From NCBI GenBank assembly GCA_000182565.2, contig KQ257456.1: a DNA stretch of 64,000 nt; one strand, written 5' to 3'. This DNA comes from Spizellomyces punctatus DAOM BR117. Its lineage: Eukaryota. Under the pieces are notes generated by a model. It made no database searches and was not told the DNA's origin. It saw only the letters and a list, made by a program, of their open reading frames with translations. Positions within the stretch are counted from its first letter, which is position 1, and each line of letters opens with the position of its first letter. The translations under genes and the position numbers were made by a program. Shown piece by piece: positions 1 to 64,000 of the stretch.

Positions 1-1169
1 CTCATATTTTTGGGAACAGGTGTGGACAGAGAATGCATACTGTGGATGGCGGATATCACTGTGACCCGCGAAACTTACTTCTCCAACAGGCACTTCCGGC
101 AACGTTCCAAACATATATTGCTTGACGAAGGATGTACCCGATTGCAAAGTCTGCATAGCGGCAATGGATGTCAAACCATCCGATGGGCCAAAAATAAATG
201 GCGTCATCTCGCCGACACCAATATTCAATAAAAACAAACGGCGGACCACGAGCGCGGTAGTACGATATATGCATTCAGACGGGCGAATGAGGTTAGATAT
301 TGCAATTGCCTAGCGGTACTGCTTTGGACACGTGCAGACCAGCTGCTTGACGGATCGGTCATGTCTTCACGTTTGCAGAACGATCTTGATAGACTGTGGG
401 AAGAACTTTTACGAATCCGCCCTCACCTGGTTCGTTCACTATCGCCTTCGCCGGATCGACGCTGTCCTTCTAACCCACGGCCATGCGGATGCAATGCTCG
501 GGATGGACGATCTCCGCCAGTGGACAATTGGTGGTGCAGCTTTTAGCGTTCAAGATCATATCGACGTTTACTGCAATGAACAAACTATGAGTGTTGTTCA
601 GGGCGCGTTTCCGTACTTGGTTGATAAAGGCAAAGCTACAGGAGGCGGGGACGTGCCAAGTCTCAACTTTCGTATAATGGAAACGACGTCGGAAGGGTAC
701 AAACGATTTATGATTGAAGAGTTGGAAGTCATTCCGGTGGAAGTGGACCACGGAAAGTATTCGGATGGACAACCGTTCAAATGTCTTGGATTCCGGTTTG
801 GGGATGTTACATATGTTAGCGATGCTAGCGGGCTACCTCCTCATGCAAAAGAACTGATACGGGGGAGCAAAGTGTTAGTCATGGATTCTCTGCATTGTGA
901 GTATCTGGATTTATTTCATGGACTGATTGCGGCAATATGACGCTTATATGTTATCAATAGACGGCTCCCATGCATCGCACTTTTCGATCCCCGAAGCGGT
1001 AGAACAATGCGCTTCACTAATCAAACCGGGCGGCCGAGTCTTTTTAACTGGCTTTTCACATCGAGTTGACCATGACACCCTGGCAGAGGAGCTCAGACAG
1101 AACGAGGATTTGAAAAAGGCAGGGGTGAAGGCAGAACCTGCGTACGATGGTCTAAAGGTGGTGATATGA
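1..1169 (+). CDS. Metallo-beta-lactamase fold hydrolase (PhnP-like), 5'-truncated by the window edge, multi-exon
   Basis: Spliced reading LIFLGTGTSGNVP...ILIDCGK...LLTHGHADAMLGMDDLR (HxHxD motif), DHG, YVSD, SHFS, GFSH motifs; stop at 1167-1169. Confidence 0.88.
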
Positions 1170-1376
1170 CAGTTCCCTAGGGTTGGCGCTTTGATAAGTG
1201 CGTCCCCTCGCAAATGTAGAATAGAGTGTCTTTTTAAAGATGTGGATATTGGCAGTTTCACCTCTCGGTTGAATTTTATATGGTTAATGAAAGATTCTTT
1301 CTCGGTACGCACACCTCTCGATATCCAAACATATATGCATAATCAAAAGAAAAAAAATACCAACAGGCTATCTACT

Positions 1377-3336
1377 TTAAAGAATGAGCGACCTGCGCTC
1401 AAAGCCTTCTTGCATGACGGCCAATAGGGTTGTACCATGGCGTCGTTCCCTCCTTGCATTCAGCGCATCCCGGACGATAACTACAACAGCAATCAAACAG
1501 AAAACCACATGCGACACAAACATGATAAAAAAGGGTGCCCCCGAAGTCCACTGATCGAACAGATACCCACCCAATCGAGTGTTGATCAAGATTCCCACGG
1601 CTCCAAAGAAACTGGATACTCCTGCTACACTTCCCCGGATCTGCCGTGGAACATAGGCCGCGGTGACCAGTGAAAGGGACCCGACAACCATGCCGATCTC
1701 CGCGAACCCTATTACGCACATTGCGACATACATTCCGCTTGAGGTCGGGTTTGTGCTGAGAAAGGTCGATAAATAGCTTGCGAGGCCAATGCATCCCGCT
1801 CCCAGGAGAGGAAGGGGGCGATAGCACCGATCTGAAAGCCAGCCTGAAATAATTACAGCTTAACACAAGGTTTTGTCCCACGTCATTTGACTGACTGCTT
1901 ACTGTTCGCTTACCAAAAAGGGGAGCGCCAATCAAAGCAAAAGTTTGGGCAATCCCGGCAAGTATAGATGCTTGCCTATAAGCTTCCCGACAGTTTTCTT
2001 TAACATCTGGATTGTCAACGTCTTGATTGGGACACAGACCCGATTCAATGTAATACTTGTAGATCCATCTGTAACAAATATAATCATTAATTGGTAGAGG
2101 TATTATCTGCGCAAGCCAGTATATGACGCTCTTGTCCGAGGGTTGACTGACAAGCTCGTTCATTCGCATGTTCCTTACTCACAGTGGCAGAAATAAAGTA
2201 AGTATTATGGTGTCACCCCTGGCTAGGAAACTTCCTGCGTAACCCTAATGCAACTCGTCAGCAAACAGTGCGCTGCAGTCAATGCACGCACAGGGAACAA
2301 ACCAGCAGAATTCTAGGGTCCTTGGAAGCCAAAATACCTTCCCATGCAATCTCCTTTATGCTCTTCCTCCGGGTAACTTCAAGTTGGGCTCCATCAGATG
2401 CATCGGTTGCGGGCAATATGGAGCTGGTACTGTTTTCTGTCCCAGTATCGATGGATGCTTTCCGACCGGTGGTGGCATCTGGTGCTTTCAATAGGCTTTC
2501 TTTACTTTGAAGGCATATCCACAACACACAAGCAAATGCAGCCGACAGTCCGGCAGCTATCCAAAACGTGACTCGAAGGCCCTCTGCCCCGTCCCCAAAC
2601 TTGGCCGGCAAGCGTAACAGGAGGAATACCGCAATCAAAGCGCCGCACCCTGATACCAATCCAACCAGACCTGAGGTCTTTCCTCGATCCTGAAACATCA
2701 CGTATATATATCCTTCAGCACTATCGTAAATGATCTCGCGTTATAAAAAACACATACGTCATCACTCGCATAGTCCGACAACACTGCCGTCATCATCGAA
2801 CTCGCCGCTCCTCCGCCCAAAGCAAATACTAAGCGAAAGAGCAGCAGTTGAGGATAGAGATTCTTGGCATATGTGAAAAGCGCCAATCCCAGGGCCATAA
2901 TGGCAAAGCCCAGTCCATATACAGCTCGTCGTCCGATGCGATCTGATGCTATACCCCAGATCCAGACAGCAAATATGGATACAAGCTCATCATAGAAAGT
3001 CAGTGATCCGGAAGCATTTCCAAGCTCCTCTGAAGGGATCAACAAAACTTGGCCCAATACAAAACCCTGCAGAAGTTCTTGCTTTATATGACGCAGAATA
3101 GGATAAATGGCTTCATCTGTCAGTACCTGCGAGGAATTGATGAACACAAATAAGCAAATTCCCAGAGCGGCAGCCAATAAGTAGACGCTGAAGTTGACAT
3201 AAGAAACGGAAGGATTCAGAGTAAATGTCCACAGGAAACGCCTCGTCTCAGGCGTAGGGCGACATTCGGGCCCTGGTGTGTCATTTTGAGAAACATCAAC
3301 GATTTGAACACCGCCAACTTCAGGTCCTTCAGTCAT
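1377..3336 (-). CDS. Major facilitator superfamily transporter, multi-exon
   Basis: MFS motif A WGIASDRIGRRAVY, multiple hydrophobic helices, C-terminal VPRQIRGSVAG..LGGYLFDQW. Confidence 0.88.
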
Positions 3337-3552
3337 CCTGGACTTTGTCCTTGTTGAAGGCGGTGAAGCGATACGAATCCTTGGTCGCCCGCCAGATTGT
3401 TAAACTTGCTTAACTTTGAACACGCCGGGTGGCGGGTCGCACTGTATCTGACCCCTGCTTACATAAGGGATCCAAGGAAGGCTCCGACCAACATGCTGGT
3501 CGGATGAGATGCCCCCTAACTCTTATGAAAGTAGAATATATTTAAATAAATA

Positions 3553-6500
3553 TCAAGCAATAGTGCTTTTCCTCTTTGTCTTTGACGTTTTCTTGGAGCC
3601 GAGCGGCGTCGCTCTAGGTGTTGATGTGGCTACTATCGAAGCAACAATGTACATCCAGTTCATCGCCTTTTCTTCGCTTGGAGTTTGGAAGATGAAGCGA
3701 CCTGCTTTAGCTGTTTGGATCGCGAAACGCTTCGGCGCCTCTTCTACGACGAAGACTTCGCATATATCGGATGCAAGAATGACTTGATGCGACCTCGGCT
3801 GGAAAAGGACGGGATCGGTCTTAGGTACAATCCTCCTATCAGATAGCGGCCCAATATACGTACCACATCCTTTGGGTCCAGATCATAGTGGATGACAAGT
3901 GATGAGGGCGGTACGGTGGAGATTTGCAGATGACACTTCTTCCATACGCTAAAAAAGTTGGAAGTTTTTCTGAATGTGAAAGATCCAGCGAGATACTGCG
4001 GGAAGACAAACCACTTCAGCATTGTAATTATTGTCACAAAGGAACTTGCCAAATTACTGACCTTCGCCATAGGGGCCTCTGCCATGCTTTTGATTTCCAT
4101 GTCATTCTGCTCGATATATAAATCAGAATGCATAATTCCGGAGAGTCCCTTAATTCCACCACCTCCGTCTTCGGAGGCCAGGAAGACCATGTATAAATGA
4201 GTTCCAATCAGCAGTGTCCATATGACAGCGACCATCACCCATAATAGACTAAATCGGAAAACGAATCGCTCAAACGCAGTATTGTTCCTCGTAAAGTACG
4301 CATACGGCACAAGCATCAACGAGAGTATAATCGTCCAGCAGCTGTCAATGGAGATAGGCGTCAGTGACACTGAGCATTAGGCCAACAAAAAACACTTGGT
4401 AGTCGGTACCGACATAGTATATGCTATTTGTTTCGCTTCCCCAAAGTCCGTCGGAGCGTTGCGCGTCTTCCACGCCAAAACTGCATTTATGAGTAGCAGA
4501 ATGACATTGAATCCGTTGACGAGACTCGCGAGCACGTAGCTTCGCGTAATATTGGCTGATCCACAGATACGAATATATGTGGTTGGGGTAGTTTGTAGGA
4601 CAACTATAGGATAGTCCAGCCCCGTCCAGAGAATTAAAAGTAACTGGAGAAAAGCGCTTGTTGGCTGATTGCAGTTTCAGCAAAGTTACGTGAGGTACCA
4701 ATTACCAGTGTTATCAAGAGAATCGCTCCGCTGATTTTGTACAGTTCCCGATTGGGCATCGCGATGGTTTGAAAATCGGCGTTGTCTGTTTGTAAGAGTT
4801 AGCTCATTGTCATTGAGCGACAGAAACCGCATGTTTGCATAGCGAAATCAAAGATGCTAACCAAAAATGCGCCAAATTCGCCATGCCTTAGCTGCAACGT
4901 TTGCCTATCAGCAGATTGATACTAGTTAGTGGTCACCGAGGTTTTCCTGACCATAGAATAATGCTACCATCACAAGGGCAAATCCGACCGATTGAGTCCA
5001 TCTTTCTATTGTACATGTTTGAGGACTGATATCAACGACATTTACGTAAATGGTGGATAACATCGACACAAGACCAATCTACAAGCCAAACAGAAACGCA
5101 TTAGTACGAGCGCCAACTATGGTAACTGAATTGCTCTTCACATACCAAAATATTGACACAGAAGACAGGGCTCCTTTTGACCATTACCTTGTCCGTTCTC
5201 TTCCACAAAATCAGCGCCAGGCTGACGATGCAGATTGCAATGGTCACCGAATACAGTGTAGTAAAAACCGCTCCGGTTGCGTTTTGGATAGTGATCTGAT
5301 CGCGGACCAGCACGACATGATCTAAAGGAACCGTTTGACGGTTGCCGTACCATGTCGGAGCTGCCTTCAATGTCGCCTTCTGCATATCAATACTGCCAAT
5401 AACGGGCAGCGCACGCGCCGAAAAGTAGGACTGTGAATCCCAAGCAGCGCCGTCAAATTGATATATATTTGTATGTCTAGAAAAACGCAACATGACGATT
5501 AGAGCTGAAAACACAAATTCAAAGGGGCAGAAACTAACAATAGTCGGTCTCCTCTACTTGACAATACGATTTTACCGGTGGTTCCTTCATAACCAGTCGA
5601 ATTCCACACTTGTAGGGTAAGGGATTTGTGAAGCTCTTTGTCATACCAGTCGAGAATGGTCAGATTGTCTCGGTTAAGGACTAGGTCAGCGGCGTTGGCA
5701 ACTAGGTAGCAGGGAGGATATGATGAATAAAGTATGGTTCGAAACTCTTTCCTGCAAGGGAAGGACTACGGCAACATACAACTGTAGATCATGTCGTAAA
5801 ATGTTCTTCCCGGTGGGAGAGTAGTTAGTCCCAGTGCCTGTGTACTTCACCTGAAATAAGATTGCAACTTGTGCATTACCTTGGAATAAGCGATAGCTCC
5901 TTTATTGCATATCGATCAGACCACCTATTTAATGACATTAGGGCCATTGTTACAAATCTATGCATCTTTGGACCTCTACAGCCTCATTACCTGTCACTGT
6001 TCTCGTCAATATATGCATCCCACCGGCCTTTCAAGTGCGTCAACATAGCTGGCTGTAAAAGGGGGTCATTATCATATTGCGTAGCATCCTCTTCGACGGT
6101 TATCAATCCCCTGGACTGTGCGAGAAAGTCTTCGCCAAAGGTTTGGATCATGGTGACATTATCCAGGACATTTATTGCCTGTGCACATTGTCCATCCATG
6201 TCAGTTAGTTTTGGTAAGACTATAATAAGGTGGAGCGTAAAGAAACTGTCTCACATGGCTAGAGACCCAAGCGTAGTCTTCTCCCACGAGTCCATACATA
6301 CTACATTCTCAAGTGAGCGCTTGACAAGGAAGTGACATGATTGAATCTTCATACCTGGCAGTGTAATATCAGCAGCGGCACATAGGACCCATGGTTACCG
6401 TGGAGGAGGTAAAAAACTCGCACTGCCTCGTATGCAGAATAAGCAACGGCCATTGCCTACCACAGAACAGACAAAATACATCGAAGAGGCGTACATACAA

Positions 6501-7854
6501 TTTGAGTCTTTCAATTCGTTCATTGCCGGTCCAAGTTCCCTCATGCAGGTCGTCATATTGAAGAGAACAGCGCAATCTTCGCAGTAGCATTGCGCAGACG
6601 TCCCTTTTGACCACCGCAAGGACAGGCCAGTGTTAACTTGAATACAGGTCTCCGATGCTGCATCTAATATCGCTTGGGATGCTGGAAGACATGGGTATTA
6701 GATGAAGAAGGCAGCATCAGATGAGTTGACAACTATCAGGCTACCAAGGTATGCCCCCGGATCCTGGGCACGAACGATTCCGATGTTGGTCCAGTTGAAT
6801 AAGCCCGCAACCTTGATAAGATTCTTGTAGCGCTCTGTACCGCTAGTCATGAGCCAAAAGAACTACCGAGAACAAAACCAAGTCAATAGTGAAATCCAAC
6901 TATCACAAAAGGGACTTAAACGAAACGTTACCTCAGACCCGCTTGGACATGATGGGTTGTCGAAAAATGCACTTCCTTGCGAGAACTAGCAATGACCGAC
7001 TTGTTGATTTTGATATTGCTAAATGAAGTAGTACTTTGAACACCCTAGCTTCGTTACCTGAAAGGCGGTTGAAAAAGCGGCACTCGTAACCGTATCCTGG
7101 TCATTTACAGCTCCAATCACAAACGACAGTTGTGCTTGCGTCAGTCCTGTGACTGTTTGCTTTAGCTGGTAGAACGATGCTTGACCATCAGGGTTCCTAA
7201 TTAAGGAGGAAAGCTAATCATGAAGATGACATTACCGTTAAATCCGAATTGCTGTTGTCTGAAATGTAATCGATCTTCCTGGTGAGAAGCACGCAAAATA
7301 AAGGTATGAAACACCAGCCTGAACTATACCAAGAAAGATTACTTCCAATTTAGAGTCAGGAAGAAGGTTCGGATTGTTGTTAATTTCCGTTTCCGCGAGT
7401 AAAGATGCAGCCTTCGTCCACATAAATGTCTGACTGGACATGGGATGAGATTAGCTAGGCATGTACATGATTTTGGGAAGCTTCACACCACAGGTGTTGT
7501 CTTGGCATGTCTCTCTCATGCTCACCAGGTTTTTGGCGCATACAAATCCGATGAGTTGTCGCAAGAGGCCGGCTGCACGGAGACCCCCACACGAAGTAAG
7601 CCCCCTTTTCCAGGCAATGTTAACCGGGACGCTGGATGTGGGCCAATAATTGGTAACGGAAACTGTACAGGAGGGATGGGAAAAGGAGTTGGTCCGCGAA
7701 TGTATGGTTCGGAGGTCCCGTTGTCATCCTGCATTATTGTTCCATTTTCAAAAAGCCCCCGGTATGTGAGCCATGGAGCCCGAACAGCTGAAGCACATGC
7801 GGTCCCGATCAGATGAAGGATGCATAAGAGCGTGCTGAGAAGGTTGTGAGACAT
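3553..7854 (-). CDS. Class C (GABA-B-like) G-protein-coupled receptor: signal peptide, Venus-flytrap (ANF-receptor-like) ectodomain, 7TM_3 region and C-terminal PH-like domain
   Basis: Signal peptide MSHNLLSTLLCILHLIGTACA; AASLLAETEINNNPNLLPDSKLEV (flytrap N-terminus); VKRSPVFCVNILV; AKAWRIWRIF (~4865-4895); LAWKTRNAPTDFGEAKQIA (~4425-4480); terminal exons 3995-3864 and 3798-3553 splice in frame. Confidence 0.85.
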
Positions 7855-8266
7855 TGGTTTATGGAACGTTATTAGGTTGTGAGCACATTTGAAAAGTCCA
7901 CAGCGGGTGTGTGTGGAGCATTTAGGATGTGGCTTCGTAAGACGGACCCCTTCATACGGATCTGTATTCATGTGTACACGTTTTGCCTTTGGTGCCTTGG
8001 ACTTGTTCATAGAACAAAGTCCTCCTGATTTAGGGGGTGATCCTTAGATCCCGAAAGTGGGAAATCTCAGGGTGACAAAGTAGCGCCAATTAACCCATCA
8101 TGATTTGTCATTGGGGCGATATATGGACATCGTCCATATCCGCTCCCTGTTAAAAATGCTTGCATAAATGATTAATCTTAATCCCTGTCTACTGCGTGCT
8201 ACTTATTGCAAGTTCCAGCATTCAACGGTTGTCGATCTCTACTGCATCAGCCAAAAGTCTCACTTT

Positions 8267-10571
8267 CTAATTCCCGATAGCTACGTTAGTTATAGATTTA
8301 ACTTTCTTGATCTTTTCCTTAAGCTCTGGAGAAAGCACGTCGAATGCAGGAGGAAGCGCGGCCCATTCTTTACGCACACGCTGTCGTACTGTCGTGTAAT
8401 CATCGAACTTGGGCACTACCCCATTATCATAGACGACTTTTAGGAGGTTCTCACCCGCAGGGCCGGCTTCGCGAGGATATACCATGGGAACCTACGGACA
8501 TGGAAAATTAGTCTCACACGCATTATCCCAAGACCAAGCCCAAAGATTACCTGCTGTTCATTTTTGATGACGACAAATTCGCCAGGAAGACTGATTTTTT
8601 CGGATCCGGTTTTCGGCATTTTCATCACATCTCTGGTAAATGAAAAAATATGTGTTAAAGCATGCCAACCATTGCCAATCCTTAGCGTCGTACATGCCTC
8701 TCTGTCCCGTCGAGATAGATCATCTTGCTGAGTTTTGTAGCAAAACTCATCGTATCCCGATTTACTCTCTAATCCGTACGTAAGCACATTCAGTTTGGCT
8801 ATGTACAAACCATCGAAAATGAGACAGTTACCTGCAACAGCCCTCCACCCATCCCAAAGGCTATATTTTGTGCAGCATATCCGGCTTCTGTGACTGCTTT
8901 GAGGATCGCCTGCAGCGTGCTGTAGGTGACGGCGTCTCCTTGGATGATACTGGCTCCTCGCAGGACCTGGAATACTTTCAATACGCCAATTCTTGTACCG
9001 TTGAAAACAAACTTGCATACCTTGAACCCTTTCTTATTGGTGTCTGCACCAAAGACTTTCTCAATTGCCCTACATTGATTCTCAAGCTGACTTGTAACAA
9101 GCAAATGCCTATTTATGTGCGCACCTCAAGCCGAGTAACACCACTTCAACTGGATCGCCGCTGTCAGGACGCAAAACAAGAAATCCACCCTTTTCCAGCT
9201 TATGCTTGGCTATAATCGGAAGAACATTGTCCAGGGCGTTGACATAATCGTACGAGTCCATGACGCAAGCGCAAACGCCGGTGCCAAACTTATCCAACAA
9301 CTGGATAATTGCTTCCTAAAAACATGGCTAACTAAGCTCTGGTATCTGCGACCGCAACAATTACAGCCGAAATACCTTTTCGGTTGGGTATGCGGTCATC
9401 ACAGAATGCTCCGTTGCCGGGATAGAAGTGGCCACGGGTTTCCCATCATTCAGTCGGAATTGGGCATAGAAGGCCGCGCTGAGGGTGTCGGTTCCTTCGA
9501 AGTTCAACTAGTGAACGGCGAGTGTTACACCTTGAAGTCTTAAAGATCTCGACCCATGACTTACTAAGTGAGCACATCCGCCAATGATTGACTGCTCAAC
9601 CGATGTGCACGCTCGGAAACCAAAATCGTGCAGCCGGCTGTCACGTTCACGTTCATGTTCATGAGCGTTTATCGAACTCGTCACAAGACTGAAAACCGCC
9701 AGTACCTATTCAGTGTCCAGTAGCCATCTTCATCCACCGATCTCTCGTATGCAGCCTCAATGACATCTCGCGACCTTCTTGATAGTGTGGCTACTGTGGA
9801 AGGATACTTTCTACCGTCCTCAGCATCAGGTCGACTAGGAAAGTCTCACACCAAGTCATTTAACATACCCAAACCATGGTCAAAATCGTTTCCAGGTAGG
9901 TAACAAGGCGGGAATATTCATTTTCTGCGGTGATCTGGTAGATGGGGACACGCGGATACGCGACGGTTCCTTCCGGTAGAGCTTCAATCTTCACAGGAAA
10001 GTAACCTAATGCCTCGCGCCCTATTTAGTATGGCTATTCGGTAATAGGGCACGGATGCTCGCTGTAGCACACCATTGTTTTCTTCAATAAACTGTCGTAA
10101 TACTAATTAAATCGAGCCCACGAAACTCTTCAAGCACCTGCGTCCTCATGACACACTCACTTTTATAAACAAATCCTTAGGAAAAGGAAATTGTGTGTAC
10201 CCTTGATGAGAGCGAATATAAATAACACTCGGCTGTGGAAGATGTATAATAATGATACGAACCCGCATTATGCATGGAAAAGAACCTTTCCGCAAGGGCA
10301 ACGTCTTCCAAGGTCCATGGTTTGGAGACATAGTTCTCAATAATGTAGCGAATGCCGTAGGCAACGATACGGCGGTCATTCAGATCCTTGTCATAGCCTG
10401 TGCGGAATTCACCATACGCGATCATCTGCAGGTTACAAATACGTGAGACTCCATAGTCCCTAATTCCTTCGCCAGAGTAATGTGTACCTTTTTGGCCTCA
10501 GGATATAGCTCAAAATGGGTCGTTTTGTAAGAATCCGTCAACAACGGAAGGGGGACCCCGAACGGGATCAT
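8267..10571 (-). CDS. NAMPT: Nicotinamide phosphoribosyltransferase (NAMPT/NadV type), many short exons
   Basis: LLTDSYKTTH, LHDFGFR, SIPATEHSV, VMDSYD, VLRPDSGDP, IIQGD, NIAFGMGGGLLQ and RDTMSFATK motifs across exons. Confidence 0.92.
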
Positions 10572-11014
10572 GGCGATCGCGGCGTGTGTGAATTGGAGGA
10601 CGGATGGTGGACCGTTGTGCTGCTGTCAAAACGGAATGGCGCGCACTCAAACGCTGAGTCCGACGGCCGGGCAGATATCGGAGGGCTTTGATCTTAGTCA
10701 TGTGCGCGTTCGCGATCAGATTCATTAAAGACGGGGTTGGAAGATAAGCCAACAGATGGACGGGGGGGATTTCACGCATTTCAAGGACAATACACAAATG
10801 CTGGCATTTGGAGCGCTGCAGAGTCTACGACAGCGCTGACAGTTGCGACGAGTGCGGGTGTAGGAACTCGGCGATCTTGTCGTAGGGTGCCGGCGGGAAG
10901 AGCAAGCGATCTGGCCGGTTCGAACCGTTGACCTATCGAAATTGAAATACACAGCCACATGGGAGAAAACGACCTGGGAAGCATCTGCCAAATGTTCCAA
11001 TTTCTTCCAAAAGA

Positions 11015-11842
11015 ATGGAATGCTCCAAAGTGCCTGGTCTATTTCTCATCGATGATTTTATAAGCAAAGAGGTATGCTTTTCCTGCTTTTCTCAGCCATG
11101 ACGCCGCCCTCAGAACCACGTCAGTTGAAACTGACCGCCAGCTTTTGCATAGGAAGAAGACCAATTGTTAGCCACGTTGGACGGGAGGGCATGGGGGGGC
11201 AAGGGGCAAAAACCCAATGAAGAACTACGGCGACGAACTCAACAATATGGCTATTTGTTCTCCTTCCGAACGCGGCAAGTCGAAGAACACCTTGGCCCAC
11301 TTCCGGCGTTTGTCGATGGTGTTGTCGAGCGGATGCGGGCGTTTGGAGTGTTTGCCAAAGAACCACCAGAATACTTGCTCGTGAATGAGTACGAAAGGGG
11401 GCAAGGGTAGGTGGAGAAAGTGATTTCGCTTAGAGACGCTGTAGATCTCTATCGATGAGGTTAACAAAACTCGGACCATTCATTATCACAGAATAATGCC
11501 CCATGTTGATGCCTCAACCTTTGGGTCTACAGTAACCTCGCTATCACTGCTCACTCCTTGCGTAATGACATTTAGCAAGAGGGATTCTGGAGAAAGTGTA
11601 GACATTTTGCTGCGTGAGTATTGCAAGATCACGATCGTCGTTCATATTGGGTTGCACATTAGGAATCTCATCTGGTATGCATGATTTTAGGGCCCCGGTC
11701 GTTGTTGGTTCTCACCGGGGATTCAAGGTACAATTTCACGCACAGTATATCAAAAAATCAAGTAGATCATTACTGCGGCGAACCGATTGAGCGCGGTCGC
11801 AGGGTGTCCCTGACTTTTCGGCGCAGAGCGGAGTCGTCATGA
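11015..11842 (+). CDS. AlkB-family 2-oxoglutarate/Fe(II) dioxygenase (about 200 aa, 4 exons)
   Basis: MECSKVPGLFLIDDFISKE, RRTQQYGY, LVNEYERGQGIMPHVD (HxD), PRSLLVLTGDSRYNFTHSI (distal H), RRVSLTFR (RxxxxxR). Confidence 0.88.
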
Positions 11843-11962
11843 TCACGACGTCGGCGATTGCGCGGTTTCCCATTCGGATTCTCCTCTTTCAAAGAAAAGC
11901 CCCGACGTGCATGTAGAGACAAATAGCAGAGACTGCACGTACGAAATGGAGAATAACTGCCA

Positions 11963-13537
11963 CTATCCCAACTCTGTTGGCGGCGGTGCGAGATACCCTT
12001 CGGTTGTCTGAGTGAGGTATTGCACATCATTGAACCGCAGGACTTCGTTTCCCCATGACGTCCATCCTGGAAGTAGATTTCTTGCAAAGATCTCGAGTTT
12101 TTGTGCGTCTCTTGGCAAGAACGGGGCGATAGCATCTGTAGAGTTGTTAATGTGAGCCATGTCCATGAGCATTGGAAAGAGCCGCGATGTATGCTATTTT
12201 TACCATCTAAGAGCGGTTTTCGAGAATGATGTTTACTGGGTACGCTGCATATGGCTCTCCTTGTTGGTAAGGAGGCTACGGGGTCTGGGTGACTATTGCT
12301 AGCGTGCTGCGCTCTTCCTATAATTAACACTTCGTATGGCTTTCTGTGAAGGCTATACTCGTTGGAAGCTCTTAGCTACTTTTTGACTAGAGCAAAGAAC
12401 AACCATTTATGTGGTACCTGTCCAGGTCTACAACCCACTCTCCCTTCAAGGTAACTTTAAGCCAATACCATTCTGCGACGTAAGCTAAGCCGCATGCACT
12501 GAAGAGCTTGTCGCGAACAAAGCGCTGGTATTTCGGTTTGTTTGTTACCCACACAGCCAGACAACCTCCGGGTTTGATCAGATGTTTCAAGGGCAGTCGG
12601 AACAAGTCATAGATATCAATTTCTTGGTATTTCCCAGCCCTATAGCCAATCAGTAAGCGGTTTTTAGGGTCCACCGACGGAGAAGATACCTTCGAACACT
12701 TTTATTTGGCCAGGGTGGATCCATCAGTATGAAATCGAAAGGATTTACTATTCTCGCCTATTATTAGTGACTTGCCCTACCCGACAGGCTGCAGATGGGT
12801 GTGCGCTTGAACCTTACGTGATCTGAGCAATTGGGCTTGAGACAAGTCCGACATAAGGAAGACGGAGTGAGGTGGTACAATGAAGGAATGCCCCAATACT
12901 GGCAGGGTTTTGCACTCATCCGAATCATTGGAGATGAATTGATGGTATAAGCTGCTGATATCCAATTCTCTAGAAACATCTGAGCAAGACATTCAGATGA
13001 CGAGTGTACGAAACCCTTTCCGCTCATCAATGTCACAATATGCCTACCATCCACTGGCACAATACCACACGCTTGATCCGTCTCCTCCGATTCTAGAGCG
13101 TGTTTGGAGGAATCCGCAATATCCGCTAATTCTCTAAACTTGATAAAATCCAAGTCATCTATAGAAGCCCCGCTACTGGTATCGGCGACCGCAGCGGTCG
13201 TCGGCAATGGAAACGTTCCCGAATGAAGGACCAGACTTGCATGCGCTTCCGAAAGCCAGTGGCAAATAGAGCTGTGCAGCTCATTTATTCCATTTTGCTT
13301 ATTTACATGGTCCGATTTGACTTGCTTGGAGCGTTTGCGTTTGCGAACATTTGGTGCGTCGACTCCCGCATCTCCCTGCTCCACCGGTAACGCCTTTGAT
13401 ACATGTTGCTTTGTTCGTGCAGTATATGGGGCTAGAACGTCGAAGGCGGATGCTGGCCAATGCCAGGCGTCGCCGAGAGTGTAAAGGTGAGGCCGCAAAA
13501 CCCAACCAAAGTCAGACTGGTAAACGATCTGCGACAT
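11963..13537 (-). CDS. METTL4: MT-A70 family N6-adenine methyltransferase, METTL4-like
   Basis: FDFILMDPPWPNKSVRR (~12690-12745), AVWVTNK, EWYWLKVT..GE, HRKPYE, SVPS.HHSRKP, LEIFARNLLPGWTSWGNEVLRF. Confidence 0.9.
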
Positions 13538-13690
13538 TGCCAGCAACAGGAAACGTCTATTGGGAGCTCAGATCAGCATCGGTTAATCACGTGCGCTGAA
13601 TTCCATCCTATCGAACCGTCGATCCCCTCCTGCTTACCACTCTCCGATCAGCTTCCCAAAGCAGTTTGCACGAGCTGCATAGGATCGGGC

Positions 13691-15201
13691 ATGGCTCCTC
13701 TTCTCACCGTCGACACAGTCTTGGGACCGATATACAAAGTCGCTTTCGTTAACCCGTACACAGCCCCAGTTTTCTGGGTAGTTCTATCCATCATCCTGGT
13801 CCCATACGCGCAGATCATACTATGGTCGACATGCATCATCTTTGGAGCAATTCCTGCTATTCTTCACATATACCGAAACCGAAACGCGAGGCCCATAAAT
13901 GATTGGAGTAACGAGATCGTTCTTATAACCGGCGGTAAGTTGAATTTTCCATGTCGTATTACTCCTATGCGGAGAATACTGAAAATTGGAACCTAACGGT
14001 AGGCTCGCATGGCCTCGGGAAACAGCTTGCTGAAACCCTGGCGTACAAGCATGCGCCCAAGAAAATCGTTGTGTTGGATGTTCGACCCACCATTTTCAAT
14101 GATGGTTTGTCAAATAAATGTCTACACGTACTCCAATTTGCTGGATTAAGTATTTCCTTGCGATCGACATGTCAGGTTCGATTTCTTACTACGAGTGCGA
14201 TGTCGGAGATCAGCAGATGGTTCAGAAAGTAGCAGAGCGCATAATCCGAGAGGAAGGACATCCGACGATTATCATTAACAATGCCGGAATTGTCAACCAT
14301 GCTCTGTCGGTCGTCGATACACCAGATCCTGAAATTGAAAGGTGAAGTCTATGACGACTTACCAAGGTCTCGCGACGTTTGCATGTCCATCGCTAACCAA
14401 ACTAACCAATGGTTGACATAGAGTGATCAAAGTCAATCTCCTCGCTCAGTTTTGGATAGCCAAAGCTTTTCTGCCAAATATGCGGAAAACTGACCATGGC
14501 CATATCGTAAACATTCGCTTCTAGCTATCTGTGCTGCTCATTAGCATACCCGCTAAGTACATGCACTTGCACTTAGGTGACGGTATCGTCTGTACTTGGT
14601 TCATCAGCAGCGGCATTCGCAAGTATGTGTCGATCATGGAGATCTGATTGGGATGCACCGATTTGCTAAAGGTTATCCCCATCCAGCCGCTTATTGTGCA
14701 TCCAAGTCGGGCGTCACTGGATTTCACGAAGGCTTGCGGCAAGAACTTCTCGGAACGTGAGTTGCGCCGTCTTGTACCTTCCTGTGTTTTAAAGGTGGAA
14801 AAAGTTGATGTTGTCACATAACCACCAGAAATATACGCATGACATGCGTATATCCGGGTCTAATTGACACTGGCATGTTCACCGGTATGGTACATCAACG
14901 CCCGTGGTTAACGCCACATCTCAAAACTTCCGAGGTCTGCAATGCGATTGTGACGGCATTGGAAACCGGCCGTAATCGCGACGTCTTCCTTCCCTTCTAC
15001 ACATATGTTGCTCCCTTATTACGCTTCTTACCCATTGAAATTGGGGATGCGGTACGAGAGGTAAGGAACCTTAAATTTGGCTGGAACAATGCACGACCCA
15101 TGATCATCAAACTTCATATAATTTACAAAACATGACAGATGTCTGGCGCAAACCAGGAAATGCTAGCATACAAATACAGCGCAAGTGCTATGTCTACATA
15201 A
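13691..15201 (+). CDS. Short-chain dehydrogenase/reductase (retinol dehydrogenase/Tda5-like, N-terminal membrane anchor)
   Basis: VLITGGSHGLG, YYECDV, IIINNAGIV, YCASKSG (YxxxK), VYPGLIDTGMF. Confidence 0.88.
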
Positions 15202-15261
15202 AACAATATATCCTACACACCCAATCCATAAAATAATGATACTCTACACGACCGCTTGTCT

Positions 15262-17954
15262 TCATTTCTTCTGCTCCATGAGCTTCTTCTTGTAGTCTTC
15301 CATGAGCTGCTGCTGCACGAACGGCATGACAGGGGCATGGGTCTTGTACTCCATGGAGAACTCTCCTTTGCCTTGAGTGCAGGAACGCAAGTCGGTCGAA
15401 AAGCCAAACATCTCGTTCAAGGGTACATCGGCTTTGACCTCGACGTAATCCTCCTGGACCTCAGAATCGCCAATAGTTCCCTTTCGCTTGTTCAGGAGGC
15501 CGATGCAGGTACCCTGTTGAATAAACATTTTAGGCGTTTGGCACGCCGTCTACAGGAAGACGTCAGGTACTGACCTGGTATTCAACAGGAGCCGTCAAGC
15601 TGACATCCATGATCGGCTCAAGAATCGCCGGACCGGCCTTCATGAAAGCTGTGTGGCAGAGCGTGTGATTAGAGAAAACTCGTATAACAGAAACATTATG
15701 AGCTGAGAAACCCACCTTCACGGAAGGCGTAAATGGAAGCCAATTTGAACGCCAGTTCGCTCGAATCGACGGCGTGTGCCAACCCATCTTCAAGGACAAA
15801 TCGAACGCCAGTGACCGGATGCCCAATCAAAGAGCCCTTCTCACAAGCTTCGAGGAATCCCTTCATTGGAATGATTGTTAGATGCATGTAGAGCGCTGAC
15901 GACTTTGGGCGATTACCTTTTCAATAGCGGGAATGTATTGGCTGGGAATGTTCATACCGACCGTGTTATCAACGAATTCTACCAGATTTCCATCCTCCGC
16001 TGGCTCTTCCATGGGTTCAATATAGCCCACAACACGTCCAAACTGTCCTGAACCACCAGATTGTTTCTTGTGCGTGTAGTTGAACGCAACTTTTTGGTTG
16101 ATAGTTTCACGGAAAGCCACTTGGGGCTTTCCAGTAGCGCAATCAACATTGTACTCGCGCTTCATGCGTTCGACGTAAATCTCCAAGTGAAGCTCGCCCA
16201 TTCCAGAGATAATTGTTTGCTTGCTTTCGGCGTCGACGTGGACGCGGAAAGTTGGGTCTTCACGCTGGAAACGATTCAGAGCTTTCGCAAAATTGGGAGA
16301 TTCTTTCCCTTTTGGTTCCAATGACAGAGATATTACAGGCTGAGGAACATAGATGGACGTCATGGCGTACGCAACGGAACCATCGGTGAAAGTATCACCA
16401 GAAGCACAGTCAATGCCAAACAAAGCGCAAATTTCACCGGATCCAACGCTGGCGACGTCTTCCATTTCGTTGGAGTGCATACGAACAAGCCTTGACACCT
16501 TGACCCTCTTACCGGTCCTGGAGTTTACAATCCAGTCACCCTTCTTAAGAGTTCCTTGATAAATGCGGAGGTACGTCAACTGTCCGAATCGTCCTTCCTC
16601 AAGTTTGAACGCTAAGCCAACCAAGTTAGCGCTCGATGCCGAGCTCAACAGTACTTTGCTTTCGTCGTTCTTCGCGTCTAGGGCATAATTCTCCACTTCA
16701 TGGGGCCGGGGTAAGTACGTCAGTACACCGTCCAACATAGGTTGTACGCCTTTGTTGTGGTATGCTGACCCCATGAAGACTGGACAGAACTTCTGTGCGA
16801 TTGTACTGCGCCGGACTGCATCTTCGAGCTGCTGGTTGGTAGGCTCTTCCTCGTTCAAGAAAATCTCGGCAATCTCGTCGTCCGCGTCAGCAAGATGTTC
16901 AATCAACTCGGCCCGCTTCTCAGCTACAAAGTCCTGCATCTCGCTAGGGATATCATCAATTCTAATGGTTTCCCCCTTGTCGCCCTCGTTATAGTAAGCT
17001 TTCATATTAACCAGATCCACGACCCCCTTCAGATTACTTTCGGCACCTATAGGAACTTGTACCGCCGCAGCAGTCAAGCGTAACTTATTCCGAAGTTGGT
17101 CAATTACTCGCCATGGGTTTGCGCCAGCTCGATCCATCTTATTTATGAAACAAATACGAGGAATGTTGTAGCGCTTCATTTGACGATCTACCGTCATAGT
17201 TTGTGACTGAGCGAACAACATCGAAATTAGAGATTCGCCATTTGGACATATTGACACTATCACAGGAAAACAATACCTGAACGCCTCCGACGGCACAAAG
17301 CACCAGAATTGCACTATCGAGAACACGGAGCGCACGCTCTACTTCAATCGTGAAATCAACGTGACCTGATGGCATAGTAAAATGAGCGCGATGTTTACAA
17401 TTAAGATGCGTAGGGAAACTGCATACCAGGGGTATCAATAATATTAATAGCACAGTCTTTCCACTTCGTATACGTGGCGGCAGACTGAATAGTGATTCCC
17501 TTTTCTCGCTCCAGTTCCATAGAGTCCATTTTGGCACCAACATTATCTTTCCCTCGGACCTCGTGGATCTCTTCGATTCGCCCAGTATAGAACAAGATGC
17601 GCTCGGTCAGCGTCGTCTTTCCGGAATCAATATGCGCCGAGATTCCGATATTCCGAAGTTGATTCAGCCGAGCCTGGGACGGTAACACTTTTAGTCATGA
17701 CTGTCAGCAGGGGCGAGAGCAGTTACCGAACTTACCAGATCCGCCACGTCGTAGTTGACGGCAGGCGACTCCTCAACGACCGGTTGCTCTGCTGTAGCTG
17801 AAGAGAACCATCGGCTATCCACCCCAAATACACCAACCCGAACTTGGTGCGGTGTCACTATGGGGGCAATGGACTTGAACACCAATGCTTTCCCGGGTGT
17901 GACGCACGGTGCCCGACGGACAGCACCCCTCAAGAAGTTACCGAGCAGCGCCAT
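15262..17954 (-). CDS. MEF1: Mitochondrial elongation factor G1
   Basis: Presequence-like N-terminus; [79 protein letters not shown]. Confidence 0.95.
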
Positions 17955-18263
17955 ACTGCTATGGTTGGGCACTCTTCCTAGCAAGGGATCGCTACCAGAG
18001 AAGCCCGCCCCTGATGTGAAGGTGGCAAGATCTGTTCAGAAAGGACGTCGGAATGAAATCGGGCGAGAGTGTGTTATTGCCATGGCAATCCAAGCCACGC
18101 TTACGCTAGCAACCAGGCCAATTGAATTATCAAGGATATCAACAATAGTGTTTTACAGACAATTCTACAAAAGACATTTGCATGCTTTTCACGCATTTCC
18201 AGGGTTGTGCTGCAGAGATGGAATGGATATTAGGCCGCAGGATTTATCTGCTTGTCTATGCCT

Positions 18264-21173
18264 TCATGGCCTTACCTTGAAAAGGAACTCTGCGAGGTAG
18301 TCAATGGGATCCTGTAAATGAAAGCATATCAGATCCTCGTTCTGTGTGCTGATGAGCTCTATATGGATGGATCTCACCTCAGGTCGCACTTTGCACACTT
18401 CAATTAGCCCTGATGTTAATGTCGGCATAACATATTTCATGAGGTAGTTGCGGAGTGGTACAGACTGGGCCTCGAGAACTTCTTGTTCTTGCTTGCGAAC
18501 TTCCTCGAGCTTTAAATTCTGCCAAGCACCGTTAGAATAGTACCCCATATCAAACTAACCGCTGCGCCAACAACTTACCCATTCGGCTACAGCTTTGCTC
18601 TGTCTTTCAGCCTCCTCCTTTTCCCTCTTTAGTCGTTCCTCTTCCGCAGCTGCTATTTCTCTGGCCTTGAGATGAAGAACATGATTAAGTGTAAACAGGA
18701 ATCATATACTGTAACAGCAGATACTGCTCCTATCCGCACCTTTGCTTCCTCAGCCAATCGCTTCTTCTCCGCAATTTGCTCCGGCGAAGGGCCATAGTTG
18801 TGCGGTCGCCCTATGGTTTTCGTGACAATACTCATCACGGCATCCGCATCATTCGCCTCCACCGAAATAATTATGGGATGAATTTCTAGCTCATCAAAGA
18901 AATTTAGCACAGTATTCTCGTCAGTGTTGCTCGCACGGAATTCTTCTAGTCTGCGTGTCAATGCTGTACAGGACAATATGAGAGATCAAGCGGAATAACC
19001 CGGGTAAGATGTCATCCATTACCGTCTTCAGAATTTTTTGTCCCTGCAACTGCCGACTCTGGTAGGTTCATGATGCGGTCCTTGATAACATCATCGGAAG
19101 CGTCCAAGGAGATAACCTTGTCTGGTCCGATGAGCTCATCTATCTTTGGAATTTTGCTTTCCTCCTTCGCATCGTCATCGTCGGCAGCTATAAGCTCAAC
19201 GATTAGGAAAGTTGTCTTTAGATAACACCGTGAGCTGCATACCCTTGAATAGTTCCCTTGCTTCATCCAATGAAGTCGGGTACCCATCCAATATGTACCC
19301 TTGATTCCGACATGGCATAGAACGCAGTTTCTCTCGTACAAAATTTACGACGTGCTCTTCCGGGTACCGCCCATTATTTGCTCGGGCAGCTTCTTTCAGC
19401 TCTTCGAAGAGCTCTTTATCAGCATCAATATCGTCATCAGCTTCGTCGGGAGTAAGACGTCCGGAAGCTCGTCGTTCCTGTAAAGGCGAAATACTAGGGC
19501 GTGAATAAAGGATCTAACATTACACCATCCTGCGTTCTTGGACTCACTAATCGTGCGATTGCCTCCTCAACCACTTTCTCGACATTAATGATGTGGATCT
19601 CGTAATGTTGCGCTATTTTGTTGGCGTAGAAAGTCTTTCCTGATGCTGGCGGACCATGAACGACGATCCGCAGAGGAGTAAGTCCCCGCGCATATTTGTA
19701 TTCTTGGATGAACTGCGTGAGGTTTTCGACCAGTCCGCTCTGAGAGTTCTCAATGTGAGAAAAGATGCGGAAGGCGAGGGAACTACAGACATAGATTGTA
19801 CCTCGTATTTCCATTCGAAAGACATCTCCTTAATATGCCCAGGATCTAGCCGTAAATTGACCAGCAGCATATCGTAATCGCTTTGCGGCAAATCCTTATT
19901 TAATAGCGCCGCCTCTTTTGGAAGCTTTTTGACTTTGCCGGTGCCGAGGGTATCACTAACCGCCTAGTACAAATCTGCATGAGTGAAAATGGCATCTTCA
20001 AACTGTCTCATGCTTTATGTGACCTTTGTGATCTCGTAGAGAGTATTTTTTGAGTCGTCAATAGCTAGCATATACTTGGATGCGGGAGTAGTTTCCACTG
20101 TCTCGACGATAATATTTGACAGGTCGTCGAGTGATATAGTTGGTATGACATTATCACCATCTCCATAGCACACTAGATCCTGATTGTGCCAGGCAGACTG
20201 CAAATCGGCAATCTGTTAAGATTTGTCGTCATTAAAGTATGCGGAATCGGAAGGCCTCACCTTGAACAGGAAATGGAAGATGCTGTCACCAGGGTGGTAT
20301 ACTAGGCCGGCGGCGATTACGTATGTTTTCAGGGCGCTCTTTTTCCCATGTTTTACAATATTCTTCTCCACCAGAATGTGGGACTTGAAGTTTGGGTGAG
20401 GTTTCCGTCGTCGGTAATCGTCTTCAGCGAGGAAAGCGTCAGGGTCCTCCTGGAAACAATTCATGTGTTCATCACGACCACAGAGGCCTGAAGGCAGTAG
20501 GCAAGAGCTGATCTTACTGCGTCTACTTTCGTCCGTGCCCAGGTCATAACGCTAGTTACTCCTATGAAAACCTTGGGCTTCTCCGCAAAATTGTCTGCCT
20601 CTTCCGCCAGCACTGCATCCTGCACATGAGCACAACAGAAAACCAATTTGCGTTCATCATTCTGACATACTTTCAATTGCCCAAGAAGCTTCATCCAAGC
20701 ATGAGATGATGTCGTAAATGATCACGTCACAGGACAGAAGAGTTTCTTTCAGCAGAGTTCTGTCTCCACGCTGGCATACTCATGTTAATAAGAGACAAGA
20801 CTAGCATATCGCCAGGACTGTATACCGGAACAGTTTCTGTAACCCATTTTGGTTTCTGTCCAGCAATCGCAAACTTTTCTATTGCCTCTTTTTGCACGGC
20901 ATCTCGCTTCTTATCACCGGTTTCCACGATCGGGACCAGTTGATGGGCTAACGAATCATCGGTTTCCTCCGGTGCCGTTCCATTTCGCCTAGTCATTGTT
21001 CCCACTACTGTGTAGATCTCCTTTGGTTTCTCCTCCTTTGGCCTGTCTTCATTTTCGTCGGTTTCCTCTTCTTCGGGTTCCTCTTCCCGGCGCGAACCGA
21101 CAACGGTCGTAGCAAGGAGCCGAGAGACGTTGTGTCCCAAAGGACCATCAACATTGGACACAAAGACCTTCAT
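18264..21173 (-). CDS. AK7: Adenylate kinase 7 (flagellar; NAD-binding-like N-terminus, AK domain, C-terminal Dpy-30 motif)
   Basis: [28 protein letters not shown]-loop, [57 protein letters not shown]. Confidence 0.92.
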
Positions 21174-21632
21174 TCTGAGATGCTTGGATGATAAGACGAC
21201 CGTCTTGTCGTTTGCAATTTCGACGATCTGCTCCCACGGCTCAAACTCCGTTCACACCGCGCTTATGCCATCAAGTGCACGTGATCCGTATGGTGTTCTG
21301 GCACACTGGTCCAAATAAAAACAGATAGTCCAATGTTGAGAGCCCTATGTAAAGGTAACCATTTACCTATGCTCTATTTAGTAAGTAATTGTGCCTATCA
21401 GACCTAGATTATATACTACAGACACATAAAGAAGTAGGAGATTGCATGACTGCCCAGGCGAAGGAGAGACGAGCGCAGCGGCAGGTATCACTCAGCCAAT
21501 GGAGTGAGCAGCAACCGTGAATGCGAAACTGGCTTCGCGCATGATATCTGGAGTGTGTGCGCACAGATTGAACTCTTTTGTGATTTGGGCTGCGAACAAG
21601 GTAGGGAAGATACGGGAGCTGGAAATCTTTTC

Positions 21633-22862
21633 CTACGCTTCCTCCGGCGCGGACAAGAGTGGGCCAACTTCGTCCCTTTCATTCGGTCCACCATAACCAC
21701 GGACGCGATTGCGGTACAAAACGTAATGCTGTACGATAAACAGTCCATCCTGATGATGACAAAATTTTAAGATCAGCACCGGTGAGAATGAACCGTCATA
21801 CTAATCAACTCACAAAGCTCATTGAGGTGAGGCCCAGTCCAAATTTGACTGGATTTTTGGTAATATCCGACCAGTCGCCACTAACGGAGGCATCAATCAG
21901 ACTCTGCATCATTGACAACACGCCTCCAGTAAGATCAAGGAGGATGTTCTATCACCAGGGAAGATGAACAATGACATTTAACAGGGGTGACCTTCGGGAT
22001 ACAATGGCTTATACTACTCACATCAATGCTCCACCCAACCGTAGATTGGCGCTTGAAGTTCAAATAGGCCTAATGTTGATGGAGTTTCAGTCTTTCACAC
22101 CTCAAAAGTTTTCTACGCATAATCACCTACCTGTGGTACATATTTTATAAGGGTGATGGCCATTTTGATGTATGACAAGTAATACAGAGAGTATGAAGCG
22201 GGAATGATTCCTTTGAAGGCTAAGAGACCTGCCACGCATGCGGTAGACGCTGTGATCACGATGAATGATGCGGAGGGCATTGATACTTTCTGCCCTTCAG
22301 AGCGGTGATAAATAAAGCTCTGCAAAGCAGTAAGGGCTGAATAAGGCAGGTAGAGTTAGGAAATCCAATCAATGTTTTGATAAAGCATGATCCTCTGTAC
22401 CTGTAAGAATGCAGGCATGTATGGCAAAGACCACGTCATTCAATTGCACGCTGTTGTCAAGTCCCCATTTATCTCGATTCACATAGAGGCCAACGTTGTA
22501 TATCTATAAGATGCAGTTTAGGGAGCGGCCGGTCAGTGTGTGAAGGTGAGCGACGTACCGAGTAGCTAGCGAAGGACGTTGGGACTCGGTTAATAATAAG
22601 CAACCAGCAGTCAGAACAAGACCTACTGCATACCATAGAAATCCCCACAGGTTCAAAGCAAGAAAGTCAAGAGACAACCCTTCCACGCTGCGGCGTCGCC
22701 AATTGAGCACAAGCTGCAAACAGCCCCTTGTCAGTGCTTGACCTCCTAGAAGACGGCAATAGAGAAACACACCTGAGGATAAAAGCTCAAGCTCCATGCT
22801 GCAAAGTAGCCCCAACCAATGAGCTGCGAAAGGAGTGGCCAAACGGCCTCGTTTGACGGCAT
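21633..22862 (-). CDS. Cystinosin / PQ-loop vacuolar cystine transporter (Ers1-like)
   Basis: IGWGYFAAWSLSFYPQ, NWRRRSVEGLSLDF, VQLNDVVFAIHA, LSYIKMAITLIKYVPQ, QSTVGWSI, LFIVQHYVLY. Confidence 0.9.
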
Positions 22863-23059
22863 TTCCAACAGCGTTATGAAATTCTTCAGGCCATGGCGGC
22901 TGGTCTTGAAAACACTATTTGCCCTTAGTAATGCGCGATCGCGCCCAAATCAATTTTCATTTGGGCCTTTGACGGATAAGACAGCAGATGCGCGGGATTC
23001 TTTTTCAAAGAAATGTGGAGAAAAGCAGAGGGTTTACCGGAGTCACTGCGGAAATCACA

Positions 23060-24127
23060 ATGAGCGAGGTCGAGGTGGACTTCATCCCAGATACCACCGC
23101 TACGTTAGCGGAGAATGAGGCGAAGGGAGTTGGGGACGTTGATGTCGGCACCATAATCGACACAGTGCCGAGCAACAACCCAACCCACTCTGAAAACCCG
23201 TTCGTTTCAATAAATGGTCTGTCGTTGGCGGTTCTCCTTATAGCTATTTTTGCCGCTGTTGGGCTTGCTATGGTCGTGCGAGTCTGGTGGGTTCGTCGCA
23301 AGAGAAGACGGAAGGAGGCTGGCGAGACCGTGCCAGTTCAAGCGAACGAGGCACACGCTCCCATGGAGCGCACAAGACGGACAAGTCCAAGCTGCGCGCA
23401 GGCTGGACTTTCGGGTGGTGCTCCAATCGCGGAATCTACAGGCCTTTCCGAACCTGTCCAACCCGCAAGCGTCTCAGTTGACTCTGAAGGACAGCAGGAA
23501 GCTCGTTCTTCTGCCTCCTCTTTCTGGAGTCAGCTACGCGCGGATGTTCTCCTTCCCGGTTTGCCAGATCCTGAGGACTCTTTTGTTCAAGTTGTTATTG
23601 ATACGCCTGTGTGCGGCGCGGAAGTTATTCACAGTACCGGTATAATATGGGATACGACTCCACCGACGGGCACTACAGATTCCTCCTCCATTGGAAAGCG
23701 GACTTTGGGAGCCTATGACGATGCTTTTGAAAGATGGGCGCTGGATTCAACCGGGATGAGAAGCGGCTCGAGGTCTACAACCTCGACATCACACTCCAGA
23801 CTGGGAACAGAAGGCTCGGAAGCGCGAATTGAAGCCCCCGGGCGCAAACATATCCGCATGGATGAGCGATCCGTTAACCTAAGTGGAAATGTAGATGCGA
23901 CACCACCTTCTCGAAAGCTGATGCGCAGGAGTTTCTCATACACGGGCAACTCGATGGGACCGTCGGCGATGGGGTTCGTGGGTCATGAACGGATATCAGA
24001 AGAACATCCTTATGTGCAACCGCAAACACCAATGGAGGAAGTTGCGGGGAACAACTATGAAGCGAGCAATGTGATGCAGAGTCTCGAGCAAGCAACGCAC
24101 GTCACGCGATGGCCTGCCGGAGACTAA
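23060..24127 (+). CDS. Hypothetical single-pass membrane protein with Ser/Thr-rich disordered cytoplasmic tail (alternative start 22988)
   Basis: Uninterrupted ORF of 355-379 aa; hydrophobic stretch LSLAVLLIAIFAAVGLAMVV followed by basic RRKRRRK; no recognised domain. Confidence 0.65.
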   Translation: MSEVEVDFIPDTTATLAENEAKGVGDVDVGTIIDTVPSNNPTHSENPFVSINGLSLAVLLIAIFAAVGLAMVVRVWWVRRKRRRKEAGETVPVQANEAHAPMERTRRTSPSCAQAGLSGGAPIAESTGLSEPVQPASVSVDSEGQQEARSSASSFWSQLRADVLLPGLPDPEDSFVQVVIDTPVCGAEVIHSTGIIWDTTPPTGTTDSSSIGKRTLGAYDDAFERWALDSTGMRSGSRSTTSTSHSRLGTEGSEARIEAPGRKHIRMDERSVNLSGNVDATPPSRKLMRRSFSYTGNSMGPSAMGFVGHERISEEHPYVQPQTPMEEVAGNNYEASNVMQSLEQATHVTRWPAGD

Positions 24128-24662
24128 TGGGCTATTCCTTTACAATAATCAACATCACACAATTTTGCTAATACCCAATGCAACCTACACCGGGTTGATG
24201 TAAATATAATGGCAGAGAATGATAATCATTTGCATGTTGTCTGCTGAAAACGTTGTGGTAGCATAACTGAAGTGGGCCGCTTTATGAAATAACACCATCC
24301 TCTGCATGCCGATATCAAAATACTGATTCTTTTGACTACAGACTTCTACCAGCTGTTGTTTTTTCTCTCGTGCTGAGGAGCACGCATATCCTGCTCGATG
24401 CGGTCAGAGCACTCGGTGACGACCCATTTATCAGAATCAGCATAAATAAATGCCAATCATTTCACGGCATATTGGACCCGTCTTTTTGTTTATCTTTGTG
24501 AGGTTGATGTCACAATAAATCTAGGTAATTCAATTCCTACAATACGTGGCCCGGCTATACACATTAATTGCTTGCACAGCCACAGGCCTGGTTTGGGATG
24601 AATCAGCCGCCCGTGCGAAGTTTGACATTTGGGCAAGATCGTTCACGCATTTGGCCAAGAAA

Positions 24663-26524
24663 ATGTATCCAGGACAATACGGCAGTCGACCGTCGCAACC
24701 ACCGCAGGGCTATCCTTACCCGCAAATTTCTCAACCGCCGCAAGGGTCATACCCTCAATATTCGCAACCACCTCAAGGCTATCCGCCTCAACCACCGCAA
24801 GGTTATCCTTATCCATCTTCTTCGCAGCCCTTCTATCGACCTCCTGGTCACCAGCCGTACTATCAACCACAGCAGCAATATGGCCCGCCGTCGTCTTATC
24901 CACCGCCAGCCCTCCCGCCACGGAATACTGAGGATCTACCACCGTACACCCCTCCTGGAACTCCCAGCTCGAATGCTCCAGCTCCTGGAATGAATGGCGC
25001 ACCCATCCCAAACTATCCTCCCCCGTCAATGCCGCCTCCACCAGCCGGACCCTACGAGTCGGTGGTGCAACACCGACCTCCACAGCCTCCCCCCCAATGG
25101 CCTCAACAGCAAGTAAACTGGGCTCAACCGCCGCAGCAATATTTTCAGCAAACTGCGGGTAACCTTTGCGAAAACGCAACGTTTCCATCGCATTCTTACT
25201 GATGTTGCATTTTTGTAAAGGGTACCTCTCCAGTTGCACGGGAAACAAAAAAGCGCTACTGGTGGGAGTAAATTACTTTGGAACCAGGAGCGAATTGAAA
25301 GGTAGGCACAACACAAACTTCTTTGATAGTTAGATGGACAATTTATTGATGACATGTACTCTCCAGGCTGCATTAATGATGTCCGGAACATGAAGAACTT
25401 TCTGATCACAAAATTTGGGTTCAGAGATACACCCGAGACAATGCTCACCTTGACAGATGACCAACGCAATTGGCATCTGCGCCCTACCCGGCAGAATATA
25501 CTCCAGGCTATGCAATGGTTGGTTCGAGGCTCTAAGGCTGGGGATTCATTGTTCTTCCATTTTAGGTATGACTGGCTGCATCCACATACTGCCGCATCAC
25601 AAAATGATTCTCAATTGTCTTGCAGCGGTCATGGATCTCAAACTCAAGATCTGGATGGTGATGAATCAGACGGAGTGGATGAGACCATTTGCCCAGAAGA
25701 CTATGCCAAAGCAGGCATGATCGTCGATGATGTAAAGATCGTCAATATTCGATCAGAAAGTACTTTGTGAGACAAAGTCATTAATCGTGAACCATCCCCG
25801 CACAGGAAATGAATATGATTTTAGTGAGGGCTTTGCCACCTGGTGTCCGTCTGACGGCCCTGTTCGGTGGGTCTCCTGTGTGCTAGTCTGTACAGGCAGT
25901 TGGCTAATCGTGCGTTTCGGCTCGAATATAGACTGTTGTCACAGGTATGCATATACGTACTTTCGTTGGCGACAGGATTTTAGCTGACTAGATGCTTGAA
26001 GTGGTTCCGCGCTTGACTTGCCTTTTATATACTTACCGGATGGACGTCTGAAGGAAAAGACTGCAGCATCGAGGTTAGGTGGGGTGGCGATGGATGTTGG
26101 ACAGGGGCTGCTCAAGGGTGGCATAATCGGTGCCGGAATGAGCTTGTTCAAAGCAGCAAGCACCTTGACAAATTCGGGCCCATCGCGAGAACAACGGGAG
26201 CAGACGAAAGGGAACCAATTTGCGGATGTGGTCATGTTCAGTGGTTGCAAAGATCGACAAACGAGTGCTGATGCACACATTGAAGGTGTGTTTTGAAATT
26301 GTTTAGATAGCGAGCAGTAATACATCATATTGACATGTTCCTCTCTAGGTGCTGACACAGGAGCCATGACATATGGCTTCACAACTGCTCTATCGCAGTA
26401 TCACTCACCCACGTATGGGCAACTGCTACAAGAGATCCGAACGATCCTCCAAAATAGGTTTACTCAGAAGCCGCAGTTGAGTAGCGCTAGATATATGGAC
26501 ATGAATCAAATATTTATCATGTAG
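24663..26524 (+). CDS. MCA1: Type I metacaspase
   Basis: P/Q/Y-rich prodomain; [28 protein letters not shown] (catalytic H), [12 protein letters not shown] (catalytic C), [19 protein letters not shown]. Confidence 0.94.
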
Positions 26525-26684
26525 GAATGTTCTGCTTCTCGGAGGAGAATACTCCCGTGAGTCTGACCTATTACCGGAGAATGCTGCGCTTTTTGGAATT
26601 TCTGTAACGACTGACGTATGGTGGATGATGCAAATACTATATTCATACATGCATGGCTCACTCCTGTATCTAACCCTACTTGGC

Positions 26685-27898
26685 TCATGCATTTGCACGG
26701 GCAGCCTTCCTGGCATCTCTTGTCTGCGCCATGAAACCAGTCTTAATGGCCGAGACAGTTCTCGTTGATCCACAGGATTCGCACTGCAGAAAGAACAGAC
26801 GATTTTCCTTTGTGAGAATGGTATCAGCGGACTTGCAGGTCTTGCATGTCACGTATTCCACTATAAGCCGCAAAGGGGTTAGTCACGATCTTGAGTGCAA
26901 CCCGATAAACTCCAATGTACGTACTGAAATAGTGCTTAAGAACGTTTTCAATCTGCTTTTGCTGGAAACGCCCCTTGATGACCAATCTTTGACTACCATC
27001 AATGGAACCGGTAGTACCCAATTCCGCAAAAAGATACTGAATGACGTGGTCGGGTTGACGATGCATTCTTGTAAAATCAAGACAAAGTCAACAATATGCT
27101 CAGGATCTAATAGTACACGTATGCAGTATACCTTTTGCAAATGTCAACGACGTTTGCAAACACCGATTTCTTTGTTCCTTCTTTCATAACTTGAGGTGGT
27201 GCAATGGTGTATCGTTTCTTATCTCCTACTAGTTCGGGGTTGTTTTGGCGCAGAATTTTGAAGACTCGGGATAATAGCTGCATAGACATTACAAATCAGC
27301 ATAATGAACCGCTATGCGCGTCCTGGGCAATCCATGCCCACCTCATTGTATGTGTAGTCACGGTTACTTCCTTGCCAAGTATCATCACCCTCCTTTTTCG
27401 CCCCGCTAGTTTCTGTTCCCTCTTCCTCTGCCCCGTCCTCTCCCGTTTGACCCTCTCTCAGCTGTGCTTCAAATTCGGCCAGATCCGGTCGCCTCTTCTT
27501 CTTCTTTTTCTTCTCTCCAAAGTCGAAGGCTTCCGACTTTGTACCTTCAGCGCCCTCCTCTTGTGCTGGTTCCTCACCCTCCAAAGTCACCTTCTTCTTC
27601 TTTTTCTTCTTTTTCAAGTCAGCAAACATATTCCCAGCGTCGTCCCCTTCTGGTACTGCATCCTCGTCACCCTCTCCTGCCTCAGCACCGTTGCTTGCTT
27701 CAGGTGCAGCAGTTTCCGTCTCAGCAGCGGCGACCTCCTCAAAGTCTGGCACGGCCTTCTTCTTCTTCTTTTTCTTCAACCCAAAGTCGAACTACATTGG
27801 CAAGTGTGTGAGAATTTGTTTGCAACAAAATAAGAACACATTCGAAGACTTACGTTCTCCGCCTCCACCTGCTCTGGTTTCTCGTCATGTAACGACAT
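26685..27898 (-). CDS. SUI3: Translation initiation factor eIF2 beta subunit
   Basis: Three poly-Lys boxes, [18 protein letters not shown]4 zinc finger YVTCKTCKS...CESCGS. Confidence 0.95.
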
Positions 27899-28288
27899 TT
27901 TTGAAAGCTAATTAGCGACAAGTAAAAGACAAATGTCGGTCAAGGAAATCAGAAATGCTTAAAAAAATCTTGTCAAAAACGATTTCCAAGAATGCCGTGG
28001 GGAAGTCCAAAAGTCGCTTTTCTGTTCCAATTCCCTTGACTGCGGTAGAGCCAGATCCAATCAGCGTTAAATGACTCATCTGATGCTATATTCTTGGATA
28101 TAATGCACTTATCCGGATGTAAACGTGGATTCGAATGTATGACACACATTCGTTGCTAAGGATGGCCAGAAGCAGTTGTCAGGTTCGAGGAAAAAACCAC
28201 TGGTTAAGACTTGGGCATTTGGCAAGTTTTGGCGGCCTGGGATCATATAGAACTTTGCACTCTTCAAAGCAGCTGCGAAGAGGTCAAT

Positions 28289-30270
28289 ATGTACCAAGAA
28301 CCATATGACGAGGTAGAGGACGCTGGCTTGTTCAGGTTGCTTGCAAGTCGCTGAGATCTCTGTATTTTTAGGATGAAGTCCGCGCCGACGAGGTCGAGCT
28401 GCCAACAGTATATGCGGGTGACGAGTATGCCGAAGAGGAAATAGGTGGGTTGGTGGGCTTACAGCAGGCTTTGCAGCGAATGCCGGGAGTCACTTTGGGA
28501 GTCACTGTGGGGACAAGGTGTGACAGCATGGCAGCTTGGCTTCATTTCTAATTTGGTTATTCCAAATAGACTATCAAACCGAAGGTCTCCCCGCTTTTGC
28601 GCCGGAAATCCAGATCCCTGAGCTTGTCCGTAACTTCATCCTTCACTTTCACCGAAATGTCACCGAGCGGAATGTCTGGGATCTCCACGCGATTTACGAA
28701 AATGGGTGGAACAAACTCACAGAAAAGTTCTATCCGAAGACCGCATGGCCAGACCCAGAGGCGATTGCCGGACTTGTGAACGATGGTGCGCACTCAAATG
28801 CTGACTGGTTTCAGATTCCATCATCCCTAAAATCTATTTTAGATCCTGTTTTCTTGATTTTGTATAAGGAGTTGTACTACCGCCACATCTACTCAAAAAT
28901 GACACCAACCATCGAAGACCGCATCGCGTCCTACAGCAACTACTGCGACCTATTTAACTACATTTTGAACTCATCGACGGAACCGAGTGATCTTGAGCTC
29001 CCTAACCAATGGCTGTGGGATATTATCGATGAATTCATCTACCAGTTTCAGTCCTTCTGCATGTACCGAAGCAAAGTGAAGAACAAGAGTGAGATCGAGA
29101 TCGAGCTTTTGAAAGAGCGACCGGACGTCTGGAACGTCCACAATGTGCTGAATGTGCTCTATTCGTTGATTCAAAAGTCGCGCATCAACGAACAGTTGCT
29201 TGTTAGCAAGAACGGAGGGGATATGCTGGAGGCGGCTGGCGATTTTGGATCCCGTCCTTTGTACAGGCTTCTCGGCTATTTCTCAATCATCGGACTCCTG
29301 CGTGTGCATTGCTTGCTAGGAGACTATGTCCTTGCCTTGAAGACCATGGAGAATGTCGAGCTCAACAAAAAGGTATTTTGGCTGGTATACTGTTAACTTC
29401 CACCTTATTGTTACTCATGCAACACCATAAAGGGTTTGTTTGCTCGTGTTACGGCGTGCCATGTCACAACCTACTACTACGTTGGATTTGCGTATATGAT
29501 GATGAGAAGATATTCGGATGCCATCAAGGCATTTGCCCATATCCTCCTCTTTGTTTCGCGAACGAAGCAGTACCACACCCGATCCTATCAGTTTGAAGCC
29601 ATTTCAAAGAAAAGCGAACAAATGTACGCTCTTCTGGCGATGTGTGTGGCCCTCTCGCCCCAACGTATTGACGAAAATGTGCACACAACGATGAGGGAAA
29701 AATACGGTGAACAGTCGATGAAGATGCAACGAGGCGAAGAGGGTCTGCCAACCTTCGAAGAGCTCTTCAACTTTGCCTGCCCCAAATTCATCTCACCGGT
29801 CCCGCCGGACTACGAAGTTGCGGTCAATGCTTCGCACGAACCAACCCGCCATCAGCAGAGGATCTTCATGGCGGAAGTCCGCACTCAACTCCTGGTGCCT
29901 ACCATCCGATCATTCCTCAAGCTCTACACTACCCTCGGAGTTGAAAAGTTGGCGGCTTTCTTAGATCTCCCCGTCGATGAAGTACGGACACAACTCTTGG
30001 TATTCAAGCACAAGACGAGACAAAGGCGTTACGAAAGCGGAAGCGTGCTTGAAGGAGATTTTGGCCCTACAACCGATTTAGACTTTTATCTCAAACAAGA
30101 TTTGATTTACATTGCGGAAAGCAAGCAAGGCCGCAGAGTGGGCGAGTGGTTTATCAGACATATTAACAAATTTGAAGGTATGTGTATTTGTTGGTGAGCA
30201 TTTGTTTATATTATTGCTAACCTCATGCTGAACAGATATCGTATCGAACATGGAGAAACGGCACGAATAA
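28289..30270 (+). CDS. EIF3L: Translation initiation factor eIF3 subunit L
   Basis: FLILYKELYYRHIYS, LELPNQWLWDIIDEFIYQFQSF, LGYFSIIGLLRVHCLLGDY, ACPKFISP, IRSFLKLYTT. Confidence 0.95.
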
Positions 30271-30383
30271 GTGATTCTGTATAAATGTAATTTTTAAAAA
30301 ATGCATACCACTATAGCACCAAGTGTCGGTCTGTATATTGTTAGTGACCGACGTGTGGGCCGTAGTATGAAAAACGGCGTGTG

Positions 30384-30983
30384 TTAATGAGCAGCGCTGA
30401 ACGCAGCTGCGAGGTGATCAAAGCGCTCTTTCGATCCTGCAGTTTCGTCGTCGGGCTAACGTAACCAAATCCGAAATAAATAAATCAATGCGACAATGGA
30501 AGAACATCCTTGCGAAGGCCTGCGCAGCGCACCTCGACCTGAACCCCAAACGACAATCGCTCTAATAGTTCCGCATTGATGGCCAATTTTCGGTGCGTTT
30601 CCTCAACGAACCACTGGTGGCTTAGCGATCAGCTCATGCTGCCCCAAGGTGTCGTTGCAGGTGTTATTTACAATGCTGATCTGACATACCTTTTTTGCTT
30701 GTGTGACTTTTTCTGCGTTCGATTGTAATGCTACTATGTCTTTTTCCAGCCTTGACATACATAGGAATTAGAATGGCACATGGCATGATCTCATACAATG
30801 CTCAAGCTACCGCTCAATAGTTCGAAGTAGTTTGGTGGGACTGGGTACATCCGCTGGTTGGCGTTGTCGAGAGGAACTACGAGCGGGTGCGGAGAACTCC
30901 GCGTCGAGCTTCCCTTCGAGAAAGGTCAAGTCCTCATCAAGTTTCTCGATGCCTCCTCGTAATGCGCGGACTACTGGTTCCAT
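30384..30983 (-). CDS. SKA2: Ska2-like small coiled-coil kinetochore protein (128 aa; exons 30983-30811, 30750-30690, 30613-30533, 30455-30384), absent from the ORF track
   Basis: Four exons join in frame via GT-AG introns: MEPVVRALRGGIEKLDEDLTFLEGKLDAEF...SPTKLLRTIERLEKDIVALQSNAEKVTQAKKWFVEETHRKLAINAELLERL...; DLxxxxxxLxxEF and PxxLL patterns and size match Ska2 as I recall it. Confidence 0.7.
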
Positions 30984-31155
30984 TGTGACAGATACATGCT
31001 GGTCGTGACATGCTGTGTGTGAATATTTACGCTACGTGTCCAGACGGTCGGACGTTGAATATGTATTGAAAGTGTATAAAAAAATGTTACAAAATAAAAT
31101 TAAGCTACCGCCCTTGCGCAATTCTCAAAGCTTTCGTCTCTTGACAGCATACTCC

Positions 31156-32800
31156 TCATCTCCTTGAATGTCTATATGTTATCCCAACTTGGTGAGATTT
31201 TGGTGTTCCACCGACCCAATTAATCGTTGAATAGCCATGCAGCTTCACCCTTCACCGTGCAGTTGCAAGCCATCTATTCGTACCCATTCGTTGCTCTGTC
31301 TCGCAGCAGCAGGCTCAGTATAATCATTTAGGCACAAAGTTCGTGTTACTGAGGTCCTACGCTCATCATCGAAGAGCGATTCGTCACTCTCGTTCACCCC
31401 GTCAGTAGAAGTAGAGTCCTCCGAATCGGCAGATCGTCGTTCCCTATCCGCTACTTCTCGCTGCACCACATCATCCAATATTTTGATTGCTTTAGGCAAG
31501 TCTTTCGCGTTCACCTATATGTTTGACATCCTCTGCTTAGCAAAGGGCGAGCCCCTTCAACCAGGAAAACGGTACACTAACCAGAATGTTGGCTGTCATA
31601 TATGTACTAAGATATAATAAATTAATGCCGCAGCTGGACAACGGATCGGCCATAGAGTAGACAATCCCGTATCGGTCCAACCCATAATCAGTCAGATCAA
31701 CTTGAATGCATTTCAGAGGTTTTGGTGTCGTGCTCATATTCAAAAAGTGCTCCGGAAACTCCGCAAGGACTTGGTCGTCAGCCACAATTGAGATACCCTC
31801 CTCAGTTGCAGTGTAGCTGAAGAATCTTTCAGTGCCTCCAGCAGATTGCTCTACGTTTTCTGCGTGTGGTATCAGGTCAGGGTAGAATATGATCCGAATC
31901 AATTTTATCGCCCACGCATCTACATATTCTCGGTTAAGGCCAACCAGCCGAAGGGTATATCGTGGGATGATTTTTCGAGCCAAGAATTTGCCATTGTTCA
32001 GATCATTGAAACAAGCATCCGCTCGAGTTGGTGATGACGAAACAGAGTCCGCAGGGGGACTTGCTGCCACCTCGTCATTTGCAGGCGTCGTGCCATTAAA
32101 TCCGTAGCTCGGGGTGGAAGGGGCTGTGACACTTGGGGTGGATGGTGGAGAGTGATCAAAATGGAAAGATTCGAGGTCCATGAAGTCAAAGTCACTGGCT
32201 TGAAGGGTGGAGATAACGAGGGACATCCGTCGTTCTTTTACCTGCAGGAAGGCAGTTCAGTGATTTATATCTTCAGCACCGATTTCCCACGCACGTGGCA
32301 GAAGGGAATGGCGTGATCAGCGACTTCCTTGTTGGGCACTCACAAAGACGAAATCTGTCTGATAAGTTGATAAATAGAAGATGCTGACTCCCGCCTTCGC
32401 CAGAGGAGCCGATATTTCGTTGATTCGCTTCGCAGAGTTGTCTAGCCCTGTGTCGCTGTCGATTTGTAGTGCCCGAAAAGGATCTGGGCAAATGACCAGT
32501 CCGGGGCAAATGGCTGGAGTGGGGAAATCGTTGGCGGCTGTTTCGACATCTGCAACAATAGAAACTTCAAGAGAGTTCTCGGTATAGGAGAAGAAAGTAT
32601 CCTTTCTAAGGCGAAAGTGTCGCAGCTTGGTCAGTCCTACAGTAGATCATTGGCAAAACCCATGACCCTTCTTGAACAGAAGGTAGAATTCTCTACCTTC
32701 GAAAGTACAGATTCTTGACCATGGCATGCATGACGCATGACAGAGATTCTTTTGGCAGAGTCAGCAGCGTCAGCCGCATTGGGAGAATTGTAATGCTCAT
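31156..32800 (-). CDS. CASTOR/GATS-like tandem ACT-domain protein (3' end uncertain, 31156 or 31245)
   Basis: Two repeats of FFSYT...SIVAD and I..PL..AG.SI/NL.YLSTY.T..(F/I)(V/L)V typical of CASTOR ACT_7 modules. Confidence 0.82.
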
Positions 32801-33792
32801 GTTGGTGCCACGTTTCAGTTGACCACAATGATGCTCTTCAAAAGCCAGCTAGCCCCCTCGATATAGTTGAGAAAGAGGCGATCCTTCATCAGCTAGGAAC
32901 TCAGCTGCTGTGCTTCCCCGGTCGCCCTTTGTCCGTCCTGCTTCACCGATCTTGGTGGGGAAGGAATCCCAAGGTCGGGGGGACGCTTTGATGGAACACG
33001 CGTTGATGTGGCTTGGCATAAGTGATGAGATAAGGAAGACCGAGAGATATCGGCTTGGGGCGAAGGTGCAGCACAAAAGATTCCATTTCACCGCCCTTTT
33101 GTACGTGCGATGGGGCCTGTGGTAAAGAGTTGAAAACCGTTCAGCCAAAACAGCCAAGGGGAACGCTTCGACAGCAATGCAATTGGATAGGGGTTGGCTG
33201 GCCGACCCGAGGAATATGGGCACATGGTTGTGACGCTGACAGCATATATCGTATTGTTGGCCAACTAAAGAGAGGGTTCATTTCGGCTCCAGTGCTGTCG
33301 TGCATTGGCCAAAGCAAAGTACATGCAACGATTTGAACACCTTGGAAGGGACCCAACAGAGTATCCAGAATAAGCAAGCATCCAGCCGTGAAACTTCTTG
33401 CCGAGATACATCCATTCTCTTATCAGTTAGCATCCATAATTTATCAGAGACGGGCCCTATGTATGTCGCAATGATGTTTGAGCCATGCTCTGCAGGTTTG
33501 CATTGCTTGCGTCGTCGTCTCAAGCAAAGTAGGGGAGCTAGACCCACGGGTCACAAAGCGAGAAAAAGTGGAAGGAACTACATGTTGGATACAAGTTATA
33601 TCCTATTTTGACAATCACTCTTTCGCCATCGACTATACAAATTCCAAACCCATTGTGGGAAGCTGTATGATGAACATGCAGCAAGGAATGCTCTTCTCCG
33701 TTCCTTTGGTATGCTGAAAGGATGTGACGTGAAAGGTGGGCGATGAGTCATCCGTCCGTCTGCCGCGTTCAGAGGGTCGCATTTCGCAATAG

Positions 33793-33826
33793 CCATCCAT
33801 CCATCCCATACATCCATCCATCCATC
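33793..33826. repeat. Imperfect (CCAT)n microsatellite just upstream of the RanBP1 start
   Basis: ccatccatccatcccatacatccatccatccatcc. Confidence 0.75.
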
Positions 33827-33871
33827 CGCAGCCAGCCCGTCGATAGACACAATATCAGTTATTAGCAGTTA

Positions 33872-34914
33872 TGGCGGACCAAGAAAACCAACCCACCGTT
33901 GAGAAGAAGGTAGGAAAAATTCGCCAGAGATCCGGTTGGGGATGGTACATGTGGATCATGGACGATGGCCGTACGAAGATTGCGTCCCTATGACATGGCG
34001 CGTGGCAGCGGGACGGGGATCGTGCCAGTATCGACGTACTGCTGCAACTGGCTACTGGCTGCATGAGACTGCCACGAGATCCGGGTTTATTTGGACGTGT
34101 TGCTCATAGCCTTCTTGTACTGTTAGGAAGAAGGTCAAGAGGGGGGAGAGGAAGAAGTTGCGCCCTCTACCGATGTGCACTTTGAGCCTGTTGTGAAATT
34201 GGAGCAGCTGGAGGAGATCAAGACTCTTGAGGAAGATGAGGAAACAACTTTTAAAATGTGAGTTGAGAGCAGCGTGGTGGGGAGCATAGCTTTGAGCTTA
34301 TACACAGAATTGAAGTTGCCTACTTTGGTTTGGGTGAAAATATTCTTAGCATGCTTCCTTTTATTTAGGCGGTCAAAGCTCTTCCGTTTTGATAAAGCTG
34401 GCAATGAGTGGAAGGAGCGCGGTACGGGTGACGTGAAATTGTTGAAGCACAAGGAGAGCGGGAAGATCCGCATTCTCATGCGCCGCGAAAAGACCCATAA
34501 GATTTGTGCCAATCACTATAGTGAGTTAGACTGTCATCTCGCAAAATGAATGGCCGGGTCAAACATTTTGCTAACCGCAAGGTGTCGCCAGTCACCCCAG
34601 AGATGGAACTCAAGTCAAATGTCGGGTCAGATCGCTCATGGGTATGGAGTACTCTCGCGGACGTGTCGGAGGGAGAGCCGTCCCATGAGCTGCTGGCCAT
34701 CCGGTTCGCCAACTCTGAAAGTAAGTTTTGACCTCACTGGCTCCTTTTTATATTTGCACTGGTTGACAGTGAATTTCTTTCAGACGCGAACAAGTTCAAG
34801 GAAGCATTTGAGGAGGCGCAAAAGATCAATGCCAGTCTAAAAGACGGGAGACCAAAGGAAGAGAAAGCCGAGGAGAAGAAGGAGGAGGAAAAGGAAGACG
34901 AGAAGTCGGCGTAA
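33872..34914 (+). CDS. YRB1: Ran-binding protein 1
   Basis: [69 protein letters not shown]. Confidence 0.95.
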
Positions 34915-35300
34915 TTGTCCAGCATTAGTTTTAGATGAAAGAATACTCCTGAAGCGGCCGGTTAAGGATCGGCCGGTTGTATTATAAAAGCTCCTGCATC
35001 CCTCGTCCCCCAATACACCCCTCTTGATCATTTAGATATTGTCGTCTATGAGGATGTCGTTCATGGTTATGAACTCTTGGCCAGCCAGATGTGAAGCGTT
35101 GGAAATTCCGCTCATTGTTGTGTAGCGCAGAAAGCTCTGATCGCTTCGCGCGAACGTCCTACGCGAGCGCACAACTGCCATGGGCCAATACTCGGTGCGC
35201 TGTAAGGGCCATGCAGCCCGGATACCACAGCAATCAAATTGATACACTGTATATTTGTCTTTCACTAGTCTATCTCTATACGCAACGCATCAGAACCCAT

Positions 35301-36122
35301 CTAGGTATCTCCTCTACCCTTAAACGCATACTGCGGATTCCTCGTCCCAGTCAAGCGCCACTGCGCGACATCCAGCTTATTAACAGCCGGTCGTCCGGCT
35401 AATCTTTCCCATGCCACAATCATAGTATCAATATCGCCCTTTTTCATTCCAGGCCAATTGAAAGCATCGACGATGCGGAGAATGAATTTGCGCGAGGGAT
35501 TGGCGGGGTCAATCACTTCTACTTCGAGGCCGCACCATTCCTTCCCATACTTTTCCCAAAGGGTTGTTTCAGTCGCATTGTTAACGTTCCAGTGCGGCTT
35601 CGTGCCTTCGCTCATTACCCCGAAGTCCTGGAACAAAAGGTGAGCTGCGAGTTTGGTTGGAAGCAGGCAAGAAAGATAGCTTACGGGGGCGAACCCTAAG
35701 GTGTAGTATTTGGGTCGTTTGCGCGGAAATAGGAAGCCGGGTTTGGGTTCCGGCAAATCCTGGTGCTGTGGTCGGGCTTGAAGTAGTTGTAGAGGTTTTG
35801 CTCGTTGAGGTTCTGGCGGTGGAAGTCGTCGTGGCGTTGGTGGTTGAAATTTTCGAATTCGAGGTGATCCGAGATGTTGATGTTGTTGTGATGCGTGTGA
35901 TCGCACTCGTCCTACTGCTCGTGGAGGTCCAGCAATTTCCAAAGTTGAGCTGACAACCGGCAGCGCAGTGGTCAGCGCTCGTTCCGCACCAACCCCACCT
36001 TGAGCAACAAAAGCCCGGACGGGCATGTAGCTTTATTTAGTTGAACATTGGCCGTTGATGGATACCGCCGGCGCCCCACATGCTAAGACTGCAAATGATA
36101 GCGTTGCCAGCAGATACGTCGT
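35301..36122 (-). pseudogene. Frameshifted gene for a secreted hevein/CBM18 chitin-binding domain, Thr/Ser linker and RlpA/expansin-like double-psi barrel protein
   Basis: Signal-peptide-like segment begins with ACG, not ATG; NGQC..ATCPSG and FCCSRWGWCGTSADHCAAGCQLNFGNC lie in different frames (shifts near 36040 and 36014, TAA at 36033-36035); Thr-rich linker; WCGLEVEV...IVDA...IDTM C-terminal domain in another frame. Confidence 0.7.
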
Positions 36123-37412
36123 ATCGCTTCTCTTTTCCGACGGCCACAAAGACCTGGGCCCAGCACAGCGAAGGCGTTCTGCCGTCACGGCGTGAGAGAC
36201 CCTCTGCTGTTTGAACGCGTTTTCGCGTTGCCTCACGCGCGGAGCTTACGTAACCACATCCTGTTCAGCTTACGCAGTGGGACGTTTTGGGTCACCTTTC
36301 GGCCCTCATCGAGGACCAACCTTTGACGACCTGGACGTACGATAGCTTTTTGTCCGCCCTGGCCTCTGATTGCAATGCATCGTTCCAAGGTCTCGCAACG
36401 CCGTTGCACCAAAATTGCGCGCGAAGGCTAACAATGAGACATTCTTGAGCCAGCGCCGGGGAGTAATCGAGGCGTTGCTGGGAAGTTACCAAGAGGAGGC
36501 AGTCCTGGATCTCGATACTGGTTTGGGGAGACGCTGCGGAGGCAATGTTTCTGTCGCTTGGTCAGAAATAGTGTTATGGTGCGGATAGGTGGTGGATGGC
36601 AGGTAAACAAACGAGTACTTTTGGATTACTTTTCATAAGCATTGTACTGAGTCTTTCTCTCGCACAGGAACTCAACATTTTCTTAACCGAACACACACAT
36701 CTTGAACACCGAATTCCAACAGCGCGATCCTTTTCCACAGGGGGAGATAAACGGGCAACTCGTTTACGACTCTGAAAGAATGGAGTTGGATATTGGGAGT
36801 TATTTAGGGGTTATTGGGAAGGTATTGGGATGGTTTGGGTATAGATTTTATACGGGGGTACGGCAATTGGGATGGAAGCGGTGGGTGGGGTGGTATGGGG
36901 ACCAAGTCGGAGAAGAGATATTCCGAACGGGACTTGGACGGCATAACGATTATATTCAGGATGGGACACGGTCTTGGCGTTAGAAGTTCTTCCTGTCGAT
37001 TACGCTACTGGAATATATTGTTGTGTGATAAAAGATTGTTTTAAGGGTTATCATATATCTTTCATTCATCCATTCATCTATCTGTCTGTGGTTTCTTGCA
37101 TTTCCTCGAGGTTTTCCTCAGTTACCTAAATCTGCCGGTGTCACCTCTCGGTCTTGAAGCTGAGCGAGAACACACCAGACAACCGGAATCGGCTGAACCG
37201 CTAGTAGGTCTGTTCAGATATTTCCTCAAAAAGCGCCAAAAAACTCGAAAAGGCGATTCTTGGCACTTTGTGGTGCGGATATTGACGCTAGTATATACTT
37301 TCCTTCAAGAGTTTTGATTCCCGCACTTTGGCCACTCACAAATATTATTATACCAGTAATATCCAATGAAAGATCAAAAATGTAAACAGTTCCCTAATCC
37401 TCTTTCACCCCA

Positions 37413-40400
37413 CTAAAGCAAGCTAAAAAAAGTCGCCACGATGGTCCCCAAGATCCCAAGCCATGCGCCGACTTTCACATTGGCAGCACCGCTGACGCGC
37501 GCCATTTGTATGCGGCTTTCATCACCCCTTTTCACCCTGAGGATGGACCACATGCCTTCCACGACGTGGGACCTGAGATTGCAATAGAGTGCAAATAAGA
37601 AACCCAGGAAATCATCAGCATGTAAATGAGCATTGTTGACGAGCTTACCTTAAATTACCCGCCCTCACAGCCCAATCTCCGACCTCCTCTGCCCGGAAAA
37701 GAAAAGTCTCGGTCCTACCAGGGTTGATGGCATTGTCGACACCGGTCGCAACCGCACCGGCATTTTCCAGTTCAGAAAACACATGTCCATGTACATGCAA
37801 CGAAATTGCTCTGGGTTTATCATTCGAAGCGACCATATGGAACAATTGAAGTCTTCCCCGAGTTGCATGGAAAATGGGAGTGGGCGGATTGTCAGGTGTA
37901 AGCCACACTGGATCAAACGTAGGAGCCGACCTGTAATTGAGTCCTTTCTGGCCCTGATCTTCGGGATCGATTCCATTGGGACTACCGCTCAAGGGTGACC
38001 GGACAAGATGGCAAATTTGGTCAATGTCTTTGTCTATTTCCCCGGCCTCCGATGGCCATTTACCATCCTTGAAGCCGTTGTTGTTACGGATGTCGCACCA
38101 TTCCTCGAGCCAAGGATTAGTGCTCAGCGGGAAGGTGTTGATGACATTGTGGAGGTGATCTTTGGGATATTGAGACGCGTCTAGTCTTCCGTTGGCGGTG
38201 TCGTTCATCACGTCCACCTCGTTCAGTCGTGGGGGTGTTGGGTCAAAGTCGGCGACCGGTTTTTCGGGGTCACCGTCATGGAACAGTCGTAGACCTAAAA
38301 TATCGGCAATTGTACTAATTAACAACTTTGAACCACAGTATTTTCCATGCATCCGCAATGCGTACTCACCGTCTTGAAGCATAACAACATGCTCATCCAT
38401 CTCAAATATCTCATCATCTTCCAAAGACGGATGGAATCCCATTGCTCCGCCGGTAGCTTGGAACCTAAGATCTTGATCGTGGAATTGTGGAGCGTCAAAT
38501 GTCCTCGTCAGTGTCGCCTCCGCTCCATACCAAGTGCTGGGAATCCAGCCTTCCTTCTCCACCAGCAGCGCGCCGATGAGACCGTGATGCCGATGGTTAC
38601 GGAAGTCTGCTTGATCTTGCAATAGAATGGGGCTGCCGTAGAACTATATTTTGCACACCGTGTCAGCAAGACGCTTTAGAAAACAAATGCGACTGGGGCA
38701 CACATACCTGGTCAGCAAACCATGTAAAAGCGCGCGTCTCACCATTTGCAACGGTTTGATCCCCGTTTTTGCCCACTAAAAGAGGCCCGCATCAGAGGAG
38801 ATGTTGACTCTATTAACGGGTAAACAGACATGGTATTTACCGTTCGTCCCGTCATTCACTCTGGTATCGAAGAGGACTATGTCGGCGTGAATAGAAACCC
38901 GCGGGGATACTTCGCGATAACTCCTCAAATCAACGGGAACTGTAGGATATAACGACTTAGGTCCCGACGATATGCGAGTTGCGGTCGGAAGTCAGCATAC
39001 CTTCCGGTCGGTTGGGCTCAGCTTTTAGATCAGGGTTAATATTGTTCGTCAACCAAACCGTAATCCATTCCCCTTCGATCGCCCGAATAACCAAAGGCTC
39101 CGGATTCTTATCCTTGTCCGTTTTCACCTCGATCCATTTTGTGGTCCCAGGTTCCTTATATGCCTCCAGTCGATAAATCAATCCAAAGGGATCAATTCGA
39201 TTTTGCCCCAGAAAGCCTTCCGTATAATCAATGCGCCGGCTTTCGGCCACTACACGATATTCCCTATGCTTTTTAGGGTCCGGTTTCTGTTGGCTGGGCA
39301 GTTGCTTCGCGAAGGGTCTCGGATTCGAAGGTAAGGTAGGGAGGTTTGGTACTTCCTTGTCGTGCACTCTCAGAAGTGACCAGCATCCGAGCCAGGTATC
39401 GTCAATTGCACGCCAATAGAGCATCTAGTACAAAGGGGTCGGTAACCTTGAAAACAACACGGCAGGCGGTGCAATCACATCCTTCACGGCTTACATGATC
39501 TCCTGGAGAATATACAGGTTCAACGATCTTTGTGAAAGCTTTTGAAATTCCGAGAATCTGTTGCTGAACAAGTCGGCTATTAGGGTCGGTGAAGAGATCG
39601 TGCCAGCTAAGAACGGGAAGAGATCTTAGAACTGAAGAATAAGAATAGATACGACCGCATATGGCGTACCGTAAACCGTAAGCATTGAAGCTATGCGACT
39701 CCTCATGCGATCCCTGGCCGATACGCAACCTTATAGTATCGTTCGGATACGATTGGTAAACCGTCGTGGAGGGATCACCAAAGGGATCAGATGAAAACAA
39801 AATGCTCGGGTCAGGATCTCGTCCGTTATTCTTCCTACGGAACTCCTTGATTCTTTCTCGGAGTGGTTCGCTCTTGTAGTTAACGAGCATGATACCCTGA
39901 TCTTGGTCCGAGCCTGGGAAGTTAGGTGGGTTCAGCGGCAGTCCGTGTCTGTTGAAGGCTGGATGGAAGTCTGCGACGAATTGGACAACTTCGCGGTACC
40001 AATCGCCTTCTCTTGTTTTGATGGCTGCTTGGACGCCAGTAACAATAGGTCGGTTGAGATTGTCGTTGGCAAACCAGGTGGCTCCTAAAGGAATGCAGGG
40101 AGATCAATTAATCCTTCCGCTCCCCCCAACTCTTGAGGAGGTAGAATTTGTGTCCTTACCAAAAGGCTGAACCAAGTTCAGTGCATACAACCCCTTCTTT
40201 TGCCGAAAATTAGCAAAGAGATGATCGTGAAAAAATACTAGGAAAAGCAACCTGACATTAGAAGAGTCCTCATACTACCAAAACACGACTCTGAATGCAG
40301 AAATGCTCACCATGACCAAACTCTTCATCAGCCCACCACCTATGGATAAGGAATTTTCCAAAGCGAGGACCGCTCAGATAGTTCCATCCAACGGAAGCGC

Positions 40401-43159
40401 CATCAGAAACCAGGACATCGAATTTGACCAGGTGTACATGGATGCCGACTTCGCCTTCGGTCGGATGCGCCGGGCAGTCGGGAAAGGGCGGATCAAAGGC
40501 ATTCCCGGGAATAAAAGTATCGAATTTGTTTTTCAAAGTATTTCTCAAGACGTCACCCTTGTTCGATCGCATGATGAAGGGATCGTAGGGTGTCGGGGTG
40601 TTGCGATCGCCGAATTCTTCTTCTTCCAGCTGATAGAGATGACCTGAGGGGTCTGCGACGAGAGATAATAAGTACGCAAACAAAGTACTGAAAGCCATGT
40701 CAGTACACGTCTTCCGCACCATGCCAGCCAAATCTATTGAACAGAATATTTCGGTTCAGAGCAGATATGTTGCGGGCCACTTCCCGTACAGGGATGCCCC
40801 TGTCCACAAAATTCTGTCTAGGTGTCGGAATGAGAGTGAAGGTGCTTCCAGGTTGCGGATCTCTGTTCATGGCGTTAACTTCCTTCTCGGTCGCAGGTCG
40901 GAAGTCCTGAAAATTATGGAAGAGGTGAATTGCGAGATTGGTTGTGAGATTGGTTTTTGAAAATGGATAAGATAACTTACGGATCCTTCCGGTATGGGAC
41001 CCCACATTTCCGTAGGCCAAGGGACTCGCGGCGACTTCTGGTGAATTTTACCAGCAATGAAATTGGGAAATCCGGGGCGGTCAAGTGTGGGGTTTGGCGG
41101 GGCTTGACGGTCCGGTAGAACCCGCAGAGGCAGAATTTGCTTTCCGTTGGGATAGGTCAAACTGCCGTCTTGTAGAGTATCAAAGGTACGGAAAATGCCC
41201 CACATTCCAAGAGTAAAGTGCGGATACAACTAGAGGAAGAGATATGTATAAGTTCAAGAGTTTAAGCACCGGGAAGATACAACATGACATACGTGGCAAT
41301 GGAAGATCGCATCGCCGATACTTTTCTAAAATTCAGACAGAGAGAGAGAGGCATTAGAAAAAGGAAAATCAGCAAAAGGAATCATCTGGTTTTCAACACA
41401 CCAGGCGGGATCCTGCACCATATAAGGCCGTAAAGGTCGTTGCCCATTGCGGGGACAATGAGAAGGAATCAATGATCGGACTGTCCACTTTGCCATCGAC
41501 GGCATACCATTGATGGACTATAAGAGGCAAAGTACATGAATAATACATCGAAGTACGTTGACGCCGAGAAAGCATAAAACAAACCATGCCAGTGAAAAAC
41601 TAGCACAGCAAAGCCGTATTAGTTATGAATGTTTTTTCTTCAAGCGTTTGCGTAATACTAGCTTACCATGCGTCTCTCTAACACCACCATGGACAACGCG
41701 GAACTTTACAGGATCGCCAGCATAGTTGAAGAAAACAAGGCCAGGATCACCATGCATCCACGAAGAATGATGCTGTTCTTCGCCGTACACGGGTACTTCC
41801 AGAGTTCCAGCTTTAATGCGATCGAAGACATCGCTTTGACGATTACGAAGTGGTTCGGAACGATAGTCTACGGTGAAGCAGACAAAAGATTAAGTAACCG
41901 AAAATATTGGACTGGGTAATCCCGGATGCTTACTGATTGCATGCACGGCGTCTTCCTCTTTGGCATTAATTTGGGCGTGGTTCGTTACAAATTTGTTGGG
42001 ACCGCATGGGCTTTCCGTCAGGGTACGACCAAATCGAATCTCAGGCTCATCGTGAAAGATTGTCACATGCTCCCGAAACGAAGCGGTGGGGTGGTGAAGT
42101 TCCGGTTCTTCGTCAAAGAAGTTTGCCTTGAAGTTCTCGAATCCACTGGAGGAGTTATAAACTGTTAGAGAATGAAGTTGAGGCGCCTTGCCACTTTTGG
42201 TACTTACGGGGGTTTAGGGGGATGGATATCGGCAGTTAACCCATCACGAATGGGTTCCCCAGTATGCGGATCTGTCCACCTGGAACCGTAAGGCTCCACG
42301 ATGAGAGCGCCAAACAGTCCATGCAAATTGGTGTCATTCTCCGTGCCTGGAAAAACAATGTGATTGTTCAATTGAGTAAGAATCCGATCCTAGAAGCAAT
42401 CGCAGCCCTTAAGACGTACCTCCGAGATTTCCGGCATCGCCGATGTGGAATACCCCTTGGTGACTGCATTTCCAGTGGTAAGTATATTTACCGCCAGGAG
42501 GAGCCAAAGACGGTGGATTGCGGCCGACTAATAATAAGAAAGGGTCAGCACGGGCTGCTGAGCGGGGAATTTTGAAAGTACTTACCCGCAGATCCATCAG
42601 ATTTAACATCATGTCCATCTAATGCCACATGCATCCCTACAGGATGCTTCCTGATTTTGTTCTCCAGCACGATGGTGACGGTATCATGCAAGTTGCAGCG
42701 GAGCACAAGTGGGCGGACGAGGGGATTGAGTTCGACCCGCGGTGCTTTTGCTGAGGGAATCAACGGATCCGGCGAAACGAACGAATGAGCGTAGCGTTCA
42801 AGAGCGTCCTCGTTTTCTATTAAACAAGCGCTATAAGTTTCGCAGAATTGTGACTGGAATACCGGACTAGCAAAATTACCTTTGAGAGCGAACATTAAAC
42901 CATTCGGGTCATGATCCCCGTATACATTATAAACGATCGGAACTTCCAAGGCAACCACATCTAACGTACGAGACAATGAGCTCTAACTTGCATCACTTGA
43001 TAGGAGGCAAATCTCACCATAGTGGCGATTTTGGCGTTTGACAGCTACGGTGAAGTCAAACGAATCTACATCGTGGCCATGGACAAAGGCCGGAACTGCG
43101 AGCAACAAAGTGCCAAGTGACAGGCACTTTACAGCATGAAATGAAGCCCCAAAGAGCAT
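37413..43159 (-). CDS. MnxG-type large multi-cupredoxin-domain multicopper oxidase (putative Mn(II) oxidase) with signal peptide and GPI-anchor-like tail; about 21 exons, frame intact
   Basis: Spliced motifs IVYNVYGDHDPNG, LHGLFGALIVEP, EEQHHSSWMHGDP, VHGGVRETHVFHWHVHQW, IGDAIFHCHLYPHFTLGMWG, HVHLVKFDVLVSDGASVGWNY, FFHDHLFAN, GSHEESHSFN, DQADFRNHR, LHVHGH, GNLRSHVVEGMW, collinear with Bacillus MnxG as I recall it. Confidence 0.88.
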
Positions 43160-43274
43160 GCCTCGAACGAAAAGGAATGTTGACAGGTTCCGGTGATTGA
43201 TTGAGACAGTTGAAGGGAGAGAGGCCTTCGCATCCAGCGGACTTTTATAGCGAGAAGGACTGCAGCCATCTTTA

Positions 43275-43958
43275 ACAGAGCACGATCGAGTGAAAGTAAT
43301 CGTCTGATGTCTGTCGCAATCTGCATCCTACTCGGAAAGGCAACGATGCGCCTTGGAGCAAGGCTGAGGGCGAACCTAGGTGTATTCTGTAACGTCTTTT
43401 ACTAAAAGCGAATGATGAGAAGCTGCGGCTCGCTGAGCTTGTCCTTTCAACCAGAAGATTACCACGAGGAGGGGGCAAAGAAATTGGTGGAAAATGAACG
43501 TAGCAACAAGTACGGACAGAGCACGATCGAGTGAAAGTAATCGTTTGATGTCTGTCGCAAATCTGCATCCTACTCGGAAAGGCAACGATGCGCCTTGGAG
43601 CAAGGCTGAGGGCGAACCTAGGTGTATTCTGCAACGTCTTTTACCAAAAGCGAAGATGAGAGGCTGTCCTTTCAACCAGAAGATTACCACGAGGAGGGGG
43701 CAAAGAAATTGGTGGAAAACGAACGTAGCAACAAGTACGGACAGAGCACAATCGAGTGAAAGTAATCGTTTGATGTCTGTCGCAAATCTGCATCCTACTC
43801 GGAAAGGCAACGATGCGCCTTGGAGGGCGAACCTAGGTGTATTCTGCAACGTCTTTTACCAAAAGCGAAGATGAGAGTCTGACCTTTGAACCAGAAGATT
43901 ACCTACCACGAGGAGCGGGCAAAGAAATTGGTGGAAAACGAAGTAGCAACAAGTACGG
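43275..43958. repeat. Tandem direct repeat, three copies of about 241, 225 and 218 bp
   Basis: Unit start acagagcac(g/a)atcgagtgaaagtaatcg at 43275, 43516 and 43741; each copy ends ...gtagcaacaagtacgg; copies differ by small indels. Confidence 0.95.
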
Positions 43959-44865
43959 CAAGGCTGCTGGCTTCACATCAGACGACAAAATTGCGTTCGA
44001 GGAGCAATTTGAAAGATTGCTACTGCTGCTCCGCAACTCCGATTGATGGGTCCATGAAGAATTCGTTCCACTTTGTATCCAATGCTCTGCGTTGTTTTCC
44101 ACAACGAGCAGATTGGCGTACATTTCTACAGGTTCTTTTATCTGTTGCGCCAACGTCCTCTTTGAACCCAATTTTCAAAAATCGTTACGGTCAAACCTAT
44201 CCAGCGTGTTCAAATGCCCAAACTCCGCTGCTCCGCAGCTGTTACCCTTGGGGGATGACGCTATCACGGGACCTTGTGCTGACATAACAAAATGGTTGCT
44301 CGATTTCGAAAATGCAATATGATGGTATTGCATGCTCAACCATCATGGTGTCAGAAGTAACTTTGCTAAACAATGCGTCAAATGTATCATTTGGTACATC
44401 GTACATGTAGTAATGTAGCCGTGAGTTGGTTCGGTAACCTTGTAGAAGAAGCGGTTCAGACTGAACCGAGGGGGCCTTGTGGGTTGCGGGCTTGGAGAGC
44501 CGAATCTGGTAAGTTTGGCTGAGCCGGAAGGTCACCGTAGACCCATATAGGGGATGTAGTGAATTTCTATAAATTACCGGAAGCTTTGTAGACGAAGTAG
44601 TTAAAGTGGGAGGAGAAAAGAAAAAGTCTCGCTCAGCGTGTAAATTATGACGAGTATGTTGATCTCGAAAACGTGTCCGCAACAAAGTCGCTCCTTCTCT
44701 CCTCCTGGCATGCCCTCGCTGCTTTGCCGACGACACAACTCTCCCATTCTCGTGGTTGCTCCCGCATTCCCACCAACCTCCTAATGAGACCACCGTCATC
44801 CAGCCCCGGAACGCTTCCCGCAAGGCCGCTGCAACAACCGGCATTTTCCAAGTAAGTATACTCGT

Positions 44866-46624
44866 ATGTTCACCAGTTTGAATCGGATACTACGGATTTT
44901 CCCCGAAAGGTCTGCTGCCCTCTCTGCATGGAATTGGCCCAGAGGAATGCACACCAAGATTGCCAGAGTGAAGAAAGTGGATACACGCACCCACCAGCTT
45001 TTGGATGAGCATGGTCGGACCCGTTTTTTTCGCGGTGTCAACGTCGTGTTCAAAAGGCCGCCTTGGCATCCAGTTCTGGACCGGTTTGACGCCGTCACGT
45101 CGTTCGCCGAGGAAGATGCTCGTCTGCTTTCGAGTCTCAATATAAATAGTATCCGTTTAGGTGTGCACTGGGCGGGTGTTGAGCCTACTCGTGGTGAATA
45201 TTCGTCAACTTATATTGCTGCCATCCGCCAAATTGTACAAACGTGTGCTCGTTATGGAATATATGTGCTATTGGAGTTCCATCAGGATGTACTAGCTCCT
45301 CAATTTCGGGGCCATGGGGTTCCAGATTGGTTTGTGAATGAGGACTGGCTAAGTGGATGGAAGAAATGGCTGCGATTTCCGGTACCGAATAGATTCATAC
45401 CTGCTCGAAGAGATGCGGACGGTATGCCACTGGAGGACGACTGCAAAGGACTAACTTGGTACTTGCGTGAGTACACTTACTCTGGCTCTTTGATAGTTCA
45501 TGTTCGTCAAACTAACGTAGTATCCCATTGGTGGGTTGTGGTGGAAAGTGTATTTCACCTATGCTGTTGCTGATGCATTTGGACGATGTAAGGTTGTGGC
45601 GGTTGCTACTTGACGGAGCGGCCCAATGAAGTGATCCAACTCTGCTCTAGTATACAACAACCATGACGGCCTCCTAGACGCATTTGCTGGCTATTGGCAG
45701 CATGTGGTTGAAGAATTTAAAACCGAGGCAAACATTTTAGGTTACGAGATCATGAATGAGCCATGGTAAATTGATGACATTTCTTGCTTGTGATGGATTC
45801 GTCGCTCATGCCTTCAGTCGATCACCTCTGCAAGGCCCGGAAATCATTGGAAGAATCCGTTGCTCCTCCTTCCTGGTTATGCAAGCGGAACTACACTCCA
45901 TACCATGCACACCCATGTCGCACAGGGGATCCGCCGAGCAGACCCTAATGCCATCATTTATTTTGAAGGTGCAACGTGGGATGTAACAACGAAAGCGCCA
46001 TGTGTGCCAGGAGGCATCGAGTATGCGGATCGTTCTGTATTGAGTTATCATTTCTATCGCCCTCCCCAACGAACAGACATTGATACCTACATGAAACGTC
46101 GAAAAGCCGATGCTGTAAAGCTTGGTGGGTGCGGCCTCTTCATGACGGAATGGGAGATGTGGTACGGTAACGGGAGCGACAAGCGATTTCAGGAGATGTG
46201 GGATACTGTTACCGCCGCCGATCGACATCACCAAAATTGGATGGGGTGGGCATATAAATCCTTCGCACAAGGTAAAGGCAGTACAGATGGATCACTATTT
46301 GACGATGAGACGGGTAATAGGCGGCGGCAATTTGAGGAGCTGTGGAGTAGAACATTTCCTACCGCAGTAAGCGGCAACGTGATTACAATGAAGTTTGAAA
46401 GAGATACTGGAAGATTTGAACTCGCATTCGAGTTCAAAGCCTCCGTCAAAGAGCCGACAGAGATTGGCATTTCGGCAGAGATATGGTATCCTCAAGGGTA
46501 CCGAGTGGAAATCACACCAGTGGGAGTAGCTCTTTGGCATGGAGACGCAAGAACTATTGTGTTAGATATAGACAGGAGCACTGCAAATGGAACCCAGATA
46601 AACGTGGTGATTGAGCGCCAATGA
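44866..46624 (+). CDS. Glycoside hydrolase family 5, endoglycoceramidase-like, with C-terminal beta-sandwich
   Basis: LLDEHGRTRFFRGVNVV, IRLGVHWAGVEP, LEFHQD, GYEIMNEPW (acid/base E), LSYHFY, FMTEW (nucleophile E), SRTFPTAVSG. Confidence 0.9.
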
Positions 46625-47437
46625 TGAGAAAATATGTACGAAGCCAGGTGTAACCAGCTCGACAGTATGTTGTGGTGAAAGGAGGCGTCGAAACAAAGGC
46701 GTCACTTGAGGGTAACGACGTACTATGATACCACATTTCTTTTGCAACGCATCTTGGCCCTTACGAGCATCAAGAGTTGTGAAGCAAACAGAGCACCTGA
46801 TCAATAAGGTAGAACACCTGCATGAACCAGAGAATGGCTGGGGAAAGGCCATACACGCTGTTTGCAACATTGCTTAGCGCTTGGTAGCGTCCTACAGAAT
46901 GTACCAAAAGCTAAAAGCCGGATGGAAAGGAGCAAATTAGATATCGTTTCCAGACGGCCATTCGCTTTTGAAATGGTGAGGAGGGTGATTCGCTGCAAAG
47001 CACAGGAGTGTTGAAATACTTTTGCTGTTACTATAGTTACGGAGTTCAATCACGTGTGTTCCCATTCGTCGGAGGTATCGGAGCTTTCCAGTCCCATGGT
47101 TCACCACCCAACCTAAACCCATCGACATACTTAAGGGACCTGTGAAAAATGCAGGAGAGCTCTCACAGTCATAGCAAAAGGCTACATCTTTGAGAAACTG
47201 GTTGAATCCAGGTCATTAGGAGGGCAATCAAGTTTGGAAGAACGTAGAGGATGGAGCTCCCAACGGGTTCCCCAGCTGGAAGCCAAAGGGTAATAGTTCC
47301 TACAGGTTTGCCTCGCAATAGTCATGTATGAGGCAAAAACGCAGGAAGGAGATGCTGAGAACGTGAAAATAATGATAAAAATGCATGCAAACTACGCTAA
47401 ATAAATAAATGAACCCTACACAAGACTTTGCGATGAT

Positions 47438-50400
47438 CTAACCTTCCACTACCCGTACAGTGATATTACCTCTCTGGGGATCTACTCTTTCTACCCTAAC
47501 CTTCACCTCCTTGCCGACAAGATCTGGGCCCCCGGACCCAGGAGTCAACCCCACACCTCTGCCGATAGCAACATTCGCTGCAACCCCACCCAAATCCGTC
47601 AAGATCACCCACATTGCTCCGCTTCTGGTGTCAATCCCTGTCACTAAGGCATTGTACACTTCACCCTCTGATTTCGAAAGCGCATTATACTGCCTGTCAT
47701 CAATTTGTTCCCTAAAGTCAACATACGGCATTTTCCAGCCTGGCGCTTTGTCACGCTCCCCTCGGCGAGCGAGCACCTCTCGTCTTCTGATCCATTCGCA
47801 CGCCCAAAACCTGTCCGTTCGATCGGTTAGAACCTTTGTTCGTTTTTCAATGTCGAGCATACGATCCGCTATGCTACCGACTGCGTCTAGGTTGAAGGGT
47901 ATCTTTTCCTTCAACATGTGGGCCTTCATGTTCCAGTGCACAACCATATCTTTAAATCTTCTCAGCGGGCTGGTGACTTTGACATATCCAGCTGAGCTTC
48001 CCACTCCAGGGATACCCATACTGTAATGGGCTACAGGTGTCACGTCCATCACCGCACCCGGCATGTACGGTAGTAACTTTCGAAATTCACCGAAAGGAAT
48101 GACACCCGACGTCGGATCCTGTGCCTTTAAAACATTGGAAAGGACTTTCTCTGCCGTGTGGAAAGGCAGGTTTTTCGAGCGCACATGATCCAGCAGGTTT
48201 GGTTGCCCCCGATACATTGCGGGCACCCCATTCTCGGTACACCATTTTGCCGCTATGCGACCGGCCAGGATCATACATTCAGCAACCATGAGATGACTCG
48301 GACTCAAATGCCCTGCCCCATTGACGCTCAAGTTTATTGTAGGCCATGTTTCGTTCGGAGGGTAATACGGTTCTGTTGGGAGGAGGGGCGTGAAAGGTTG
48401 AGGATACGGCTCCAATCCTATTCGAAATTCTGGCTGATCGGACAAAAAGCCACCGTTTTGTAGGCGAGAGCGGAAGGCTCTCTCCATCGTCTTCTGAAGC
48501 TTACGCAAATCCTCCACACCATTCTGGCTCACGTCCTTTGCCGAATCCCCCGACACGCCAGGTTTGACATTTCGTTTGGCGAGCACTTGTCGTACCCACG
48601 GTGTTCGCTGATGGTCATGGAGCTGTACTCCATAGACATTGCTCCAATCTAGCACTTCGTCCACATCATCGTAATGAATAATCTTCACATTGCGCACGAT
48701 ACTAGGTTTCACGTCGCAATCAAGAATTTCCCCATTTTCGCCAACACGAGCACTGAAGGTCATCGCACACTGTGAAACACCGAGGTTGAACCTTTCATTA
48801 CTCAGGAAGTCCGGCATCATAGGATAATGCCTTTCAGGTAAATAGACGCTGTTGCCCCTTAGCTGAGCAGTGAGTGACAGAGGATGGCTGGGCGGTATAT
48901 ACGCAGTCGGGTCGGCAATATGGACATGTACCCACAAGCCGTCGGGGGTCTCTTCTACTGACATCCCATCGTCCAACTCATGTGCGGTAGGGTCGTCAAT
49001 TACATACACCGGAAGGTTACCAAAATCGCGACGAATCTGTGCACAGGGATCAGTCGCGTAAAAAGATATCTCAGTCGGATCCGTCGGGGCGATAATCATA
49101 GATTTGACAAGATCTAGGACTTTTTGATTTAGGCCTTCATTTGTCGACGCTTTCCCGTTAGACTGCTCCACTCTCAACTTGCCCTCGTCATCAAATTGGA
49201 ACTCTCTTACAAGCATCTGCTTGCCAAGGAGCTGAGCCTGTTGAGCAACGTCTTCTGCATAAGTGCTCAGCCCATGGCCCTCCAACGTCACCATCTTCCC
49301 CTTCTCGCTCGTTTGGTACAATGATGTATTCTCCCAAGGAGTCCATATGCCTATCTCCTTGAGCATTTGCATCGCCTCGCGTGATCCTGGCTTGTTGCCG
49401 TACAGAGGATATAATGCCTTCAGGATGCCACCTAATGCCACCTGCCGATAAGGACTCGGGAAAACATCTGGTTCAAGAGCAGCATCCTTCAGAGCTGCAA
49501 TGAAACTATGATCCGTATCTGTGAATTTCACAGCCGGTCGTTTCTTGCTTGCAGTCTCTAAGTCATGTTTCGAGTCACGATGCCATTCGACAAGACGGCG
49601 AGCCTTTCTCAAAAACTCCCGCAGCTCGTTAGTTTTCTTCTGTTCGCCAGCTGCACCGGCTGCTCGTACTTGGTCCCACATCCATCGAATTCGCTCACTC
49701 TCCGCGGCTGATCGGAGTATGAACTCGCGATTTGTTCGCATGTGCCGGGGTTTGACTGGCTTATACAACCGCACGTTTCTGAGCAGAAAATTATACGTGG
49801 CGTACAGTTCTGCGGGTGTCGGGTCTCCATCACCGTCCCCGTAGAACACCCATCTAGCAACAGAATCTACTGTGACAGAACGTGCCTTCTTTTGCTCTCC
49901 AAATATTCTGTACGCCGAGGCAAACCGCTGGCGCATTGTATAAGCATATGTCTCAGCTGCCTCCCGGAAATTCTCAATGTGGGCAATAGCAGTAGTGGGT
50001 ATACCGGCGGCAGTAAGTAGCGCGGCAGATTCTGGAGATAGGCCGGCAGTTGCAAAGCTATTAGAGATGGGTTTCTGTACCACACTGCTGTAGGCCCATT
50101 CTGGCGCCTGGAACGTAACATCGCCTGCCCTGTGCAGAAGGAAATGGCCGTTATAAAGGATAGTTCGATATTCTGCACCAAAGGTGTCGTATTCTGGAGT
50201 TTTTGCAAGACAACCGACGTATGTCTTGTCACCACGGCGAATTTCCACGAAGTCTCCAGGAGCAAGATCTGGTACAACAATTCGGTCCTCCAAGTCGTCG
50301 GCTTCCTCAACAGCGCGTAGACTTGCAGTGCGATCCCCAGTACTTATATCCTCCAGATCGACCTCCTTGAGCGGAAAGGCTGTAACTTGTAAAGAACGTT

Positions 50401-50524
50401 GTGTCGGGGACTGCACCTTTGGTCGACCGGTGCAAGGAAGGCGGGACCTAACAGCGCCCACCGGCAACCCCGGTATCCCCGACAGCAACCATGTTGCCCG
50501 TCGGGTACGGCAACATCGTATCAT
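47438..50524 (-). CDS. Mitochondrial RNase II/RNB-family exoribonuclease (Dss1/Cyt-4-like), single exon, 1028 aa
   Basis: RRDFGNLPVYVIDDPTAHELDDGMS, VHVHIADPT, SVYLPE..YPM, VAECMILAG, YVKVTSPLRRFKD; Arg-rich presequence-like N-terminus. Confidence 0.9.
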   Translation of the reverse strand: MIRCCRTRRATWLLSGIPGLPVGAVRSRLPCTGRPKVQSPTQRSLQVTAFPLKEVDLEDISTGDRTASLRAVEEADDLEDRIVVPDLAPGDFVEIRRGDKTYVGCLAKTPEYDTFGAEYRTILYNGHFLLHRAGDVTFQAPEWAYSSVVQKPISNSFATAGLSPESAALLTAAGIPTTAIAHIENFREAAETYAYTMRQRFASAYRIFGEQKKARSVTVDSVARWVFYGDGDGDPTPAELYATYNFLLRNVRLYKPVKPRHMRTNREFILRSAAESERIRWMWDQVRAAGAAGEQKKTNELREFLRKARRLVEWHRDSKHDLETASKKRPAVKFTDTDHSFIAALKDAALEPDVFPSPYRQVALGGILKALYPLYGNKPGSREAMQMLKEIGIWTPWENTSLYQTSEKGKMVTLEGHGLSTYAEDVAQQAQLLGKQMLVREFQFDDEGKLRVEQSNGKASTNEGLNQKVLDLVKSMIIAPTDPTEISFYATDPCAQIRRDFGNLPVYVIDDPTAHELDDGMSVEETPDGLWVHVHIADPTAYIPPSHPLSLTAQLRGNSVYLPERHYPMMPDFLSNERFNLGVSQCAMTFSARVGENGEILDCDVKPSIVRNVKIIHYDDVDEVLDWSNVYGVQLHDHQRTPWVRQVLAKRNVKPGVSGDSAKDVSQNGVEDLRKLQKTMERAFRSRLQNGGFLSDQPEFRIGLEPYPQPFTPLLPTEPYYPPNETWPTINLSVNGAGHLSPSHLMVAECMILAGRIAAKWCTENGVPAMYRGQPNLLDHVRSKNLPFHTAEKVLSNVLKAQDPTSGVIPFGEFRKLLPYMPGAVMDVTPVAHYSMGIPGVGSSAGYVKVTSPLRRFKDMVVHWNMKAHMLKEKIPFNLDAVGSIADRMLDIEKRTKVLTDRTDRFWACEWIRRREVLARRGERDKAPGWKMPYVDFREQIDDRQYNALSKSEGEVYNALVTGIDTRSGAMWVILTDLGGVAANVAIGRGVGLTPGSGGPDLVGKEVKVRVERVDPQRGNITVRVVEG

Positions 50525-50745
50525 TGCAGCAGCCCAAAAATTGCCTTACCAAACACGAGTAACGACAAGAGTCAGAATGGTGACCAGTCTTGCCAGGTGG
50601 TAAGCGTCCATTCGACAAACGTTGTCACGGCAACAGCCCCAACTGCCGATCGGTTGAGTCATCAGAACTGAACTCACCTCGTCACAACCTTGCTTTAAAA
50701 GCGCTTCCCCCAATCACAACGTTTTCCGCATTCCTGCTTTCAATC

Positions 50746-52304
50746 ATGCTGGCTCCTAGAAATATGTCATATCCCCTCAGCCGCTGTGTGCGTGTCGTAC
50801 CCAAACGATTGGAAGCGATTTGCGTATCTTCAAGCACGACACTGCAGCGACGCACGTATCAGTATGGACCGGGAGGGTCGTTCGGCTCAGCGTCCAACTA
50901 TTGGGGTGGGGCAGGAAGTGGTGGTGGTGGCTTCTCTTCCACCAAGCGTTCCCGAAATCTACCAGCCAATACGGTACGGTTATGATGGAGCGACTCATCT
51001 TGTGCACGATTTTAACCCGCGTTCATGTATAGGTGGTCAAGTTTGTGCCGCAACAGGAAGCCTGGATAGTAGAGAGAATGGGCAAATTTCATCGGATTCT
51101 TGAGCCAGGATTGGCGATATTGGTCCCGGTTCTAGACCGTATCAGATATGTGAAAAGCCTTAAGGAGGTGGCAGTGGAGATCCCATCCCAGAGCGCGATT
51201 ACGCACGGTACTGCAAAGTCTTGTGGGACGAAAGTGGACAGTCCAAGATTCTGATCTCATTAACTATTGTAGACAATGTGACCCTTGAGCTGGATGGTGT
51301 TTTGTATTACAGAGTAGTGGATCCGTATAAGGTGGGATACGCATGATTGAGACTATTTACTGAAGTACTAACTGGGACGTCCAGGCGTCATACGGTGTTG
51401 AAGATGCAGAATTTGCTGTTGCACAGCTCGCACAAACGACAATGGTATGAGATTTGAAGTCTGCTATGCGCAATTCTCGAGAGTTCAGGCACTGAATGAT
51501 GTTGTCTAGCGTGCCGAAATTGGACAAATGACACTGGATCGCACATTGGCCGAACGTACACAGTTGAACTTCAACATTGTGAATGCCATTAACTCTGCCG
51601 CCGCTGACTGGGGTATCAAATGTCTACGTTACGAAATCCGCGATATACATCCTCCAGAAAACGTCGTCGTTGCCATGCATCAGCAAGTGAGTGCAGAACG
51701 TCGGAAACGTGCTGAAATCTTGGAATCTGAGGGAGCAAGGTATGAAGGAAATCTGGTTAAACATGTCCTTGCTGTACCAAACTTCTGCTTTGGCCAGACA
51801 AGCATCGATTAACGTCGCCGAAGGACGAAAGCAATCTGCAATCCTCGAATCCGAGGCAGTCAAAGCCCGACAAATCAACCATGCACAGGGTAGGTCGAAT
51901 ACTGACAGCGCATATGTAGCATGTGAAATAACGCTTCCCCGTTAGGTGAGGCTGAGGCTATTCTGCTGCGTGCTCAAGCCAATAGCCAGTCCATTGAACG
52001 CATTGCACAAGCCATTCAATCGCACGGAAACACGGGACAAGACGCAGTGTCCCTATCTGTCGCTGAGAAGTACATCGAGGCCTTCGGTGCTCTCGCAAAG
52101 GAGGGAACAACAGTTGTTGTACCCAGCAACGTAAATGATATCTCAGGAATGGTGACTCAGATGATGACAGTGTACAACGCAGTCAGGGACGGGCGACCAG
52201 GACCGCGCAGCGCACCAGCCATGCCATCGATATCTCAGCATGTTCCGTCAGCCGAGCGAGTCTTACAAAAAACTGGAGCGCCAACTGATGGAAAGACAGC
52301 GTAG
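50746..52304 (+). CDS. Stomatin-like protein 2 (SPFH/band 7), mitochondrial
   Basis: FVPQQEAWIVERMGKF..ILEPGL, IPSQSAIT.DNVTL.LDGVLY, WGIKCLRYEIRDI.PP, QVSAERRKRAEILESEG, VAEKYIEAF. Confidence 0.92.
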
Positions 52305-52457
52305 AGAGACACGCCTTGTATTAAATTTTGTATCTAATATGAAGCATTGAAGTAGCAAATTGCGCCAGCCTCGTGAGCCTATGTATTGTAAACATCCTAA
52401 ATTTCAATGTACACCGCGAACGGCTCTCGTCTCCATTGCATATCCTTCTTCAAACTT

Positions 52458-53362
52458 TTACTTTTTTGATGTGCCGAATCCACTGCAGAAGCATAAATTA
52501 TCGTTAAAAAGACTTTTAGATGATACCGGATGCAGTTGCAACCTACCCAAATCCCATCATGCTCGCAATATCTATATCGTCCGTTGCGGCCACCTCTGGC
52601 GGCGCTTCTTCCTTTCGTTTCTTTTTCCTTTCCTTCTTTTCCCTTTTTCTTGCTCGCTTTTCTTCTTCGTCTTCCTTCTGAGCCCGCTCTATTCTTGCAT
52701 CAAAGTCTGACCGTTTCCAGTTAGAACTCGTCCGATAATCCGCAAATGCGCTCTTTAACTTTATTTACCAAGCTCGGGTTCATTTACTTTGCGTTTGAGT
52801 GCTTCTAATCGGGCGCGCACTTGATCGACGGTGCTACGTTCCACTCGCATCGACATCCCCATATTTCGCTGATCTACGGTACACCACTGTCATAACTTGG
52901 ACAATATGCGTCGCTGGTCCAACAAAGAACTCACGGCTTCTCCCATTGATATGATCCAGATAGTTCACACTGTCTTTGACTACACAGTCGCATACTTCGC
53001 AGTAATAACCGGGTTGTCTTGAGGCGATGTTCGATGCCTGCACAACAACCGTTTTGTTCAAGTTGGACGTCAGATCTATGGCCTCCTCGCGGGCTTTCAA
53101 AAGTTCTCGCTCTGACGAAGGCGGCTCGTCAGACTCCTTTGGCTTCCCACCTGTCGATGTACGTATACTTGAACTTTCGAAGTTCGAAGGAAGACCATTA
53201 GAACGCAGGCAAAATACCTTTGCGCTTCCGCTGATCGTCCTTGTCCAGAATCCCACGTTCTCTATCTTTTGCCCGCTGCTCGTATTCCGCACGGTCCCAT
53301 TTTCGGCGGAAGTTCGTGTCCCCTGCACTACTGTCGTAATAGCCTCCTTTCTTTTCTGACAT
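52458..53362 (-). CDS. SNU23: U4/U6.U5 tri-snRNP zinc-finger protein Snu23/ZMAT2
   Basis: FRRKWDR.EY, GYYCEVCDCVVKDSVNYLDHING, C-terminal MMGFGGFGTSKK. Confidence 0.92.
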
Positions 53363-53611
53363 GATGGATTGCAATTGCTGTGGAATGCTAGAGATCAAAC
53401 GCTTCCAGAGCTTGGGTTGACCAAGGTCACGTGTGGATGGTGTTGTGCCGAGCAAACTGGTATTCTCGGCCTCCCAAATAATGTACAGTACACATGCAGC
53501 AGCAAAGCTATAAATTATCCTATCCGATATCCACATCGAAGACTCTAAGCAGCATAGTGTAGACTCCGTTCCATACACCATAAACCCTCTATGTGACCTA
53601 TCGTCCCCCCT

Positions 53612-54228
53612 TCAGAATCCCCTCGCCGTAAGCCAATCACGCACTGCAAACAAATAATCCCCTTTCAATACAACATGCCGTTGTAATTCCTTTATCTCTA
53701 TCCGATCAAATGGTACGAATTGGCGAAGGTCATCGGCCAGTTGCTACAAAATAGGATGAGTCAGGGATGGGTACCATCCAACAACATACAATGTACGTAC
53801 TTTGACGTTCCCATCCACCCTTCGAATGATAGTCAAAGTCTGTGTCTTGCCATGTTTAAATTCTCTGTAGACTGGCAGCCATCCCGATTTTGATGTTCTC
53901 TTTACCAGATACGGAAGAGATTCTAAAATGATAACGTCATTATTGTCAGTAAGATCATTGCCCTGATGCTAATCTCTTTTTATCAAGCCGCACCTTTTGT
54001 TTGAATGGCTGTCCCATCTGGCTTTACAGTTGCCGTAGGGTCCCCAACCAAGATAGTCTTTGGTTTAATGGGCGTTGGTCGTGATCCGAGAATCTCTCCA
54101 CGATAACGACGAGAGTTGGTAAGGGCAGGACATGGGCTTGGCGAGAGATTTTGGAGACGGGGAAGACGTAGAGAGGGTTGGTATGGTATCCGAGCCGACG
54201 CCTGGAGTGTTCGCTGAAGGAGAGACAT
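53612..54228 (-). CDS. IMG2: Mitochondrial ribosomal protein mL49 (3 exons)
   Basis: Spliced LPYLVKRTSKSGWLPVYREFKHGKTQTLTIIRRVDGNV...VVLKGDY...VRDWLTARGF*. Confidence 0.85.
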
Positions 54229-54722
54229 TGCAGATTGCAGCTGTGCGTTTTGCAATGGACACCTCGTTTTGCTCTAGTGAGGAATCTTGCGCGTTGCTAA
54301 GGTGAGTACCAGAAGTGGCACAGTTGAGTAAAGCTGAGCCACTGACTCGATTGAATAAGCAATCGGCAAGTCAAGTCATCCAAAAAACATGCCATCAGGA
54401 CGATGCACAACGGCCTCCGACCTGCTGCATGCAAGATGCATGCGGCTCAGTTCTCCATATTCGTCTCATTCAGCTTTTGGGATATCTTTTACATGGGCCA
54501 GCCGAACGACATCCGAACGACTATCTGATCAGATGTATGTTGCATGACTGCGCCGCTTGGTGAACTGGTAAACAAGGCACGTCAGGCCACCATTAAGCTG
54601 CCACGTTCGTCGGACGATCTCACTCCTGCTTGTCTTGCGGTTCACTGTCGAAAATTCATATAAAGGAAGTCGCTGCGGTACCTCGTTCTTTTACGCTGCT
54701 CTTAACAAATACAGAATTCAAT

Positions 54723-55999
<1,277 letters not shown>

Positions 56000-56162
56000 A
56001 GTTTTTCAGTGAATTAATGTTAACATATAGACTATTGTCATGTTTTGCCCAACTTTATGAAGTTCAGCAACAGTAAACAAAAAAAAGCCGAAAATCTATT
56101 CAATAAATACAAAATGCGACATAACAATGCGAGAAGATACCACGATCCCATGGAGGTAGCGC

Positions 56163-56713
56163 TCACGAACGAGCGTTTTGGACGATCTTAAAGGCTTCCT
56201 CCAATCCTGCAGCCACTGGACCTTCTTCTATCTCCTCGGCCCCGAACATCTTTGGTAGCGACAGGCCAACAGTGTTGGCGGTCCGCGTCAACTTCTCCTC
56301 ATTGCTGAGGCCGGCAGCAGGCCAATACCTTTCAACGAGGTCCTGTAAGAGCACAAATTATAAAGTGTGTCAATTATAATAACAATGAGATGTCTGTTGA
56401 AAAAATCCAGGCAACGAACCCTATGTTCCCGATTGCTTCGCATGAAAGTGAGAATATTCCTAGCATCCTTCACCGATTCTTCTATTGTAACTGGGTCCGA
56501 CAAGGCGGCGCCAGCTCGAAATCGTGCCACGACTTCGTTATGCCATACTCGGTTCTTATTGCGCAGAGTGTACTAGCCGACGACTATCAGTGACACGACA
56601 CAAGATTCCTTGATGCTTTAAGAAATGACGAGAGAAATACAAACCTGCTTTGAGACCTCCCGAAGAATTCCACGGTAGGTGGAGAGGATATCGGATCGTG
56701 TTACTGCAGACAT
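56163..56713 (-). CDS. FMC1: ATP synthase assembly factor Fmc1 (LYR-like)
   Basis: Spliced LSTYRGILREVSKQ...LTFMRSNREHRDLVERY...EEKLTRTANTVGLSLP. Confidence 0.82.
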
Positions 56714-57570
56714 GTGGCAAAGAGGTCTGCAGGATAGCATCGGACGGTAGTTAGTAAAAGCCTACATACTACTTTGAATTCTCATCAGAAACAGATCCAG
56801 TCAGGGGAATAAAAATATTCTTCGGCATTTCCCCCCGCACCATGATTCCTTCATTGCCCTTGTCCTCTGGCCAACCTTTTTGCCAAACTCCTCGCCTTCT
56901 GCGAGTAAAAGTGAACGCTCGCAAAAGGCAGACAAACTCAGCTCCATATCTGGCTCCTGCAATCCGCCGATAAAGACCTTCTAACATTAAGATAGGTTCG
57001 GCTCATGGCAAAAGCTTGCAGGGTTAGCCCCCATTCCAGATTGGAATAGAAGGCTCCGGTAATGTCGTGCTTCGCCTTTACCCGCCATTCCAATCACTCT
57101 GCGGATGCGGATCTATGAGAAGCACCAAGCCCACATCCTCCTGCCACTGCTCCCAAAGGACTGTAACAGGGAGTGAGCTCGCCCAGTTTTTCTTTGTCCG
57201 GCCTTACAATCACTAGGCAATTCTAGTCTAGCGACAAAGAATTCGAACAGTTCCACCGCGAGGACAAGGCACAAACGAAGGTGGGATAGAAGGATATGAC
57301 CTTTTACACAAACATCATACTGGACTGTGACCATCGTGGCCTATGTGATGTCTCAACTCACCTGAGAAAGTCGGTATGTGTCGCGGGATGACGGAGATCC
57401 AAGGGCATAACCGCAACTTGAACAGGTTTGGTCAACGCTGCACGTGATTTCAAATAATTCTTGTTGCCCCGGCAATAATTCCAAGAGCCTTTCGACAAGT
57501 TGCAGCAAATATCCAGGACCAAAAGATCCCTAGTGCCGTCTCTAAGACCTCGTCAAACGTTGTGGTGAAC

Positions 57571-58667
57571 ATGTCCGATTGGGGTACCGTCGTACTTCTT
57601 GTGAACTGTTTTGAGTCAGATTGTAGATATGTGCTAAAAAGTGATCTCTTACCATCTTTCTCGCAGAGGCGGAAGATCAAGAATTTGCGATCCCTAGCAT
57701 CCCGGTACTGAACAAGGGTGCTTGGGATGACGAAGACGTTGAAGAAGAGGACGAGGTGAAGGCATCATGGGAGGATTCAGATGAGGATGAGCCGAAGAAA
57801 GAAGAGAGCAAACCTGTTGTGGCTGCTCCAGTGAAAAAGAAGAAGAGCCTAACCCAAAAGCTCGCGGAGAAAAAGGCGGAGGAGGAGCGGAAGAAGGCCG
57901 AGCTTGCTGCCAAGCGGGTATGATCTGTAGTATGGTATTTATAGTTCCCAGATGGAAGATGGCATTAACGCGTATCTGGAAATCAGGCGGAAAACAATGC
58001 AGAACAGGACAACGAGGAAACGCCAGAGGAACGAAAGGCGCGGCTGCAAAGGGCTGTGCTCGATTCTGACTTGGAAAATGCAAAAGATTTGTTTGGAGGC
58101 ATAGCAGCACCAAGTACGTTCTGACACCTTAAAAGCTAGTTCGTGCGCATCAATATTACTCTATGGTTGACCTGCCGAGATTCTGTAGCGAGCGACACCA
58201 GCACATCTAAGATCGAGACCATGAACCCAAATTCCCGCGCCGAATTCGACGATTACGTGAAGGCTTGCATGGAGAAATTCTCTGCCTTCGATGTATGTCA
58301 CATTGTGCTACCTTGGTTTTACTCGACATGTCTCACTCATGGCCTTACAGAAAAAGCCACATTACTCCTACTTTGTCGAGACTCTCATCCGCGATCTTCT
58401 AGTCCCCCTCAATGTCGATGATACTCGACGAATTTCTTCATCTATCACCGCGATGATCAATGAAAAGCAGAAAGCACAGAAGGAAGTTGGAAAGAAAAAG
58501 AAGGGCAAAAAGGCCACCCTGAAGACTACACCATCTGGGGACATGGATACGACAAATTATGACGGTACGATGGCGTTTTTGCGAAATCTACAGCTGAATG
58601 CATCTCCTGAATTGATCTTTTTGCGTGGGTTCTAGATGTGTACGACGAGTTTGAGGATTTCATGTAG
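57571..58667 (+). CDS. HCR1: Translation initiation factor eIF3 subunit J
   Basis: MSDW, WDDED, SWEDSDE, DSDLENAKDLF, INEKQKAQK, C-terminal YDEFEDFM*. Confidence 0.92.
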
Positions 58668-58899
58668 TTGGCACAAGTCACGTTGAATTCTGGGACCTGC
58701 AGACGTACGTTCGAGCAGGTTGTCGATAGCACACAAGCAAGACACCTATTGCTAGCTATCTGTTGGATACTGTTTACTGGCGTGCATACAATCATACGGC
58801 TGTCAGCTTTTCTGTCATGACAACCCTGCATAATTGATTAGACTACAAATCTGGATGATACAAATATGAAAATATATAACATAAGTTCCCTTCAGCTCC

Positions 58900-60160
58900 C
58901 TACAATTCAACATCATCCTTCAACATGTTTCCAGCCAGGACCACCTTTTCGCCTGGCTTGAAAGCAGGCATCCCAAGGTATGGACAGCTGCTGCATCGGA
59001 ACGCATCGCCCAAGTAGCACTATGGAAAAAAAAGGAGTACATCAGTCGTCAAGAGCATCGCGAAAAGAAAACTGATCATACAGCAACGTACGTTTCCACA
59101 AGAGGATGCCGGAGCAGTTGCAATCTTCTTCTTTGGTGTTACCACCACCACCTTGGCTTGATCCTCATCAGCAGCCAGCTCTTCTTCCATTTCCGCTCGG
59201 CCACAAGTGCAATTTTTGCATGCCTTTCTCTTCCCTCCAACAGGTTCGCAATCGTCCGGAACTGTAATAGCAAAGATATTAGGAGTCCGCTTACCCAGCA
59301 CACCATGAAGCATACGCACCAATCAAGGTTGGAGCTTTCAAATCTTCATCATCAAGCAACGCATCTTCATCTTCCAACTCTTCATCTTCGTCATCATCAT
59401 CGTTTGCTGAAACCTTCCATACGGACTCTTTGGCAGGTGCTTTGGGTGCGGCCTTCTGGCCATTGTCAACCGATACAATTTTTTTTCTCGCAAATGGCAA
59501 TGCAGCCGCGGCTCCAATCTCGTAGGCTGGCTTGCGGGCTGTCACTTCAACCATAAGCACCTTTCCTTTCAGATAATCTGCAACTCCTTGCACCTCGTTC
59601 GGTTGCACACCCCAACATTGCAACACATATCTGGCCACAGTTTCATCATCCAGTGAAACGCTAGACACAACCTTTACATCTACGAATCCTGCCAGCTTCA
59701 GTGCCGACAGAAGGGCGTTGGTGGTCCGAGTCGGGAGCCGGAGAGCATCTGTAGCTGTCGCCGTGGCAGCAGCTGCATAGTCTACTAATACGGGTTCGCG
59801 AATGTGAAGGGAGCCGTTCGGTAACAGGGATTTCAACAGTTTGGCAAGGACGGAATCGGAATGAGGGAAAGCACTGGGAGGGATATCTCCCGATATCACT
59901 GCATTGTACACAGAATTTGCCAAGGGAACTGTCGTCGCATGGAAGTCAGTCAACGCAATCATGCAAACATAGCAATATATCACATATCGTTTGCGGAACT
60001 TACTGTGCGGGATTCTATCCAACTGCTCAAAAACGACAGCACCAGAGGACGTTACATGACTATTCAACTCCTGCTGTGCCTTTTGCAAATCTTCTGCTTG
60101 GGCCAAGGGATTGCCCACAAGTAGGACCTTTTGCCCTGCTGAAAGAACACCGACAACCAT
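58900..60160 (-). CDS. DRE2: Fe-S cluster assembly protein Dre2/anamorsin
   Basis: Methyltransferase-like N-domain, KPAYEIGA, acidic linker [23 protein letters not shown] and [31 protein letters not shown]. Confidence 0.94.
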
Positions 60161-60734
60161 GATACTGATGCTTGAAAATGTTAACGAGGCAAAAGCAACT
60201 GAAAGTTCAAAAAGAATAAACAAGGATTGGAAATACAGTTTGGAGAATTGGATAGATTGGTTAGGTTAGATTGATTCGAATGGATTATTGTGTTTTATCA
60301 GATATCCCTTATGTTTTCGGACTATATTTTGTAATTATAGTTAAGACATAAAACTGCAATGGTTTTACGCTAAAAGTCATGGAAGGAAGGCTTTGCATAC
60401 CTTGCTGGGTATAAAATTGTAACATTGCTTTTTCCATCAAAACAATATCTTCCGATTACTGTGACAGACCATAGATGCAGTTGACCGCCGATTTGTCGTG
60501 CGGCAGCAAGTTGAAGATCAGGAAATTGACGTTTATTCTCAGTCAGGTTAACCAACTCTTATGAAGGCGAACTCATTGATAAACTGCTAAAGTTGAAAGG
60601 TTATCGCTGACCATAGAGACAGGTTTCATTTTGTGATAGCCCAACGAGTTTTTATGAACGGACTTCCCGTGATTTGTTTGGTAGAGCCGTAACAATTCGA
60701 TCATTTAAAAAGCGTGCAATTATATACAGGTTGA

Positions 60735-62224
60735 TTAAGACTGGTCCTCGTGCATGTCATCTTCTTCTTCCTCCTCCAGCTCCTCGTCCTCCAATGAATA
60801 GTCATCAGAATCGCTCTTCTCATCTACATCCTCCCCTTCAGCGGCGCCTTTCGCTGCCTGCTTTTTCGCCACATTTTTCTCCTGCTCTGCCCTTCTCCGC
60901 GCTCTCTCCGCCTCTGACTTTTTCCGCCGTTGGTCTTGCTCCTTAATCTCCGCAGGCGTCTTTTGCACTATAGATGAGGAATGTGAGAAATGTGTCCAAC
61001 TATTTCGGTTGAGAGCAACTAACATACCAAGCGAATGGTAGAGTACTTCTCCGTCGCACATTCCAGCCTGTATCTTCAGTAGGGACATTTGCATTCGGGG
61101 TCCCATCTCCACGAGACGGATGGCACGCTGCTCGGCTTGACGATTGCCTTTCCCAATATACTTCTGTGGCAATGTGACAGTTGCTTCGCCATTGTCTTCA
61201 ACATCGCTCTCAGATGCGAAGGCACCCCTAATACGGTCGCCGGGTGATGAGTCCGGCATCAACCAAGCTTCCCGAATCATCTGATTTATACCTCAAAATG
61301 TAGTCACTAATGTCATCGTAGCGCCTCAGGTCGGGTACATCGGTCTGGATGATAGTCTTGACACTTTTGCTAACACCAGTCACTTTCACTCTGATACAAT
61401 AGTGGCGGAACTCTATCTCCCCCGTTTCGCTGTTCAGATTGAATAGAATCACTCGCCTGGCATCCGCTAGTTTCATCTACGAGAAAACCTCAGTGAAGGG
61501 GAAACTTGGAAAGCGTTGAGAAATTCATTTACCGTTTGGACTTGAATTGGAGGAAATAAATTCTGGAACATTGTCGCCATCAACTTGACGTGCTTCGCAT
61601 CTCCTCCAAAGTTGTTCAGAACCACCTAGACGATTACTTAGTTATCTGAACCGACGTGCGGAAGTTCTTTTTGTAGTAAAATTACCAACCAATGGGGCCG
61701 AGTTGAATTCGGTACCAGGCGACTTTGGCCGACTTTGCAGCGCTAATACATCGGGAGTCAAGGCATAAGAGTTCACTCTAAAAGTGAGGGTCGGCCCACG
61801 TGGGATACGTCCAATTCGCAGATTGATTCCGGCAGATGTCTTTGAGAAAATTAGTAGATGGGTGACAGATAGCTGTCCGGCGACGTGGAGAAAGTCCTTC
61901 AGTTTATTGCCTTTTCGTTCCTAGTTGCCACACAATTTATCAGTCTTGGGGGGTCAACGCAATAGCAAATTCATCACTGGCCGCTACCCGTAGTCTTAGA
62001 GCCGTATTCGGCTCCATAGTCTTGCGAACATCCTTCACCAGAAGTGACAGACTACGTCCGACCACACCTGATTTGATCACAAAAGATTTTGGGACCTTTG
62101 CGGCGGCGGCTTCATCCGTTTTTACGTGAGTTCTTCTCTTTCTCTAATAGACAGAGTGGGGACACTTGAGTGAGTTCGATTAGCTCCCATTCATGGCCAG
62201 GTGGAGACTTACCCTTCGCCCCAT
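60735..62224 (-). CDS. SSF1: Brix-domain ribosome biogenesis protein Ssf1/Ssf2 (PPAN)
   Basis: PKSFVIKSG, MEPNTALRL, NKLKDF, PRGPTLTF, VLNNF, FRHY.I, QRAIRLVEMGPRM. Confidence 0.92.
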
Positions 62225-62364
62225 GGTTGTTTTGATCTCAAAACAACTGCGAGAAAAGTTCAAGAAAGCTGTTCATCTTTCCAACTGCTGTGCCACACAT
62301 ATCACGTGGACCGAACCTTGCTGATGCCACTCAATGGTGAGGACGAGAACCATGACACGCGCCA

Positions 62365-63053
62365 ATGGACACCGAAGATATCAGTGACACTGACGCTGTA
62401 GGAGAAGAGGAAGAAGCAGACGCTCACGGCGATGAATCGGACGAATGGGAAGAAGAGGTGTGGGTATACTGCATGGTCTTGCTTTCCACCTGCAACGCCA
62501 GCTCACACATCACCCTGCCAGACGACATATGTTGTCCTAGATCTTGGGACGGATGTTACAGTAGATACTGTTAAAGCGGCGGCATCCGAATATGACGGTG
62601 TTTCACTCATAGTATGTTACTTGCATGGTCATGACGACGCGAAGCGTGGAGCTAAGCTGACTGATTTTAGGGACTGGACACACCCTCACCGTACTTGCGA
62701 GTGGGCAATCTCATGTTTAAAGGGGCTTTTGACCGGACCATCGGCACCGATATGATCTTTGCAGCTTCAGCGCAAGATGAAAACAGACCCAAACGTAGGT
62801 GGTAAAGATTTCGTTTAGCGGAGGTGATGGGTCAGTAGTCAACAACCTTCCGCTTGTAGGGCCGCCAACGGGCCCGCTTCCCCTCTCCACCGACCCAAAC
62901 CGGCCAGATGTCAGCATGACCTACTTAGGGCAATCAACCATGAAGACCAAATTTATGCGAGTGACTCTTGAACCCAAAGCACGCCCATCTAATGCATCAG
63001 ATGAAGCAGAGATTACTGGGGCTTCGAAACAACCTGCCACTGAGGCAGACTAG
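62365..63053 (+). CDS. TFIIIC subunit 6 (tau55/GTF3C6-like) domain protein
   Basis: Acidic N-terminus then spliced YVVLDL...IGLDTPSPYLRVGNLMFKGAFDRTIGTDMIF. Confidence 0.78.
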
Positions 63054-63395
63054 CTCGTGTCCCTCTGAAGCCCACATTATTATCTCTTATTCTAATCCAG
63101 CTGGCCCTGGTGACCTAAATAGATTGTGGCGAACCGTAAATTGATGTGCCGTTTAAGCTCGTCTCTGTCAGTTGCCAATACTATCTCGCCCTCCATCCCA
63201 GATAGCTCTGGTGCCCTGTGTTTCAATTGAACAGTCTAGAAATCAAATTGGCAAAAAGCCTTGGAAAGTCATGTATCGTGGTTATGGCCGATCTGCAACA
63301 CGTAATCCAAGTAAATCACGAGCAGGACCCACAAGTCAGAGATCGCACTTCACATTGCCGTGTCCAGAGTTCATCTTTCTTCAACTCTCCTCAAC

Positions 63396-64000
63396 ATGCT
63401 TGTGAACACCAACTCAACCCCAATAGTCACCGTCTTTGTGACGAGTGAAGGCGTATCCTCGGAAAGGCGCTTCGATAAGGCAATTACAATAAGTAAACTT
63501 AAGGTGGTAAACTGCCCGACATTTCGAATCGTAAAATCCGTCGATCTCAAACATATTCCTCTCTTTGATGCAAAAGGAACGTCTTGAGCCGATAACAGGT
63601 GTTCCAGTATCGACAATGAAGGTTCAGCTGTATACTGCCACCGACCAACTGGTGGGCACACTTGACGACGACGAGAAGATGTTGGGCTACTATCCTGTGG
63701 CAGACTACATGCGATTGGAGGTATGTCGCTCGGTCAAGACCCTTATACTATACCTAGAGACTATATCAACAGACCATACTTGTTGAATGTTAATTTAGGT
63801 CATTGACTTGAACCAACGCCGAAGGAAGAACGAATTCCATGATGTATCGCAAGTGGAAAAGTTTGAGATATCTGATGCAGAGTACGACAAGCGCAATGGT
63901 AGGGCTTTGGAGTATGCTTTATGTTTATCTAGAGTGGAATGAAACACGCCGGTTACCAGATTCTGTTCGAGCTTTTCTACAACGAAACAAGATGGGCAAG
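63396..64000 (+). CDS. TBCB: Tubulin-folding cofactor B (Ubl domain), 3'-truncated by the window edge
   Basis: SERRFDK.ITI..LKERLEPITGVP.STMK, LDDDEKMLGYY, VSQVEKFEISDAEYDKR.DSVRAFLQRNKMGK. Confidence 0.9.

What the first reader, a model, noticed from the sequence alone, without database searches (positions are those of the whole stretch)
37413..43159. Intact, ~20-intron MnxG-type manganese-oxidase-like multicopper oxidase in a fungus: likely ancient bacterial horizontal transfer
Seen: manually splicing about 21 exons (all GT-AG) gives one continuous frame. It contains the type-1 Cu ligands (ETH...HCHLYPH....M) and four HxH motifs (HWH, HCH, HVH, HDH). Knowledge: this motif order, with HCH in the N-terminal third and repeated GDHDPNG/HGDP/GMW modules, matches Bacillus MnxG as I recall it. 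It does not match fungal laccases or Fet3, whose HCH is C-terminal. Inference: a bacterial Mn(II)-oxidase-family gene was acquired and fully intronised by a chytrid-type fungus, suggesting metal oxidation or biomineralisation in this lineage. I do not recall this being described. No MnxE/MnxF-like partner is visible nearby.
Basis: partly seen in the sequence, partly recalled or inferred. Interest (0 to 1): 0.92.

Follow-up and report, generated by a model that had tools for sequence, protein, structure and literature searches.

The report
Bacterial-type MnxG copper oxidase in chytrid
A soil chytrid fungus carries an intact, intron-rich and transcribed gene for a large copper oxidase of the bacterial MnxG (manganese-oxidase) family, almost certainly gained from bacteria long ago, which makes it a testable candidate for a new kind of fungal manganese oxidation.

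Summary
On the minus strand, 43159..37413, 22 exons joined by 21 GT..AG introns (57-78 nt) give one 1442-aa frame. It carries HVFHWH, HCHLYPHFTLGM, HVH and HDH in that order.

The window is Spizellomyces punctatus. The gene is public as SPPG_09220, but that model is cut to 1180 aa. RNA reads cover the extra 3' exon and confirm the last intron.

It is a true MnxG homologue:
- The Powellomyces orthologue hits PDB 9bxa_A (Bacillus MnxG) at E 1.4e-196.
- An AlphaFold model matches 9bxa_A at TM 0.77, against 0.48 for ceruloplasmin.
- All 12 canonical copper ligands are kept.

Related proteins occur in five chytrid species of two orders and in Basidiobolus. Every other named relative listed is bacterial. 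The fungal sequences form one clade among the bacterial ones.

MnxE/MnxF partners sit only beside Bacillota genes (26-27 of 80 loci) and not in the window.

Identity and bacterial origin are well supported. Mn(II) oxidation is inferred, not shown. I found no paper describing this. Verdict: a new eukaryotic member of a known enzyme family, of moderate interest.

The parts
37413..43159 (-). Whole CDS of the MnxG-family multicopper oxidase (22 exons, 1442 aa; public locus tag SPPG_09220, annotated as 1180 aa)
   Evidence: model; identity to P0006; MnxG homology
43018..43159 (-). Exon 1. Includes an N-terminal hydrophobic signal-peptide-like segment (aa 1-28, nt 43076-43159)
   Evidence: Hydropathy. 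The segment is present in fungal rows and absent from bacterial rows
42880..42960 (-). Exon 2
42586..42816 (-). Exon 3
42420..42527 (-). Exon 4
42208..42346 (-). Exon 5
41934..42145 (-). Exon 6
41667..41867 (-). Exon 7 (ends inside the codon of H371, the first His of HVFHWH)
41585..41599 (-). Exon 8, a 15-nt micro-exon that encodes the core of the HVFHWH copper motif (H374)
   Evidence: The motif is invariant in 107 of 107 bacterial rows
41402..41517 (-). Exon 9
41293..41325 (-). Exon 10, 33 nt, aa 416-426, ending in HCH (H424, C425, H426)
40981..41229 (-). Exon 11 (begins LYPHFTLGM: type-1 Cu His430 and Met435)
40720..40906 (-). Exon 12
40311..40652 (-). Exon 13 (HVH at aa 643)
40160..40237 (-). 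Exon 14 (HDH at aa 689)
39670..40081 (-). Exon 15
39495..39606 (-). Exon 16
39001..39424 (-). Exon 17
38841..38939 (-). Exon 18
38708..38775 (-). Exon 19
38370..38643 (-). Exon 20 (HRHH at aa 1100). The public model leaves the homologous frame just after this exon
37649..38294 (-). Exon 21: last cupredoxin-like domain with HVHGH (aa 1341). Missing from the public 1180-aa model
   Evidence: colinear with P0001, P0003-P0005; hit to 9bxa_A residues 1065-1140
37413..37572 (-). Exon 22 with the stop codon. The last 16 aa (nt 37416-37463) form a hydrophobic tail after small residues, which looks like a GPI signal
   Evidence: RNA depth 22; the joint 37570->37647 equals intron 21; hydropathy. The GPI reading is inference
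37200..37412 (-). 3' untranslated region (at least this far)
   Evidence: RNA depth about 9 over 37200-37406

Best explanation
This is a resident, transcribed Spizellomyces punctatus gene for a roughly 160-kDa multi-domain multicopper oxidase of the bacterial MnxG family. An ancestor of Spizellomycetales and Rhizophlyctidales, or an earlier fungus, acquired it from a bacterium. It has since gained 21 spliceosomal introns, a secretory N-terminus and, in this species, a hydrophobic C-terminal tail that looks like a GPI signal.

Proposed mechanism (inferred from homology):
- The enzyme enters the secretory pathway and sits at or outside the cell surface.
- Substrate is oxidised one electron at a time at a type-1 copper (H371, C425, H430, M435).
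- Electrons pass through the H424-C425-H426 bridge to a trinuclear copper cluster (H374, H376, H424, H426, H643, H645, H689, H691), which reduces O2 to water.
- By analogy with Bacillus MnxG, the most likely substrate is Mn(II), oxidised to Mn(III)/Mn(IV) and deposited as Mn oxide. Here this would happen without the MnxE3F3 cap.

My odds: real gene of the MnxG family about 0.95; bacterial origin about 0.9; Mn(II) as the physiological substrate about 0.5.
For: Gene is real. The 22-exon frame has 21 of 21 GT..AG introns, and 18 of 21 introns would break the frame if retained. RNA reads give depth 22 on exon 22, and 3 reads from 2 starts span intron 21.

Resident in the fungus. The neighbours are eIF3L/Paf67, a CASTOR1-like protein, a GH5 enzyme and a mitochondrial RNase II. 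The contig is 1.47 Mb.

Family.
- 9bxa_A MnxG at E 1.4e-196 over query aa 45-1111.
- AlphaFold model with pLDDT 87.4 and pTM 0.86; best fold match is 9bxa_A at TM 0.77/0.74, 35% identity over 1127 columns.
- Each of the 12 ligand positions is kept in 12-13 of 13 fungal rows (the misses are gaps in incomplete rows) and in 107 of 107 bacterial rows.

Origin.
- Of the best 120 of 1190 hits, 13 are fungal. Every other hit that carries a name is bacterial; the rest are unnamed metagenome proteins.
- With a fungal-only profile, 13 fungal proteins come first and then bacteria.
- 495 of 513 candidate stretches in the collection of one genome per GTDB prokaryote species encode a relative.
- All fungal rows form one clade, with SH-aLRT 100 under LG+C20 PMSF.
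- Rooted on a more distant proteobacterial MnxG-like protein, the order is Bacillota, then an 11-row bacterial group, then fungi plus 80 bacterial rows with support 95.

Secretion. The N-terminal hydrophobic segment is present in fungal rows and absent from bacterial rows.
Against: - No activity data exist for any fungal member, or for the non-Bacillota bacterial members nearest to them.
- The only characterised close relative works in a complex with MnxE3F3, which is not in the window. The rest of the genome could not be searched.
- Residues that bind Mn in MnxG could not be checked, because the cryo-EM paper is not held.
- Only 1 of 21 junctions has read support. The RNA run is 3'-biased and only about 6% of it was read.
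- The root rests on one long outgroup branch in a FastTree run. No specific donor phylum is resolved.
- The GPI reading is by eye and hydropathy only, and 12 of the 14 fungal sequences lack such a tail.
Confidence: 0.6

Rival explanations
1. Same protein and same origin, but the physiological substrate is not Mn(II). It could be a ferroxidase, a cuprous oxidase, or a phenol oxidase that cross-links or pigments the wall of sporangia or resting spores.
For: The copper sites are generic to all multicopper oxidases. The fungal clade is not close to either characterised Mn oxidase: 35% identity to Bacillus MnxG, and 190-215 bits against a cut-off of 3100 for the Pseudomonas-type model NF041487. No MnxE/F is present. 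Fungal rows have their own histidines in the last domain: H1341 is His in 10 of 13 fungal rows against Thr in 88 of 107 bacterial rows.
Against: The only members of this wider family with known function are Mn oxidases: Bacillus MnxG (the PDB entry) and Pseudomonas MnxG (passages of PMC13689576). Bacillus-type sequences and a distant relative of the Pseudomonas type bracket the fungal clade in the rooted tree. Fungi already have Fet3-type ferroxidases and laccases for the other roles (established knowledge).
Confidence: 0.3
2. Chytrids and Basidiobolus acquired the gene in two separate transfers from related, unsampled bacteria. Their grouping would then be an artefact of long branches or shared eukaryotic composition.
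For: The tool flagged 'long branches meet' for the chytrid and Basidiobolus stems, and an odd letter make-up for five of the six Basidiobolus rows. When each group is left out in turn, the other attaches at neighbouring but not identical deep nodes. Bacterial gene transfer into Basidiobolus is the subject of PMC7466969 (title and abstract in the listing; its main text has none of my five copper or oxidase terms).
Against: The fungal clade has support 100 and the chytrid-main plus Basidiobolus grouping 99 under a site-heterogeneous model. A second chytrid paralogue pair (P0110, P0104) branches outside that grouping. Both groups share the N-terminal hydrophobic extension that bacteria lack.
Confidence: 0.15
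3. The gene is an old eukaryotic multicopper oxidase inherited vertically, and the bacterial look is convergence or a transfer from fungi to bacteria.
For: The unrooted tree alone cannot exclude a root on the fungal stem. The six-domain fold is shared with ceruloplasmin at TM 0.48.
Against: No eukaryote other than two chytrid orders and Basidiobolus appears among the best 120 hits of either search. The Atlas neighbours shown are 100% bacterial. Relatives occur in 495 prokaryote species genomes whose 80 titled loci span at least seven phyla. The outgroup joins a bacterial branch, not the fungal stem. Ceruloplasmin identity is 10-12%. A 2013 survey found MnxG relatives only in prokaryotes (passages of PMC3600357).
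Confidence: 0.04
4. Bacterial contamination of the assembly, or a dead pseudogene.
For: None found.
Against: 21 spliceosomal introns, eukaryotic flanking genes and a 1.47-Mb contig. Orthologues occur in five other assemblies. The frame is intact and all ligands are kept. The RNA is spliced.
Confidence: 0.01

Closest known systems
MnxG of Bacillus sp. PL-12 (catalytic subunit of the Mnx Mn(II) oxidase complex, PDB 9bxa)
   Same: Colinear homology over nearly the whole length (E 1.4e-196, query 45-1111 against chain 3-994; one search covers the last domain). Same fold (TM 0.77, 35% identity). The copper motifs come in the same order, with HxxHxH and HCHxxxHxxxxM before HxH and HxH. The solved chain is the H340A variant by its title. 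In the alignment the chain shows A where the fungal proteins have the fourth His of HCHLYPH. This is position 340 by my count from the alignment coordinates.
   Different: Eukaryotic gene with 21 introns. It has an N-terminal secretory segment and a C-terminal hydrophobic tail. It is about 215 aa longer, with low-confidence loops in the model. No MnxE/MnxF lie beside it. In the rooted tree the Bacillota group is the most distant ingroup branch from the fungi.
Uncharacterised MnxG-like multicopper oxidases of Actinomycetota, Cyanobacteria, Myxococcota, Alphaproteobacteria and others (for example P0164, P0167, P0174, P0189, P0241)
   Same: Highest bacterial identity, 42-47% over 70-92% of the query for the named examples. 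Similar length (1270-1440 aa). No MnxE/F beside them: 0 of 47 non-Bacillota loci. All ligands are kept.
   Different: Bacterial, intron-less, and without the N-terminal hydrophobic segment. Function untested. Some carry an automatic 'manganese oxidase' label from one source.
Pseudomonas-type MnxG (NCBIfam NF041487)
   Same: Distantly related large multicopper oxidase with reported Mn oxidase activity (passages of PMC13689576).
   Different: The fungal proteins score 190-215 bits against a cut-off of 3100. A closer proteobacterial relative of that model (L087 ORF, 807 bits) is only 344 bits from Bacillus MnxG and serves as the outgroup.
Eukaryotic multicopper oxidases: ceruloplasmin/hephaestin, Fet3, fungal laccases
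   Same: Cupredoxin-domain copper oxidases. Ceruloplasmin also has six domains (TM 0.48).
   Different: 10-14% identity. No sequence hit at E<=0.01 in the PDB search apart from two-domain laccases at about 8e-5. In laccases and Fet3 the HCH motif is C-terminal (established knowledge); here it is at aa 424 of 1442.

Membership tests
MnxG-family multi-domain multicopper oxidase (Bacillus Mnx type) | Significant, colinear, near full-length sequence similarity to solved MnxG | tested here: met
   Powellomyces orthologue (72% identical to the window's protein) against 9bxa_A, E 1.4e-196, 659 bits; the window's own last large frame hits 9bxa_A residues 1065-1140 at E 0.006
MnxG-family multi-domain multicopper oxidase (Bacillus Mnx type) | Same three-dimensional architecture | tested here: met
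   model of aa 1-1180 (pLDDT 87.4) against 9bxa_A, TM 0.77/0.74, E 1.5e-98. Next best is ceruloplasmin at TM 0.48. The last domain (aa 1181-1442) was not modelled
MnxG-family multi-domain multicopper oxidase (Bacillus Mnx type) | Type-1 Cu and trinuclear-cluster ligands present, in the MnxG order (HxxHxH, HCHxxxHxxxxM, then HxH, HxH) | tested here: met
   H371, H374, H376, H424, C425, H426, H430, M435, H643, H645, H689, H691. Each position is kept in 107 of 107 bacterial rows and 12-13 of 13 fungal rows. Assigning each ligand to a copper type follows general multicopper-oxidase knowledge, not a call
MnxG-family multi-domain multicopper oxidase (Bacillus Mnx type) | Accessory subunits MnxE and MnxF encoded next to mnxG | tested here: not met
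   no MnxE or MnxF match among the six-frame ORFs (>=45 aa) of the 64-kb window. The probes were validated against 9bxa_B and 9bxa_E. The rest of the genome is not held. The feature is confined to Bacillota: 26-27 of 33 Bacillota loci and 0 of 47 others
MnxG-family multi-domain multicopper oxidase (Bacillus Mnx type) | Mn(II) to Mn(IV) oxidase activity | not testable with these tools
   Needs an enzyme or culture assay
NCBIfam NF041487 copper_ox_MnxG (Pseudomonas-type equivalog) | Score at or above the curated cut-off of 3100 bits | tested here: not met
   190-215 bits for four chytrid proteins. Bacillus-type and other bacterial members of this family also score only 200-315 bits
Vertically inherited eukaryotic multicopper oxidases (ceruloplasmin/hephaestin, Fet3, laccase) | Closest relatives are eukaryotic multicopper oxidases | tested here: not met
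Gene acquired from bacteria by horizontal transfer | Recipient sequences nested among donor-domain sequences, with a patchy distribution in the recipient domain | tested here: met
   (one fungal clade among the bacterial rows; root outside it, resting on one outgroup in a FastTree run). (only Spizellomycetales, Rhizophlyctidales and Basidiobolus among eukaryotes in the best 120 of each list; lower ranks not seen)
Gene acquired from bacteria by horizontal transfer | Physically integrated in the recipient genome, not a contaminant | tested here: met
   introns; eukaryotic neighbours; 1.47-Mb contig; spliced RNA

The most novel reading that the evidence does not exclude
This is the first eukaryotic MnxG-type Mn(II) oxidase. 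It would be a cell-surface enzyme (secreted, possibly GPI-anchored) that makes Mn oxide without the MnxE3F3 cap. It would descend from one bacterial gene that entered fungi before chytrids and Basidiobolus parted (or later moved between fungi), duplicated, and was lost almost everywhere else. That would give early-diverging soil fungi a bacterial-style route to Mn biomineralisation, distinct from the laccase, peroxidase and superoxide routes known in Dikarya.
Probability: 0.35. Interest if true: 0.72.

Novelty: new member of a known kind. Interest (0 to 1): 0.55.

Why it matters
Enzymatic Mn(II) oxidation by MnxG-type oxidases has so far been treated as a prokaryotic trait. A 2013 survey of six-domain copper proteins found MnxG relatives only in Bacteria and two Archaea (passages of PMC3600357). 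My nine searches of the held library found no paper linking MnxG to chytrids or Basidiobolus.

If it is an active Mn oxidase:
- It would add a new enzymatic route and a new group of organisms to soil Mn cycling.
- It would show that this enzyme can work without MnxE/F, which also bears on the many uncharacterised bacterial homologues.
- It would be a clean case of an old bacterial gene fully adapted to a eukaryote: introns including a 15-nt micro-exon through a copper site, a secretory signal and a membrane tail.

S. punctatus is, to my recollection and from no call here, a transformable chytrid, so the idea is testable.

If the substrate proves to be something else, this remains an ordinary, well-documented fungal xenologue. 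The analysis also corrects the public gene model, which lacks the last about 260 residues.

Tried and rejected
Searches that gave nothing or could not run:
- Whole-genome search for paralogues and MnxE/F: no genome is held for this window.
- The cryo-EM paper on Mnx (JACS 2024) is not held. PMC5622069 had no passage on ligands. So I could not check Mn-binding or tunnel residues.
- Supplementary tables were closed. Those of the 44-genome transfer survey (PMC11291939) may list this gene. Its main text has no occurrence of multicopper, copper, cupredoxin, manganese or laccase.

RNA evidence:
- No RNA holder was listed by the index.
- Runs X1-X3 are colinear with the genome through the introns, so they behave as DNA and say nothing on splicing.
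- The one RNA run laid (X7) is 3'-biased, so 20 of 21 junctions had no coverage.

Family and fold checks:
- Pfam on single exons gave nothing above threshold. On whole orthologues it gave only weak Cu-oxidase_2/_3 hits.
- NF041487 membership was rejected.
- The protein Atlas had no structure for this protein, so only the feature search ran.

Other ideas tested:
- Introner-like origin of the introns: 0 similar intron pairs by blastn-short at E<=0.01.
- A second copy in the window: P0110 and P0104 hit nothing outside the gene.
- Pseudomonas-type MnxG as outgroup: 0 of 401 genomes sampled from the phylum of genome G002 reached the cut-off. One partial relative was used instead.

Not run: an AU test, and a 'careful' bootstrap tree. 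Only the 'quick' IQ-TREE search finished, after two 300-s calls.

Full report
OBSERVATION

The long open frames between 37.4 and 43.2 kb all lie on the minus strand. A script that walked the public protein P0006 along the DNA, allowing only GT/GC..AG gaps, reproduced its residues 1-1172 exactly from 20 exons. The public model then leaves the frame that all homologues follow (it ends ...LQDVQLPIF). Following the orthologues instead (tblastn) adds exon 21 (38294-37649) and exon 22 (37572-37413).

The full model has 22 exons, 4329 nt and 1442 aa, with no internal stop. It has 21 of 21 GT..AG introns of 57-78 nt.
- Fifteen introns carry an in-frame stop and three more shift the frame.
- Introns 2, 15 and 20 are in-frame and stop-free, so they rest on homology.
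- The introns are AT-richer than the CDS (GC 0.42 against 0.51).
- They are unrelated to one another: 0 similar pairs, so they are not introner-like.
- Two micro-exons cut through the copper sites. A 15-nt exon holds the core of HVFHWH, and a 33-nt exon ends in HCH.

GDHDPNG itself occurs once, with degenerate echoes.

ORGANISM, ANNOTATION AND EXPRESSION

The window is Spizellomyces punctatus DAOM BR117. P0006 (SPPG_09220, 1180 aa, on a contig of 1,465,700 bases) is 100% identical to the exons. Neighbouring frames encode typical eukaryotic proteins: eIF3L/Paf67, a CASTOR1-like ACT protein, a GH5 enzyme and a mitochondrial RNB/cyt-4 RNase. GC content is even across the window.

No run was indexed as RNA. 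One RNA run of the same species label, laid as raw reads (about 6% of the run read, 3'-biased), gave the following:
- depth 22 over 37407-37613 and depth 9 over 37200-37406;
- one joint, 37570->37647, skipping 76 nt with CT..AC ends (cut +2). That is my intron 21 read from the plus strand. It was seen in 3 reads from 2 start positions.

So the gene is transcribed from the minus strand and the transcript includes exon 22, which the public model lacks. The other 20 junctions had no coverage. Runs X1-X3 are colinear with the genome and act as DNA.

WHAT THE PROTEIN IS

Single exons are too diverged for Pfam. The last large frame alone already hits PDB 9bxa_A, named MnxG, at E 0.006.

- Sequence. 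The full-length Powellomyces orthologue (72% identical to P0006) hits 9bxa_A at E 1.4e-196 (659 bits) in colinear stretches from query aa 45 to 1111. The next PDB hits are two-domain laccases at about 8e-5, and no ceruloplasmin, Fet3 or three-domain laccase appears at E<=0.01.
- Fold. An AlphaFold2 model of aa 1-1180, built on a 45-row alignment, has pLDDT 87.4 and pTM 0.86. Its best solved match is 9bxa_A (E 1.5e-98, TM 0.77/0.74, 35% identity over 1127 columns). Ceruloplasmin and coagulation factors V and VIII follow at TM about 0.45-0.48 and 10-13% identity.
- Ligands. In a 120-row alignment the twelve canonical ligands (H371, H374, H376, H424, C425, H426, H430, M435, H643, H645, H689, H691) are kept in 107 of 107 bacterial rows. 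They are kept in 12-13 of 13 fungal rows, and the misses are gaps in incomplete rows.
- The H340A clue. The solved chain is the 'H340A' variant by its title. In the alignment it shows Ala exactly where the fungal proteins have the fourth His of HCHLYPH. So the fungal proteins keep the residue that the structural study removed.
- Pseudomonas-type model. The curated model NF041487 is not met: 190-215 bits against a cut-off of 3100. Bacillus-type members also score only about 315 bits.

ACCESSORY SUBUNITS

In a Neobacillus locus the two small genes just upstream of the mnxG homologue match 9bxa_B (MnxE, E 6.6e-22) and 9bxa_E (MnxF, E 1.9e-13). I built profiles from these and searched all six-frame ORFs of 80 bacterial loci and of the window.
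- MnxE was found in 26 of 80 loci and MnxF in 27 of 80.
- By record title, all of these are among the 33 Bacillota loci. In nearly all of them the genes sit directly upstream on the same strand.
- Neither was found in five Lachnospiraceae/Roseburia loci, in any of the 47 non-Bacillota loci, or in the window.

It is also the normal state of this family outside Bacillota. The rest of the fungal genome could not be searched.

DISTRIBUTION AND PHYLOGENY

A full-length search gave 1190 hits, of which the best 120 were listed. Thirteen of those are fungal:
- Spizellomyces, Powellomyces, Fimicolochytrium, two Rhizophlyctis rosea assemblies and Borealophlyctis (two proteins);
- six proteins of Basidiobolus meristosporus and B. 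ranarum.

Every other listed hit that carries a name is bacterial; the rest are unnamed metagenome proteins. The best of these reach 47% identity.

A profile of the fungal sequences alone ranked 13 fungal proteins first, then bacteria (best 120 of 2444). This list includes a new second Fimicolochytrium paralogue, P0110. The nearest Atlas clusters shown are 100% bacterial. In the collection of one genome per GTDB prokaryote species, 495 of 513 candidate stretches encode a relative. The 80 loci kept are titled as Cyanobacteria, Bacteroidota, Myxococcota, Alphaproteobacteria, Actinomycetota, Bacillota and Acidobacteriota. I did not see ranks below 120 in either protein list, so rarer eukaryotic members cannot be excluded.

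Trees:
- FastTree on all 120 rows (1292 columns) puts every fungal row in one clade with support 100.
- IQ-TREE 'quick' used LG+C20 PMSF on 48 rows by 1205 columns: my model, 12 fungal proteins and 35 bacterial proteins that I picked to span the clades. It gives the same clade at SH-aLRT 100.
- Inside that clade, Spizellomycetales (3 rows) and Rhizophlyctidales (3 rows) follow the accepted relationship of the two orders. Basidiobolus (6 rows) is their sister at 99. The second Borealophlyctis paralogue lies outside both.
- Adding P0110 joins it to that paralogue with support 100. So a duplication predates the split of the two chytrid orders.
- Leaving out Basidiobolus or the chytrids moves the remaining group by only one deep node.
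- For a root I took a 2054-aa proteobacterial ORF (L087). It scores 807 bits on NF041487 and only 344 bits against Bacillus MnxG. FastTree then gives (Bacillota 16, (11 bacteria, (14 fungi, 80 bacteria; support 95))).

Caveats: there is one long outgroup branch, only FastTree was used for the rooted run, no AU test was run, and no donor phylum is resolved.

HOW IT PROBABLY WORKS

Shown: an intact, spliced, transcribed gene; the MnxG fold; and complete type-1 and trinuclear copper ligand sets.

Inferred from general multicopper-oxidase chemistry: one-electron oxidation at the type-1 copper, transfer through the His-Cys-His bridge, and four-electron reduction of O2 at the trinuclear cluster.

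Inferred from sequence: entry into the secretory pathway. An N-terminal hydrophobic segment is present in 10 of the 14 fungal sequences inspected by hydropathy, and bacterial proteins start directly at the first domain. In Spizellomyces a 16-residue hydrophobic C-terminus follows small residues, which looks like a GPI signal. A similar tail exists in P0110 only.

Inferred by homology: the substrate is Mn(II). In Bacillus, Mn(II) enters a tunnel, is oxidised stepwise and leaves as MnO2 through the MnxE3F3 ring (passage of PMC13689576). The fungal enzyme, like most bacterial relatives, would have to work without that ring. I put Mn(II) at about 0.5. Other metals or phenolic wall precursors make up most of the rest.

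COMPARISON AND NOVELTY

The protein is a member of the MnxG family in sequence, fold and ligands. It is not a member of the Pseudomonas-type equivalog, and it lacks the Bacillus accessory genes.

Nine searches of the held library found no paper linking MnxG to these fungi.
- The 2013 survey of six-domain copper proteins found MnxG relatives only in prokaryotes (passages).
- The survey of transfers into 44 early-diverging fungi does not mention copper oxidases in its main text.
- The Basidiobolus transfer paper has none of my five search terms.

The gene itself has been in public databases as an uncharacterised, truncated protein.

VERDICT

This is a new eukaryotic member of a known enzyme family, acquired from bacteria long ago. 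Its function is plausible but untested. Interest is moderate (0.55), not the 0.92 first given.

Noticed in passing
window 43275-43942: Three tandem copies of a unit of about 225-242 bp (96-100% alike in its best-kept blocks) lie just upstream of the gene's start codon, in the presumed promoter region.
   Followed up: partly
window 37413-38369: The public model SPPG_09220 (1180 aa) lacks the last two exons, about 260 residues that include the final cupredoxin-like domain. Homology and RNA reads support the longer model.
   Followed up: yes
window 40719-41546: A few RNA reads (depth about 0.2-1.5) lie in the opposite orientation to the reads at the 3' end of the gene. This could be a weak antisense transcript or library noise.
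   Followed up: no
window 38297: One DNA-like contig (run X3) lacks one base inside intron 20, next to its acceptor T-run. It could be a strain difference or an assembly error, and it has no effect on the CDS.
   Followed up: no
L050, L057, L059, L067, L075: Gut-associated Lachnospiraceae/Roseburia genomes carry MnxG-family genes (34-36% identity to the query) without MnxE/F beside them, unlike the other Bacillota loci.
   Followed up: partly
L039 5130-5993; L037 10557-11344: In the Ammonifex locus the MnxE and MnxF matches fall in one open frame, which may be a fusion. In Bacillus bruguierae they lie downstream of the matched gene rather than upstream.
   Followed up: no
P0002 and P0110 (Fimicolochytrium jonesii): The two paralogues are both reported from a longest contig of 459,799 bases, so they may lie on the same contig. 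No second copy lies in the Spizellomyces window.
   Followed up: partly
model aa 1341-1345 (window exon 21): Fungal proteins have HVHGH in the last domain. The first His is His in 10 of 13 fungal rows but Thr in 88 of 107 bacterial rows. This could be an extra metal site specific to the fungal clade.
   Followed up: no

Follow-up and report, generated by a model that had tools for sequence, protein, structure and literature searches.

In the soil chytrid Spizellomyces punctatus DAOM BR117 a six-domain multicopper oxidase of the MnxG family ends in a hydrophobic tail which we read, with a probability of about 60%, as a lineage-specific GPI signal: the putative attachment residue would be S1417 or G1418, and the oxidase would be anchored on the outside of the plasma membrane. 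The last exon of the gene, which encodes this tail, is real, transcribed and spliced as the initial annotation had described it. New are, judged from the sequence, a fungal member of the MnxG family with a predicted GPI signal and, in addition, a corrected gene model.

The gene model and its last exon

The coding region lies on the minus strand of the window, by which we mean the whole stretch of 64,000 nucleotides of contig KQ257456.1 that was analysed, and runs from the ATG at 43159 to the stop codon at 37413-37415 (37413..43159). It is composed of 22 exons, among them one micro-exon of 15 nt, and encodes 1442 aa free of internal stops; the 21 introns are all of the GT..AG type and measure 57-78 nt. 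The model extends the public model SPPG_09220 (P0007, 1180 aa) of the same strain, which was matched exactly to the window for residues 1-1174. Beyond residue 1174 it follows homology to the proteins of Powellomyces (P0002) and Rhizophlyctis (P0004). A 332-aa ORF at 37648-38643 (-) shows 100% identity to SPPG_09220 across 27% of its length. Direct repeats are visible upstream of the oxidase gene; Tandem Repeats Finder reported none there.

The two models part at intron 20 (38295..38369, minus strand, 75 nt, GTGAGT..TTTTAG). The public model takes an AG 20 nt upstream (38315/38316), by which the protein continues as ...LQD-VQLPIF and stops at residue 1180. Use of the downstream AG at 38295 gives ...LQD-GLRLF..., matching the DGLRLF of the orthologues, and opens 268 further in-frame residues, with 49% identity to Powellomyces P0002 over 38946-37648. 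Exon 21 (37649..38294, minus strand), placed by homology to P0002, then encodes the final cupredoxin-like domain as far as ...GDWAVRAGNL(R). If the public model were correct, the protein would end at residue 1180 and the exon with the tail would be 3' untranslated sequence. The deposited protein does end in this way, and no read of run X10 (raw RNA reads with the same species label, mapped onto the window) spans the intron 20 junction, the exons upstream of about 38200 being mostly bare in this run. We nevertheless find a stop at residue 1180 hardly credible, because the downstream acceptor yields the orthologues' motif and a long frame resembling the Powellomyces protein, and because the residues gained hold H1343, common to 88 of the 94 aligned family members, and, beyond a second intron that is confirmed, lead into the conserved SHV.EGMW..LRV end. 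SPPG_09220 is therefore corrected here by its last 268 residues, which are missing from the deposited version.

The last exon (37413..37572, minus strand) covers part of residue 1390 to residue 1442 and the stop codon at 37413-37415. Positions 37413-37571 translate as SHVVEGMWSILRVKRGDESRIQMARVSGAANVKVGAWLGILGTIVATFFSLL followed by the stop, and the arginine leading the exon stems from a split codon, AG being contributed by exon 21 and G by position 37572. The last intron (37573..37648, minus strand, 76 nt, GTAAGC..TCTCAG) accordingly interrupts this Arg codon in phase 2. Its joint is present in the raw RNA reads of X10, where it is recorded as 'skips 76, CT..AC, cut +2'; it is supported by three reads from two start places, and seven further reads break at 37574. 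No other splice joint of the gene is listed for X10, which covers essentially the 3' end of the gene only. The initial annotation had pointed out that transcripts might use a different last exon, and the joint at 37573-37648 is the only one that X10 shows.

X10 is 3'-biased. Its mean depth amounts to 25.9 over 37334-37550 versus 1.33 over 37117-37333, from which we conclude that the last exon is expressed and that the 3' untranslated region is short (37334..37412, minus strand, with an approximate end set by the drop in read depth). Further upstream the coverage over 40589-41456 is scattered, never exceeds 2 per bin and comes mostly from first mates on the plus strand; two further bins have a depth below 0.1 and the remaining upstream gene is uncovered. 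Runs X1-X3 gave one contig each (168-206 nt), which lie inside exon 21 and are uninformative on splicing. Two predicted proteins from soil metagenomes (P0224 and P0225, 125 aa, 67-68% identity) end at ...GN[LV]R, which corresponds to the last residue of exon 21. In the metagenomic chytrid contig L002 the same codon position is interrupted by a GT..AG intron, after which the sequence reads RSHVTEGMWTILRIDDSKNERE and a stop. It is the RNA joint in X10 together with this shared intron position which establishes the last exon as real and spliced as first read.

The C-terminal tail

Compared with the ends of its homologues, the Spizellomyces protein carries an extension of 39 residues, K1404-L1442 (37416..37532, minus strand), past ...GMWSILRV. 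Because, of the 115 homologues whose end motif can be recognised, 63 terminate no more than five residues after G[ML]W..LRV, we regard this extension as an appendage. It begins with a polar linker of 13 residues (K1404-V1416), followed by the candidate omega region S1417-G1418-A1419 (37485..37493, minus strand; omega = S1417 or G1418), which was found by pattern match, a spacer of six residues A1420-G1425 (ANVKVG; 37467..37484, minus strand) and a hydrophobic tail A1426-L1442 (37416..37466, minus strand), whose 17 uncharged residues reach to the last residue of the protein. Counted from the residue after K1423 the uncharged run comprises 19 residues, of which the last 15 have an average Kyte-Doolittle hydropathy (KD) of 2.19; the composition of the hydrophobic tail includes three Gly, two Thr and one Ser. 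The translation thus agrees with the succession of small residues, short spacer and hydrophobic tail up to the stop that had been described after the conserved GMW..RV end. Its description as a GPI-signal layout agrees with a match of the tail to the consensus for fungal GPI proteins quoted in 10.1101/132464, [NSGDAC]-[GASVIETKDLF]-[GASV]-X(4,19)-[FILMVAGPSTCYWNQ](10)>. Either S1417-G-A or G1418-A-A satisfies [NSGDAC]-[GASVIETKDLF]-[GASV], with small residues at omega, omega+1 and omega+2, and the two omega candidates S1417 and G1418 are located 25 and 24 residues from the end. The residue preceding S1417 is Val and not small.

The GPI pattern alone is loose, matching 34 of the 486 stop-to-stop ORFs (60 aa or longer) which we collected from all six frames of the window as a control set. 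Two of the 486 ORFs, the last exon and one other (1 of the 485 others), still qualified once we required, besides the pattern, that the last 15 residues average a KD of 1.9 or more and that the sequence end in 17 or more uncharged residues (full layout). Shuffling the 39-residue extension retained the layout in 19 of 20000 cases. An arrangement of this kind, with small residues followed by a spacer and a hydrophobic end, seldom arises by chance. The other ORF with the full layout was seen to lie antisense to a low-complexity gene.

At its N-terminus the oxidase looks as if it began with a signal peptide (residues 1-28; 43076..43159, minus strand). The N-terminus starts at the first Met of the ORF, has a hydrophobic 19-mer at residues 8-27 with a mean KD of 1.67 and shows the small residues V-H-G at 26-28; the signal-peptide call is a hydropathy heuristic, with the cleavage site read by the -3/-1 rule. 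In the whole of the 1442 aa there are two hydrophobic 19-mers with a KD of at least 1.6, namely this one at residues 8-27 and the C-terminal tail. Two other targeting readings were tried and rejected: a PTS1-like reading of the C-terminal SLL, as a basic residue is missing and the protein has a predicted signal peptide, and, on the same grounds, a tail-anchored (GET pathway) reading.

Fungi in general have a GPI pathway, and S. punctatus would be expected to have it too. The course of events which we infer for all the steps after translation would be that the signal peptide brings the oxidase into the ER, where the GPI transamidase would cleave at S1417 or G1418 and remove the last 24-25 residues, the new C-terminus being joined to the GPI lipid. 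The anchored oxidase would then come to lie on the outer plasma-membrane face of the zoospore or sporangium, with the anchor about 13 residues from the end of the last folded domain. In yeast, GPI proteins which have no Ser/Thr-rich stalk and carry basic residues near the omega site are retained in the plasma membrane. A Ser/Thr-rich stalk is absent from the Spizellomyces tail and basic residues are found just upstream of the omega site, which suggests, by analogy with the yeast rules, that the anchored oxidase would be kept in the plasma membrane and not be cross-linked into the wall. At the start of the linker R-V-K-R (1402-1405), which has no counterpart in the relatives, resembles the consensus of a kexin/furin site; if it were used, one may speculate that the oxidase could be shed from its anchor. 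Concerning the species itself, PMC4973528 gives N-glycosylation genes and not GPI genes.

The enzyme and the C-termini of its relatives

By its sequence the chytrid protein is a relative within the MnxG family and not an equivalog. The Powellomyces orthologue P0002 reaches Bacillus MnxG (9bxa_A) with E = 1.4e-196 and 659 bits; from the last 215 aa of exon 21 alone MnxG in PDB was not reached. The sole NCBIfam match is the MnxG equivalog NF041487, with 199-214 bits for P0007, P0002 and P0004 (199 bits for SPPG_09220, P0007) against a cut-off of 3100. Pfam assigned no family to nine single-exon ORFs, and the Cu-oxidase Pfam models are reached by whole proteins only, and weakly. The residues H374/H376, H424-C425-H426, H430 and M435 (HxH, HCHxxxHxxxxM) are common to 90-91 of the 94 aligned family members, and H643/H645 and H689/H691 to 93-94 of them; in the last domain RAG replaces the HCH of classic oxidases, as is also the case in the bacterial members. 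As the copper ligands are kept, the protein probably functions as an oxidase, with a metal ion or a phenol for its substrate. According to PMC5622069 Bacillus MnxG requires MnxE and MnxF. In the ORF lists of the window we saw no gene for an FTR1-like permease beside the oxidase gene.

None of the 222 fetched homologues has the same tail. A hydrophobic 17-mer within the last 45 residues was found in seven of them, six of which are bacterial or metagenomic (P0025, P0037, P0044, P0045, P0104, P0158) and one of which is from a chytrid (P0111). In all seven the protein runs 3-14 residues past the best 17-residue window, with basic residues among or next to these, and not one of the seven matches the GPI pattern; helix plus further residues is, by sequence, the ordinary layout of a membrane anchor. 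Such an anchor is recognised by a helix and then a charged cytoplasmic tail, and in the Spizellomyces protein nothing comes after the hydrophobic stretch. Among the first 80 homologues the GPI pattern has one match, P0022, with an Ala-rich, weakly hydrophobic end.

A FastTree phylogeny was computed for 94 family members from a fast alignment, with local support only and no bootstraps; it omits P0001, P0003, P0007 and proteins outside 1000-1900 aa. Five chytrid orthologues form one clade (support 100), whose sister is P0082; the next sister group holds P0105 and P0111, which are chytrid paralogues. Those helix-tailed bacterial proteins that were included in the tree (P0025, P0037, P0044, P0045) fall into three separate places of the neighbouring clade, and we conclude that the Spizellomyces tail was not inherited from a helix-tailed bacterial ancestor. 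The initial annotation had regarded the tail as a eukaryote-specific appendage. This holds for the tail itself, since no bacterial homologue has a tail that ends in the hydrophobic stretch and it was therefore added in the eukaryote. It does not hold for C-terminal tethering as such, which is not eukaryote-specific, because six bacterial homologues have C-terminal membrane helices after the same motif.

The same observations bear on the main rival of GPI anchoring, namely that the tail is not cut and serves as a plain C-terminal transmembrane anchor (type I, with no cytoplasmic tail) in the plasma membrane or an internal membrane. With 19 uncharged residues after K1423 and its KD over the last 15 the tail could span a membrane; the six bacterial homologues and the chytrid paralogue P0111 would anchor by a C-terminal helix past the same end motif, and the three places in the tree suggest that such helices were gained repeatedly. 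However, all seven helices are followed by residues of the kind described above and the Spizellomyces tail has none; as a helix it would be short and would include its Gly, Thr and Ser residues, and the small-residue triad stands at the distance of an omega site. We therefore consider an uncut anchor unlikely and prefer the GPI signal.

The orthologues were compared as well. Of their C-termini five are readable (Powellomyces, two from Rhizophlyctis, Borealophlyctis and contig L002), and the tail is present in none of them, which counts against the GPI reading: the Powellomyces protein ends in a His/Asp-rich tail of 51 residues, and the two Rhizophlyctis proteins, Borealophlyctis and L002 have short acidic tails. 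The Fimicolochytrium orthologue model is cut short and its C-terminus uninformative. Thus neither the bacterial nor the fungal homologues share the tail, and its absence from the five orthologues indicates that it is young and belongs to Spizellomyces alone, not to chytrids in general. Also to be set against the GPI reading are the nature of the last splice, three reads from two start places along with loose ends, and an intron 20 that contradicts the public model. The three orthologue models from Rhizophlyctidales have a strongly hydrophobic N-terminal helix (KD 2.5-2.9) after a basic N-terminus, which by sequence is a signal-anchor, and in P0111, the paralogue EV422DRAFT_539939 of Fimicolochytrium jonesii, a Ser/Thr/Pro-rich stalk, about 95 residues long, precedes a hydrophobic C-terminal segment. 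Membrane tethering thus appears to recur in the chytrid clade by different means, its C-terminal GPI-like form being, as far as the sequences tell, specific to Spizellomyces.

A tail confined to one species could also be a young neutral or harmful read-on past the ancestral stop, without any anchoring, and the protein would then be secreted, retained in the ER or degraded. The short acidic or His-rich ends of the orthologues would agree with this, and by eye only the first residues are alike (KRGDES versus EDGDPF). We think this quite improbable, because small residues, spacer and hydrophobic end stand in an order which is rare by chance, because the tail occurs together with a cleavable-looking signal peptide, the tail-less relatives having an N-terminal helix or no anchor, and because the last exon is expressed. 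A GPI signal remains our preferred reading of the tail.

Meaning and comparison with known systems

If the anchor is real, an almost wholly bacterial family would have been adapted to the eukaryotic secretory pathway, and differently so in sister lineages. A genetically tractable chytrid would then have a large metal oxidase on its surface, whose activity towards Mn, Fe and Cu is directly testable. The significance is limited in that the tail occurs in a single species, and whatever goes beyond the layout of the sequence is a prediction. In the literature we found no paper which links MnxG with chytrids or names SPPG_09220, and nothing useful on chytrid GPI proteins; the papers containing both 'Spizellomyces' and 'multicopper oxidase' are concerned with iron uptake in Lichtheimia. 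A far wider reading, which must be called very doubtful, would be that a chytrid took in a bacterial MnxG-type manganese oxidase, which has since acquired 21 introns and lineage-specific tethers: GPI in Spizellomyces, an N-terminal signal-anchor in the Rhizophlyctidales and, in the Fimicolochytrium paralogue, a mucin-like stalk followed by a hydrophobic end. Under this equally doubtful scenario Mn(II) or other metals would be oxidised at the surface without MnxE/MnxF, and zoospore cysts or sporangia of soil chytrids might deposit metal oxide, in what would be a eukaryotic equivalent of the oxidase on the Bacillus spore coat. The initial annotation's analogy with MnxG on the Bacillus exosporium, and its idea that metal oxide could coat spores or sporangia, are conjecture.

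Among the closest known systems, MnxG of Bacillus sp. PL-12 (PDB 9bxa chain A; Mnx complex MnxG-E3F3) belongs to the same sequence family. In contrast to it, the chytrid protein has a predicted eukaryotic signal peptide, a gene with 21 introns and a GPI-like tail. In six bacterial members (P0025 from Roseomonas, P0037 from Pontibacter, P0044, P0045 from Flavisolibacter, P0104 and P0158) a helix comes right after G[ML]WGILRV, which implies that these oxidases are tethered at their C-terminus. They differ from the Spizellomyces protein in that a basic cytoplasmic tail extends past the helix and no match to the GPI pattern is found; those included in the tree (P0025, P0037, P0044 and P0045) are not sister to the chytrid clade. 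P0111 of Fimicolochytrium resembles the Spizellomyces protein in being an MnxG-family oxidase from a chytrid and in having a C-terminal appendage of eukaryotic style with a hydrophobic end, but it is a different paralogue, and with RGF after its hydrophobic segment the strict GPI pattern fails.

Surface-tethered multicopper oxidases of eukaryotes are also found in another subfamily with three domains, where the Fet3p-type ferroxidases have a C-terminal membrane helix and plant SKU5 has a GPI anchor. GPI-anchored multicopper oxidases are thus a known principle, and GPI-anchored ceruloplasmin is described in PMC3738974 as a multicopper oxidase which functions on its GPI anchor. The mammalian protein likewise has six cupredoxin domains, and GPI attaches it to the outer plasma-membrane face (PMC3738974). 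Ceruloplasmin represents a different multicopper oxidase branch, its type 1 copper being located in domains 2, 4 and 6. Alternative splicing of its last exons produces the anchored form, whereas the chytrid gene shows a single 3' splice form and has the putative signal in the same exon as the last conserved strand.

Gene model and exons of the oxidase

In the public model of the MnxG-family multicopper oxidase, SPPG_09220, the acceptor AG of intron 20 (window 38295-38369) is taken 20 nt upstream, and because of this choice the deposited protein (P0007) ends at 1180 aa. With the homology-supported acceptor of the same intron the protein gains 268 residues, among them the last cupredoxin-like domain. 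Another part of the gene is a micro-exon of 15 nt (window 41585-41599), which is flanked by two 67-nt introns and codes for a portion of the copper-ligand motif FHWHVH. For a segment of exon 21 (window 38003-38252) identical contigs of 168-206 nt were found in three sequencing runs (X1-X3) labelled as three other organisms. These contigs match only this segment and no other part of the 6.5 kb compared, and they may be due to carry-over between samples.

Sequences around the oxidase gene

Directly upstream of the start codon, at window 43275-43942, lie three direct copies of a unit of about 225-242 nt, parts of which are 96-100% identical. The repeats do not appear in the output of Tandem Repeats Finder; the unit may serve as a promoter element or be left over from a mobile element. 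By eye, the ORF lists of the window point to a glycoside hydrolase family 5-like enzyme (44788-46624, plus strand), an RNase II/RNB-type exoribonuclease-like protein (47438-50545, minus strand) and a small secreted protein that carries a Cys-rich, chitin-binding-like module (35301-36032, minus strand); an iron permease gene beside the oxidase was not seen in these lists. On a metagenomic chytrid contig with an oxidase orthologue (L002), a C2H2 zinc-finger protein gene with many repeats is located downstream of the oxidase (4590-5876), whereas the downstream neighbour in the window is a different gene.

Linker and termini of the fungal proteins

The linker that joins the folded domain to the GPI-like tail opens with R-V-K-R at residues 1402-1405 (window 37523-37534), a kexin/furin-like dibasic site. 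It is missing from the relatives, and could allow shedding of the enzyme from its predicted anchor. At the N-terminus the orthologues from Rhizophlyctis rosea and Borealophlyctis nickersoniae (P0004, P0005, P0006) carry a basic stretch followed by a strongly hydrophobic helix (KD 2.5-2.9), an N-terminal signal-anchor, whereas the Spizellomycetales orthologues have a cleavable-looking signal peptide in this place.

Origin of the chytrid oxidases

MnxG-family paralogues from Fimicolochytrium jonesii (P0111) and Borealophlyctis (P0105, partial) represent a second chytrid clade, and P0111 combines a stalk rich in Ser/Thr/Pro with a hydrophobic C-terminus. Basidiobolus ranarum P0174 is a further fungal relative. 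Among the 1.8 billion representatives searched, the C-terminal part of the oxidase had only 84 relatives. In the FastTree phylogeny the chytrid oxidases form one clade, nested amid bacterial family members. Judged from this nesting and from the 84 relatives, the chytrid gene (window 37413-43159) looks like the product of a transfer from bacteria, which we read as old because the gene now holds 21 introns.
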